DNA of 64,000 nucleotides from assembly GCA_031419075.1 (NCBI GenBank), contig JANOKD010000069.1, positions 2,313-66,312 on the forward strand, given 5' to 3'. Of this stretch, positions 1 to 64,000 are shown piece after piece (position 1 is the first letter of the stretch; each line of letters starts with the position of its first letter). A program made the translations under genes and the position numbers. The stretch is from Lysobacterales bacterium. Its GTDB lineage: Bacteria; Pseudomonadota; Gammaproteobacteria; Xanthomonadales; Xanthomonadaceae. The notes under the pieces are model-generated. The model searched no databases. It was not told the DNA's origin and was given only the letters and a program-made list of their open reading frames with translations.

Positions 1-1355
1 CCGAGCGGGTTGCGGTGATTGGTTGGGGGTCGGGGTTGAGCACGCATACCCTGTTGGGCAGCAAGGTGCCGAAAGTTGTCGATACGATCGAAATCGAGGC
101 CTCGATGCACACTGGTGCGGAGGGATTCGGCAACCGGGTGTTGCGCGCTTACATCGATGGGCGCAGTCAGCTGCATGTGGACGACGCACGGACGTTCTTC
201 GCCGCCGGGCAAAAGCGGTACGACGTGATCGTTTCGGAGCCGTCGAACCCGTGGGTCAGCGGTGTGTCGAGTCTGTTCACACGCCAGTTCTATCAGTTTC
301 TGACCAAACATCTGAACCAGGACGGCGTGCTCATCCAGTGGATGCAGACCTACGAATTGAACGACCCGCTGTTCTACACGATGGTGGCGGCGCTGATTGA
401 AGAGTACCCACATGTCGAGGCTTATCTGACCAATACCTCGGATGTGATTTTCGTGGCATCGCATGCCCCGATCCGCGATTTCGATGTATCGCAGCTGCAG
501 GATCCGGGCCTGCTTGCGGATCTCAAGCGTTTGGGGCTGGAGACGGCTTCCGATCATGAAGTCAGGCGCTTCGCCAACCGCGAGGTGCTGGCGGGTCTGG
601 TGGAACTGTACGGCGCGCCTGTACATACGGATTTCCATCCCACGGTGGCGCTTGGCGCCCCCAAGGCCCGCTACAAGGTGGAAACGGTCAAGAGCGTGAT
701 GAACCTGATGGGGGTCGGCATGCCGGTGCTCGAATTCACCGGCGGGCGCCAGCCCGTTGCGGTGGGGGCGAACGTGCATGAAGTAGCGGCCAGCATGGGT
801 GCCAAGGATCATGCGAATGCGCGGCGGGTTCGCGAGCGTCTGCTTGGCATCGGTTCGGCGAAAGGGCTTGAGCCGGCGGTGTTGGCGAAACTCGACGCGC
901 TGTTGTCGGCGAAAACAGGCAAAGCTGCATGGTTGGACGCGGCGTCGGTGATCGCCGATTTCAGCATCGGCTATCTGACCCCGACAGATCTGCAGGGCGT
1001 ATGGATTCAGCCTGCATGGGTCGGCGAGAGAGCGAAGGATCCGGAAATCGCAGCGGTGCTGGCCGCTTACGAGGCCACAGCCAAACGCGATGCCGTTGCG
1101 ATGTACGACACCGGCGTGGCAGGCCTGAAAACGGTGCCGGCCGGCGCTCCGCTGTTGGTGCGCGATCATCTGTTGGTGATCGCGATGCTGGGTGCGGTTG
1201 GCCAGGGGAAAGGCGAGTTGGCCGTGGCGCTCGAGCGCGAACAGGGCGCTGCGGTGCGGGTGAGCAACGAGTATTACTGGATCGCGCGCGCTTATATTCC
1301 AGCCTGGCTGCACGCCACCGGGCGCGTGAAAGCTACTCGATCCCCAGCTTCTTGA
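1..1355 (+). CDS. Spermidine-synthase-like SAM-dependent domain protein (C-terminal part, likely fused membrane/spermidine synthase family); 5' end outside window
   Basis: IGWGSGLS glycine-rich SAM motif, DTIEIE, DDART...[21 protein letters not shown] typical of spermidine-synthase-like methyltransferase folds. Confidence 0.7.
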
Positions 1356-2769
1356 GTTTGTAGCGCAGCGCGCGGAAGGTAATTCCCAGCGCTGCGGCGG
1401 TTTTTGTCTTGTTGTAGCGGTGTTCCTGCAGCGCCTGCTGAATCGCGTTGCGTTCGATTTCCTCGATGTAAGAGGGCAGGGCGCTGGTGCTGGTGTCGCG
1501 CGGGTTGCCCATGCGCGGATCACCGGCGGCAGCCGCTGGGCTCGCCTGTGGCGGGGGGGTGGACATGCCGCCCAGCAGCGCAGGCGGCGATGCTGCCGCT
1601 GCTGGAGCCGTCGCTGCATGAGGTGCATTGGGCAGGCGCAGGTCGCGGGCGTCGATGAGCTCGCTGTCGGCCATCGCCAGCGCACGCTCAAGGATGTTCT
1701 CCAGTTCGCGGACATTGCCCGGGAACGGGTAGACATCCAGCGCAGCCACCGCGGCCAGCGAAAGACTAGGCGAACGCCGCTTCATGGCGTAGGCCAGCCG
1801 CTTGAGAATGGCTTCAGACAGCAGCGGCAGATCGCCGGCACGTTCGCGCAGCGGCGGCACGTCCAGCTCGATCACATTGATGCGATAAAACAGGTCGTGA
1901 CGGAACTTGCCGTCCGCAACCAGCACGTCGAGGTCTTTGTGGGTCGCGGACAGGATGCGCACGTCGACCGGGATTTCCACATTGGCGCCAACCGGGCGCA
2001 CGGTTTTTTCCTGGATCGCCCGCAGCAGTTTGACCTGCATCGCCAGCGGCAGCTCGGCCACTTCGTCCAGAAACAGAGTGCCGCCGTCGGCAACCTGGAA
2101 CAGACCGGGTTTGTCGGTATGGGCGCCGGTGAAGCTGCCTTTCTTGTGGCCGAAGAACTCGCTTTCCATGAGCTCCGATGGAATCGCGCCGCAGTTGACC
2201 GGAATGAACGGCCCGGCCGCGCGCGAGCCCTGGGCGTGGATGGTGCGTGCGACCAGCTCCTTGCCGGTGCCGGATTCACCGCTGATGTGCACGGGCGCCT
2301 GGCTGCGGGCCACCTTGGCGATCGTGTCGCGCAGCCCGACCATCGCCGAGGATTCGCCCAGCAGCAGCGTCGAGCCCTCGGGATTGGCCTGGCGGCGCGT
2401 GTTGAGATCAAGCGCCTGGCGCACGAGGCCGCGCAGTACGGTGAGATCCACCGGCTTGGTCACGAAGTCGAAAGCGCCGCTTTTCAGGGCTTCGACCGCA
2501 GCTTCGACATTGCCGTAGGCAGTGATGACCGCAACCGGCGTGGTCGGGAAGCGGGTCGCGATTTCGCTGACCAGGTCCAGGCCGGACCCATCGGGCAGGC
2601 GCATATCGGTGAGGCATAGGTCGTAGGCGACCGTGCTGAGCATTTCCCGGGCCACGGCAAGATTCGGCGCGGTATCGGTGCGCAGCCCCATCCGTCCCAG
2701 CGTTACCACCAAAAGTTCTCGGATGTCGTGCTCATCGTCAACGATGAGCGCACTGCGTTGCTCGGTCAT
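1333..2769 (-). CDS. pilR: Sigma-54 dependent response regulator PilR
   Basis: REC domain (LIVDDE...[12 protein letters not shown]), GESGTGKE Walker A, GSFTGA (GAFTGA-like) loop, Fis-type HTH; adjacent to pilS; start taken at MTEQRS (2769). Confidence 0.9.
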
Positions 2770-2830
2770 ATTGCCCTCCTGCGTCAACTTTAGCCCATTT
2801 ACGGCACTGACGACAGTCGCAGAAGAGGAT

Positions 2831-4450
2831 TCAGGCCGGCAGTAGCGTGTGTTGGCCGGGCATGCTGATCCGGAAACAGCAGCCGCCACCCGGTACGGAG
2901 ACATGGTCGAGCGATGCGCCGTTGGCCCGACACAGCTCGCGGGCGATGTACAGGCCGAGGCCTGTGCCGTGTTCAGATGTGGTGAAGAACGGCCGGAACA
3001 GCTGCGGAATCACCGCTTCTGCGATGCCGGGCCCGCGGTCGATGATGTCGATCACCGGCGCCTCGTCCAGACGATACGTATGCAGGGTGATGCGCGCAGC
3101 TTCGCCCGGCAGATGGCCGTGCCGGCGCGCGTTCTGCACCATCGCGGTCACGATCTGGTGCAGGTGTTTCGGATCGATGAGCGCCGGCACCATCGGCTGC
3201 GAGGCTGCCAGCGTGATGTTGTCGGTTTCATCGGGCACGCTTTGGCGGAATTCTTCGATGAAACTGCGCAAAAACGACACCAGTTCGATGTGCTCGGCAG
3301 TCGCGCGCTCGCGACGTGCGAGGCCCAGCACGCTTTCGACAATGCTGTTGGTGCGCATGCACTGCTGGTGGATGATCTGCACCATCCGACGGTCGCCGTC
3401 GGGCAGGTCGCGCGACTCTTCCAGCAGCTGCGCGGCGTAGCTGATCGCCGCCAGCGGGTTGCGGATCTCGTGGGCGAGACTGGCGGAAAAACGACCCATC
3501 GCCGCCAGCGTCAGTGATTCCGCGCGCCGCGAGACCAGCGACGTGTCGTCGAGAAAGATGAGCGTGTCGCGGCTGTCGACCAGCAGGCGGGCGAAACGCG
3601 GCACCACCTCGAATTGATCGCTGCCCAAGCCCAGCGGCGTATCGTTGCCCAGCCCGTTGCGCAGCCATTCGCTGAGGCGCAGCGCCAGTTCGGGCGCGGC
3701 CTCGGCAAGCTTGCGGGTGCCGGCGGCACCTTCGCCCAGCAGCAGCATCGCCGCTTCGTTCGCCAGCCGGATCTCCGCCTCCCAGTTGACCAGCAGCACG
3801 CCGGTGCGCATCCGGCGGATGATCAATTCGTTGATTTCAGCCAGTCGGATCGCATCTGCGCCGCGGCGTTCGGCCAAGGCCTCGGTGGCGCGCATCTGCA
3901 CGCGCAGTTGATGGGTCAGCGTGGCGATGGCCAGAAAACTGACGGTGAACATCATCAGCTCGGCCATCGGCCGCGGCTGCTGTTGTTCGATCAACAGCGT
4001 CCACAGGTAGGCGACGGCCAGACCCGCCGACGCCAGTGCAGCGACCATCAGCCCCATGCGCAGCGACAGCAGCAGAGATGCCGAGCCGACATTGAACAGC
4101 AGCATCAGCGCGACGCCGGAGGCCGCCGAAGGCACCGCGTGGGCCACCAGGGCCGCCACCACGATATCGATACCCACGCCGACCAGGGTCGGACCGGCCA
4201 GGGTCTTCGCCTTCCGTGCCTGCAGCATCAAAATCAGTGCAATCACGAAGTAAGCGACGGTCACCCCAGCGACCATCCCTTCATGCCCTTTCTGCGGCTC
4301 CACAGTAGCGATCGGGCCGAACACCAGCAGCGCCAACAGACCCGCTTCGAGCACCCGATACAGCGCGAACAGATACAGTTCGCGACGCTGATAATCCTGG
4401 GCCGGCTGGGCGGAGGCAGTGAACAGGCTCAAGCCGGATTTCCATCGCAA
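2831..4450 (-). CDS. pilS: Sensor histidine kinase PilS
   Basis: Multiple N-terminal TM helices, AHEIRNPL H-box, DRGPG and GTGLGLY G-boxes; paired with pilR; start uncertain (TTG near 4450). Confidence 0.85.
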
Positions 4451-4647
4451 CGGGGGAGCAATGAGTATAGGCGGCCCGGATGCCCTGGAGCGCCCGCAGG
4501 CACGCCAGCATCTGCGGCAACGACGCATGGGTTGGCTGCAGCTCCGCGCATCGGCGACAATGACAGCCTGTCCGCAGCTGTCCGGCACCCTCCGGCGGCG
4601 CGGCCCCCGCACCCAGGTGCGGTTCGTCTTCCCCGCATGGAACCCAC

Positions 4648-5814
4648 ATGAATTTCCACGAATATCAGGCGAAGCAGCTGTTTGCCGACTACGGTATTGC
4701 CGTTCCGACCGGGCGCGTCGCGCGCACACCCGAAGAGGCCGTTGACGCGGCCAAGGCGATTGGCGGCGATTTCTGGGTGGTCAAAGCCCAGATTCACGCA
4801 GGCGGTCGTGGCAAGGCCGGTGGCGTCAAGCTCGCCAAGACCTACGACGATGTCCGCGAATACGCCAAGGGCATGCTCGGCAAGGCCATGACCACCTACC
4901 AGACCGCCGGCGTCGCGCTTCCGGTCGACAGCGTGCTGATCACCCAGGCCACCGACATCGCGCAGGAGCTGTATCTGTCGGTGCTGGTCGATCGTTCGAC
5001 CCAGACGGTCACGTTCATCGCTTCGGCAGACGGCGGCGTCGAGATCGAAAAGACTGCGGTCGACAACCCGGACGCCATCAAGTCGCTCAACGTCAACTAC
5101 GTCCAGGGTCTGCAGCCTTATCAGTGCCGCGACATGGGCTTCGCGCTGGGCCTCAACGCCAAACAGGTCGGTCAGCTCACCAAGATCATGCTGGGGCTGT
5201 ACAAACTGTTCAACGAAAAGGATCTGGCGCTGGTTGAGCTTAATCCGCTGGCGATCCTCACCAACGGCGATCTCGCGGTGCTCGACGGCAAGATCAACTC
5301 CGATGACAGCGCGACCTTCCGTCACCCGGAATTGGCCGCGATGCGTGACATCCGTCAGGAAGACGAGACCGAAGTGCTGGCCAGCCAGCACGATCTGAAT
5401 TACGTCACGATGGACGGCAACATCTGCTGCCTGGTCAACGGCGCCGGTCTGGCGATGGCCACGATGGACGTGATCAAACTCAACGGCGGCGAGCCGGCGA
5501 ACTTCCTTGATGTCGGCGGCGGCGCCAACAAGGAGCGCGTCACCGAAGCGTTCAAACTGATCCTGCGCGATCCGGACGTGAAGGCGATCTTCGTCAATAT
5601 CTTTGGCGGCATCGTCCGCTGCGACATGATTGCCGAGGGCATCATCGCCGCGGTGAAGGAAGTCGACGTGAAGGTGCCGGTAATCGTGCGTCTGGAAGGC
5701 ACCAATGTCGAAAAGGGCAAGGAGCTGCTCAAGAATTCCGGCCTTGCGATCATTCCCGCCGATGACATCAACGACGGCGCCAAGAAAGCGGTCGCGTCGG
5801 TCAAGGCTGCCTGA
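4648..5814 (+). CDS. sucC: Succinyl-CoA synthetase beta subunit
   Basis: [46 protein letters not shown] motifs. Confidence 0.97.
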
Positions 5815-5840
5815 ATTCAAGAGAACACTTCTTCATGAAT

Positions 5841-5865
5841 CCCCTCCCCCGCATGCGGGGGAAGG
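5841..5865. repeat. Palindromic repeat (CCCCTCCCCCGCATGCGGGGGAAGG), member of CCCTCTCCC...GGGAGAGGG family
   Basis: Imperfect palindrome between sucC and sucD resembling copies at 6861, 6948, 7414, 24971. Confidence 0.65.
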
Positions 5866-5889
5866 AGACAACCCAAGGATTCCAAACCA

Positions 5890-6765
5890 ATGTCCGTTCT
5901 CGTCAACAAACACACCAAAGTCATCGTCCAGGGCTTCACCGGCCAGCAGGGCACCTTCCACGCGCAGCAGATGCTGGAATACGGCACCCAGGTTGTCGGT
6001 GGCGTCACGCCGGGCAAGGGCGGCAGCGAGCACATCGGCCTGCCGGTATTCAACACCGTCGCCGAAGCCGTGAAGACCACCGGCGCCGACGCCTCCGTCA
6101 TCTACGTGCCGCCGCCGTTCGCGGCCGACGCCATTCTGGAAGCAGCCGATGCCGGTATCCGGGTCATCGTGTGCATCACCGAAGGCATTCCGGTGCTGGA
6201 TATGCTGCGGGTGAAAAATACGCTGAAGGGCTATCCCGACACCGTGCTGATCGGCCCGAACTGCCCCGGCGTCATCACTCCGGGCGAATGCAAAATCGGC
6301 ATCATGCCGGGCCACATCCACATGCCGGGCATGATCGGCATCGTCTCGCGCTCCGGCACGCTGACCTACGAAGCCGTGAAGCAGACCACCGACGCCGGCC
6401 TCGGTCAGAGCACCTGCATAGGCATCGGCGGCGACCCGATCAACGGCACCAACTTCATCGACGCGCTGAAATTGTTTCAGAACGACCCGCAGACCCAAGG
6501 CATCATCATGGTCGGCGAAATCGGCGGCAGCGCTGAAGAAGAAGCGGCCGAATACATCGCCCAGTACGTCACCAAGCCGGTGGTTGGCTTCATCGCCGGT
6601 GCGTCCGCGCCTGTGGGCAAGCGCATGGGCCACGCTGGCGCGATTGCGTCCGGCGGCAAGGGCACCGCTGAAGGCAAGTTCGCGGCGATGGAGAAGGCCG
6701 GTATCACCACGGTGCGTTCGCCGGGCGATCTGGGTGCCGCGATCGCCAAGCGTTTGGCGATGTAA
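5890..6765 (+). CDS. sucD: Succinyl-CoA synthetase alpha subunit
   Basis: [32 protein letters not shown] phospho-His motif. Confidence 0.97.
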
Positions 6766-6790
6766 GTTTTGCTGCATAGGTGATGGCTGT

Positions 6791-6817
6791 AAAAAAACCG
6801 CCTTCGGGCGGTTTTTT
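6791..6817. terminator. Bidirectional rho-independent terminator after sucD
   Basis: A7-CCGCC-TTCG-GGCGG-T6. Confidence 0.85.
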
Positions 6818-6848
6818 GTTTGTGCGTTGAAGATTTCCAGCAGAAGCG

Positions 6849-6986
6849 CCCTCCCCCCTGCCCCTCTCCCGCAAGCGGGAGAGGGGTTGTTCTTTTGGTC
6901 TTAGTCTCTGTTTCGATACCGATACCGATGCCGATGCGAAAGATTTTCCCCTCTCCCGCCTGCGGGAGAGGGGCAGGGGTGAGGGC
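6849..6986. repeat. Inverted doublet of CCCCTCTCCCGC-nn-GCGGGAGAGGGG palindromes with hexamer-repeat spacer
   Basis: Palindromes at 6861-6886 and 6948-6973 with mirror-image tails; spacer contains CGATAC/CGATGC repeats. Confidence 0.85.
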
Positions 6987-7057
6987 GCGACGCGGCATTT
7001 CCCTACAGACAGCAGGCTTTCCAACTTCCACGATGCTCCACCAGAAGGAGCAGCATC

Positions 7058-7459
7058 ATGCGGGAAGGTCAGAAAACAGGTTTCGCCAAGCGACTGCGTC
7101 GCGAAATGACCGACGCTGAGCGACTGCTGTGGCATTACCTCCGGAATCGTTCAACAGATGGCCGGAAATTCCGGCGCCAGTGCCCGCTCGGTGCATATAT
7201 CGTGGATTTCGTGTGCACCGAAGCAAGACTTGTGGTCGAGGTGGATGGTGGTCAGCATGTCGGTTCACAGTACGATGCGATTAGAACGGCCTACTTCGAA
7301 TCTGTCGGATTTCGCGTGGTGAGATTCTGGAATACCGATGTGCTGATCGATACGGAGGCTGTACTCTCCGTTGTCTATAACGAGTTGACCGCCCTAGATA
7401 TCCATCGCCCCAACCCCTCGCCCGCAGACGGGAGCGGGGCTAAAAGTGAACTCCCATGA
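7058..7459 (+). CDS. DUF559 / Vsr-like (PD-(D/E)XK) endonuclease
   Basis: LRREMTDAERLLW, FRRQ, YIVDF, VEVDGGQH, RFWN motifs; stop overlaps nadE start (ATGA). Confidence 0.88.
   Translation: MREGQKTGFAKRLRREMTDAERLLWHYLRNRSTDGRKFRRQCPLGAYIVDFVCTEARLVVEVDGGQHVGSQYDAIRTAYFESVGFRVVRFWNTDVLIDTEAVLSVVYNELTALDIHRPNPSPADGSGAKSELP
7406..7440. repeat. Degenerate palindrome of the same family inside the DUF559 3' end
   Basis: CGCCCCAACCCCTCGCCCGCAGACGGGAGCGGGGC, inverted relative to the 6948-6986 copy. Confidence 0.7.
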
Positions 7460-9096
7460 CCACAACGCTTCGCGTCGCCCTCGCACAGTTCGATTTTCCA
7501 GTCGGCGCGGTACACAAGAACGCCGAACGCATCGCGATGATGATTACTGAGGCCCGCGACGAATACGGCGCGGATATCGTGATGTTTCCGGAACTGGCGC
7601 TGTCGGGATATCCGCCCGAAGATCTGCTGCTGCGGCCGAGTTTCCTGCGCGATTGCGCGGCCGCGATCGAGGCCGTTGCCGCTGCGGCGACCGGCGGCAT
7701 CACTGCGGTGGTCGGTTGGCCAGAGGTGGCGGGCAGCGTGGTCTACAACGCCGCCAGCGTGCTGCGCGACGGTGAAGTGCTGCAGACGTATCGCAAGCGC
7801 GAGCTGCCGAACTATGCGGTGTTCGATGAGCGCCGCTATTTCGACGTCGACCCGGATCGCGAAGACTGCGTGTTCGACGTCAAAGGCGTGCCGGTCGGGC
7901 TGATCATCTGCGAAGACCTGTGGTTCGCCGAACCCATCGCCAGCACCGTGCGCAGCGGCGCGCAGCTGGTGCTGGTGCCGAACGCCTCGCCGTTCGAACG
8001 CGACAAGCACGCGCAGCGCGATGCACTGTTGGCGCAGCGCGTGCACGAGTGCGGTGCCGCCATCGCCTATCTCAATGTGGTCGGCGGTCAGGACGCCTTG
8101 GTCTTCGACGGCGCGTCGGTGGTCGCCGACGGTGACGGCGTGGTGCATCCGGCCGCGGCTGCGTTCACCGACCAGTGGCTGGTGGTCGATTACGACGCCG
8201 GCGCGCGCCGTTTCACGCCAGTGCAGTGGGTGGACGACGGCGATGAGAGTCGCGACGCGCTTGCGTGGCGCGCGATCGTGCGCGGTATCCGCGATTATTG
8301 CGGCAAGAATGGTTTTCAGAAGACATGGTTGGGCCTGTCCGGCGGCATCGATTCGTCGATGGTGCTCGCCCTCGCGGTCGACGCGCTGGGTGCGGACAAC
8401 GTCACCGCGGTGCGGATGCCGTCGCGCTACACCGCCGATCTGTCCAACGACCTCGCCGAAGAACAGTGCAAGGCGCTGGGCGTGAAGATGATGACGATCG
8501 CGATCGAAAAGCCTTTTCAGGGCTATCTCGATGCATTGGCCGAAGTCTTTGCCGACCATGCTGTCGACGTGACCGAAGAAAATCTGCAGTCGCGCACCCG
8601 TGGCGCGATGCTGATGGCGCTTGCCAACAAACTCGGTGGGCTGTTGCTGACCACCGGCAACAAAAGCGAGTATGCGGTGGGCTACGCGACCATCTACGGC
8701 GACATGTGCGGCGGCTATGCGCCGATCAAGGATTTGTACAAGACCGAAGTTTTTGCGCTGTCGCGCTGGCGCAACACCGTTGGCGGTGCGCCGGTGATTC
8801 CGCCGGCAGTCATCAGCAGGCCGCCCACCGCCGAGCTGCGCGAGAACCAGAAAGACGAGGATTCGCTGCCGCCGTACGATGTGCTCGATGCGATCCTGCT
8901 GCGTCATGTCGATCAGGAACAGTCGCGCGAAGAGATCGTGCGCGCCGGTTTCGACGCCGCCACCGTCGACCGCGTGCTGCGCTTGGTGCGGATCAGCGAG
9001 TGGAAACGGCATCAGTCCGCGCCGGGGCCGAAAGTCTCGCGCCGCGCCTTCGGCCGCGAGCGGCGGTATCCGATCACCAGCGGCTATTCGGCATAG
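7456..9096 (+). CDS. nadE: Glutamine-dependent NAD+ synthetase
   Basis: Nitrilase-like domain (FPEL, KRELPNY, ICEDLW) plus LSGGIDSS, ENLQSR, TGNKSE synthetase motifs. Confidence 0.96.
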   Translation: MTTTLRVALAQFDFPVGAVHKNAERIAMMITEARDEYGADIVMFPELALSGYPPEDLLLRPSFLRDCAAAIEAVAAAATGGITAVVGWPEVAGSVVYNAASVLRDGEVLQTYRKRELPNYAVFDERRYFDVDPDREDCVFDVKGVPVGLIICEDLWFAEPIASTVRSGAQLVLVPNASPFERDKHAQRDALLAQRVHECGAAIAYLNVVGGQDALVFDGASVVADGDGVVHPAAAAFTDQWLVVDYDAGARRFTPVQWVDDGDESRDALAWRAIVRGIRDYCGKNGFQKTWLGLSGGIDSSMVLALAVDALGADNVTAVRMPSRYTADLSNDLAEEQCKALGVKMMTIAIEKPFQGYLDALAEVFADHAVDVTEENLQSRTRGAMLMALANKLGGLLLTTGNKSEYAVGYATIYGDMCGGYAPIKDLYKTEVFALSRWRNTVGGAPVIPPAVISRPPTAELRENQKDEDSLPPYDVLDAILLRHVDQEQSREEIVRAGFDAATVDRVLRLVRISEWKRHQSAPGPKVSRRAFGRERRYPITSGYSA

Positions 9097-9162
9097 GGTG
9101 CGCCCTGGCGCACCGATCTTCGTTTTACCCGCAAAAAAAACAGTGCGCCAAGGCGCACCCTA
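9094..9162. repeat. Inverted doublet of GTAG-type REP (TAGGGTGCGCCxTGGCGCACC)
   Basis: TAGGGTGCGCCCTGGCGCACCG ... GTGCGCCAAGGCGCACCCTA; same unit at 34103, 34628, 50958, 51003. Confidence 0.85.
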
Positions 9163-9189
9163 TCGTCGGCCCAAGCTCTTTTTGTGGAT

Positions 9190-9217
9190 AAAAAAAGCCG
9201 CCTTTCGGCGGCTTTTT
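9190..9217. terminator. Bidirectional terminator between nadE and bamD
   Basis: A7-GCCGCC-TTTC-GGCGGC-T5. Confidence 0.85.
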
Positions 9218-9240
9218 GTTGGTTGCGGATCCCCGTCAAC

Positions 9241-10119
9241 TCAGTCGTTGTCCAGCGCGGATTTCTCGCTGGCGAGCGGGTTGAGTTTGCGGAAGTTCGA
9301 GGGGTAATCCGGCCAATTGCCTTCGCCCTTCAGCCACGGATGCTGCGGCGCTTTCTGCTGCAGCTGTTGACGCGCGCTGCTGGCAAGAGCGGTGTTGCCC
9401 AGGCGCGTATAGGCTTCGGCCGTGACCGCGATGCCGTCGTTCTCGAACGCGCTCTGCGGATAGGTTTCGCGCATGTATTCCACGCGCTCGATCGCAGCCA
9501 CCCACGCGGTGCGGCGCAGGTAGTACAGCGCGGTCTCGATTTCGTGGCGGGCGAACAGATCGCGCAGTTCGTTCATGCGCGTCACCGCTTCGGCGGCGTA
9601 GCGCGAGTTCGGGTAGCGCTCGGTGACAATCTTGAAGTCGTTGAAAGCCTGCTGCGGCGTGGCGAGGTCCCGACGGCTGGCGTCTAGTTTCCACACCCGC
9701 TGCAGAAACACGGTGTCGCGGCTGGAGTTGACCAGCCCGCGCAGATAATAGAGATACGCCGCGTTGCGGTGGGTCGGATAAGTGCGCAGGAAGCGGTCGA
9801 TGGTCGAGATCGCGTCGTCGTTGGTGCCCATCTTGTACTGCGAATAGGCGGTTTCAATCAGCGCCTGCTCGGTGTAGGGGCCGTACGGGTACTGTGCGAT
9901 GAGACGCTTGAAGGTCAGCGCTGCCGAGTCGTAGTTGCCGTTGCGGATCGAGCGTTGGCCTTTTTCGTACAGCTCGGCCACCGGCACGCCTTCGTTCGCC
10001 TCTTTGTCTTTGAACACGCCCTTCAGGCGGGCGCAGCCGGAGCTGCCAAAGGCGACGATCATGACCAGCAGCAGGGTTGGACGCAGGAAAGCGGAAAGCG
10101 AAAGTCGACGAAGAGGCAT
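9241..10119 (-). CDS. bamD: Outer membrane protein assembly factor BamD
   Basis: Lipobox SSGC, YPYGPYTEQA, YPTHRNAAY, YPNSRYA TPR pattern; divergent from rluD as conserved. Confidence 0.93.
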   Translation of the reverse strand: MPLRRLSLSAFLRPTLLLVMIVAFGSSGCARLKGVFKDKEANEGVPVAELYEKGQRSIRNGNYDSAALTFKRLIAQYPYGPYTEQALIETAYSQYKMGTNDDAISTIDRFLRTYPTHRNAAYLYYLRGLVNSSRDTVFLQRVWKLDASRRDLATPQQAFNDFKIVTERYPNSRYAAEAVTRMNELRDLFARHEIETALYYLRRTAWVAAIERVEYMRETYPQSAFENDGIAVTAEAYTRLGNTALASSARQQLQQKAPQHPWLKGEGNWPDYPSNFRKLNPLASEKSALDND

Positions 10120-10228
10120 GCGGGCTGCTGCAGAGCGGGTGAGCGGGCGATAATACCAGTCTGGGCCAGCCAGCCCCCTTAACCGCGCAGAACCGCAGGG
10201 CTCGCGCGTCCCCGATCAGGAGCCCCGG

Positions 10229-11224
10229 ATGCCCGCAACACCCTCAATGCCCGCCCAGGAAACCGTCGAGCGCACCGCTGTGGTGCCCGATGCAGCGTCC
10301 GGGCGCCGGTTCGACGCGGTGCTGGCGGAGCTGTTCCCCGAGTTCTCGCGCTCGCGTCTGGCCGAATGGATCAAATCCGGCGAAGCCCGGATGGACGGCC
10401 GTCAGGTGCGTCCGCGCGACCCGGTGCGCGGCGGTGAGGCGGTTGCCCTGACGGCGGTGCTGGAGATCCAGACCCGCTCCGAGCCCGAGGACATCGCCCT
10501 CGACGTTCTTTATGAAGATGCCGACGTGTTCGTGTTGAACAAGCCGGCCGGGCTGGTGGTGCATCCGGGCGCCGGAAACCCGGCCGGCACGCTGGTCAAC
10601 GCGCTGCTGCACCGCGATGCCAGCCTGGCCACGCTGCCGCGGGCCGGCATCGTCCACCGTCTCGACAAGGACACCTCCGGAGTGATGGTGGTGGCGCGGA
10701 CCCTGCCGGCGCACACCGCGCTGGTGGCGCAGCTGTCGGCGCGTGAAGTGCATCGTCAATATCTCGCGGTGGTGGTCGGCTCGCTGGTGTCGGGCGGCAC
10801 GGTGAATGCGCCGATCGACCGACACCCGCGCGACCGCCTGCGTCAGGCGGTGCGCGAGGACGGGCGTGAAGCCGTCACCCATTACCGGCTGCGCGAACGC
10901 TTCCGCGCCCACACCCTGTTGGAATGCCGTCTCGAAACCGGCCGCACCCACCAGATCCGTGTGCATATGACGCATATCAAGCACCCGATCATCGGCGATC
11001 CCCTGTACGGCGGCGCGCTGAAATTGCCCAAAGGCGCCACCACCGAGCTGGTCGCGTCGCTGCGCGCTTTCAAGCGTCAGGCGCTGCACGCCGAGACCCT
11101 CGAGTTCATCCATCCGCTCAGCGGCGAGCCGATCCGCTGCTCCACGCCGATGCCGATGGACATGCAGGCGCTGGTCGCCACGCTGCGCGACGACACCCGC
11201 GAGGCCGAGGCGCGCGCGCAGTGA
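10229..11224 (+). CDS. rluD: 23S rRNA pseudouridine synthase RluD
   Basis: S4 domain, [34 protein letters not shown]. Confidence 0.96.
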
Positions 11225-12075
11225 GCGATTCGATCGTGCATGGCGATGCGGGCAAGGTGTTCGGCCGTTACCTCGACCGCGCCGTGCGCGATTCTGTGTT
11301 GTTGCGCGCCGACTGGCCGGCGCCGCCGAATGTTCACGCCTGCACCACGCTGCGCCGCGGTCTGAATGTAGGCGTGTCCGAATCGCCGTTCGACACCTTC
11401 AACCTCGGCAATCGCACCGCCGCTGACGGCGACAGTCCCGAAGCCGTCGACACCAACCGCGCCGCGCTGGGATGGATGGCTGAATTGCCTTCGCGGCCGC
11501 ACTGGCTGCGACAGGTGCACGGTGTGTCGGTGCAGCGCTGCGATACGCCGCGTCGCCCGGACGCCACCGATGCCATTGAGCCGGTCGCAGACGCGTCGGT
11601 CAGCTCCACTGCGGAGGTGGTTCTGGCGATCCTCACCGCCGACTGTCTGCCGGTGGTGTTCGCGGCTGACGACGGTCGTGAAGTCGGTGCTGCGCACGCC
11701 GGTTGGCGCGGCTTGGCCAACGGTGTGCTGGAGGCGACGGTGGCCGCGATGCGCACACCGGCCGACCGCATCATGGCCTGGCTCGGCCCCGCCGCCGGGC
11801 CGCAGATGTATGAAATCGGCGAAGAGGTGTATCGCGCATTCGTTGTTGGTCATTCCGGTGTTGGCGATGCGCGTGCACAGACCGCATTCACGCCCACCCG
11901 CCCCGGCCATTGGCGCGTCGATCTGTATGCATTGGCGCGTCAGCGTTTGAGCGATGTCGGCGTATCGCGCGTATTTGGCGGCGACCTGTGCACGATCTCC
12001 GACCCGCAGCGGTTCTTCTCGCATCGCCGCGATGCTCGCACCGGGCGGATGGCAACGCTGGTGTGGTTCGACTGA
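11221..12075 (+). CDS. pgeF: Peptidoglycan editing factor PgeF (YfiH)
   Basis: QVHG, TADCLPV, HAGWRG, FFSHRRD motifs; GTG start overlaps rluD stop. Confidence 0.92.
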
Positions 12076-12189
12076 GGGTTTTGTCATCGCCACGGTATCG
12101 CGATTGTTCAAACGGGCGCCGGGCGATGCGTTCAATGATGACCCGCCGGCATTGCACGCAGTGCATGATCGCGGCTGGCAGGAGCCGAC

Positions 12190-12633
12190 ATGACCACCAA
12201 TCACAGCGAAGCCTCACTCGCGCCGACGCATGCGGTGATCGTATTCGACGGTGTCTGCGTGCTCTGCAACGGTTGGGTGCGTTTTCTGCTGCGCCATGAC
12301 CACAAACAGCGCTATCGCTTTGCCGCGATGCAGGGCGACAGCGGACGCGGGCTGCTTGCGGCGCATGGGCTCGACCCTGACGATCCGTCTTCTTTTCTAC
12401 TGATCGAATACGACATCAGCGCATCACCAAGAATCTCCACCGACACCGACGCCATGCGTCGCGTGCTGACCGGTCTGGGCGTCGCGTGGCGGCTCGCAGC
12501 GCTGTTCGCGCTGCTGCCGCGCTGGATGCGCGATCCGCTGTATCGCGCGGTGGCCCGCAACCGCTATCGCTGGTTCGGTCGCCACGATACCTGCATGGTG
12601 CCGGACCCCGCACAGGCGCATCGTTTTTTGTAG
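12190..12633 (+). CDS. DCC1-like thiol-disulfide oxidoreductase (DUF393)
   Basis: FDGVCVLCNGWV CxxC motif, RNRYRWFG. Confidence 0.88.
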   Translation: MTTNHSEASLAPTHAVIVFDGVCVLCNGWVRFLLRHDHKQRYRFAAMQGDSGRGLLAAHGLDPDDPSSFLLIEYDISASPRISTDTDAMRRVLTGLGVAWRLAALFALLPRWMRDPLYRAVARNRYRWFGRHDTCMVPDPAQAHRFL

Positions 12634-13055
12634 CGTCGAGTGTCACGTCGCTAGCACTGAAGGCTTATGAAAGTGCGTATGCGCTCAGGCCCAGCGACAC
12701 TCAGATCCGACTGTCGCTGATTCTGCTCTATCAGCAGACCAAACGCTGGAAAGACGCCTACACATTGGCCAGACAGTGGAGCGTTGACGAGCCGGGAAAG
12801 GCCAAGCCCTGGTACCAGATCGGTCGTCTCGCCGCCGAATCCGGACAGTATCTGGCCGAAGGCGAAGCAGCGCTGCGCACCTATCTGAAACTCGGCCGTG
12901 AGACCGGCGACCCCGAGCCCAAGCACGCGCGCTACCGCCTCGGGCAGATTCTCGCCAATGCCGGGCGCAAGGACGAAGCCCGCGCCGAACTGCAGGCTGC
13001 GCTGAAGATCGACCCCAAGTTGGCCGAAGCCGAGGTCGCGCTCGCGGCGCTGTGA
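12634..13055 (+). pseudogene. TPR-repeat protein fragment lacking an in-frame start
   Basis: Frame reads ALKAYESAYALRP...WYQIGRLAA...[31 protein letters not shown]; no ATG/GTG/TTG seen between the DCC1 stop and the TPR region. Confidence 0.6.
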
Positions 13056-13092
13056 TCCGTTCGATGTACCGCCCGTTGGCCCGACCGACGGG

Positions 13093-13119
13093 CTTGGAAT
13101 CCACACCCGCAGCCCTCAT
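13093..13119 (+). promoter_or_regulatory. Putative sigma-32 promoter of clpB
   Basis: CTTGGAA-N13-CCCTCAT resembles CTTGAA...CCCCAT heat-shock consensus. Confidence 0.5.
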
Positions 13120-13165
13120 CCCGTCAGTATCGCGGCTTGGCCGCTCTTCTTGCGGAGTCCAGACC

Positions 13166-15751
13166 ATGCGCATGGACAAACTCACCTCGCGTTTCCAGCA
13201 GGCCATTGCCGACGCGCAGTCGCTGGCCGTTGGCCGTGACCACAATGTCATCGAACCCGTGCACCTGCTGGTCGCGCTGCTCGATCAACAGGGCGGCGGC
13301 ACCCGGCCGTTGCTGGCCCAGTCCGGCGTGAATGTGCCGGTGCTGCGCGAGCGGCTTGGCGAATTGTTGGAAAAGCTGCCGAAAGTCTCCGGGCAGGCCG
13401 GCAGCGTCAACGTCGGCAATGACCTTGCACGATTGCTCAACGTCACCGACAAATTCGCACAGCAGCGCGGCGATGCGTTCATCGCCAGCGAACTGTTCGT
13501 GCTGGCCGCGCTGGACGACGGCGGCGACACCGGCCGTGCGTTTAAAGCCTCGGGGGCGAATAAAAAGACGCTCGACGCCGCCATTGATGCGATGCGCGGA
13601 GGTGAAAAAGTTCAGAGCGAGAATGCCGAGGAACAGCGGCAGGCGCTGGAAAAATACACCATCGACCTGACTGCGCGCGCGGAGTCCGGGAAGCTTGATC
13701 CGGTCATCGGCCGCGATGAAGAGATCCGCCGCACGATCCAGGTGCTGCAGCGCCGCACCAAAAACAATCCGGTGTTGATTGGCGAACCCGGCGTGGGCAA
13801 GACCGCGATTGTCGAAGGTCTTGCCCAGCGCATTATCAACGGCGAAGTGCCGGAAGGTCTGAAGGGCAAGCGCGTGCTGTCGCTGGACATGGGCGCGCTG
13901 ATCGCCGGCGCGAAATTTCGCGGCGAATTCGAAGAACGGCTTAAAGCGGTGTTGAGCGATCTGTCGAAGAATGAAGGCCAGATCATTCTGTTTATCGATG
14001 AACTGCACACGATGGTCGGCGCGGGCAAGGCCGAGGGTTCGATGGACGCCGGCAACATGCTGAAACCCGCGCTGGCTCGCGGCGAGCTGCACTGCATCGG
14101 CGCGACCACGCTGGACGAATACCGGAAATACGTCGAAAAAGACGCAGCGCTTGAACGGCGCTTCCAGAAAGTGTTCGTCGGCGAGCCCAGCGTCGAAGAC
14201 ACCATCGCAATCCTGCGCGGTCTGAAAGAACGCTATGCGGTGCACCACGGCGTCGAGATCACCGACCCGGCGATTGTGGCCGCAGCGACGCTGTCGCACC
14301 GCTACATCGCGGATCGGCAGCTGCCGGACAAGGCGATCGACCTGATGGACGAAGCTGCGTCGCGGATCCGCATGGAGATCGACAGCAAGCCCGAAGAGCT
14401 TGATCGAAAAGAGCGCCGCTTGATCCAGCTGAAAATCCAGCGTGAAGCGCTGAAGAAAGAAAAGGACGAGGCTTCGAAGCAGCGTCTGGCCGATCTTGAA
14501 GCGGAGATCGCCGTGCTGGAACGCGCGTTCAACGATCTGGAGGAAATCTGGAAGGCCGAAAAAGCGGTGGTGCAGGGCACGACTAAGCTGAAAGAACAGG
14601 TTGAGGCCGCCAAGCTCGAACTCGAATCCGCGCAGCGCAAGCAGGATTTCGCAAAGATGAGCGAAATCCAATATGGCCGCATGCCGGAACTCGAAAAACA
14701 GCTCAAAGCCGCTCAGGAGGCCGAAACCCAGGGCTTCACGCTGCTGCAGGACAAAGTCACCGAAGAGGAAATCGCTGAAGTAGTGTCGCGCTGGACCGGC
14801 ATCCCGGTCAGCAAGATGCTGGAAGGCGAGCGCGACAAGCTGCTGAAAATGGAGTCGCTGTTGGGCGCACGCGTGGTCGGTCAAGCCGAGGCGATCAAGG
14901 TCGTGTCCGATGCCGTGCGCCGCACGCGTGCGGGGTTGAGCGATCCGGATCGGCCCAGCGGCTCGTTCCTGTTTCTCGGCCCGACCGGCGTCGGCAAGAC
15001 CGAGCTGTGCAAGGCGCTGGCCGATTTTCTGTTCGACTCCACCGATGCGATGGTGCGCATCGACATGAGCGAATTCATGGAGAAACACGCGGTGAGTCGC
15101 TTGGTCGGCGCACCTCCGGGGTACGTCGGCTATGAAGAGGGCGGTTATCTCACCGAAGCCGTGCGACGCCGGCCGTACAGCGTGATTTTGCTCGATGAAG
15201 TGGAAAAAGCGCATCCGGATGTGTTCAACATTCTGCTGCAGGTGCTGGACGACGGCCGCCTCACCGACGGCCAGGGCCGCACCGTAGATTTCCGCAACAC
15301 CGTCATCGTGATGACCTCGAATCTCGGTTCGCAGATGATCCAGGAGATGTCGGACGACGACAGCGCCGAGAGCTACACCAAGATGAAGGCGGCGGTGATG
15401 GGCGTGGTGCAGGCGCATTTCCGCCCGGAGTTCATCAACAGACTCGACGACATCGTCGTGTTTCACGCTTTGGACAAAGCGCAGATTCGCGAGATTGCGA
15501 AGATCCAGCTGCGCGGGCTCGAAAAGCGGCTGGCGGAGCGCGGCATTCGCATCGCGCTGTCCGAGAAAGCCTTCGATCTGCTCGGCAATATCGGCTTCGA
15601 TCCGGTGTACGGCGCGCGTCCTTTGAAACGCGCAATCCAGCAGCTGCTCGAAAACCCGCTGGCGCAGAAAATACTCGGCGGTGATTACGGCAACGGTGAT
15701 CTGGTGCGCATTGATGCTGAAGGCGGGAAGTTGGTGTTCGGGAAAGCGTGA
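13166..15751 (+). CDS. clpB: ATP-dependent chaperone ClpB
   Basis: MRMDKLT start, GEPGVGKT and GPTGVGKT Walker A motifs, coiled-coil M domain, GARPLKR. Confidence 0.97.
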
Positions 15752-15957
15752 CGATCATGATCCGATACGGCAGCATTCACCTGCGCTGCCGTAGCGGTCA
15801 GACCGAATAACCCTGCCGCGCATCGTGCTGGACATCCGGATGTCATCCAGCAGGGATATCGTAGGTAATCGTGTGCAATTGGTATCGTTTACAGCGATGT
15901 CCGGCCCTGTGCGCTTGATCAGATGTGCTAATTTCATTCAAACCCAAGGAAAGACGC

Positions 15958-16776
15958 ATGCTGCTGGAGAAGGAATTTCCGTTGTTGCCGCAAACACATG
16001 TATGGACGCTGCCGGTCGAGGGCTGTCTCAGCAACGATTGGCAGACTTTCGAACGCCGTTTGCTGGCCGCTGCTGACCGGCGCGGTATGCGTTGCGAATC
16101 GATTGGAACCGCTTTCGACCGTCCGCTGTGGCTGCTGACCGGTCCGCATGTACAGGCGTCTCGCAAGCTGCTGATCGCTTCCGGGTTTCACGGCGAAGAA
16201 TCCGCTGGGCCCTGGGCGGTGCTCCGGGTGCTGGAAACAGGCGATTCAAGCCTGTTCGCCGAGGCGGACATCAGCTTCATTCCACTGGTGAACGTCAGCG
16301 GTTTCTCCGCTGGCACGCGCTTCAATGCCAGCGGCGAGAATCCCAATCGCGGCTTCCGTCCCGAACTCGACGATGTGCCTGCGAGCGCGGAGGGCCTGCT
16401 GCTGCTCGCGCAGGCCGAGCGTATCGCCGCGCTCGGGCGCCATGGCGTGTTGGCCTGTCACGAGGATATCGATGTCGCCGGCGGTTACGTTTACGCTTAC
16501 GAGCGTGCTGATGCGCCAGGGCGTCTTGGCGTCGCCCTGCGCGAGGCCAATGCGGCGTTCTTCGCATGTCACCCCGACGGTGTCGTGGACGGCTGCACGG
16601 TGCGCGATGGCATCGTGTTCAATCATTACGACAGTTCGTTCGAATCGTGGGCGATGGCGCAGGATGCCGTATGTGCCGCCTGTACTGAAACGCCGGGACT
16701 GCAGCCGATCGAAGCCAGAATCCAGGCGCATGCTGCGATGATCGAGGCGTTCGTGATGCATGCTGGCGTCGGCTGA
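15958..16776 (+). CDS. M14-like zinc carboxypeptidase (succinylglutamate desuccinylase/aspartoacylase-like)
   Basis: HGEE Zn motif (SGFHGEESAG), PLVN, NRGF, CHED, terminal ETP. Confidence 0.7.
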   Translation: MLLEKEFPLLPQTHVWTLPVEGCLSNDWQTFERRLLAAADRRGMRCESIGTAFDRPLWLLTGPHVQASRKLLIASGFHGEESAGPWAVLRVLETGDSSLFAEADISFIPLVNVSGFSAGTRFNASGENPNRGFRPELDDVPASAEGLLLLAQAERIAALGRHGVLACHEDIDVAGGYVYAYERADAPGRLGVALREANAAFFACHPDGVVDGCTVRDGIVFNHYDSSFESWAMAQDAVCAACTETPGLQPIEARIQAHAAMIEAFVMHAGVG

Positions 16777-16799
16777 GCCTGAAACAGCTTTGGGACGAT

Positions 16800-17468
16800 T
16801 CAGTCCTGTGGCGGTGGTTGAGCCTCCAACACCGCCACCCGCGCCTCCAGCGCATCGATCCGCGCAAGCAGTGCGTCCATCGCATCGCGGTCTAATCCAC
16901 GTGCAGACGATCCGGATGATGTTTCGCCATTGCGCTCGGGGATGACCGGCTCACCGCACAGCAGCTGTGCGTAGCGGTCTTCGCGCTGGCCGCCGCCGCG
17001 GGACAGCCGGCGCACCATAGGTATTTCGCGTTCGGCCAGACGCTCCAGGGTGTGGCGCACGTCTTCGATATCGGCGAAACGATGCTGCCGTTCGCTGCGT
17101 GTGATCAGTTCATTCAGCGTCTGCGGTCCGCGCAGCATCAGCAGCGAGAGCAGACAGGTCTGTGCGGGAGTGAGGTCGAGCACTTTGTCCATCCGGTGCA
17201 GGTAGCGCTCACTGCGGGCGCCGTGTTCGGATTTCACCAGGCCGCGGACTTCCATCTGGCGCAGTGCATGGCCGATGTCGCCGACGCTGAGATTTGTCGT
17301 GGGCTCCCGCGCGGTCTTCTGATTGCAGGCCAGCGCCACGTTGTTGAGCGTGAGCGGATAGACATCGGGCGTGGTGGCGGCTTTTTCGATCAGGCTGCCG
17401 AGGATGCGCGCCTCGATCAGCGTCAGGCGCGGTGCGGCGGTGTCGGTCTGTTCTATTGCTGTTTGCAT
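16800..17468 (-). CDS. YceH family protein (DUF480)
   Basis: EARILGSLIEK..TTPDVYPLTLN...ACNQKT.REP, LMLRGPQT, REDRY. Confidence 0.88.
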   Translation of the reverse strand: MQTAIEQTDTAAPRLTLIEARILGSLIEKAATTPDVYPLTLNNVALACNQKTAREPTTNLSVGDIGHALRQMEVRGLVKSEHGARSERYLHRMDKVLDLTPAQTCLLSLLMLRGPQTLNELITRSERQHRFADIEDVRHTLERLAEREIPMVRRLSRGGGQREDRYAQLLCGEPVIPERNGETSSGSSARGLDRDAMDALLARIDALEARVAVLEAQPPPQD

Positions 17469-17621
17469 GATCTTTCCTGCGAGCTGTGGCGGCGATTCTA
17501 CGGCTTGTTGTGAGGTTCATCCGCGAAGGGGCATGCTCGCCGCGGCTCTGACGCGCGATAGCGATGTCTGGCCGGCATGCAGCCATGTACCCATCAGTCT
17601 GCCCATCATTGGAGATTCCCC

Positions 17622-18083
17622 ATGCGAAATACCGACCGAAATGCTGTGCGAAAGACTTCGATCCGCTGTTTGGCGCTGTGTCTTGCGCTGGCCGCGGCAC
17701 CTTCGGCGATGGCTGGAGACCTCACCTGCAAGATGACCTACAGCCTCACCGGGTGGTCCGTGTTCTACAAGACCGCGTCCGGCACCGGCAACGTCAGCTG
17801 CAGCAATGGTCAGACCATGTCGGTGAAGATCGATACCAAAGGCGGCGGCCTGACGTTCGGCAAATACAAGATCCGCAATGGCTTTGGCCAATTCGCCAAC
17901 GTCGACGATATTCGCGATGTGCTGGGCAGCTACGCCACCGCCGAAGCGCATGCATCCGCCGACAAAAGCGCGTCCGCTCAAGCGATGACCAATGGCAAGG
18001 TGTCGTTGGCGCTGTCGGGCAAGGGTCAAGGCTGGTCGCTCGGTGTCGCGTTCAGCCGGTTCGCGATTGAAGCCGCAAATTAG
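17622..18083 (+). CDS. Secreted hypothetical protein (DUF992/DUF1134-like)
   Basis: Signal peptide LALCLALAAAPSAMA; GGAG RBS; C..GWS...K..G.V.C pattern. Confidence 0.7.
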   Translation: MRNTDRNAVRKTSIRCLALCLALAAAPSAMAGDLTCKMTYSLTGWSVFYKTASGTGNVSCSNGQTMSVKIDTKGGGLTFGKYKIRNGFGQFANVDDIRDVLGSYATAEAHASADKSASAQAMTNGKVSLALSGKGQGWSLGVAFSRFAIEAAN

Positions 18084-18289
18084 TCGATCTCATCCGCGGC
18101 GAGACTGTTGTTCGCCGCCAGATGGCTGCGTTGAGAATGATCGACGCGGCGTTCGATTTTCGGTGAATGCTGCTGTGCAACATGACAACGTCCTGAAACC
18201 TCTCTAGATTTGGCGCGCCATTCGGTACCGTATTGAAGCGGTGATGTCGTGACTTTTCTCGATGAAGGTGAATTCCCAGGAGGGAGCGG

Positions 18290-19222
18290 ATGAATCGTCG
18301 TATTGTTGGCCGTCTGATGGCGGCTTTTTTCCTGTGCTTGTGTTCGATCGGCGCGCACGCGCAATCGACCTATACCCAAACCAAACATCCAATTGTGCTG
18401 GTGCACGGTCTGTTCGGATTTGACGCGGTGCTTGGCGTTTACGACTACTGGTACGGCATCGGTAACGAGCTGAAGGCCGGTGGCGCCAAGGTCTATACCG
18501 CCAGCGTTTCGGCCAGCAATTTCACCGAAGTGCGCGGCGAGCAGCTGATCCGCGATCTGGACGCGCTGCGCGCAGTGACCGGCAAGCAGAAGTTCAATCT
18601 GATGGGTCACAGCCATGGCGGCCCGACCATCCGTTATGTGGCCTCGGTGCGTCCTGATCTGGTGTCCTCGGTCACGGTGTTGGGCTCGCCCAATACCGGA
18701 GCACCTGCGGCAGATGCCATCAGCACGACGCTTCCGCCAGGCTCGCCGCTGCGTCCGCTTGTCGCCACCTTCGTCAATGCGTTCAGCAGCTTTCTGGGCG
18801 CCCTGTCGGGCAACAGCGATCCGCAGAATGCCTTGGGTGCATTGGCGTCGCTGAGCACGGCCGGATCGACGCGCTTCAACACGCTTCACCCGCAAGGCAA
18901 GCCGACGACGGCCTGCGGCAGCGGCGCCGCGTCGGTCAATGGCATCCGCTATTACTCGCTCAGCGGCACGTCGGTCCTGACGAACATTCTGGACATCAGT
19001 GATCCGGTGTTGGGTGCCGGCAGTGTTTTCTTCGGTTTCGAGCAGAACGACGGCCTGGTCGGGCGTTGTTCCTCGCGCTGGGGCACGGTGCTGCGCGACG
19101 ACTACGGCTGGAATCATGGCGATGAAGTGAATCAATTCCTCGGTCTGCGCGGATTGTTTGCGTCCAGCCCTGCCAGCGTCTTGCGGGCACAGGCGAATCG
19201 TCTGAAAACACTGGGTTTGTGA
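18290..19222 (+). CDS. Secreted triacylglycerol lipase (Pseudomonas/Burkholderia family I)
   Basis: Signal peptide, TKHPIVLVHGLFG, GHSHGG nucleophile, NDGLVGRCSS, NH.DEVNQ. Confidence 0.92.
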   Translation: MNRRIVGRLMAAFFLCLCSIGAHAQSTYTQTKHPIVLVHGLFGFDAVLGVYDYWYGIGNELKAGGAKVYTASVSASNFTEVRGEQLIRDLDALRAVTGKQKFNLMGHSHGGPTIRYVASVRPDLVSSVTVLGSPNTGAPAADAISTTLPPGSPLRPLVATFVNAFSSFLGALSGNSDPQNALGALASLSTAGSTRFNTLHPQGKPTTACGSGAASVNGIRYYSLSGTSVLTNILDISDPVLGAGSVFFGFEQNDGLVGRCSSRWGTVLRDDYGWNHGDEVNQFLGLRGLFASSPASVLRAQANRLKTLGL

Positions 19223-20226
19223 TCAGCACACGCGCCATCTGGCTCGGTGTCGCGGTGCTCTGCATCGCGGCATCGGGTCTGACCTGGTGGGTTACGAAGG
19301 ATGCCGAGCCGTCTTTCGGGGCCGAAATCGCGCAGAGTGAAATGGATTCGGCGGTGAACACATCCGGTGCTTCATCGGTGTCCAGTGCTGCGTCGCCGTC
19401 CTCCGGGTTTGCGCTGGACACCAGTTCTCTGCGCGGCACCGAAGTGGATGGCGGGGTGTCGTTGGATGCGAATGGCAACGTCCTGTTGGATATGCGTCTG
19501 CGACGTCTGTTCGATTACCACCTGAGCCTGATCGGTGAGCGCGATCTGCCGCAGATCCGGCAGCTGCTCCGCGCGCATCTGCTGGGTCGCTATGGTGCGC
19601 AGCATGCAGACACCGTGCTCGATCATTTCGACCGTTACGCCCGCTATCTGCAGCGATTGACCGAAACAAGGATTGGCGACGCCATCGATCCGGAGGAACG
19701 GCTCGCGAAAGTCGCGGCGTTGCGCAGGCAGATGCTCGGCCAAGCGATGGCCAGCGCATTTTTCGCCGAAGAAGAAGCGCTTGCGGCGCTGACGCTCAAG
19801 AGAATGGCGATCGCCCGCGATGCAACGCTCAGCGCCGATCAAAAATCGGAGCTGCTGAGCGACTTGGATCTCGCCGAAAATTATTCGGCCAGGGCGGAGG
19901 CAGACACTGCAGGTGTCGTGACCGATCAGGATCGCCGATTCGATCAAAGTAACGCGACCGCACATCAGCGCGCTGCCGAACGGGAGGCGCTGTGGGGCAA
20001 AGAGGCAGCGGGGCGTCTGGCTCAACTCGACCGGGAGCGCGCGCAATGGGATGGGCGGATCGAAGACTATCTGTTTGCGCGTTCACGCATCGATGCAGAT
20101 CGCACGCTGTCCCCGGTCGCGCGCGCGCAGGCGCTTGCGGCGCTGCGTGCGCAACGGTTCGATGCCGCTGAACAACGGCGTGTCGCTTCGCTGGAAGCGG
20201 TCGGGCAACTGAAGCCGGGCGGTTAG
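19219..20226 (+). CDS. Lipase-specific foldase (Lif)
   Basis: N-terminal TM anchor, SLRGTEVDG, RRLFDYHL; GTG start overlaps the lipase stop. Confidence 0.88.
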   Translation: MISTRAIWLGVAVLCIAASGLTWWVTKDAEPSFGAEIAQSEMDSAVNTSGASSVSSAASPSSGFALDTSSLRGTEVDGGVSLDANGNVLLDMRLRRLFDYHLSLIGERDLPQIRQLLRAHLLGRYGAQHADTVLDHFDRYARYLQRLTETRIGDAIDPEERLAKVAALRRQMLGQAMASAFFAEEEALAALTLKRMAIARDATLSADQKSELLSDLDLAENYSARAEADTAGVVTDQDRRFDQSNATAHQRAAEREALWGKEAAGRLAQLDRERAQWDGRIEDYLFARSRIDADRTLSPVARAQALAALRAQRFDAAEQRRVASLEAVGQLKPGG

Positions 20227-20308
20227 CGTTCGGCGCATTTCAGTCGGCGCGTCTCAGTTCGATTGCGTTCGTGTTTACGGATCTCGTAGAGCCCGTGTCT
20301 TCCGCGAC

Positions 20309-20335
20309 AAAAAAACCCCCCGGCATGCCGGGGGG
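20309..20335 (-). terminator. Rho-independent terminator of the TonB receptor gene
   Basis: CCCCCCGGCATGCCGGGGGG palindrome with A7 on its left. Confidence 0.75.
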
Positions 20336-20365
20336 CTGTCTTTCAGCGAAACCGGAACGATCCGC

Positions 20366-22819
20366 CTACCACTTGTAGCCGATGCGCCCGTAAACATACG
20401 CACCGTTGAAACCGTTCGGCGAGCTGGTGCTGTAAGGCAGCTGGCCATTGGTGGAGTTGGCGAACAGCACTTCATCGGGATAGTCGTTCAGCACGTTGTC
20501 GGCACCGAGGGTGAAATCCCAGTTACCCAGCGCGTAGCTGCCGGAAAGATCCAGCGTCCACTGCGGGTCGAAGGTCTGGTCACGCGTGGTCACGGCCGGG
20601 TTGTTGCCGAACAGCACGCTGAACTCGCCGTAGCGCGTGGTGTTGACCCCAAAGGTCCAGCTGCCGACGCTGTAGATTCCGCCGAGCTGCAGCTTGTCGC
20701 GCGGCGCACCCACGGTGAGCCGGCCCACTTCGACCCGGCCGATGCGCACGGCGGTTGGATCGATCGCGGTCAGTGCCGCAGGATTGGGTGCAATCCGCTC
20801 GACGGTGGTCTTGTTGTAGTTGTAGCCGGCGGTGAGATCAAGACTGCCTTCGCCGATCTCCCAGCGGTAGGTGCCGATGATGTCGACGCCCTTGGTGCTG
20901 GTGTCGATGGCGTTGGTGAAATAGCGGCCGCCGCCCAGCGACGGATCGACGTTGGCGTTGAGGTAGGCGCGCACCGCGGTGGAGGTGAGGTTTTCCGAGA
21001 GCATGATGCGGTCGTCGATATCGATGCGGTAGGCGTCGATAGCGACATACAGATTCTCGATCGGCTGCAGCACCAGACCGAGGCTGAGATTCTTCGATTC
21101 CTCGGCTTTCAGCGGTTCGGCACCCAGCGCAACCGCGGCCGCGTCGTTGACCCGGAAGGTGCGGATGTCGAACGGCACGCCGCCGATGAAGTTGGTGGCG
21201 GTGGAGCGGAAGAACTGCTGCTGCAGCGAAGGCGCGCGGAAGCCGGTGGACAGCGTGCCGCGCAGTGCGACCTTGTCGCTGAAGTCGTAGCGTGCCGAAA
21301 GCTTGCCGGAGGTGGTGCTGCCGAAATCGCTGTATTCCTCGCTGCGCACCGCAAGGCCGACGTTGAACTGATCGGTGATGTTGGCTTCTAGGTCGAGATA
21401 CGCGGCGTAGCTTTCACGATTGAAGCTGCCGGCGTCGGCCGGCCTGAAGCCCGGGAACACCTGCGAACCGGACGGTGCCGGTGTGCCCACCGTTGCGGGA
21501 AACACGGGCGGAATCAGCACGCCGCCGTTGACGTAGGACGCCAGTTCGCCCGCGCTCTGCTGGAAGTCTTCGCCGCGCCATTCAAGACCCCAGGCGACGT
21601 TCAGCGGCGAGGCCAGCCAGCTCACGTCGAAGCCGCGGTTCACGTCGAGATTCAGCACGTGTTGACTGATTTCCAGCGCACCGGCGTCGAAGTCGGTCGG
21701 CGAGGCGGCGCCGAGGCTGCGGTTGAGGCTGTTTTCCACGCCGAAGCTCAAATCGTTGTTGCCGTAGTTGTAGCTGAGGTCCACGTCCCAATCGAGCACG
21801 GTCAGGCCGCGCAGACCGACCACGAACGCGCGGTCTTCGGCGATGTTGCGAATCTGCGGCAGGAAGCCATTCGGATAGATCGCGGGGACGTTGCGGGTGT
21901 CCAGCGCGGTGCGATAGAACCCGTTCGACAGCGCATCGCGGCGGCTGACGTTGGCGAAGCCGTAGAAACTCAGCGCATCGTTGACGGTGAATTCGGCGTT
22001 GGCCGAGAACGCATATTGTTCAACTTCCGGATCGCCGTAACGCTGCACCACCACGCCCGGCGGCGGTGCGATGGCCGGGCGCACGGTCACGCCGGTGGCC
22101 AGCACGTACGGACGCGCGCGGTCGGTCTGGTCCTGGTTGCGCGCTTCGGCGGCGAGATGCAGCGAACCGCTTTCGCCAAGCTTGATGCCGACATCGCCGG
22201 ACAGCTGCGCCTGCTGGCCGTCGCCGACGCTGTACTGGCCGCCGGTCAGCGATACGCCGCCGCCGCTGTCGCTGCCTTTCAACACAATATTGACCACGCC
22301 AGCGATGGCGTCGGAGCCGTACTGCGCCGATGCGCCGTCGCGCAGCACTTCGACGCGCTGGATGGCGGCAATCGGAATCGCGTTCAGGTCCACCGGCGAC
22401 GCGCCGCGGCCCTGGCTGCCGTTGAGATTGATCAGCGCAGTGGTGTGGCGACGCTTGCCGTTAACCAGCACCAAGACCTGATCGGGCGCGAGGCCGCGCA
22501 GCTGCGCGGGGCGCACCGCGTCGGTGCCGTCGGTGATGGCCGGGCGCGGGAAGTTCAGCGAGGGCAGGGCACGCGACAGCGCGGTGGCCAGCTCGGTGGT
22601 GCCGGTGGCTTCCAGCGCCGCCGGGGTGATCACATCGATCGGCGACGGCGACGAAGCCACTGTGCGGGTCGCGGTACGGGTGCCGGTGACGATGACAGTA
22701 TCAAGCGCGTTCTGCTCTTCCTGAGCTTCCGGTGCGGACTGGGCGAAGGCCGGCGCAGTGGTCAGGGCCAGCAGCAGCCCCAGCGTCAGCGGATGTCGAT
22801 TTACGGTGCAGCGGTTCAT
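20366..22819 (-). CDS. TonB-dependent receptor
   Basis: Signal peptide, DTVIVTGTR TonB box region, plug RVEVLRDGASAQYGSDAIAGVVN, C-terminal YVYGRIGYKW. Confidence 0.92.
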   Translation of the reverse strand: MNRCTVNRHPLTLGLLLALTTAPAFAQSAPEAQEEQNALDTVIVTGTRTATRTVASSPSPIDVITPAALEATGTTELATALSRALPSLNFPRPAITDGTDAVRPAQLRGLAPDQVLVLVNGKRRHTTALINLNGSQGRGASPVDLNAIPIAAIQRVEVLRDGASAQYGSDAIAGVVNIVLKGSDSGGGVSLTGGQYSVGDGQQAQLSGDVGIKLGESGSLHLAAEARNQDQTDRARPYVLATGVTVRPAIAPPPGVVVQRYGDPEVEQYAFSANAEFTVNDALSFYGFANVSRRDALSNGFYRTALDTRNVPAIYPNGFLPQIRNIAEDRAFVVGLRGLTVLDWDVDLSYNYGNNDLSFGVENSLNRSLGAASPTDFDAGALEISQHVLNLDVNRGFDVSWLASPLNVAWGLEWRGEDFQQSAGELASYVNGGVLIPPVFPATVGTPAPSGSQVFPGFRPADAGSFNRESYAAYLDLEANITDQFNVGLAVRSEEYSDFGSTTSGKLSARYDFSDKVALRGTLSTGFRAPSLQQQFFRSTATNFIGGVPFDIRTFRVNDAAAVALGAEPLKAEESKNLSLGLVLQPIENLYVAIDAYRIDIDDRIMLSENLTSTAVRAYLNANVDPSLGGGRYFTNAIDTSTKGVDIIGTYRWEIGEGSLDLTAGYNYNKTTVERIAPNPAALTAIDPTAVRIGRVEVGRLTVGAPRDKLQLGGIYSVGSWTFGVNTTRYGEFSVLFGNNPAVTTRDQTFDPQWTLDLSGSYALGNWDFTLGADNVLNDYPDEVLFANSTNGQLPYSTSSPNGFNGAYVYGRIGYKW

Positions 22820-23003
22820 GCTGAAACTCCTTGAGGGTATGGAACGATCGGTGGTGGTGTAACACGCGTCCGATGGAGGGTCAAACCTTCGATCCGAATA
22901 AAGAGATGTCTGTCAACGTGCCACGGCGCCCCCGGAATCGCGGCCTACGGCGTAAAATCGGCAGCCCGGTTGGTCTCCGCCGTGTCCCAGAGTCTCCCGT
23001 CCG

Positions 23004-24863
<1,860 letters not shown>

Positions 24864-24883
24864 CCGATTAACGACAACCGCTC

Positions 24884-24912
24884 TCATCCCGAACGAAGCT
24901 GAGGGATCTGCT
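24884..24912. repeat. Single TCATCCCGAAC...GAGGGATCTGCT repeat
   Basis: Same family as the array at 28.6-29.2 kb. Confidence 0.7.
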
Positions 24913-24957
24913 TTCTGTTCTGCAAAAGCGAAGGAATCTGGTGAGAGTATCGAAAGC

Positions 24958-25026
24958 GCCCTCACCCTAACCCTCTCCCGCGCGCGGGAGAGGGAAGAGC
25001 GCGCACAGCGCGCGAGGGTGAGGGGC
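24958..25026. repeat. CCCTCTCCC...GGGAGAGGG palindrome with CCCTCACCC/GGGTGAGGG tails
   Basis: Perfect palindrome CCCTCTCCCGCGCGCGGGAGAGGG at 24971-24994. Confidence 0.8.
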
Positions 25027-25029
25027 TTC

Positions 25030-27348
<2,319 letters not shown>

Positions 27349-27528
27349 CGTGTCTGTCTCCATGAAATACGGCCTGCGTCCGGTGGTGCCCGGCGCGCAG
27401 CGCACTATCACCGGATGTGCGTTCGCACATTGGCCCGGCCGGAGGTCTGGAATCGTATTCACCGCATCAGTTTGAATCTTCGCCGCCCGGCCCCAGAATG
27501 ACGGTCAATCGAATATTGACGGAATGCC

Positions 27529-27891
27529 ATGCCCATCTACGGTTTTGAATGCGACGCCTGCGGTCACCAGTTCGACCGCCTGCAGAAAATGTCCGACCCC
27601 GATCCCACCGAATGCCCCGAATGCGGTGCGCCGACGGTCAAGCGTCAGCTGACCGCGCCATCGTTCCGCCTGTCGGGCAGCGGTTGGTACGAGACCGATT
27701 TCAAGAAGGACGGCGACAAGAAGCGCAATCTCACTGAAAAGGGCGACGCACCGAAGTCGGAGACGACCGCCGACGCCGCGCCTGCAGCCAAGGCCGCCGA
27801 CCCGGCGCCGGCCGCCAAGCCAGCGGAGAGCAAGTCGGCGGACAGCAAGCCCGCTGCCAGCAAGCCGGCCGACAGCAAGCCAGCCGGCTAA
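27529..27891 (+). CDS. FmdB family zinc-ribbon protein
   Basis: MPIYGFECDACGH...CPECG...GSGWYETDF; A/P/K/S-rich repeat tail. Confidence 0.88.
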   Translation: MPIYGFECDACGHQFDRLQKMSDPDPTECPECGAPTVKRQLTAPSFRLSGSGWYETDFKKDGDKKRNLTEKGDAPKSETTADAAPAAKAADPAPAAKPAESKSADSKPAASKPADSKPAG

Positions 27892-27902
27892 GGTGTAAAA
27901 AC

Positions 27903-28532
27903 ATGAACATCTTCGCCCGCAGCATTCCACTCGCTGCGCTGTGCCTGCTGTCGGCCTGCGCCAGCACTCCCGCAATCTCTGGCCTGCCCGCTGCCGATGC
28001 GCCGGCGGATGCTTTTCTCGCCGCGCTGCGCAGCCACTGCGGGCAGGCCTTTGCCGGCCGGGTGTTGATCGACACACCGGCGTCTGCAAACGACGCATTC
28101 GCAGGCAAACCGCTGGTGATGCATGTGCGTGAATGCGGGGCGGACACCACGCGCGTTCCGTTCCACGTCGGCGACGATCATTCGCGTACGTGGGTGCTGA
28201 CCCGCACTGCGAACGGCATCCAGCTGAAGCATGATCATCGCCACGAAGACGGCACGTCCGACAAGGTGACGATGTACGGCGGCGATACCGCAGCGGCCGG
28301 CACCGCACAGCGTCAGTCGTTTCCGGTGGATGGCGAATCCATCGCCAATTTCAACGCCAACGGTCTCACCGCGTCGGTCAACAACACCTGGGCGATGGAG
28401 ATCGAACCCGGCCGCCGCTTTCTGTACGAACTCTCGCGCCCGAATGGCCGGTTGTTTCAGGTCGAATTCGATCTGAGCCGGCCGGTTCCGCTGCCGCCAG
28501 CGCCCTGGGGCGACAAATCCGTCGAGCCCTGA
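27903..28532 (+). CDS. Conserved hypothetical lipoprotein
   Basis: Lipobox LSAC; LKHDHRHEDG motif. Confidence 0.75.
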   Translation: MNIFARSIPLAALCLLSACASTPAISGLPAADAPADAFLAALRSHCGQAFAGRVLIDTPASANDAFAGKPLVMHVRECGADTTRVPFHVGDDHSRTWVLTRTANGIQLKHDHRHEDGTSDKVTMYGGDTAAAGTAQRQSFPVDGESIANFNANGLTASVNNTWAMEIEPGRRFLYELSRPNGRLFQVEFDLSRPVPLPPAPWGDKSVEP

Positions 28533-28565
28533 CGCCGCGGAACACCTTCATGAGTCGATGAATGA

Positions 28566-29227
28566 TGTCATCCGTAACGAGGGCAGGTAGGAACGTGCTA
28601 TCCCGAACGAGGGCGAAGCAAGAGCATGTCATCCCGAACGAGGGCGAAGCCTGAGGAGGGATCTGCTTGTAGCCGGTATTCTCACAACAGCAGATCCCTC
28701 CGCCTGCTGCGCGGGCCTTCGGGATGACCGATGGATTGTTGGTTTGCGCTTGATGTCATCCCTGACGAAGCCGAAGCAATAACGTGTCATCCCGAACGAG
28801 GGCGAAGCCTGAGGAGGGATCTGCTTGTAGCCGGTGGTATCACAACAGCAGATCCCTCCACCCGCTGCGCGGGTGTTCGGGATGACAGGATGCGTTGTCC
28901 GTTTGCACTTGATGTCATCTCGAACGAGGGCGAAGCAAGTGTCATCCCGAGTGAGGGCGAAGCAATAACATGTCATCCCGAACGAAGGCGAAGCCTGAGG
29001 AGGGATCTGCTTGTCGCCGGTACGCACAACAGCAGATCCCTCCACCCGCTGCGCGGGTGTTCGGGATGACAGATGGATTGTTGGTTTGCGCTTGATGTCA
29101 TCCCTGACGAGGGCGAAGCAATAACATGTCATCCCGAACGAGGGCGAAGCCTGAGGAGGGATCTGCTTGTCGCCGGTACGCACAACAGCAGATCCCTCCA
29201 CCCGCTGCGCGGGTGTTCGGGATGACA
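28566..29227. repeat. BIME-like array of four ~100-bp inverted REP doublets plus truncated half-units
   Basis: Units at 28627-28728, 28785-28887, 28971-29071, 29127-29227: TGTCATCCCGAAC..GGAGGGATCTGCT..AGCAGATCCCTCC..GTTCGGGATGACA. Confidence 0.92.
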
Positions 29228-29300
29228 GATTCAACAGGTTCTTATCTGTCATCCCGGGACTCCGTGAACGGCTTCCGGGCTATGGCGCACAGGGCTCGCG

Positions 29301-30605
29301 TTAGAGTGACGCCGCGCCCGCATGCGGCTTGAAGTCGAGACGTGCGATGGTGCCGCGTCCAGATTCGGCGATGAACTCGAGCGTCCAGCCCAAATGCACG
29401 CACAGGCGCGAGATGAGCTGCAGCCCGATTCCCGAGCCCTCGCGGACGCCGTCGCGGGCCATCCGCGCATAGATGGCGCTGATCTCTTCCGGGCTCATGC
29501 CGTGGCCCGGATCGGCGATCTCGACCAGCGCGTCAGGTTTCAGTCTGATCGTGATCTCGCCGCTGTCGCTGTTTTCGATTGCATTGCGCAACAGATTGCC
29601 GATCGCTGCCTGTAGCACCGGCATCGGCGCAATCACCTCGCAGCGCGGCATCGGTTCGAGCGTCAGCAGTAAGCCTTTCCGCTCTGCCATGACCCGATGA
29701 TCTTCGACAATGTCGGGCAACAGCTCGTCGAGCACGATCTTGTCGCTGGCGTCTTTCAGCCGCAGCGGATCTTTCGCCAACACCAGCAGCAGCGCGATGA
29801 GATGTTCGATGTGCTGCGCGCTGCGACGGATACGACTCAGCTGCTGTCGTGCCGACGGCGTCATCTCCGACTGTGCGGACGCAAGTTCGGCGGCACCGGC
29901 GATCACCGCGATCGGCGTGCGCAGCTCATGGCTGGCGCTGTCGATAAACGCGCGTTCCCGTTCGACGAACTGTGCATTGCGCTGCAGATAATCGTTGAGC
30001 GCGTCCGCGATCACGGCGATCTCCAGGCTTGCGGTAGCGTCGACCTCGATACGTTCCCGGGTGTGATCCGGCCGCAGCCGAGCGATACGCAGGGCGATAT
30101 CGCGCAGGGGGCTCACCAAGACGTCAACCCCCCAGCCGATCGCGAACCCCAGCACGACCACCAGGACCAGCATCGCCCCAAGCATGATCAACGTGATGTT
30201 GGCTTCGCGGCGTTCCAGATCGGTGATGTCCAGCCGCAGCACCGAACGGGCGCCGCCGATATCGCGCACCAGCACCACGGCGTCGCGTCCGTTGACGATG
30301 ATGTCGTCGTGCAGCCCGGGCCGCAGCTTCGACAGTGCCTGCGGCATCGGACGCGTTTCATTCGGCGAATAAAACGCAAGCGTGTCTGTATCGACCCAGC
30401 GGTAGGTGTTGTCGGTGCGCCCACGTGCAAGCAGGTGATCGAATTCTTCTTCCAGCAGCGCATGCCACAGCGTGCGCTCGGCGGTCTCGTGCACCAGATA
30501 ACCGAAGACGACCACACCCAGCGAAGCGAGTGCCGCATACGCAAGCACGCCGAGCAGGATGCGGCGGCTCAGTCCAGGTCTTGAGCGGGTGGTGAACGGC
30601 GTCAT
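29301..30605 (-). CDS. Sensor histidine kinase (ColS-like)
   Basis: Two TM segments, HAMP, ASHELRTP H-box, NLLRNA N-box, GSGIGL. Confidence 0.88.
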   Translation of the reverse strand: MTPFTTRSRPGLSRRILLGVLAYAALASLGVVVFGYLVHETAERTLWHALLEEEFDHLLARGRTDNTYRWVDTDTLAFYSPNETRPMPQALSKLRPGLHDDIIVNGRDAVVLVRDIGGARSVLRLDITDLERREANITLIMLGAMLVLVVVLGFAIGWGVDVLVSPLRDIALRIARLRPDHTRERIEVDATASLEIAVIADALNDYLQRNAQFVERERAFIDSASHELRTPIAVIAGAAELASAQSEMTPSARQQLSRIRRSAQHIEHLIALLLVLAKDPLRLKDASDKIVLDELLPDIVEDHRVMAERKGLLLTLEPMPRCEVIAPMPVLQAAIGNLLRNAIENSDSGEITIRLKPDALVEIADPGHGMSPEEISAIYARMARDGVREGSGIGLQLISRLCVHLGWTLEFIAESGRGTIARLDFKPHAGAASL

Positions 30606-31294
30606 GTGGTTTCGCGGGATTCGATCACTTCGCCAAGACGATAACCGACTCGGGGCAGGGTGTGGATCAGTTTGACCGCGAACGGGCCATCGACGCTGCG
30701 CCGCAGTTCGTAGATATGCGAGCGGAGCATGTCGCCGTCGGGTGGTTCATCGCCCCACAGCGCGCATTCAAGCCGCTCGCGCGTCACCGCCGCCGGACTT
30801 GCGCGCATCAAGACTTCCAGCAGCGTGCGGCAGGCGGGATACAGATGCAGTGAGCGCCCCGCGCGGCTCACATCCAATGTGGTCTGGTCGTAGCGCAGAT
30901 CTGCGACTTCCAGCACCCGACTGCGGCTGCGCATCGTCGAACGTGCGACCAGCGCTTCAAGGCGAACCTCCAGCTCGGGCAGTGCGAACGGCTTGGTCAG
31001 ATAATCGTCGGCACCGGCACGGAAGCCGGCAATCTTGTCCGGCAGTTCGTCGCGCGCGGTCAACATCAGCACCGGCACGTCGCAGCCTGCGTCGCGCAGC
31101 CGCCGCAGCACCTCGGGCCCATCCAGACGCGGCAGCATCCAGTCCAGCACGACCACGTCATAGGGCTGATGACTGGCGAGATGAAGCCCGGTGGGGCCAT
31201 CCGGCGCGGCATCGAGCGTATGCCCGCGCGACTCGAAATAGTCGAACAGATTGGCGACCATGCTGCGATTGTCCTCCACTACCAGCACGTGCAT
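30602..31294 (-). CDS. OmpR-family response regulator (ColR-like)
   Basis: VLVVEDN, VLDWMLP, LTARD, GADDYLTKPF, winged helix IHTLPRVGYRL. Confidence 0.9.
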   Translation of the reverse strand: MHVLVVEDNRSMVANLFDYFESRGHTLDAAPDGPTGLHLASHQPYDVVVLDWMLPRLDGPEVLRRLRDAGCDVPVLMLTARDELPDKIAGFRAGADDYLTKPFALPELEVRLEALVARSTMRSRSRVLEVADLRYDQTTLDVSRAGRSLHLYPACRTLLEVLMRASPAAVTRERLECALWGDEPPDGDMLRSHIYELRRSVDGPFAVKLIHTLPRVGYRLGEVIESRETT

Positions 31295-31566
31295 GCAGCC
31301 GTCTCCATCAAACCATTGCACAGCATCCGCTGACGATTGTCGGAATCCTGTCGGAACCGACTTGACCGATTCTCCCACAGCACGGTGACGCGTGATGTTG
31401 CGGCGGTGGCTGCATCACACGCTGGGGTTTGAACATGTATGCGTACGGAAGATTTTCGGATGGATATTGTCGGCGCGCTTAACGAATTTCAAATTCTGCT
31501 CCCACATCTCTCCGACATGGATGATCGGACCATCTCCGGGTACTCAACCGGAATCGAACACCCGAG

Positions 31567-32364
31567 ATGCAAAACGCTTCAGGCCGAACAACGATACACA
31601 GTGCGCTGCAGCGGCCTCAACACGCATCGGTTGAGCTGAGCGACGCACCTGCCGTCTATGGCGTCAGTGCGCCCGCACCGACGGCGTCATGGCGCCTGTT
31701 GCTTCCGAGCCTGTTGGCGATCATGGCGGCGGTGGTGATCGCCGCGCTCAGGCTGGATCTCCGGTTTGCCGATCTGCTGTACGCGGTGCAGGGCGGTCAG
31801 TGGGCGCTCAAGAAAGCTTTTGTCACTGAACACCTGCTGCATGTTGCAGGGCGCGACGCGGTGGCGGCTGCATGGGTGCTTGTTCTGGTCGCCTTGGCCG
31901 CTACCTGGCGGAAACCGCAATGGCGCAGTTGGCGTCGGCCGCTGGCAGCACTGGCGATCAGCGTGCTGCTGTCGACGGTGCTGGTTGCGTCGCTCAAGGC
32001 ATTCTCTAGCGTTGATTGCCCCTGGGATCTGGTTCGTTACGGCGGTGATCGCGTGTATGTCGATATTTTTTCGGCATTGCTTGCCGGCACGCCCCATCGC
32101 GGCTGTTTCCCCGCCGGCCATGCCAGTGCCGGCTATGCCTGGCTTGCGCTGTTTTTCTTCTTTCAGGCGGTGCGGCCGGCATGGCGCTGGCGCGGGCTGA
32201 CGGCTGGAATCATGCTGGGCATGGTGTTCGGACTGTCGCAGCAGCTGCGCGGTGCGCACTTTCTTTCGCATGATCTGTGGACCGCAGCCCTGTGCTGGCT
32301 GGCCGCAGTGGCCGTGCATGCTGCGATGGGTCAATCGTCGCAATCGGCCAGGGCATCGCAATGA
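31567..32364 (+). CDS. PAP2-family membrane phosphatase
   Basis: CPWDL, CFPAGHAS, RGAHFLSHD motifs; start uncertain. Confidence 0.85.
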   Translation: MQNASGRTTIHSALQRPQHASVELSDAPAVYGVSAPAPTASWRLLLPSLLAIMAAVVIAALRLDLRFADLLYAVQGGQWALKKAFVTEHLLHVAGRDAVAAAWVLVLVALAATWRKPQWRSWRRPLAALAISVLLSTVLVASLKAFSSVDCPWDLVRYGGDRVYVDIFSALLAGTPHRGCFPAGHASAGYAWLALFFFFQAVRPAWRWRGLTAGIMLGMVFGLSQQLRGAHFLSHDLWTAALCWLAAVAVHAAMGQSSQSARASQ

Positions 32365-34058
32365 GCGCTACCCTGACGCCGATCAACATCGGATCTGCGG
32401 ATCAACGCCCGATCGGCATGTTCGCGCGGGTCGCCGCTTATCGCCCGACGTGCTCAGTGGAGACGCTAGCGCTATTGGCAAGCCTGTTTTTTTCGGTCTT
32501 CGGCAACACCGTCTTCTGGCGCGAAGTCATCGCCACCGGCGATCTGCATGGCGCTAATGGGCTACTGAGCGGTGTGAGCCTGTTCGTGCTGGTGACGGCG
32601 CTGCAGACCATTTTGTTTTGTCTGTTGCTGTATCGACCCGTCGCCAAGCCGGTGCTGATCCTGCTGCTGTTGATCTCCGCGTCCGCCATTCACTTCATGT
32701 CGCGCTACACCATCTATTTGAACGAAGAGATGATCCGCAATGTGCTGCAGACCGATGCCAACGAATCCTCGGAACTGCTGACTGTTTCCCTGCTGTACGC
32801 GCTGATCCTCTATGGCGTATTGCCAGCGCTGCTGGTGTGGCGTATTGATCTCAAGAAAAGAACCTGGCTGCGAGCGATTGCCGTGCGCCTGGGCTGTCTA
32901 TTCGCTGCTGTGTGCGTCGCCATCGGCAGCGCACTGCTGTCCTTCCAGGATCTGTCGGCGCTGATGCGGACCCATCACGATTTGCGTCATCTGATTACCC
33001 CCGGTAATTACATCGTGGCGCTGACGCAGACCGCTGCCGACAGCCGCAAGCGTATGCAGGCGCCCACACCTGTCGGTATCGATGCCAAGGTGGCCGCGCG
33101 TCCGTCCGGGGGTAAGCCGCGGGTGCTGGTGCTGATCGTCGGCGAAACGCTGCGCGCGCAGAATTGGGGCCTGAATGGCTATGCACGCCAGACCACGCCG
33201 CAGCTGGCGCGTATCGCGCCGATCAATTTCACCGATGTCACCGCCTGTGGAACCAGCACCGAAGTCTCGCTGCCGTGCATGTTCTCGGTCTACGGCCGCG
33301 CCAATTACGACAAGGACCGGATTGCCGGCTCCGAATCGCTGATGCATGTGCTGGACCACGCCGGTATCCGCACCGAGTGGCGCGACAACCAGTCGGGCTG
33401 CAAGGGCGTATGCGCGGGACTGCCGTTCGTGTCGTTCCAGCGCACGAAAGGCGACCGTGCCTGTCCCGGCGAAAGCTGCCTCGACGGTGTGATGCTGGAC
33501 GATCTGGCCGCCAGAATCACCGCAGAGCGGGGTGACTTGGTGATCGTGCTGCATCAGCTGGGCAATCATGGCCCCAGTTACTACAAGCGCTATCCGCCGC
33601 GGCTGCGCCAATTCACCCCGACCTGCGACAGCGACGATCTTGGCGACTGCAGCCGCGAACAGATCACCAACAGTTTCGACAATGCCGTGCTGTACACCGA
33701 TGAGTTCGTGGCGCGCACCATCGCGCTGTTATCGAAGCAGTCTTCCCACGACGCTGCGCTGATCTATATTTCCGATCACGGCGAATCGCTCGGCGAGGGC
33801 GGGCTCTACCTTCACGGCATGCCCTATGCGATTGCGCCGGAAACCCAGACCAAGGTGCCGATGGTGATGTGGTTCGCACCCGGGCTGACGGCCGCGCGCG
33901 GCATCGATAGCGAATGTCTGCGTGAGGTCGCCAAACGTCCCGCGAGCCACGACCACTTATTTCACTCGGTGCTTGGACTGATGCAGGTGCGCACACAAGT
34001 GTATAAGCCGAAGTTGGACTTGTTTGCAGCGTGTGTCAGTGCTGGATCCGCGCGCTGA
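32361..34058 (+). CDS. eptA: Lipid A phosphoethanolamine transferase
   Basis: Five TM N-terminus, VGETLRA, CGTSTEVSLPCMFS, LHQLGNHGP, SDHGESLGE, YLHG. Confidence 0.9.
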   Translation: MSATLTPINIGSADQRPIGMFARVAAYRPTCSVETLALLASLFFSVFGNTVFWREVIATGDLHGANGLLSGVSLFVLVTALQTILFCLLLYRPVAKPVLILLLLISASAIHFMSRYTIYLNEEMIRNVLQTDANESSELLTVSLLYALILYGVLPALLVWRIDLKKRTWLRAIAVRLGCLFAAVCVAIGSALLSFQDLSALMRTHHDLRHLITPGNYIVALTQTAADSRKRMQAPTPVGIDAKVAARPSGGKPRVLVLIVGETLRAQNWGLNGYARQTTPQLARIAPINFTDVTACGTSTEVSLPCMFSVYGRANYDKDRIAGSESLMHVLDHAGIRTEWRDNQSGCKGVCAGLPFVSFQRTKGDRACPGESCLDGVMLDDLAARITAERGDLVIVLHQLGNHGPSYYKRYPPRLRQFTPTCDSDDLGDCSREQITNSFDNAVLYTDEFVARTIALLSKQSSHDAALIYISDHGESLGEGGLYLHGMPYAIAPETQTKVPMVMWFAPGLTAARGIDSECLREVAKRPASHDHLFHSVLGLMQVRTQVYKPKLDLFAACVSAGSAR

Positions 34059-34102
34059 AATGCGGGCTTCAGTGCGCAGCGTGTGTGGATATCAAGGTTT
34101 CA

Positions 34103-34650
34103 TAGGGTGCGCCTTGGCGCACCGGCTTGTTGATCCAGCCCGGATATGTCTGAATTCGATGGCTGTGCTGGCGTAGGAAGGGCTTCAGCCCCGAGCAGCT
34201 TGTTGGCAGAGTTTGCCGTAAGGGCCTGTTCAAAATGTTCCCCGGCCGCGAACAGATATACCACCTGTCATCCCGAACATCCGCATAGCGGGTGGAGGGA
34301 TCTGCTGTTGTGCGCACCGGCGACAAGCAGATCCCCCCTCGGGCTTCGCCCTCGTTCGGGATGACATATTTTTCAAAATCTCTGGAAGGCGTAATCTCTG
34401 GAAAGCGTATTGGTAGAGCGGCCTTCAGGCCGCTGGAGTCCAACGAAGTCACCAATACAGCGGCCTGAAGGCCGCTCTACCGACGATCAAGTGTGAGTGA
34501 GCGGTTCCCCATCGCGGATTGCCGAGATTTTGAACAGGCTCCGAAAGCTCGGGCCTGAGGGCCTCCTATGAACAGATTTAGCGTTCAAATGAGGCTTGGC
34601 CGGAGCAATGGTTGACTGCGCGAACAGCCGGTGCGCCTAGGCGTACCCTA
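34103..34650. repeat. Nested multi-family REP cluster
   Basis: TAGGGTGCG pair (34103-34125 / 34628-34650) enclosing a GTAGGAAGGGC pair (34173-34196 / 34547-34569), which encloses a TGTC doublet (34266-34366) and a GGTAGAGCGGCC pair (34412-34481). Confidence 0.85.
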
Positions 34651-34684
34651 TTGGGTTTTCCGCTGCTTGATTTCCCCGCTTGAT

Positions 34685-35344
34685 TCAGCGCAGGCCGAAG
34701 CGTGCGCGGCAGCCTTCGTCCACCCAGAGTCCCTGTTTGTCGTAGCCCCATGAGCGGCCCTCGGTGCAGGCGGAGGCCGACAGTTTTTCCAGCAGCACAG
34801 GCTTGCCGCGCTTGCGGTCCCAGGGGCAGGTCTGGCGCCGGCCGTTTTCGCTGCCGCAGGTGGTGCTGTAGCGGCCGCCGCTTTCGCCGACGCGGAACAC
34901 GCCGCGGCAGCCCTTGTCCACCCACAGCGCGCCGCCGCGGATGCCCCAGCTGCTGCCTTCGCGGCAGGGGGTGTCCGACAGCTGGCGGATGAGATCGGCA
35001 TTGCCGTACAGGTCGTTGCCGCAGGTTTTGTAGCGGCCGTCGCTGCTTTCGCACTTCACTTCTTTGCCGGCATACAGCGGGCCGAATTCGGCGCGGCAGC
35101 CTTTTTCCACCCAGACCTTGCCGGGCGTGGTGCCCCAGTTGCGGCCCTTGACGCAGTCGGTGGTCGACAAACGACGGGTGAGCTGGGTCTGACCCGGCCA
35201 CGGGGTGTCGCAGGTTTCGCGCCGGGCGTCCTTGCTTTCGCAGCGGACGCTGTCTTTGTCGAAAAGCTGTGCATGGGCGACGGGCGCTGCAGAGCAGGCC
35301 GCAGCTGCGAATAGAAGAAGGGTCAGGACGCGCATCGTGGACAT
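34685..35344 (-). CDS. DUF3011 repeat secreted protein
   Basis: Signal peptide, repeated CES.DG...C...RQLS...C..G..WG...WV..GCR..F. Confidence 0.85.
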   Translation of the reverse strand: MSTMRVLTLLLFAAAACSAAPVAHAQLFDKDSVRCESKDARRETCDTPWPGQTQLTRRLSTTDCVKGRNWGTTPGKVWVEKGCRAEFGPLYAGKEVKCESSDGRYKTCGNDLYGNADLIRQLSDTPCREGSSWGIRGGALWVDKGCRGVFRVGESGGRYSTTCGSENGRRQTCPWDRKRGKPVLLEKLSASACTEGRSWGYDKQGLWVDEGCRARFGLR

Positions 35345-35430
35345 AGGGAGCTCGTGGGTTGAGAGGCTGTTGTATGAATAGGTCGATGGATCACTGGATC
35401 AGCGGACGATTGCGGGGTAGCACAGCCCCA

Positions 35431-36555
35431 TCAGCGCAGGCCAAAGCGGCCGCGGCAACCGTGGTTCACCCACAGTCCGGCGCGCCTGCTGTAGCCCCAG
35501 GAATACCCTTGGGTGCAGGGCCGGTCGGAGAGCGTCTGGAGCAGCTGCGGTGTGCCGCGATTGCGGTCCCAGGCGCAGGCGGTGTACACGCCGTCCTTGC
35601 TTGCGCAGACCACGTTGTTGCCATTGTTGTTGTTGCCGTAGCCGTAGCCGTAGCCACTGTCGCTGCCGTTGCCATCGACCCGGAACACGCCGCGACAGCC
35701 GCCATTGACCCAGATCGAACCGTCGCGCATGCCCCAGGTCGTACCTTCGGTGCAGCGGCGGTCGGACAGCTGGCGCAGCAGTTGAACACTGCCATACAGC
35801 TGGGTGCCGCACTGCTTGTAGCGGCCGTCGCCGCTTTCGCAGCGGATCTCCTGGGCCAGCGATTCCACCACCGGCACGAACACGCCGCGGCAGCCTCCGT
35901 TCACCCGGATCTCGCCGCGGCTCGACGACCAGTTCTGGCCGGCGACACAGGCGGTGCCGGAGAGTTGGCGCAGGAGTTCCGAGCCGCCCGGCCACGGGGT
36001 GGCGCAGGTGCGCGGCCGGCCGTCGCTGCTTTCGCAATTGACTTCACCCCCGGCATTGCTGACCAGCGCCGAAAATTCGGCCCGGCAGCCGCCGCTGACC
36101 CAGACCTGACCACGGCTGGAGGACCAGTTCTGCCCAGCGACACAGCGGGTCTCGGACAATTGACGGCTCAGCCGGGATTCGCTCTGCCACGGCGTCGGGC
36201 AGGTGCGCTGGCGGCCGTCGGTACTTTCGCAGCGCAGGGTGTCGCCGCTGCCTGTGGGCGGATAGCCGCCGCCGGTGCCGCTGAGCGATGTCGAAATGTC
36301 GGCCTTGATCTGCTGGAACGTCCAGTTCGACAGCCGCACCTGGTCCAGATAGAAGCGCATCTGGTCTTCCGGGAGGGTTCGCCCGCCGGATTGTTCGCTG
36401 TATTCAAGACCGATGACGCGACGCTGGTCCGTGACCGGCAGTTCCCAGACCCGCTCGGGTGCATAGGCGCGGGCTTTGATCGGTTGGGCTATCGCGGGCA
36501 GGGCGCACAGGCCGAGCAGGGCGATGGCTAGCATGCGGGTCAGCAAAGCGTTCAT
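35431..36555 (-). CDS. DUF3011 repeat secreted protein (paralog, extra N-terminal domain)
   Basis: Signal peptide MNALLTRMLAIALLGLCALPAIA, four Cys-rich repeats of the same pattern. Confidence 0.85.
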   Translation of the reverse strand: MNALLTRMLAIALLGLCALPAIAQPIKARAYAPERVWELPVTDQRRVIGLEYSEQSGGRTLPEDQMRFYLDQVRLSNWTFQQIKADISTSLSGTGGGYPPTGSGDTLRCESTDGRQRTCPTPWQSESRLSRQLSETRCVAGQNWSSSRGQVWVSGGCRAEFSALVSNAGGEVNCESSDGRPRTCATPWPGGSELLRQLSGTACVAGQNWSSSRGEIRVNGGCRGVFVPVVESLAQEIRCESGDGRYKQCGTQLYGSVQLLRQLSDRRCTEGTTWGMRDGSIWVNGGCRGVFRVDGNGSDSGYGYGYGNNNNGNNVVCASKDGVYTACAWDRNRGTPQLLQTLSDRPCTQGYSWGYSRRAGLWVNHGCRGRFGLR

Positions 36556-36572
36556 TGCGAATTCCTCGTGGC

Positions 36573-36614
36573 GGACGATCTGTGGTGGACGATCTGTAGA
36601 GGACGATCTGTAAA
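36573..36614. repeat. 3 x 14-bp tandem repeat GGACGATCTGTnnn
   Basis: GGACGATCTGTGGT GGACGATCTGTAGA GGACGATCTGTAAA. Confidence 0.85.
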
Positions 36615-36745
36615 GGAGCATCAGCAGGCTGAGTGCCCGGGCTTCCGTGGCGTGGATCATACCGCCGCTACGCTCGGCTGCCGCACCCGCTAAAATGCAC
36701 GACTGACCGGCAGACGCCGCACGATCCTATCCCCGGAGTTCCTCC

Positions 36746-38506
36746 ATGCGTACCCATTTTTGTGGCCTTGTCGATGAAACGCTGATCGACCAGACCGTCT
36801 CGCTGTGCGGCTGGGTCAACAGCGCCCGCGTCCAGAGCCATCAGGTGTTTGTCGATCTGCGCGACCATGAAGGCATCGTGCAGGTGCTGATCGAAAGCGA
36901 CCAGCCGGAGCTGTTCAAGGCCGCCAGCGCCCTCGGCAACGAAGACTGCCTGCGCGTCACCGGCACCGTGCGCGCGCGCCATGCGGTGAACGACAAGATC
37001 AAGACCGGCAGGATCGAGATCGTGCCGACCGCCATTGACGTGTTGAACAAGGCCGAGCCGCTGCCGTTCCACGCCCACGAGAACGCCGGTGAAGAAACCC
37101 GCCTGACCTATCGCTATCTCGATCTGCGCCGCCCAGAGATGCAGACGATGATGCGCACCCGCATCAAGCTGGTGCAGGCGCTGCGCCGTTATCTTGATGA
37201 ACGCGGCTTTCAGGACATTGAAACTCCGATCCTGACCAAAGCGACGCCCGAAGGTGCGCGCGACTTTCTGGTCCCGGCGCGCATGCATCCCGGTGAGTTC
37301 TACGCGCTGCCGCAGTCGCCGCAGCTGTTCAAACAGATTTTGATGGTGGCGGGCTTCGACCGTTACTACCAGATCGCGCGCTGTTTCCGCGACGAAGCGC
37401 TGCGCGCCGACCGCCAGCTGGAATTCACCCAGCTCGACATGGAGTTCGCATGGGTGCAAGAGCGCGATGTGCAGGACGCCACCGAAGCGATGATCCGCGA
37501 GATCTTCCGCGAAGTGATGGACGTGGACCTCGGCGAATTTCCGCGCATGACCTATGCCGAAACAATGCGCCGCTATGGTTCGGATAAGCCTGATCTGCGT
37601 AATCCGATGGAATTCACCGATATCGCCGAGTTGGTGAAAACCTGCGAATTCAAAGTGTTCACCGATTGGGCGAATCATGACGACGGCCGCGTGGTTGCTT
37701 TACGCGCACCGGGCGGCGCGGTGTTCTCGCGCAAGCAGATCGACGATCTCGGCGCGCATGCCGCCAAGTACGGCGCCAAGGGCGTGGCGTGGATGAAGAT
37801 CGAAGACGCCGCCAAGGGCCGTGACGGTATCAACTCGCCGATCGCCAAGTTTCTCGATGACGCCACACTCGCCGCGATTGTGCAGGCCACCGGCGCGCAG
37901 AGCGGCGACGCGATCTTCTTCGGCGCTGCCAACTACAAAACCGCCAGCGATTTCATGGGCGCGCTGCGCCTGAAGCTTGGGAAGGATCTCAATTTGGTCG
38001 GCGCCGGCTGGGCACCGCTGTGGGTTACGGATTTCCCGATGTTCGAGTGGGACGAAGAAGCGCAGCGCTACGTCGCCCTGCATCACCCGTTCACCGCGCC
38101 GGCGGTGGACGATGAAGCCGATCTGCGCGCGAATGCAAAGACCGCGGTCTCGCGCGGCTACGACATGGTGCTCAACGGCAACGAGATCGGCGGTGGCTCG
38201 ATCCGTATCCACCGGTCGTCGATGCAGTCGGCGGTGTTCGATCTCCTGGGCATCGGCCGCGAAGAAGCCGAACTGAAGTTTGGCTTTCTGCTGGATGCAC
38301 TGAAATACGGCGCCCCGCCGCACGGCGGCATCGCCTTCGGCATCGACCGCATCGCCGCGCTGATGGCCGGCACCGAATCGATCCGCGACGTGATTGCGTT
38401 TCCGAAAACCACCACTGCGCAGTGCCTGATGACCGGCGCGCCGTCGCCGATCCCGGACGTGCAGCTGGCTGAAGTGCACGTGCAGGTGCGTCCACCGAAG
38501 GCATGA
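36746..38506 (+). CDS. aspS: Aspartate--tRNA ligase
   Basis: [53 protein letters not shown]. Confidence 0.97.
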
Positions 38507-38533
38507 TGTTTCTGTGGGAATAATGTTGTCTGC

Positions 38534-38606
38534 GTGGGAGCGGCGGAAGCCGCGATGCTTTTCGGAGAGCCTTTCAGTCACTCATCGCGGCTTCCGCCGC
38601 TCCCAC
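38534..38606. repeat. Inverted REP doublet GTGGGAGCGGCGGAAGCCGCGATG
   Basis: Perfect inverted arms at 38534-38557 and 38583-38606; single copy also at 45077-45100. Confidence 0.85.
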
Positions 38607-38644
38607 AGAAGCCGCTCCTACATGACGTTCTTCAGGACTTGCAG

Positions 38645-39169
38645 ATGACCACCACCATCCGTCGCGCCACCCCTGCCGATGCCGAGCGCGTCGTCGACAT
38701 CACCCGGCGCAATTTCACCGAGACCTTCGGCCATCTGTATCCGCCGGAGGATCTCGCGTATTTCCTCGACAACAGCTATTCGCTGGACGCACATCGCGCG
38801 CTGCTTGCCGATGACGATTACGCGATCTGGCTGCTGGAGCACGATGGTGAAGCGCTGGGCCACGCGGTGGCCGGACCCTGCGGCCTGCCGCACGACGACG
38901 TGGCCGAGGGCGACGGTGAACTGAAGCGGCTCTACATCCTCGAAGCAGCGCACAACGGCGGCTGGGGCGGGAAGCTGTTCCAGACCGTGCTGGACTGGCT
39001 GCTGCGCGACGGCCCACGTACGCTGTGGATCGGGGTGTGGAGCGAGAATCTCGGCGCGCAGCGGTTCTACGGTCGCTACGGGTTCGAGAAGGTCGGCGAA
39101 TATCTGTTTCCGGTCGGCAATACCTACGACCATGAGTTCATCCTGCGCCGCAGGGCGGATGCGGTCTGA
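38645..39169 (+). CDS. GNAT family N-acetyltransferase
   Basis: ELKRLYI, GWGGKL, LWIGVWSENLGAQRFYGRYGF. Confidence 0.88.
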   Translation: MTTTIRRATPADAERVVDITRRNFTETFGHLYPPEDLAYFLDNSYSLDAHRALLADDDYAIWLLEHDGEALGHAVAGPCGLPHDDVAEGDGELKRLYILEAAHNGGWGGKLFQTVLDWLLRDGPRTLWIGVWSENLGAQRFYGRYGFEKVGEYLFPVGNTYDHEFILRRRADAV

Positions 39170-39170
39170 C

Positions 39171-39803
39171 ATGTCGGCCGACGGCACCGTGACGCCCAAG
39201 GTCCTGCTGGTCCACGGCATCTGGAATGCCAGACACTGGCTGACGCCGTTCGCGATGCGTCTGCGCCGGCAGGGATTGGCGCCCGAGCTGTTCGGCTACG
39301 ACAGCGTGCTGCGCGATCCGGAGCGGGCCGGCGACCGGCTGATCGCGCATCTCCGCCGCAGGCCGGTCGAGCTGCTGGTCGGTCACAGTCTCGGCGGTCT
39401 GATCATTCTTGAAGCGCTGCGCCGCGTCCCCGATCTGCCGGTCAAGCGCGTGGTCTGCGTGGGTTCACCTCTGTGCGGCAGCGGGGTGGTGATGGCGATG
39501 GGGCAGCGACCACCGCTCCCGCTGGTGCTGGGCCGCAGTCGCGGCATCCTTGAAACCGGCTGCGCGCCCTGGCAGGGGCCGGCGGCGGTCGGCGTGGTTG
39601 CCGGCAACCGTGCGCGCGGGCTGGGCAGGTGGTTCGCACGGATGGAAGGGGAGTCCGACGGCACCGTCAGCGTGGCGGAGACCCGGCTTCCGGGACTGGC
39701 CGACCATTGCATCGTTCCGGCCAGCCACAGCGGGCTGGTGCTGTCCGCCGATGCGGCCCGGCAAACCGCCCGCTTCCTCCTCAACGGTCATTTCGATACC
39801 TGA
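39171..39803 (+). CDS. Alpha/beta hydrolase (esterase/lipase-like)
   Basis: LVHGIW, VGHSLGG, DGTVSV..T, HSG. Confidence 0.8.
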   Translation: MSADGTVTPKVLLVHGIWNARHWLTPFAMRLRRQGLAPELFGYDSVLRDPERAGDRLIAHLRRRPVELLVGHSLGGLIILEALRRVPDLPVKRVVCVGSPLCGSGVVMAMGQRPPLPLVLGRSRGILETGCAPWQGPAAVGVVAGNRARGLGRWFARMEGESDGTVSVAETRLPGLADHCIVPASHSGLVLSADAARQTARFLLNGHFDT

Positions 39804-39872
39804 ACCGGCCGCAACGGCCGCGGGATAGGGGTAAAATCGCCGGCTTGGCATTCGCACAGGCTCCGGACGTTC

Positions 39873-40604
39873 ATGGGTAGAGGTCCTTCCATCGAATCGC
39901 GTAAAAACGCGGTCGACGCGCAGCGCGGCAAGATCTTCACCAAGATCATTCGCGAAATCGGGGTGGCCGCCCGTGCCGGCGGCGGCGATACCGCCACCAA
40001 TCCGCGCCTGCGCACCGCGATCGACAAGGGTCTGTCGGTCAATATGACCAAGGAAGTGATCGAGCGCGCGATCAAGAAAGCCACCGGCGAGCTGGAAGGC
40101 GTCGAATACGAAGAAGTGCGCTACGAGGGCTATGCCCCCGGCGGCGTCGCGGTGATCGTCGACTGCCTCACCGACAACAAAGTCCGCACCGTCGCCGACG
40201 TGCGTCACGCCTTCAGCAAATGCGGCGGCAATATGGGCACCGAAGGCTCGGTGTCGTTCATGTTCAAAAAGCTCGGCGTGCTGTCGTTCGCGGCCGGTGC
40301 CGATGAAGATGCCATTACCGAAGCGGCCATCGAAGCCGGCGCCGATGACGTGGTGGTGTATCCAGACGACGGCGCGATCGATGTGCTGACCGCCCCGGAT
40401 GCGTTCATGACCGTGAAAGCGGCGATCGAAACCGCAGGCTTGAAGCCTGATCTCGCTGAAGTCGCGTACCGCGCCGACAACGACATCGCCGTCTCCGGCG
40501 ACACCGCGCAGCAGGTCGTGAAACTGCTGCGCTGGCTGGAAGATCTCGACGATGTGCAAAGTGTGTATTCCAACGCAGATCTTGGCGCGGATGCATATGC
40601 GTGA
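39873..40604 (+). CDS. yebC: YebC/PmpR family protein
   Basis: [35 protein letters not shown]. Confidence 0.95.
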
Positions 40605-40697
40605 GACGGGAATAGGGAGAAGGGAGACGAGGCAACTGACGCAGTGCCGATACCCCGTGATTCGTCTCCCGTCTCCCATCTCCCTTATCCCAACCCC

Positions 40698-41231
40698 ATG
40701 ACCCGCATCCTCGGCATCGATCCCGGTTCGCAGCGCACCGGCGTGGGCATCATTGATGTCGACGCGGTGGGCAAGACCGCGCACGTCTTTCACGCGCCGC
40801 TGAATCTGCTGTCCGCCGATGAAGACACCCGCGACAATTTTCCGCTGCGATTGAAGCGTTTGCTCGAAGGGCTTGGCGACATCATCGACACCCATCGCCC
40901 TGATGAAGTGGCGATCGAAAAGGTATTCATGGCCCGCAACCCGGACTCGGCGCTCAAACTCGGTCAGGCGCGCGGCGCGGCAATCTGCGCCGTGGTCATG
41001 CGCGATCTGCCGGTGCATGAATACGCAGCGAAAGAAGTGAAACTGGCGGTGGTCGGCACCGGCGGCGCCGACAAGGCCCAGATCCAGCACATGGTCGGCA
41101 TGATGCTCAACCTCAAGGGCAAGCTGCAGGCCGACGCCGCCGACGCACTGGCGGTCGCCATCACCCACGCGCACGTGCGCGCCACCGCGCTGCGCCTGGG
41201 CGTGAACGCGCGTCAGGCGTGGAGGAAGTAA
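40698..41231 (+). CDS. ruvC: Holliday junction resolvase RuvC
   Basis: [32 protein letters not shown]. Confidence 0.95.
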
Positions 41232-41235
41232 TCCC

Positions 41236-41823
41236 ATGATCGGTCGTTTGAAAGGCATTTTGATCCACAAGCAGCCGCCCTGGCTGGTGATCGATGTGCA
41301 CGGCGTCGGCTATGAACTTGAAGCGCCGATGAGCACCATCTACGATCTGCCCGAGATCGGCCGCGAAGTGATGCTCTTTACCCACTACGCGCAGAAGGAA
41401 GACAGCGTGTCGCTGTACGGGTTTCTGCGCGACGCCGAGCGTCGGTTGTTCCGCGACGTGCAGAAAGTCAGCGGCATCGGCGCGAAGATCGCGCTGGCCG
41501 TGCTGTCGGGCACCAGTGTCGATGAATTTGCGCGACTGGTGCAGACCGGTGATGTGACCGCACTGACCCGCATTCCCGGTATCGGCAAGAAAACCGCCGA
41601 ACGCATGGTGGTGGAGCTGCGCGATCGCGCCGCGGATTTCGTCACCGGTGGCGTATCGGGCAGTCTGGGTATCGGCACCGACGCCCAGTCCGAAGCCACC
41701 AGCGCACTGCAGCAGCTCGGCTACAAACCCGCGGAGGCCGTGCGCATGGCGCGCGACGCCGCCGGCGCTGGCGACGATGCCGCCGCCATCATTCGTAAAG
41801 CGCTGCAGTCCGCACTTCGCTGA
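41236..41823 (+). CDS. ruvA: Holliday junction DNA-binding protein RuvA
   Basis: [32 protein letters not shown]. Confidence 0.96.
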
Positions 41824-41881
41824 CGCGCCCATTCCGCTGCATCAGCGCCTTCATACGCAACGTCCACGGCAGATCCCTTCG

Positions 41882-43810
41882 ATGAGTCAATCCTCCAGTC
41901 ACGACAACTCCCCTGCACAGCCGGGTCATGGCGGGCACGCTTCCGCTGGCATGGTGGCGCTGGTGGCGGGCGCGGTCGGCGTCGTGTTCGGCGACATCGG
42001 CACCAGTCCGCTGTACACCATCAAGGAAATGTTCCATCCGCACTTCGGGCTGACCCCGGACGCGGCGACGGTGAAGGGTCTGCTGTCGCTGGGTTTCTGG
42101 TCGCTGCTGCTGGTGGTCACGCTGAAGTACGTGATTGTCATCATGCGCGCCGACAACGAAGGCGAGGGCGGCATCATGGCGCTGACCGCATTGGCGCAGC
42201 GCAGCCTCAAGCCCGGTTCGCGGATGAGCTATACGGTCGGTATTCTCGGCATTTTCGGCGCGGCGCTGTTTTTCGGCGACGGTATGATCACGCCGCCGAT
42301 CACCGTGCTTGGCGCGGTGGAGGGCCTGGAAGTGATCTCGCCCGTCTTCAAACAATGGGTGGTGCCGATCAGTCTGGTGATTCTGTGCGGGCTGTTCGCA
42401 GTCCAGCGTTTCGGCACCGCGAAAGTCGGCAAAGCCTTTGGCCCGATCATGATCACCTGGTTCGTGGTGATCGCAGCGTTCGGGGCTTACAACATTGCCC
42501 AGAATCCAATCGTACTGAAGGCCATGAATCCCTATTGGGCATGGAATTTTTTCGCCACCCACAATTGGCATGCGCTGCTGATTCTCGGCGCGGTGGTGTT
42601 GACCGTGACCGGCGGCGAGGCGCTGTATGCCGATATGGGCCACTTCGGTAAAAAACCGATCCGCTGGGGCTGGTTCGGCTTCGTGCTGCCGGCGCTGGTG
42701 TTGAATTACTTCGGTCAGGGCGCGGTGCTGCTGGAGAATCCAAAAGCGGTCGCCAATCCGTTTTACATGTCGATCCCGGAGTGGGCGCAGATCCCGATGC
42801 TGGTGCTGGCGACGGTAGCCGCAGCGGTCGCCTCGCAGGCGGTCATCACCGGCGCGTTTTCGGTGACGCGTCAAGCGATCCAGCTGGGCTACCTGCCGCG
42901 ACTGGCCATCAAATACACCTCCAAAGACACCATCGGTCAGATCTATGTGCCGTCGATCAACTGGATGCTGCTGGCTGCCGTGATCCTGCTGGTGTTCGCG
43001 TTCCGCAGTTCCACCGCGCTGGCCACCGCCTACGGCCTGTCGGTGACCGGCACCATGCTGATCGATACGCTGCTGCTGGCCATCGTCGCTTACACGCGAT
43101 GGCCTGACACCCGCAAGTGGGTGTTGCCGCTGTGCGGGCTGTTCCTGCTGATCGATCTGGCGTTCCTGATCGCCAACGGCGCGAAATTGTTCTCCGGCAT
43201 CGGCGCGTGGGTGCCGCTGTTCATCGGCATCGGCGCATTCACGATGATGCGCACCTGGCGCCGTGGACGTGAGCTGTTGCACGCCGAAATCCGCAAGGAA
43301 GGCATCCAGCTCAACACCTTCCTGCCCGGTTTGATGCTGGCGCCGCCGGTGCGGGTGCCGGGCACCGCGGTGTTCATGACTGCCGACAAGACCGTAGTGC
43401 CGCACGCGCTGATGCACAACCTCAAGCACAACAAGGTGCTGCATGAGCGCAACGTATTTCTGACCGTCGACACCCTCAACGTGCCGCATGCGCCGAAGGA
43501 AAAACGGCTGAACATCGAATCCATCGGCAACGATTTCTATCGGGTCATCATTCGTTTCGGTTTTATGGAAACCCCCGATGTGCCGCTGGCGTTGATGCGC
43601 AGCTGCGACAAGGGCGGCATTTACTTCGACCCGATGGACACCACTTATTTCGCCAGCCGTGAAACCATCATCGTCAGCGCCAATCGCGGCATGCCAATCT
43701 GGCGCGACAAACTGTTCGCGCTGATGCATCGGAATGCCGCGTCGGCGACCGGATTCTTCCGCATCCCAGGCAACCGCCTGGTCGAGCTGGGTTCGCAGGT
43801 GCAGATTTGA
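41882..43810 (+). CDS. kup: Potassium transporter Kup
   Basis: [40 protein letters not shown]. Confidence 0.96.
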
Positions 43811-43875
43811 TGTCTACCGAAGTTGTTGCAGCGAACTGAAGTCCGCGCTACCGGTGCGCAGGGCATAATAGATAA

Positions 43876-44910
43876 ATGACCACAGACCGCATCATCGCCA
43901 GCGGCGCCAGCCGCGAAGACGACACTGCCGATGCCACCATCCGCCCGAAGCGGCTGGACGAATATCTCGGCCAGCAGCCGGTGCGCGAACAGATGTCGAT
44001 CTATATCGAGGCGGCCAAGCGCCGCGGCGAGGCGATGGATCACGTGCTGATTTTCGGGCCGCCGGGTCTGGGCAAAACTACGCTGAGTCACGTGATCGCC
44101 AACGAGTTGGGCGTGAATCTGCGCGTCACCTCCGGGCCGGTGATCGAGAAGGCCGGCGACCTCGCCGCGCTGCTTACCAATCTGCAGCCGCACGATGTGC
44201 TGTTCATCGACGAGATCCATCGTCTGTCGCCGGTCGTCGAGGAAGTGCTGTACCCGGCGATGGAAGATTTCCAGATCGACATCATGATCGGCGAGGGCCC
44301 TGCGGCGCGCTCGATCAAGCTTGATCTTCCGCCGTTCACGCTGATCGGCGCCACCACCCGCGCCGGTTTGTTGACCGCACCGCTGCGCGACCGCTTCGGC
44401 ATCGTCCAACGCCTTGAGTTTTACAGCGCCGAAGAGCTCACCCGCATCGTGCGTCGCTCGGCGCAGATTCTCGGCATCGACTGCGCGCCGGAAGGCGCCG
44501 ACGAAATCGCACGTCGTGCGCGCGGCACCCCGCGTATCGCCAACCGCCTGCTGCGTCGGGTGCGCGACTTCGCCCAGGTCAAAGCGGCCGGGCATATCGA
44601 CCACGACGTCGCGCGCGCCGCGATGCTGATGCTGAAAGTGGATCCGGAAGGTTTCGACGACATCGATCGGCGGCTGCTGAATCTCATCATCGAGAATTTC
44701 GACGGCGGCCCGGTCGGCGTGGAATCACTGGCGGCGGCGCTGTCGGAAGAACGCGGCACGCTTGAAGATGTGATCGAACCGTATCTGATCCAACAGGGTT
44801 TTCTGATACGCACCGCGCGTGGCCGCATGGCATCGCAGAAAGCCTATCGGCATCTGGGCCTCAAGCCCAAGCCGAATGCGAGTGATCTGTTTGTGGAGGG
44901 TGATGCGTGA
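43876..44910 (+). CDS. ruvB: Holliday junction helicase RuvB
   Basis: [30 protein letters not shown]. Confidence 0.97.
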
Positions 44911-44946
44911 GCGTCCTTGCGCTGAGCGGTGATCGAAAAAAGCATC

Positions 44947-45047
44947 TGTCATCCCGAACGCCCACGGAGTGGGTGGAGGGATCTGTTTTTAAATCGACAC
45001 AACAAAAGCAGATCCCTCACCCCATAAAGCCGGGATTCGGGATGACA
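44947..45047. repeat. TGTCATCCCG hairpin doublet
   Basis: Same architecture as the 28.6-29.2 kb units. Confidence 0.85.
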
Positions 45048-45116
45048 GATGTTTGATTGCGCCTGCTGCTCAACCGATCGCGGCTGCCGCCGCTCCCACA
45101 ATCGCTTGCTTTGAAC

Positions 45117-45563
45117 ATGAACACAGCATTCACCCACCCCGTTCGCGTTTACTGGGAAGATACCGACGCCGGTGGTGTGGTGTATCACGCGCAGTATCTG
45201 GCGTTTCTGGAGCGCGCACGCACCGAGTGGCTGCGCGCGCACGGATACGGCCAGGAACTTCTGCGGCTGCAGCATGATCTGGTGTTCGCAGTGCGCGCGA
45301 TGACCATCGAGTTCCGTTTGCCGGCGCGTCTGGATGATGCCCTGCAGGTTGGCGTGACGTTGCGCACATGCAGGCACGCGAGTCTGGTGATCGCGCAGAC
45401 CATCGATCGCGACGGTGTGCGGCTGTTGGATGCGGAGGTGCGGGTCGCAGCGCTGCGCGCGTCCGACTTTCGCCCCAGGCCAATCCCGGACACGCTGTAT
45501 CCCCGGCTGAAGGCGTTGCAGGAAGCTGCGTCCGAGCCCTCCAAACGATTCAACGCGGAGTAA
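45117..45563 (+). CDS. ybgC: Tol-Pal-associated acyl-CoA thioesterase
   Basis: RVYWEDTDAGGVVYHA, ERARTEW; first gene of the tol cluster. Confidence 0.92.
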   Translation: MNTAFTHPVRVYWEDTDAGGVVYHAQYLAFLERARTEWLRAHGYGQELLRLQHDLVFAVRAMTIEFRLPARLDDALQVGVTLRTCRHASLVIAQTIDRDGVRLLDAEVRVAALRASDFRPRPIPDTLYPRLKALQEAASEPSKRFNAE

Positions 45564-45569
45564 CCGAAG

Positions 45570-46328
45570 ATGTTTCCACACGTTGTCATGCTGCAGGCCA
45601 CTGCGATCGAGCCATTGTCCGAAGCGGCGGCCACCGTCACCGCGCAGGACGGCGGTCTGAACTACCTGCAGCTGATCCTCGACGCCAGCCTGCCCGTGCA
45701 GTGCGTGATGGCGCTGTTGTTGTTGGCCTCGGTGGCGTCGTGGGTGATTATTTTCCGCAAGAAACGCGTGCTCGACCGCGCGCAGAAAGAAGCCGAAAGC
45801 TTCGAAGAACGCTTCTGGGCCGGCGGCGATCTCGGCCGGATCTATGCCGAAGCCAGCGGCCGCAAACAGCAGGTCTTCGGTCTTGAAGCGATCTTCGAGA
45901 GCGGCATGCGCGAATTCAATCGCGTCCGACAGCGTCGCGGCATGGACGCGCGCTCGCAGCTGGAAGGCGCGCAGCGCGCGATGCGCGCAACCGCGTCGCG
46001 CGAGCTGGACGGTCTGGAACACAATCTCGAATTCCTCGCCAACGTCGGCTCGATCAGTCCGTATGTCGGTCTGTTCGGTACGGTGTTGGGCATCCTGATG
46101 TCGTTCCACGGCTTGGCGACCATGAAAGAAGCGACCATCGCCAGCGTCGCGCCGGGCATCTCCGAAGCGCTGCTCGCCACCGCAATGGGCTTATTCGCAG
46201 CGATTCCTGCGGTGTGGGCCTACAACCGTTTCGCCACCCGCGCCGAGCGCCTCGCGGTGCGCTACGACACCTTCACCGAAGAGTTCTCCTCGATCCTGCA
46301 GCGGCAGGCGCATATCGAAGAGGTTTGA
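45570..46328 (+). CDS. tolQ: TolQ
   Basis: SPYVGLFGTV.GI, PGISEAL.ATA.GL. Confidence 0.95.
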   Translation: MFPHVVMLQATAIEPLSEAAATVTAQDGGLNYLQLILDASLPVQCVMALLLLASVASWVIIFRKKRVLDRAQKEAESFEERFWAGGDLGRIYAEASGRKQQVFGLEAIFESGMREFNRVRQRRGMDARSQLEGAQRAMRATASRELDGLEHNLEFLANVGSISPYVGLFGTVLGILMSFHGLATMKEATIASVAPGISEALLATAMGLFAAIPAVWAYNRFATRAERLAVRYDTFTEEFSSILQRQAHIEEV

Positions 46329-46421
46329 GGAACAGGTTTTAGTTCTGCTCGCGAAACCCCGCAGCGAGCACAAGCCCGTTGAACGCATCGCTCTGAAGTC
46401 AGCCTCATCGAGAGACATCAC

Positions 46422-46862
46422 ATGGCCGTCACCGCCTCCGGGCGCCGCATCCGCAAGCGCAAACTCAAAGCCGAGATCAACGTCGTGCCGTACATCGACG
46501 TGATGTTGGTGCTGCTGATCATCTTCATGGTGACTGCGCCGCTGCTGAATCTCGGCACCGACATCAATCTGCCGCAGTCGCGCGCGAAATCGCTTGAAAA
46601 ACCAAAGGATCCCATCGTCGTCAGCATCTACGCCGATGGCCGTTACGCACTGATGCTGGAACGCGGCAAGAACCGCGAGATGGCCGCCGCCGACATCACT
46701 GCGGAACTCAAAGCCATCCACGGTCAGAACGACAGCGCCACGGTGTTGGTCAACGGCGCGCGCGACGCCAGCTATCAGACCGTGATGCAGGGCATCGACC
46801 TCATCAAGGATGCCGGGATCACCAAGGTGAGTCTGGTCAGCCTTCCGGCGGAGGGGACATAA
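46422..46862 (+). CDS. tolR: TolR
   Basis: EINVVPYIDVMLVLLIIFMVTAP. Confidence 0.95.
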   Translation: MAVTASGRRIRKRKLKAEINVVPYIDVMLVLLIIFMVTAPLLNLGTDINLPQSRAKSLEKPKDPIVVSIYADGRYALMLERGKNREMAAADITAELKAIHGQNDSATVLVNGARDASYQTVMQGIDLIKDAGITKVSLVSLPAEGT

Positions 46863-46867
46863 GTCCG

Positions 46868-47830
46868 ATGCGCGAAAACCGCGCCGACACTGCGCTGGCC
46901 GTCGCCTTCGCGCTGCTGCTGCACGCGGTGCCGCTGATGTTGCTGCTGCTGGCCTCGCTGTGGCGTGCGCCGCCGCCGTCCACCGCGGGCGAGCCGATCA
47001 GTGCCGATGTGGTGGATGTGAACGCGCTGTCGGCCAGCATGCGCAGCGCACTGCAGCGCGAACCCGAACCGCTGGCACAGCCTTCGCCGCCCGCGCAGGC
47101 GCCGCCAGAGGCGCTCCCCGAAGAAGCGCTGCCCGAACCGCTTGAAGAATCTCTTGAATCACAGCCGCTCGAACCGCCGCCGCCCGAACAACAGCTGCAG
47201 CCGCAGGAACAACTGCCTGATCCGGACGAAGTCGATCAAGAAGAAGTGAAGCCCGATTCCGCATCGTCCGACATCGCCGCGCGCGAGCAGGAAGCGCGGC
47301 AGCGTCAGGCGCAGGTCGATCTGACCGAACGCGAGCGCCAGCAGCAGGCCGAGCAGCGCGCGCGCACCGCGATGCAGGTGGAGCGAGACCGTCAGCTCGC
47401 CGATATCCGCCGTCAGCGGGCGGCGGAGCAGCGGACGATCGATTTGTCGGCAGAAAAGCTCAGACAGATGGCCGACCGTGAAGCGCGACGCGCGTCCGAC
47501 AGCGCCGCCAACGCCAGCCCGCCGCCGGGCAACCGCGGCGTGGATCCGAATCTCAACGCCGCCTATACCAAAGCGCTGAGCGACGCGATCCGCAGCAACT
47601 GGACCCAGCCGGACAACGTGTCGTCCAGCCAAGTCTGCAAGATCGTGATCCGGCAGATTCCCGGCGGCGAAGTGATCGACGCCCAAGTGGATCCGTCCTG
47701 CCCCTACGATGAACAGGGCCGGCGCTCGGTCGAGGCTGCGGTGCTGAAGGCCCAACCGCTGCCTTATCGCGGGTTCGAGGGCGTGTTCAACCGAACCCTG
47801 ACCATCAATTTCCGGGCCGAAGACCGCTGA
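46868..47830 (+). CDS. tolA: TolA
   Basis: N-terminal TM helix with His, P/E/Q-rich stalk, C-terminal domain NW..P; position in tol cluster. Confidence 0.85.
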   Translation: MRENRADTALAVAFALLLHAVPLMLLLLASLWRAPPPSTAGEPISADVVDVNALSASMRSALQREPEPLAQPSPPAQAPPEALPEEALPEPLEESLESQPLEPPPPEQQLQPQEQLPDPDEVDQEEVKPDSASSDIAAREQEARQRQAQVDLTERERQQQAEQRARTAMQVERDRQLADIRRQRAAEQRTIDLSAEKLRQMADREARRASDSAANASPPPGNRGVDPNLNAAYTKALSDAIRSNWTQPDNVSSSQVCKIVIRQIPGGEVIDAQVDPSCPYDEQGRRSVEAAVLKAQPLPYRGFEGVFNRTLTINFRAEDR

Positions 47831-47934
47831 CACGTTCCCCGCGCGGTCTCGGGAGTCCGGGTTCGTTCATCTTTCTGACCACTTTCGCGGCCAAGCTGTC
47901 GCCTGCCGTCTCCCCCGCACCACCCGGACTGTCC

Positions 47935-49320
47935 ATGACCTCAATGCTGCTGCCGCTGAAGACCACGCTGTCGGTCAAGACGCTGTCGATCAAGACACGA
48001 TCGATCAAGACGTTCCTCTCGAAGGGTTTTCTCTGCGCGCTGTTGCTGCCCTTGTCTGCATTCGCCCAACAGCGTGGGCTTGAGATCGATATCGTCGGCG
48101 GCAACGCTTCGGCCCTGCCGATTGCAGTGGTGACCATGCCGTATCAAGGCAGCGGTACGGCGCCGTCGACCGATGTCGCTGAAGTGGTGCGCGCGGATCT
48201 GGCGCGATCCGGTCAGTTCCGGCCAATGCCCGCCGCCGAGATGGGCGCGCAGCGCCCGACCCGCGGCACCGAGATCGATTTCGCCTTCTGGCAGCAGGCA
48301 AAACAGAACTTCGTCGTGGTCGGCCGCGTCATGGATGCAGGCGATGGCGGCTATCGTGTCGAATACGAATTGTTCGATATCGGCAAGAACCGCCTGCTTG
48401 CGTTTGCGCTCACCGCGCGCGCCAACGCGATGCGCGATGTCTCGCATCAGGTCGCCGACGCCATCTACGAAAAAATCACCGGCGTGCGCGGCGCGTTCTG
48501 GACCCGTATCGCTTACATCACCGCCGCCGGCCTGGGCAAAGACACGCGCTACGCGCTGATGGTCGCCGATGCCGATGGTTACAACCCGCAGACCGTGGTG
48601 CGCTCCGACAAACCGCTGCTGTCGCCCGCGTGGAGCCCGGACGGACGCAAGCTGGCTTACGTGAGCTTCGAACGCGGCAAATCTTCTATCGTGATCCAGG
48701 ACATCGCCACCAGCGCGCGCGACACCATCGCCAGTTTCAAAGGCATCAACGGCGCGCCCAGCTTCTCGCCCGACGGCCGCAAACTGGCGATGGCGCTGTC
48801 GAAAAGCGGCAACCCTGAAATCTACGTGATGGATCTGGGCAGCCGCGCGCTGACCCAGCTCACCACTCAGTTCGCGATCGATACCGAACCGACCTGGAGT
48901 GCCGACGGCAGCCTGATCTATTTCACCTCCGATCGCGGCGGCAAGCCGCAGATCTATCAAGTCGCCGCTGCGGGCGGCGGCGCCAGCCGCGTGACGTTCC
49001 AGGGCAGCTATAACGCCAAGGTCACGGTGTCCTACGACGGCAAAAAGCTGGCCGTGGCACAGGGCAGCGGCAGCGTGTACCGTATTGCGATGCTTGATCG
49101 AAGCCTCGGCTCGCCGCGCTGGTCGATGCTTTCGCCGGGTTCGCTCGACGAATCTCCGAGCTTTGCGCCCAACGCCAGCATGGTGCTGTATGCAGCGCGT
49201 GAAGGTCGCCGCGGCGTGCTGTACGCCGTCTCTGCCGACGCCCGCGTGCGTCAGCGCCTGGTGCTTGCCAACGGCGACGTGCGCGAGCCCGCCTGGGGGC
49301 CATACCGTCTGCCGCGCTGA
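47935..49320 (+). CDS. tolB: TolB
   Basis: DLARSG, FWTRIAY, PD40 repeats (SPAWSPDG, PSFSPDG, PTWS). Confidence 0.95.
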   Translation: MTSMLLPLKTTLSVKTLSIKTRSIKTFLSKGFLCALLLPLSAFAQQRGLEIDIVGGNASALPIAVVTMPYQGSGTAPSTDVAEVVRADLARSGQFRPMPAAEMGAQRPTRGTEIDFAFWQQAKQNFVVVGRVMDAGDGGYRVEYELFDIGKNRLLAFALTARANAMRDVSHQVADAIYEKITGVRGAFWTRIAYITAAGLGKDTRYALMVADADGYNPQTVVRSDKPLLSPAWSPDGRKLAYVSFERGKSSIVIQDIATSARDTIASFKGINGAPSFSPDGRKLAMALSKSGNPEIYVMDLGSRALTQLTTQFAIDTEPTWSADGSLIYFTSDRGGKPQIYQVAAAGGGASRVTFQGSYNAKVTVSYDGKKLAVAQGSGSVYRIAMLDRSLGSPRWSMLSPGSLDESPSFAPNASMVLYAAREGRRGVLYAVSADARVRQRLVLANGDVREPAWGPYRLPR

Positions 49321-49383
49321 CCGCCACTACGCCAATTCCCATCATTCCCCCTGACTCACCCTGCGACAAAGCCGAGGACCACC

Positions 49384-49929
49384 ATGAACACGACCACCCG
49401 AGTGCTGATCACCGCGATGCTCTGCGTGACTGCCGTTGCCTGTACCAAGAAGGTCAAGGAAGATCCGGACACCACCGCCACCGACAGCACCACCTCCGGG
49501 GGCACGACCAACACCGGCACTGGCACGGTGACCGATAACGGCCCGGTCCGCACCGGCGCTTACGGCCCCAACGATCTGGACACCGATGCCTGCCTGCGTC
49601 AGCGCGTGGTGTATTTCGATCTGGATCAGGATTCCCTGAAGCCCGAATTCCAGGCCATCGTCGCCTGCCACGCCAAGTACCTGCGCGACCGCCCCAGTGC
49701 GCGGATGACGCTTGAAGCCCACGCCGACGAACGCGGCAGCCGCGAATACAACACCGGCCTCAGCGAACGTCGCGGTAATGCGGTGTCGTCTTCGGTTCAG
49801 GCCAACGGTGGCTCAGGCAGCCAGATGAGCGTGCTTGCGTACGGCGAAGAACAGCCAAGCTGCACAGACTCCAACGAAGACTGCTGGGGACGCAACCGCC
49901 GTGTCGAGATCGTCTACACCGCGAAGTAA
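49384..49929 (+). CDS. pal: Peptidoglycan-associated lipoprotein Pal
   Basis: Lipobox AVAC, VYFD.D, HADERGSREYN, GEE.P, NRRVE. Confidence 0.95.
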   Translation: MNTTTRVLITAMLCVTAVACTKKVKEDPDTTATDSTTSGGTTNTGTGTVTDNGPVRTGAYGPNDLDTDACLRQRVVYFDLDQDSLKPEFQAIVACHAKYLRDRPSARMTLEAHADERGSREYNTGLSERRGNAVSSSVQANGGSGSQMSVLAYGEEQPSCTDSNEDCWGRNRRVEIVYTAK

Positions 49930-50045
49930 TGCGCTTGATCGTGCGGGGCATCTTCACCGATGCCCCGTCGCGCCTTTACGCGGTCCGGGTTGACCGGCAC
50001 CGCAGTCTTGATCGAATACCTTTCGTTTGGGCCCTAACTATCGTG

Positions 50046-50870
50046 ATGATCAGACGTCTGTCGTTGTCCGCCTGCCTTGTGCTTGCATTGATATTCGCCG
50101 CGCCTGTCTCCGCGCAGCGCGTGAGCACGGGTGATCGCCTCACCGCGCTTGAACAACAGCTCACCTCGATGCGTTCGGGCAATCTCGACCTGCTCAATCA
50201 GGTCGGTGAGCTGAAAACCGAAGTGCAGTCGCTGCGCGCGCAGATCGAAGAACTGCAGCAGCAGCTCGATCAGCAGAAGCAGACTGGGCGCACCCAATAT
50301 CTCGACCTCGACGGTCGTCTCAATCGTCTCGAAAGCGGCCCCGCACCGCCGGATGCCCTGCCGACACCCAGTGCCTCCATTCCCGCGACGGTGACGCCGT
50401 CGGCCGCCATCGTGCCGCCGCCCGCCGTGCAGGACACGCCGCCAAGGGTGTACGGCGATGCCGCAACCCTCGGCAAAAGCGTCGATGAGCGCAGCGCCTA
50501 CAACACCGCGTTCGATGCCCTGAAGGCTGGCCGCTATTCCGAATCCGCACGGATGTTCCAGGCCTTTCTCGACGCACATCCCAACGGCGCCTACGGCCCG
50601 AACGCGATGTATTGGCTGGGGGAAAGTTATTACGTCACCCAGAACTACGCGCTGGCCCAGGAACAGTTTCAGAACCTGTTGGATCGCCATGCCACTCACG
50701 ACAAAGCTGCGGGCGCACTGCTGAAAGTGGGGCTGTGCCAGTACGGCCTGCGTCAGCTCGACGCCGCCGAAGCGACGCTGGGCCAAGTGCTGGCGCGCTA
50801 CCCCGGCAGCGAAGCGGCGCGCACTGCCGACGACCGCCTGCGCGCGATCCAACTGTCGCGGGTGCGTTGA
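50046..50870 (+). CDS. cpoB: Cell division coordinator CpoB (YbgF)
   Basis: Signal peptide, coiled coil, TPR (YWLGE, ALLKVG); follows pal. Confidence 0.92.
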   Translation: MIRRLSLSACLVLALIFAAPVSAQRVSTGDRLTALEQQLTSMRSGNLDLLNQVGELKTEVQSLRAQIEELQQQLDQQKQTGRTQYLDLDGRLNRLESGPAPPDALPTPSASIPATVTPSAAIVPPPAVQDTPPRVYGDAATLGKSVDERSAYNTAFDALKAGRYSESARMFQAFLDAHPNGAYGPNAMYWLGESYYVTQNYALAQEQFQNLLDRHATHDKAAGALLKVGLCQYGLRQLDAAEATLGQVLARYPGSEAARTADDRLRAIQLSRVR

Positions 50871-50875
50871 TACAG

Positions 50876-51116
50876 GTAGAGCAAAGCTTCGGGCTTGGTT
50901 CTGGTAGAGCCGAGCGCCGCGCCGCTCCACTTGGTTCCAAGCACCAGACATCGTGAATAGGGTGTGCCTTCGGCGCACCGCCCTTGCGATATGTGCGAAA
51001 AGCCGGTGCGCCAAGGCACACCCTATTGAGCTGACAGTCTGGCGGAGCTGGGTTTCGCTCTACAAACAGGCCATCCGTTTTGCGAAAAGGTGCAGTGGAG
51101 TTGCGCTCTGCTCTAC
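50876..51116. repeat. Nested GTAG-type REP cluster
   Basis: Two GTAGAGC-headed units (50876, 50904), inner TAGGGTG doublet (50958-51025), two GCTCTAC-ended units (to 51063 and 51116). Confidence 0.75.
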
Positions 51117-51145
51117 AAAAGCCGTGGAATCGCTAAAATGCTGCG

Positions 51146-51823
51146 ATGAACACCGTCGCTCCCGCTGAGCCAGCCGCAATCGCGGACCGCCTCAAGATCA
51201 CCGAAATTTTTCTGTCGCTGCAGGGCGAAGCTCGCGATGCCGGCTGGCCAACGGTGTTCGTGCGCCTGACCGGCTGCCCGCTGCGCTGCCAGTATTGCGA
51301 TACCGCGTATGCGTTTTTTGGCGGTGTCTGGTGTGGCATCGACGAGATTCTGTCTGAAGTCGCCAGCTACGGCGTACGCCATGTCTGTGTCACCGGCGGC
51401 GAACCGCTGGCCCAGAAACGCTGCCTCGATCTGCTGCGCCGTCTGTGCGATGACGGCTATCAGGTGTCGCTGGAAACCTCCGGTGCGATTGATATCTCCG
51501 ACGTCGATCAGCGCGTCTCGCGCGTCGTCGACATCAAGACGCCCGGTTCCGCCGAAGTGGCGCGCAATCGCTGGGAGAATCTGCCGCTGCTGACCGCGCA
51601 CGATCAGATCAAGTTCGTCATCTGCAGCCGCGAAGACTACGACTGGGCGTGCGGCATCGTTGCCGAACACCGATTGAGCGCACGCTGCGACGTGCTGTTT
51701 TCGCCAAGCAAGAGCGACATTTCCGCGCGCGATCTCGCCGACTGGATCGTGCAGGATCGTCTGCCGGTGAAGTTTCAGATGCAGTTGCACAAGATCCTCT
51801 GGAACGACGAGCCGGGCAGGTGA
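51146..51823 (+). CDS. queE: 7-carboxy-7-deazaguanine synthase
   Basis: SLQGE, CPLRCQYCD radical-SAM motif, TGGEP, QLHK. Confidence 0.95.
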   Translation: MNTVAPAEPAAIADRLKITEIFLSLQGEARDAGWPTVFVRLTGCPLRCQYCDTAYAFFGGVWCGIDEILSEVASYGVRHVCVTGGEPLAQKRCLDLLRRLCDDGYQVSLETSGAIDISDVDQRVSRVVDIKTPGSAEVARNRWENLPLLTAHDQIKFVICSREDYDWACGIVAEHRLSARCDVLFSPSKSDISARDLADWIVQDRLPVKFQMQLHKILWNDEPGR

Positions 51824-51846
51824 TATCTGCCGGAGTGTTTTTTTCC

Positions 51847-51922
51847 TGTCAGCCCGAGGAGGGATCTGCTGTTGGCTTCAGGAAAAGGACAAGCAGATCC
51901 CTCACGTTCGTTCGGGATGACA
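51847..51922. repeat. Shortened TGTC hairpin doublet
   Basis: GAGGGATCTGCT ... AGCAGATCCCTC ... TTCGGGATGACA. Confidence 0.75.
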
Positions 51923-51987
51923 ACTGGGTTTTCGTGTCATCACCCCATGTTCCGTACATGGCGGTCCCCAATCCTTAATCTTTGAAT

Positions 51988-52683
51988 ATGTCGCCCATGA
52001 AACCCGCCGTTATTCTCGTCTCAGGAGGCATGGACTCCGCCGTCGTGCTCGCCATCGCCCGCGAACAGGGCTTCGCGGCACACGCGCTCAGCGTGCGCTA
52101 CGGCCAACGCCATACGTCCGAACTCGACGCAGCCGTGCGCGTCGCCAACGCGCTGGGTGCGGTCGCGCATAAAACCGTGAACGTCGATCTGCGCAGCCTG
52201 GGCGGCTCCGCCCTCACCGACGACATCGCGGTGCCGGTCGACACCGACGGCCACATCATCGGCGCCGATATTCCGGTTACCTACGTGCCGGCGCGCAACA
52301 CCATCATGCTGTCGGTCGCGCTGGGCTGGGCCGAAGTGCTGGGCGCCACCGATTTGTTCTGCGGCGTCAATGCGGTCGACTACTCGGGCTATCCCGACTG
52401 CCGCCCCGAGTTCATCGCCGGCTTCGAGGCGCTGGCCAATCTCGCCACCAAGGCCGGCGTCGAGGGCGCGGGCTTCCGCGTCCACGCCCCGCTGATGCGC
52501 ATGACCAAGGGCGATATCGTCCACGAAGGCCTGCGCCTGGGCGTGGATTTCGCGCAGACCGTGTCCTGCTATCAGGCGGATGCCGATGGCCGCGCCTGCC
52601 GCCACTGCGACGCCTGCCGCCTCCGCGCCGAGGGGTTTGAGACTGCCGGCGTAGCCGATCCAACTCGATACGTCACAGGCTGA
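51988..52683 (+). CDS. queC: 7-cyano-7-deazaguanine synthase
   Basis: SGGMDS, YGQRH, TYVPARN, YPDCR, SCY...C..CD.C. Confidence 0.96.
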
Positions 52684-52704
52684 CCCATTCGCCGCGGTTT
52701 GGGC

Positions 52705-52710
52705 TAAAAT
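52705..52710 (+). promoter_or_regulatory. Putative sigma-70 -10 box of the tRNA promoter
   Basis: TAAAAT followed by a GC-rich discriminator; the same TAAAAT occurs upstream of the ABC-F gene (22953), aspS (36691), yebC (39832) and queE (51134). Confidence 0.55.
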
Positions 52711-52765
52711 GCGCGCCCCGGTGCAACGCCGGGTGGCCGGAAGGCCGGAGATGCAGATCACATGT

Positions 52766-52841
52766 GGGCCGTTAGCTCAGTCGGTAGAGCAGAAGACTTT
52801 TAATCTTTTGGTCGAAGGTTCGAATCCTTCACGGCCCACCA
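52766..52841 (+). tRNA. tRNA-Lys (anticodon TTT)
   Basis: 76 nt GGGCCGT...ACGGCCC ACCA acceptor stem, D-arm GCTCAGTCGGTAGAGC, anticodon loop CTTTTAA, T-loop GGTTCGAATCC. Confidence 0.96.
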
Positions 52842-52932
52842 CTTTCCTCATCCTTCAAAGCACTGGCGATTGATTGTTGTCAGCCGCGGGCGCGGCATTG
52901 TTCTTATCGCGGCGTGAGGGTCTGCTCAGGCC

Positions 52933-52957
52933 GGTTCGAATCCTTCACGGCCCACCA
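52933..52957 (+). repeat. 25-bp exact copy of the tRNA-Lys 3' end (att-like)
   Basis: GGTTCGAATCCTTCACGGCCCACCA identical to 52817-52841. Confidence 0.9.
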
Positions 52958-53174
52958 TTCCCACTTCAAATAATCGAACTGCGGGCGATGCGTTCATCGT
53001 CTGCTGCGGCGCGGCATAGTTTCATGGCCCGATCGACCCATAGCGTCGCTCCCGATCGGTATCGCAATGGGCGCATCCTCACGACGCGGGTGGGCAAAAG
53101 AAGCGTGACAGATCTCTACTTTTGAGATTGCGCAGACCTATACTTCGGCAGAGCAAAGGACAGGAAACTAAGCG

Positions 53175-56100
53175 ATGCGAAACCGGCAAGGGGGCGCCGT
53201 TCGGCGCAATCGCGCGATCGGGATGACGGGCGGCGGCAGGATTCGGAATCGCGCGCGAGTCGGGTTCGCGACGATGCTGCTTACCGTGCTGGTCGGCTTG
53301 GGGCATCCGGGCACATTTCCCAGCAGTTATGCGCAGGCCGCGACGATTCCGTTCGATCTGATCGGCGACCAGACGCCGGTGAGTCTGCTGGGGCAATTGC
53401 CGGCCCACGACGCCACGGTCGGTCGGCTTGCGGGGTCTGCCAGCGTCTCCGGTGATGCGGCCAGTTACGAGATTCCGATTGCAGTCCCGCCCGGGCGTCG
53501 CGGTATGCAGCCGGGCGTTTCACTCAATTACAGCAGTCGCGCAGGTAACGGTATCGCCGGTATGGGCTGGTCGTTGTCGGGTCTGTCGTCGCTGCATCGC
53601 TGCCCGCAGACATTGGAACAGGATGAGCAAATCCGTGCGGTGCAGCTTGATGCCAGTGACCGGCTCTGCCTCGACGGTCAGCGCCTGATTCTCACCAGCG
53701 GCACGTATGGTGCGGTCAACGCCACCTACGGCACCGAAATGGAGTCGTTTGTCCGCGTGACCCAGGTTGGCGGCAACCTCACTTCGGCCACCAGCTATTT
53801 CAAGGTCGAGCGCAAATCCGGCGAGATCGCGTATTACGGCAATACCAGTGCTGCAGCCTCGCCCGCGCGGGTGGTGCCCGGTGGAGTAAGCCTGCCGCTC
53901 ACTTGGATGATCGCCCGCGTCGAAGACCGCGTTGGCAACGCCATGCACTACGCCTACACCAGTCACGGCGATGGCGAGACCTTGATCAACGCGATCTGGT
54001 ACACCGGCACGCTAACGACAGTGGGTGACCGCCGCGTGGCGTTCACCTACGAGGACCGCCCGACCGGCGCCGGCAGCAACGACCGATCATCGTCGTATCT
54101 GGCCGGCGGCATCACCCGGCAGACCAAGCGTCTGACCGCAGTGACGACGTTCGCGGGCAGTGAGTCGGTGCGCAACTACACGTTGAGCTATGGTCCGGTC
54201 AGCACCACTACCGGACGCAGCCTTCTGCAATCGGTGACGGACTGCGCCCACGACGGCACCACTTGGCTCTGCAAACCGCCAACGATGTTCGCGTGGCAGC
54301 AGGGGCCGGTGACGCATTCGATGAAGATGCCGAGCCTCTCGCTGGGCACCGGTGCGGATGTGACGGGGCTGCAACCAGTCGGCGATATGGACGGCGACGG
54401 CGCGACCGAATTGATCGCCGGCAGCCGCAGCGGCAGCGTGCTGACCACTTATCTGGTGTCGTTGACGCCCGAGCGCACCGTGCGCTGGTCGATGGCGATT
54501 CCGCCGCAGTACGGCATGATCGATTTACGCCAGGGTTCGGCGGATTTCAATCAGGACGGGCGGGTGGATTTCGTGGCCCGTGACAGCAGTAGTGGCACTG
54601 TCGTGGTGCGGGCCTGGAGCGGTTCTCCCACCGATACCAATTTCTCGACCGCGTTCGGTACGGTCTTCGACACAGGCATTGCGGTCACCGGTGCTGGCAG
54701 CGGCATTCATGGCCTCAAGCATGTCGGTGATATGGATGGCGACGGCCGTGCGGATATTGTGTTGACCAAAAACTACGGCGGCACCGGCAACTGTGCGGCC
54801 AAGGTGCACATCTATCGCAACACCCCCAACGGTGCGTTGCCGCCGACCTTTCCGGAAGTGGCGTCGCACTGCCTGAGCGTGCAGCACATTTACGACGCGA
54901 TGTACGAGGGTGAAGTGCTGCAGGGCGTGCGTGATTTCAATGGCGACGGCCTGCCCGACCTGCTGATCGAATCGACGTTGGAGTTCTGGCCGGTTCCGAT
55001 CGGTTCGGAGAAGGGCCGCAAGCTTGACCGGGTGGTGTTCGGCAGCAAGAGCGGGAGCATCTACACGCTGGCGCAGGTCCAGTTCCCGAGCCTGTTTCAA
55101 ACTGCCTATCCGCGTACCACCGCCGAGGCCGAGTCCGGCCTGTATTCGCAGTGGATCGATGCCAACGGCGACGGCTTGGACGACTGGCTGTATGCGCGTC
55201 ATGACAGCACCGTGGGTGGGCCGCGCTGGTTCCTGCGCTACAACCGCGGCGGCATGCTGGGTCAGATTTATCCGCTCAACAGCTCTGCAGGTCTGGTGGG
55301 TTGCGGCGATGGCACCAGTCTTGGCAACTCGCACTGCGCCCAAGTCTGGCAGCCGTGGCAGGCACAGCATCTCTCGCCCGGCGATCAAGACGGCGACGGT
55401 CGCAGCGAACTGCTGTTTCCCGGCGCTTTCGCAGCCAACATCTGCACCTACAAATACGTCGACAACGGTGCGTGTCCGGGCGGCGATGGCGTAGGCTGGG
55501 CGTGCCAGGAACGCTGGGTTTGCCCGGAAGACCCGCTCACCGGTCAACCCATTCCCGGCGGCGCCGGCACTGGCGTGTCGGTGGATATGGACGGCAACGG
55601 CTTTGCCGAGACCGTGGTCAATCAGTTGTCTGTCGGCTCGCACGCCAAGGGGTGGACCGATTACAGCAGCTATAAGCAGACGGCGCTGCGCATCGTCGAG
55701 AGCGCTAGCGGTGCGCCGGTGGTCAGCGAAGTGCCGACTGGAGTCATCTCCGGTGCGCTGGATCTACCTTCTGAGGACCTCTACGGCGACGGCCAGACCG
55801 ACGGCCTGCTGATGAGCTCACCCGAGTTCGCCCTGCGCGATTCGTTCGGTTTGCTCAGCTCGCGTGGCGGCGTGACGGTGTCTGCAGCGGTGTCGCCGCA
55901 GACCTTCCCTGGCGGCCTGCCGATTCTCACCGGCAATGTGCTGATCAACGAAAACGAAGGCCCTGCGGCACTGAAGAACCTTGACGGCATCACCCCGCAG
56001 ACGCAAGACATGCTGCAGATGGTCACCGACGGCTTCGGCCAGCAAGTGGTGTGGAGTTATTCGCCCTTGGCGGGCAAGGCTGGGCGCACGGCGGGAATGA

Positions 56101-64000: not shown

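Follow-up and report, generated by a model that had tools for sequence, protein, structure and literature searches.

DUF559 nuclease genes and the BoxC/PIT/TMECO-type repeats that frame them may form co-evolving units

What ties a small nuclease gene to the inverted palindromes that stand on both sides of it? The question is raised by a locus between sucD and nadE in a 64,000-nucleotide stretch of DNA from a Lysobacterales bacterium (contig JANOKD010000069.1; the whole stretch is called the window here). A first-pass annotation had likened this locus to a RAYT/REPIN element with a different enzyme and proposed that its DUF559 nuclease may be the mobilizer or maintenance enzyme of the palindrome family. 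To our knowledge, the small nucleases of the very large DUF559 family have a solved structure but no assigned function. Knowledge of BoxC/PIT/TMECO repeats dates from the 1990s; thousands of copies are spread over hundreds of genomes of Proteobacteria, and they have been associated with genome instability. BoxC/PIT repeats were reportedly described by Bachellier et al. in the 1990s and by Hoyne et al. in 2000. We know of no partner enzyme for them in print and of no established origin or function. On balance, the DUF559 gene and its framing TMECO/BoxC-type repeats are probably one co-evolving unit in which the nuclease serves its own repeat subfamily, and the patterns described below point to the DUF559 family as the long-missing partner of BoxC/triplex-motif repeats.

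The left neighbor of the cassette is sucD (5890–6765), which is followed by a plus-strand intrinsic terminator hairpin with a perfect 11+11 stem (6792–6817; AAAAAACCGCC-TTCG-GGCGGTTTTTT). This terminator forms the left boundary of the inserted segment and has the same form at the left junction in a relative, G003. A plus-strand leader (6989–7057) carries the conserved motif TTTCCCTACAGA at 6998–7009 and an AGGAG ribosome-binding site. Homologous leaders occur in the clades framed by repeat subfamilies S1, S2, and S6, and a promoter scan of the leader found no sigma-70 consensus. The nuclease gene (7058–7459, plus strand) is intact, and its stop overlaps the start of nadE (7456–9096, plus strand; glutamine-dependent NAD synthetase) as ATGA, in agreement with the annotation of an intact DUF559 gene between the sucD terminator and nadE with its stop coupled to the nadE start. 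Gene nadE is the conserved right-hand neighbor of both S1 and S2 cassettes.

The encoded protein of 133 amino acids belongs to Pfam DUF559 (PF04480, E = 1.1e-39), scoring 135 bits against a cut-off of 20.6 over profile positions 3–108 of 109. Among the 26 positions with at least 90% conservation it departs from the consensus at one; D50, E61, D63, and H67 are among the 25 that agree. Across 76 sequences, these four residues, D73, and R76 vary little or not at all, and the window protein has all six, as in a Vsr-like PD-(D/E)XK site. NCBIfam PRK09767 also matches (E = 8.6e-32), below its equivalog cut-off. Against PADLOC models, the sole match was marginal, covering part of Hhe at its C-terminal nuclease end (E = 0.0018), and does not place the protein in a defense system. 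Values of dN/dS are 0.16–0.21 within the clade of the window gene and about 0.13–0.19 clade by clade, and the genes are under purifying selection. The nearest solved structure is 3HRL (E = 2.4e-26, residues 16–113 aligned), and because it is 50% identical the fold of the window protein is already fixed. This structural-genomics "endonuclease-like protein" from Neisseria gonorrhoeae and Escherichia coli YcjD are direct sequence relatives of the window protein, and neither, as far as we know, has an assigned function.

The protein shares a fold group and catalytic architecture with Vsr (PF03852; 1CW0); this is group 58 of a published classification (PMC3424549), and a YcjD profile detects Vsr at 1e-5 (PMC1189080). 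It is not Vsr proper, since it matches DUF559 and not the Vsr model, its sole other match being a sub-threshold one to MTES_1575. Its context also differs, being a repeat bracket and not a dcm–vsr pair: the adjacent genes are sucD and nadE, with no C5-cytosine methyltransferase gene beside it. The same fold group includes the homing endonuclease I-Bth0305I (PMC3424549), whose Vsr-like catalytic domain (3R3P) demonstrates that the fold can serve selfish, site-specific DNA cutting. Like a homing gene, the window locus is polymorphic for presence and absence at one site, but the gene is free-standing between other genes, outside any intron or intein, and lacks a long DNA-binding extension; most clades are syntenic and not invasive, and we do not class it as a homing endonuclease gene.

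Perfect 12+12 palindromes (CCCCTCTCCCGC-nn-GCGGGAGAGGGG) lie upstream of the gene at 6861–6886 and 6948–6973, and with their tails they make a 50-nt inverted doublet that is 88% complementary; the annotation had noted an inverted doublet upstream. As single-stranded DNA, the doublet has a computed folding energy of −58.6 kcal/mol (z = −12.9). The outer copy (6846–6895, minus strand) consists of a C-rich tail, GCGCCCTCCCCCCTG, and then the first hairpin. It is separated by a spacer (6896–6938) with a short GATACC/GATGCC hexamer tandem (6911–6935) from the inner, gene-proximal copy (6939–6988, plus strand), in which the second hairpin is followed by a G-rich tail, CAGGGGTGAGGGCGC, pointing toward the gene. 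The position and orientation of the inner copy recur in more than 60 loci of relatives. The right-hand copy (7402–7440, minus strand) comprises a degenerate C-rich tail and a hairpin at 7414–7439; it sits in the last 60 nt of the ORF and is translated as ...RPNPSPADGSG..., exactly where a palindrome within the 3′ end of the nuclease gene had been claimed. It is decayed: its stem is broken (z = −1.1), it is 85% identical to the reference copy, and its tail reads CCATCGCCCC where relatives have CCCTCACCCC. A further family member, CCCTCCCCCGCATGCGGGGGAAGG, occupies 5842–5865 in the 75-bp sucC–sucD spacer, and a solo composite S1 element lies between convergent genes at 24959–25024 (computed folding energy −32.9 kcal/mol, z = −7.3). 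The interval that holds this solo copy, at 24971, was compared in 12 relatives; it is rearranged in most and unassembled in the two closest. Five matches to the palindrome pattern occur in the window versus 0.00 expected, and a control with the non-complemented reverse pattern had none in 61 genomes, which excludes chance as their source.

The window repeats fall within an already known family, BoxC/PIT/TMECO, and are built as CCCTCNCCC, a loop, GGGNGAGGG, a short loop, and GGGNGAGGG again; they may have the potential to fold as intrastrand triplexes, and hairpin energies were computed for them. We tested the TMECO pattern CCCTCNCCC-N3-6-GGGNGAGGG-N3-GGGNGAGGG (Holder 2015, PMC4666352). It is matched strictly at five sites in the genome, including 24959–24994 in the window, where the solo S1 element read on the minus strand matches the strict published consensus (CCCTCTCCCGCGCGCGGGAGAGGGTTAGGGTGAGGG). 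The outer doublet copy read on the minus strand (6849–6885) and the inner copy (6949–6985) fit if the second loop is allowed to be 4 nt long, where the consensus has 3. As with TMECOs, copies are intergenic and often in inverted pairs, vary in number among close relatives, and occupy unstable loci. In contrast to the published TMECOs, GC-clamped stems (…CCCGC-nn-GCGGG…) are longer in the present subfamilies, some of which add inner hairpins, and each subfamily is tied to a DUF559 gene framed by that same subfamily. Holder et al. saw neither transposases nor integrases in the neighborhood of TMECOs and found no partner protein or mobility function for them; TMECO oligonucleotides form triplexes in vitro while TMECO loci are unstable (PMC4666352).

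The tie between gene and subfamily extends to the rest of the genome and to its relatives. All three DUF559 genes in this genome (G000) adjoin their own repeat subfamily: S1 at sucD–nadE, S6, and S7. Subfamilies with a gene present number 21 (S1), 23 (S6), and 11 (S7) copies, and those without one number three (S2) or zero (S3, S4, and S5); the S6 gene has an internal TAA, yet its subfamily has 23 copies. Solo copies outnumber genes 10–20 to 1. The solo S1 copies, which are abundant, are composite, having ATG loops and additional inner hairpins, and are not identical to the gene-flanking copies. A search of 61 related genomes yielded 77 DUF559 loci, fetched from 44 of them. Nearly all have one architecture, in which a hairpin with its tail toward the gene is followed after 20–160 bp by the ORF, whose last 4–90 nt hold the inverted copy, tail before hairpin. 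The expectation that matched palindromes flank DUF559 genes genome-wide was thereby borne out. Framing repeats are matched within each locus and different between protein clades. On a tree of the protein core, from which the repeat-encoded tail was excluded, subfamily labels require 12 changes (minimum 8, shuffled mean 50.5, none of 200 shuffles as low), and repeat subfamily follows DUF559 protein clade. The S3, S4, S5, and S7 clades are each found at a single syntenic locus throughout the genus, with S3 and S5 also found in other families of the order; because most clades are syntenic, much of the clade-by-subfamily match reflects shared descent. The S6 clade occurs in at least nine different contexts and is duplicated in G003.

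At the window locus itself, the gene is polymorphic. The empty site that the annotation had suggested looking for was found in eight congeneric genomes, in which sucD, the terminator, and nadE follow one another with a spacer of 70–115 bp that contains neither DUF559 nor palindrome; DUF559 is thus not a syntenic, palindrome-free gene in all relatives. Empty alleles are clean and occur in two different left contexts. Sister genomes with 99% identical sucD carry divergent S1 and S2 alleles (~51% amino acid identity) at this one site. Comparison of occupied and empty alleles revealed no target-site duplication and no sharp element boundary, the junction regions having diverged. Homologous replacement of the sucD–nadE interval is the probable source of the S1 allele in the window, and ordinary homologous recombination explains the allele swap because the window and G003 share the left-junction terminator.

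Repeat abundance was compared between gene-bearing and gene-less genomes in a set of 37 congeners. Median copy numbers were 7 versus 0 for S1 (P = 0.005), 7 versus 0 for S3 (P = 9e-6), 3.5 versus 0 for S4 (P = 7e-9), and 21 versus 1 for S6 (P = 3e-5), with S4 present in 12 of 12 gene-bearing and 1 of 25 gene-less genomes. The within-genome contrast was positive in 22 of 26 genomes (P = 4e-6), and about 15–16 of the phylogenetically independent pairs on the nadE tree agree, with none, or almost none, opposing. Repeat populations therefore co-occur with their cognate gene, strongly for S1, S3, S4, and S6, and dispersed copies are far more common where that gene is present, as expected if palindrome abundance is correlated with DUF559. 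For S2, chosen as the weakest case, support is weak and the association vanishes once the gene's own flanks are discounted. Exceptions are found: S2 copies without the cognate gene number 30 in G029, 16 in G026, and eight exact copies in G018, which has no DUF559 gene at all; G020 has 24 such copies of S6, and G012 and G034 have six each of S3. With eight subfamilies and independent gains and losses, the genus is an unusually clean natural experiment.

These patterns suggest how a gene and its repeats could be maintained together. The repeat consists of a pyrimidine arm, then a loop, a purine arm and, as its "tail," a second purine stretch, and the small Vsr-like nuclease most likely recognizes its own subfamily as a duplex palindrome, an extruded hairpin, or a folded triplex. 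Binding or cutting of the repeat by DUF559 may thereby make new copies: the nuclease would nick or cut at a recognized repeat, and when such breaks are repaired or copied from, the two framing copies would stay matched, and dispersed solo and doublet copies of the subfamily would be seeded and homogenized across the chromosome. Several orthogonal gene–repeat pairs, here S1, S6, and S7, coexist in a genome, most of them as fixed chromosomal loci with vertical inheritance and frequent loss.

A parallel would be the RAYTs, thought to serve REP/REPIN populations and reportedly described by Nunvar (2010) and by Bertels and Rainey (2011, 2017). As in these systems, or REPtrons (PMC5581495, PMC8266576), inverted copies of a dispersed repeat stand on both sides of a nuclease gene that is single-copy and for the most part passed on vertically, the repeats also form inverted doublets, several orthogonal pairs occur per genome, and repeat populations shrink yet linger after gene loss. 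Framing, the clade–subfamily match, and co-occurrence thus lend computational support to the analogy with a different enzyme. The DUF559 enzyme is an unrelated PD-(D/E)XK Vsr-like nuclease of ~110 amino acids that would act on double-stranded or structured DNA, not an HUH/Y1 (IS200-like) single-strand transposase, and the repeat has a purine-rich third segment with triplex potential and no GTAG/CGTC head; the same mechanism is therefore unlikely. One framing copy is also translated here as the protein C-terminus, unlike in REP/RAYT. The RAYT-type (Y1_Tnp) genes of this genome sit beside GTAG-type REPs and have none of the window repeats within 0.9–1.5 kb (flanks of two are incomplete because both are at contig ends), and a RAYT was rejected as mobilizer of the window repeats.

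The same co-occurrence and specificity data would apply if a nuclease or DNA-binding protein recognized its cognate repeats without spreading them, either processing replication-stalling hairpins and triplexes or autoregulating through its flanks, with the repeats multiplying otherwise and the gene kept only while they are numerous. Fixed, vertically inherited, single-copy genes under purifying selection, as in most clades, are housekeeping-like and fit such a role, as do the in vitro triplexes and unstable loci of TMECOs (PMC4666352) and the survival of repeats in gene-less genomes. We nevertheless consider it rather unlikely: it leaves unexplained the fixed two-copy framing, with one copy inside the ORF end, and the absence of gene-less subfamilies (S3, S4, and S5 at zero in this genome, S4 in 1 of 25 gene-less genomes), and no other mobilizing enzyme is evident. 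Mobility of the whole repeat–gene–repeat cassette, whether homing-type or bounded by terminal inverted repeats, with solo copies as targets or footprints and not products made in trans, is quite improbable. Four clades (S3, S4, S5, and S7) each stay at one syntenic locus, the junctions have no target-site duplication or sharp boundary, solo copies exceed genes 10–20 to 1, and the sucD–nadE allele swap is explained by homologous recombination; these weigh against the clean empty alleles in two left contexts, the divergent S1 and S2 alleles at one site in sister genomes, the multiple contexts and duplicates of S6, and the presence of I-Bth0305I in the fold group (PMC3424549), all of which a mobile cassette would account for.

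Among predicted targets of programmed inversion, DUF559 proteins show a 14-fold enrichment (PMC9881135), and one repeat arm lies inside the ORF, as might be expected if the framing repeats inverted the gene for phase variation and the dispersed copies were unrelated REP-like elements. Inversion would not obviously switch expression, however, because the leader and ribosome-binding site are both inside the bracket; there is no invertase gene beside the nuclease gene, such an enrichment is what a bracketed architecture would yield with any inverted-repeat predictor, and subfamily-specific dispersed copies would go unexplained, making this switch very improbable. Less probable still, and already strongly disfavored, is that generic REP-like elements, spread by a RAYT or another enzyme, gather around dispensable DUF559 genes in permissive intergenic DNA. 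REP-like elements do cluster intergenically, and RAYT-type genes and other repeats are present in the genome and nearby, respectively, but coincidence of this kind conflicts with bracketing at 3 of 3 loci here, nearly all 77 in relatives, and 57 of 75 across phyla versus 5% of shifted control positions. It also conflicts with flanks that are matched per locus and differ between clades, with the pairing of RAYT genes with a different, GTAG-type REP, and with the finding of no transposase or integrase near TMECOs (PMC4666352).

The co-evolving gene–repeat unit may extend well beyond the genus. In a cross-phylum sample, 57 of 75 DUF559 loci are bracketed by an inverted repeat that exceeds the 99th percentile of shifted controls (Mann–Whitney U test, P = 2.6e-32), and the arms are TMECO-like. 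We tentatively raise the possibility that DUF559 proteins family-wide could be the cognate site- or structure-specific nucleases of BoxC/PIT/TMECO repeats throughout Bacteria, a second and RAYT-independent class of repeat–enzyme pairs in which orthogonal pairs coexist on a chromosome and repeats are created, homogenized, and spread by break-induced copying. If the gene–repeat tie is real, it gives both DUF559 and the repeats a role that can be tested directly in E. coli K-12 through ycjD. It would also be a second, mechanistically different case in which a domesticated nuclease lives alongside a population of repeats, would explain why DUF559 appears among predicted inversion targets, and would offer a supply of naturally orthogonal nuclease/recognition-site pairs.

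The E. coli strains for which TMECO counts are available are taken here to belong to the phylogroups named below. Published counts are in line with the gene–repeat tie, at 13–30 in A/B1/C strains, in which ycjD is present (PMC12817139), and 1–2 in B2 strains, in which ycjD is replaced by eefRABCD; phylogroups D, E, and F keep 6–13 TMECOs without ycjD, although within D and E the gene was retained or reacquired in ST69 and ST182. This contrast is essentially one phylogenetic event. Strain K-12 carries 23 TMECOs, of which no. 9 is 168 bp downstream of ycjD. Like the window gene, ycjD has adjoining TMECO copies, but in K-12 they are on the downstream side only, and its 3′ end runs into a decayed repeat copy at the stop codon.

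The DUF559 gene in the window (7058..7459, plus strand) is an intact open reading frame of 133 amino acids that covers nearly the full Pfam DUF559 profile (E 1.1e-39). It lies downstream of sucD (5890..6765) and the sucD terminator hairpin (6792-6817), and its TGA overlaps the ATG of nadE (7456..9096). The encoded protein has 50% identity across ~98 residues (E 2.4e-26) to 3HRL, an uncharacterized "endonuclease-like protein" that is the sole relative with a solved structure. Of 26 positions with ≥90% conservation among 76 relatives, it matches the consensus at 25, including D50, E61, D63, and H67. Each DUF559 clade among the relatives is under selection, with dN/dS values of 0.13–0.19.

Two perfect palindromes (CCCCTCTCCCGC-nn-GCGGGAGAGGGG) at 6861-6886 and 6948-6973 combine with C-rich and G-rich tails to form a 50-nt inverted doublet upstream of the gene (-58.6 kcal/mol, z -12.9). 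A third hairpin copy (7414-7439) is within the final 60 nt of the DUF559 ORF. The palindrome pattern has five matches in the window versus 0.00 expected. The first-pass annotation, which described a nuclease bracketed by inverted palindromes, was correct overall but overstated the intactness of the right-hand copy, which is decayed (broken stem, z -1.1, degenerate tail). Another family member, CCCTCCCCCGCATGCGGGGGAAGG, was found at 5842-5865 in the 75-bp sucC-sucD spacer, i.e., in the operon interior. These two genes usually abut in their operon.

The 4.02-Mb genome contains 672 perfect hairpins of ≥9 bp; the 5' arm is pyrimidine-rich in 105 and purine-rich in just 3. A loose pattern recovers ~71 family members genome-wide; their stems vary in a compensatory manner, and their purine tail follows the form GGGTGAGGG. 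By sequence, these repeats share the published BoxC/PIT/TMECO design, CCCTCNCCC-N3-6-GGGNGAGGG-N3-GGGNGAGGG (Holder et al. 2015, PMC4666352). Five sites in the genome match the strict TMECO consensus, including a solo copy at window positions 24959-24994, and the two gene-proximal copies fit it with a 4-nt second loop. Holder et al. (PMC4666352) state that TMECO copies were never found to have a transposase, an integrase, or any further mobility function near them. Three DUF559 genes are present in this genome, each adjoining a different repeat subfamily: S1 for the window gene; S6 (CCTTCTCCCCGC-nnnn-GCGGGGAGAAGG) for the gene at C17:15712-16014, with two upstream copies, two downstream copies, and a fifth in the ORF end; and S7, as a downstream doublet, for the gene at C18:33644-33970 (C17 and C18 being contigs of this genome). 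Exact-pattern counts are 21, 23, and 11 for these three subfamilies, and 3, 0, 0, and 0 for S2, S3, S4, and S5, whose genes occur only in relatives. The S6-type gene has an in-frame internal TAA and is directly 3' of the end of an IS110-like transposase gene, among five S6 copies (C17:15300-16500).

We searched this genome and 60 relatives (61 in total, 37 congeneric) and fetched 77 DUF559 loci. Copies per genome range from 0 to 6, and some absences may be gaps, as several assemblies are fragmented (in G033, the closest relative, the region upstream of nadE is unassembled). Nearly all 77 loci share the same anatomy: a hairpin 20–160 bp upstream with its tail towards the gene, the ORF, and an inverted copy, tail first, in the final 4–90 nt of the ORF. 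The repeats at these loci fall into eight distinguishable subfamilies. On a tree of the protein core, from which the repeat-encoded C-terminus was left out, the subfamily labels change 12 times (minimum 8, shuffled mean 50.5), and 0 of 200 shuffles were equally low. Flank comparison placed S3, S4, S5, and S7 at one syntenic locus each genus-wide, with the S3 and S5 loci also syntenic in other families of the order. S1 and S2 are both immediately upstream of nadE, and S6 occurs in at least nine different genomic contexts. These placements mean that most gene-repeat pairs have stayed in place for a long time, with frequent loss, and that one clade moves. Given this synteny, part of the match between clade and subfamily reflects shared descent. 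Shared descent does not explain flanks that match each other, yet differ between clades, in the same geometry.

The first-pass annotation proposed a comparison with close relatives for an empty site, and eight congeners have sucD, the terminator, and nadE separated by a 70–115 bp spacer with neither gene nor palindrome. The sucD-cassette-nadE arrangement occurs in six genomes, including the window. In five or six genomes the cassette precedes nadE but follows another left neighbor (nrdB and a thioesterase gene), a context that also has eight empty alleles. DUF559 proteins at the nadE site are 47–71% identical to that of the window, compared to 93–99% for sucD and 82–94% for nadE. S1 alleles occupy this site in three genomes (G000, which holds the window, G003, and G020) and S2 alleles in at least nine. 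On the nadE tree, G000, with S1, groups as sister to G021, with S2, and the window and G003 have a common left-junction terminator; replacement of the allele by homologous recombination is therefore the simplest account of S1 at sucD-nadE. The site showed neither a target-site duplication nor a sharp edge. A conserved palindrome, TACACTGTGCGCCATCGCACAGTGGA, probably a nadE operator, precedes the nadE ATG by 10–40 bp in empty alleles (L012, L014-L018, L021, L022). Cassette alleles lack it, and nadE there abuts or overlaps the DUF559 stop, so the cassette probably rewires nadE expression.

Co-occurrence of gene and repeat was assessed with exact subfamily patterns in all 61 genomes; a non-complemented reverse pattern had zero matches in every one. 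The first-pass annotation had proposed a genome-wide test of this kind, and the association held for four subfamilies. Median copy numbers with the gene present versus absent are 7 and 0 for S1 (P = 0.005), 7 and 0 for S3 (P = 9e-6), 3.5 and 0 for S4 (P = 7e-9), and 21 and 1 for S6 (P = 3e-5). The S4 repeat is present in 12 of 12 gene-bearing and 1 of 25 gene-less genomes. When subfamilies are compared inside one genome, those whose gene is resident have more copies than those whose gene is absent in 22 of 26 genomes (P = 4e-6). On the nadE tree, ~15 phylogenetically independent pairs are concordant and none is opposite. S2 was then tested as the least favorable case: the median in gene-bearing genomes is three copies, barely above the gene's own flanks, and a threshold above those flanks gave no signal. 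Three genomes without an S2 gene have 30, 16, and 8 copies; among these three is G018, which lacks DUF559 altogether. Further exceptions are S6 in G020 (24 copies) and S3 in G012 and G034 (6 copies in each genome). The many copies in gene-less genomes show that the repeats outlive the gene, just as REPINs outlive RAYTs.

To see how general the framing is, 78 DUF559 loci were sampled at one genome per species from Proteobacteria, Planctomycetota, Binatia, Nitrospirota, Chloroflexota, Bacteroidota, and others, and scored for the best inverted repeat between the upstream and downstream windows of the gene. Median scores were 25 at real positions and 9.5 at the same loci shifted 2–5 kb (n = 513). 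Of 75 real loci, 57 scored above the 99th percentile of the shifted controls (P = 2.6e-32). Here too, the arms have the form CCCTCCCC...GGGGAGGG with a G-rich tail. In Escherichia coli K-12, the stop codon of the DUF559 gene ycjD is within a decayed TMECO copy, and published TMECO no. 9 (1,351,204-1,351,239) is 168 bp downstream. Part of the ycjD 3' end is duplicated between the two (…GGAGACGGTGCTGGAGAATATTC…CTGAACCG…; L179, K-12 1,351,040-1,351,900). ycjD is a mere flanking-gene entry in a supplementary table of Holder et al. (PMC4666352), and among the papers listed as mentioning DUF559 or ycjD, titles, abstracts, and selected passages revealed no link to BoxC/PIT/TMECO-type repeats. A 2026 study reports ycjD from phylogroups A, B1, and C as well as from ST69 and ST182, with eefRABCD in its place elsewhere (PMC12817139). 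TMECO counts per strain are 13–30 in 29 strains, 1–2 in 16, and 6–13 in others (Holder Table S7, PMC4666352). The TMECO/ycjD contrast runs in the predicted direction, yet is essentially one evolutionary contrast. For this comparison we took the three groups of strains to be phylogroups A/B1/C, B2, and D, E, and F, respectively.

The data show the anatomy, the match of gene and subfamily, selection on the gene, and co-occurrence; we infer that the DUF559 protein binds and cuts its repeats and thereby forms copies. The nuclease would recognize its own subfamily and nick or cut there, and repair or copying would keep the two flanks of the gene matched and also seed or homogenize dispersed copies. 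Coincidental clustering of repeats around DUF559 is excluded by the shifted positions, shuffles, and reverse pattern. A RAYT partner was also rejected, as the RAYT-type genes of this genome lack these repeats within 0.9–1.5 kb and adjoin GTAG-type REPs instead. Two RAYT/IS200-like Y1_Tnp genes are at contig ends, which leaves their flanks incomplete (C31:16713-17039 and C77:232-513). The C31 gene adjoins GTAG-type REP hairpins (GTAGCCCRGGTAAG…), which gives this genome a further, distinct pairing of repeat and enzyme.

Three other readings are live. DUF559 as a caretaker or regulator would account for repeats that persist without the gene, but leaves the fixed framing unexplained. The site polymorphism and clade S6 agree with a selfish cassette; the syntenic clades do not. 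The gene could instead be part of an inversion switch, as suggested by a table entry that gives DUF559 an odds ratio of 14.3 among predicted inversion targets (PMC9881135), although any inverted-repeat predictor would yield this enrichment from the same anatomy.

In some relatives, the DUF559 frame runs far past the right-hand repeat, so that it stays open over 250–600 amino acids (L121 in G029, L136 in G026, L135 in G039, and L170/L171); these long frames may be fusions or read-through artefacts. Short tandem repeats adjoin the repeats at several loci: (GATACC/GATGCC)x4 in the S1 doublet spacer (window 6911-6935), (GGCTGT)x4 in the S7 doublet spacer (C18 ~34100), and (AAAAGTCGGCG)x5 3' of the cassette in G003 (L009 ~2360-2420). 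These may reflect slippage beside structure-forming DNA. A second dispersed repeat (…TGTCATCCCGAACGAGG…) occurs at window 24873-24921 and on many other contigs, often adjoins CCTGCCCCCGCGAAGGCGGGGGAG hairpins, and has dozens of matches in 12 relatives.
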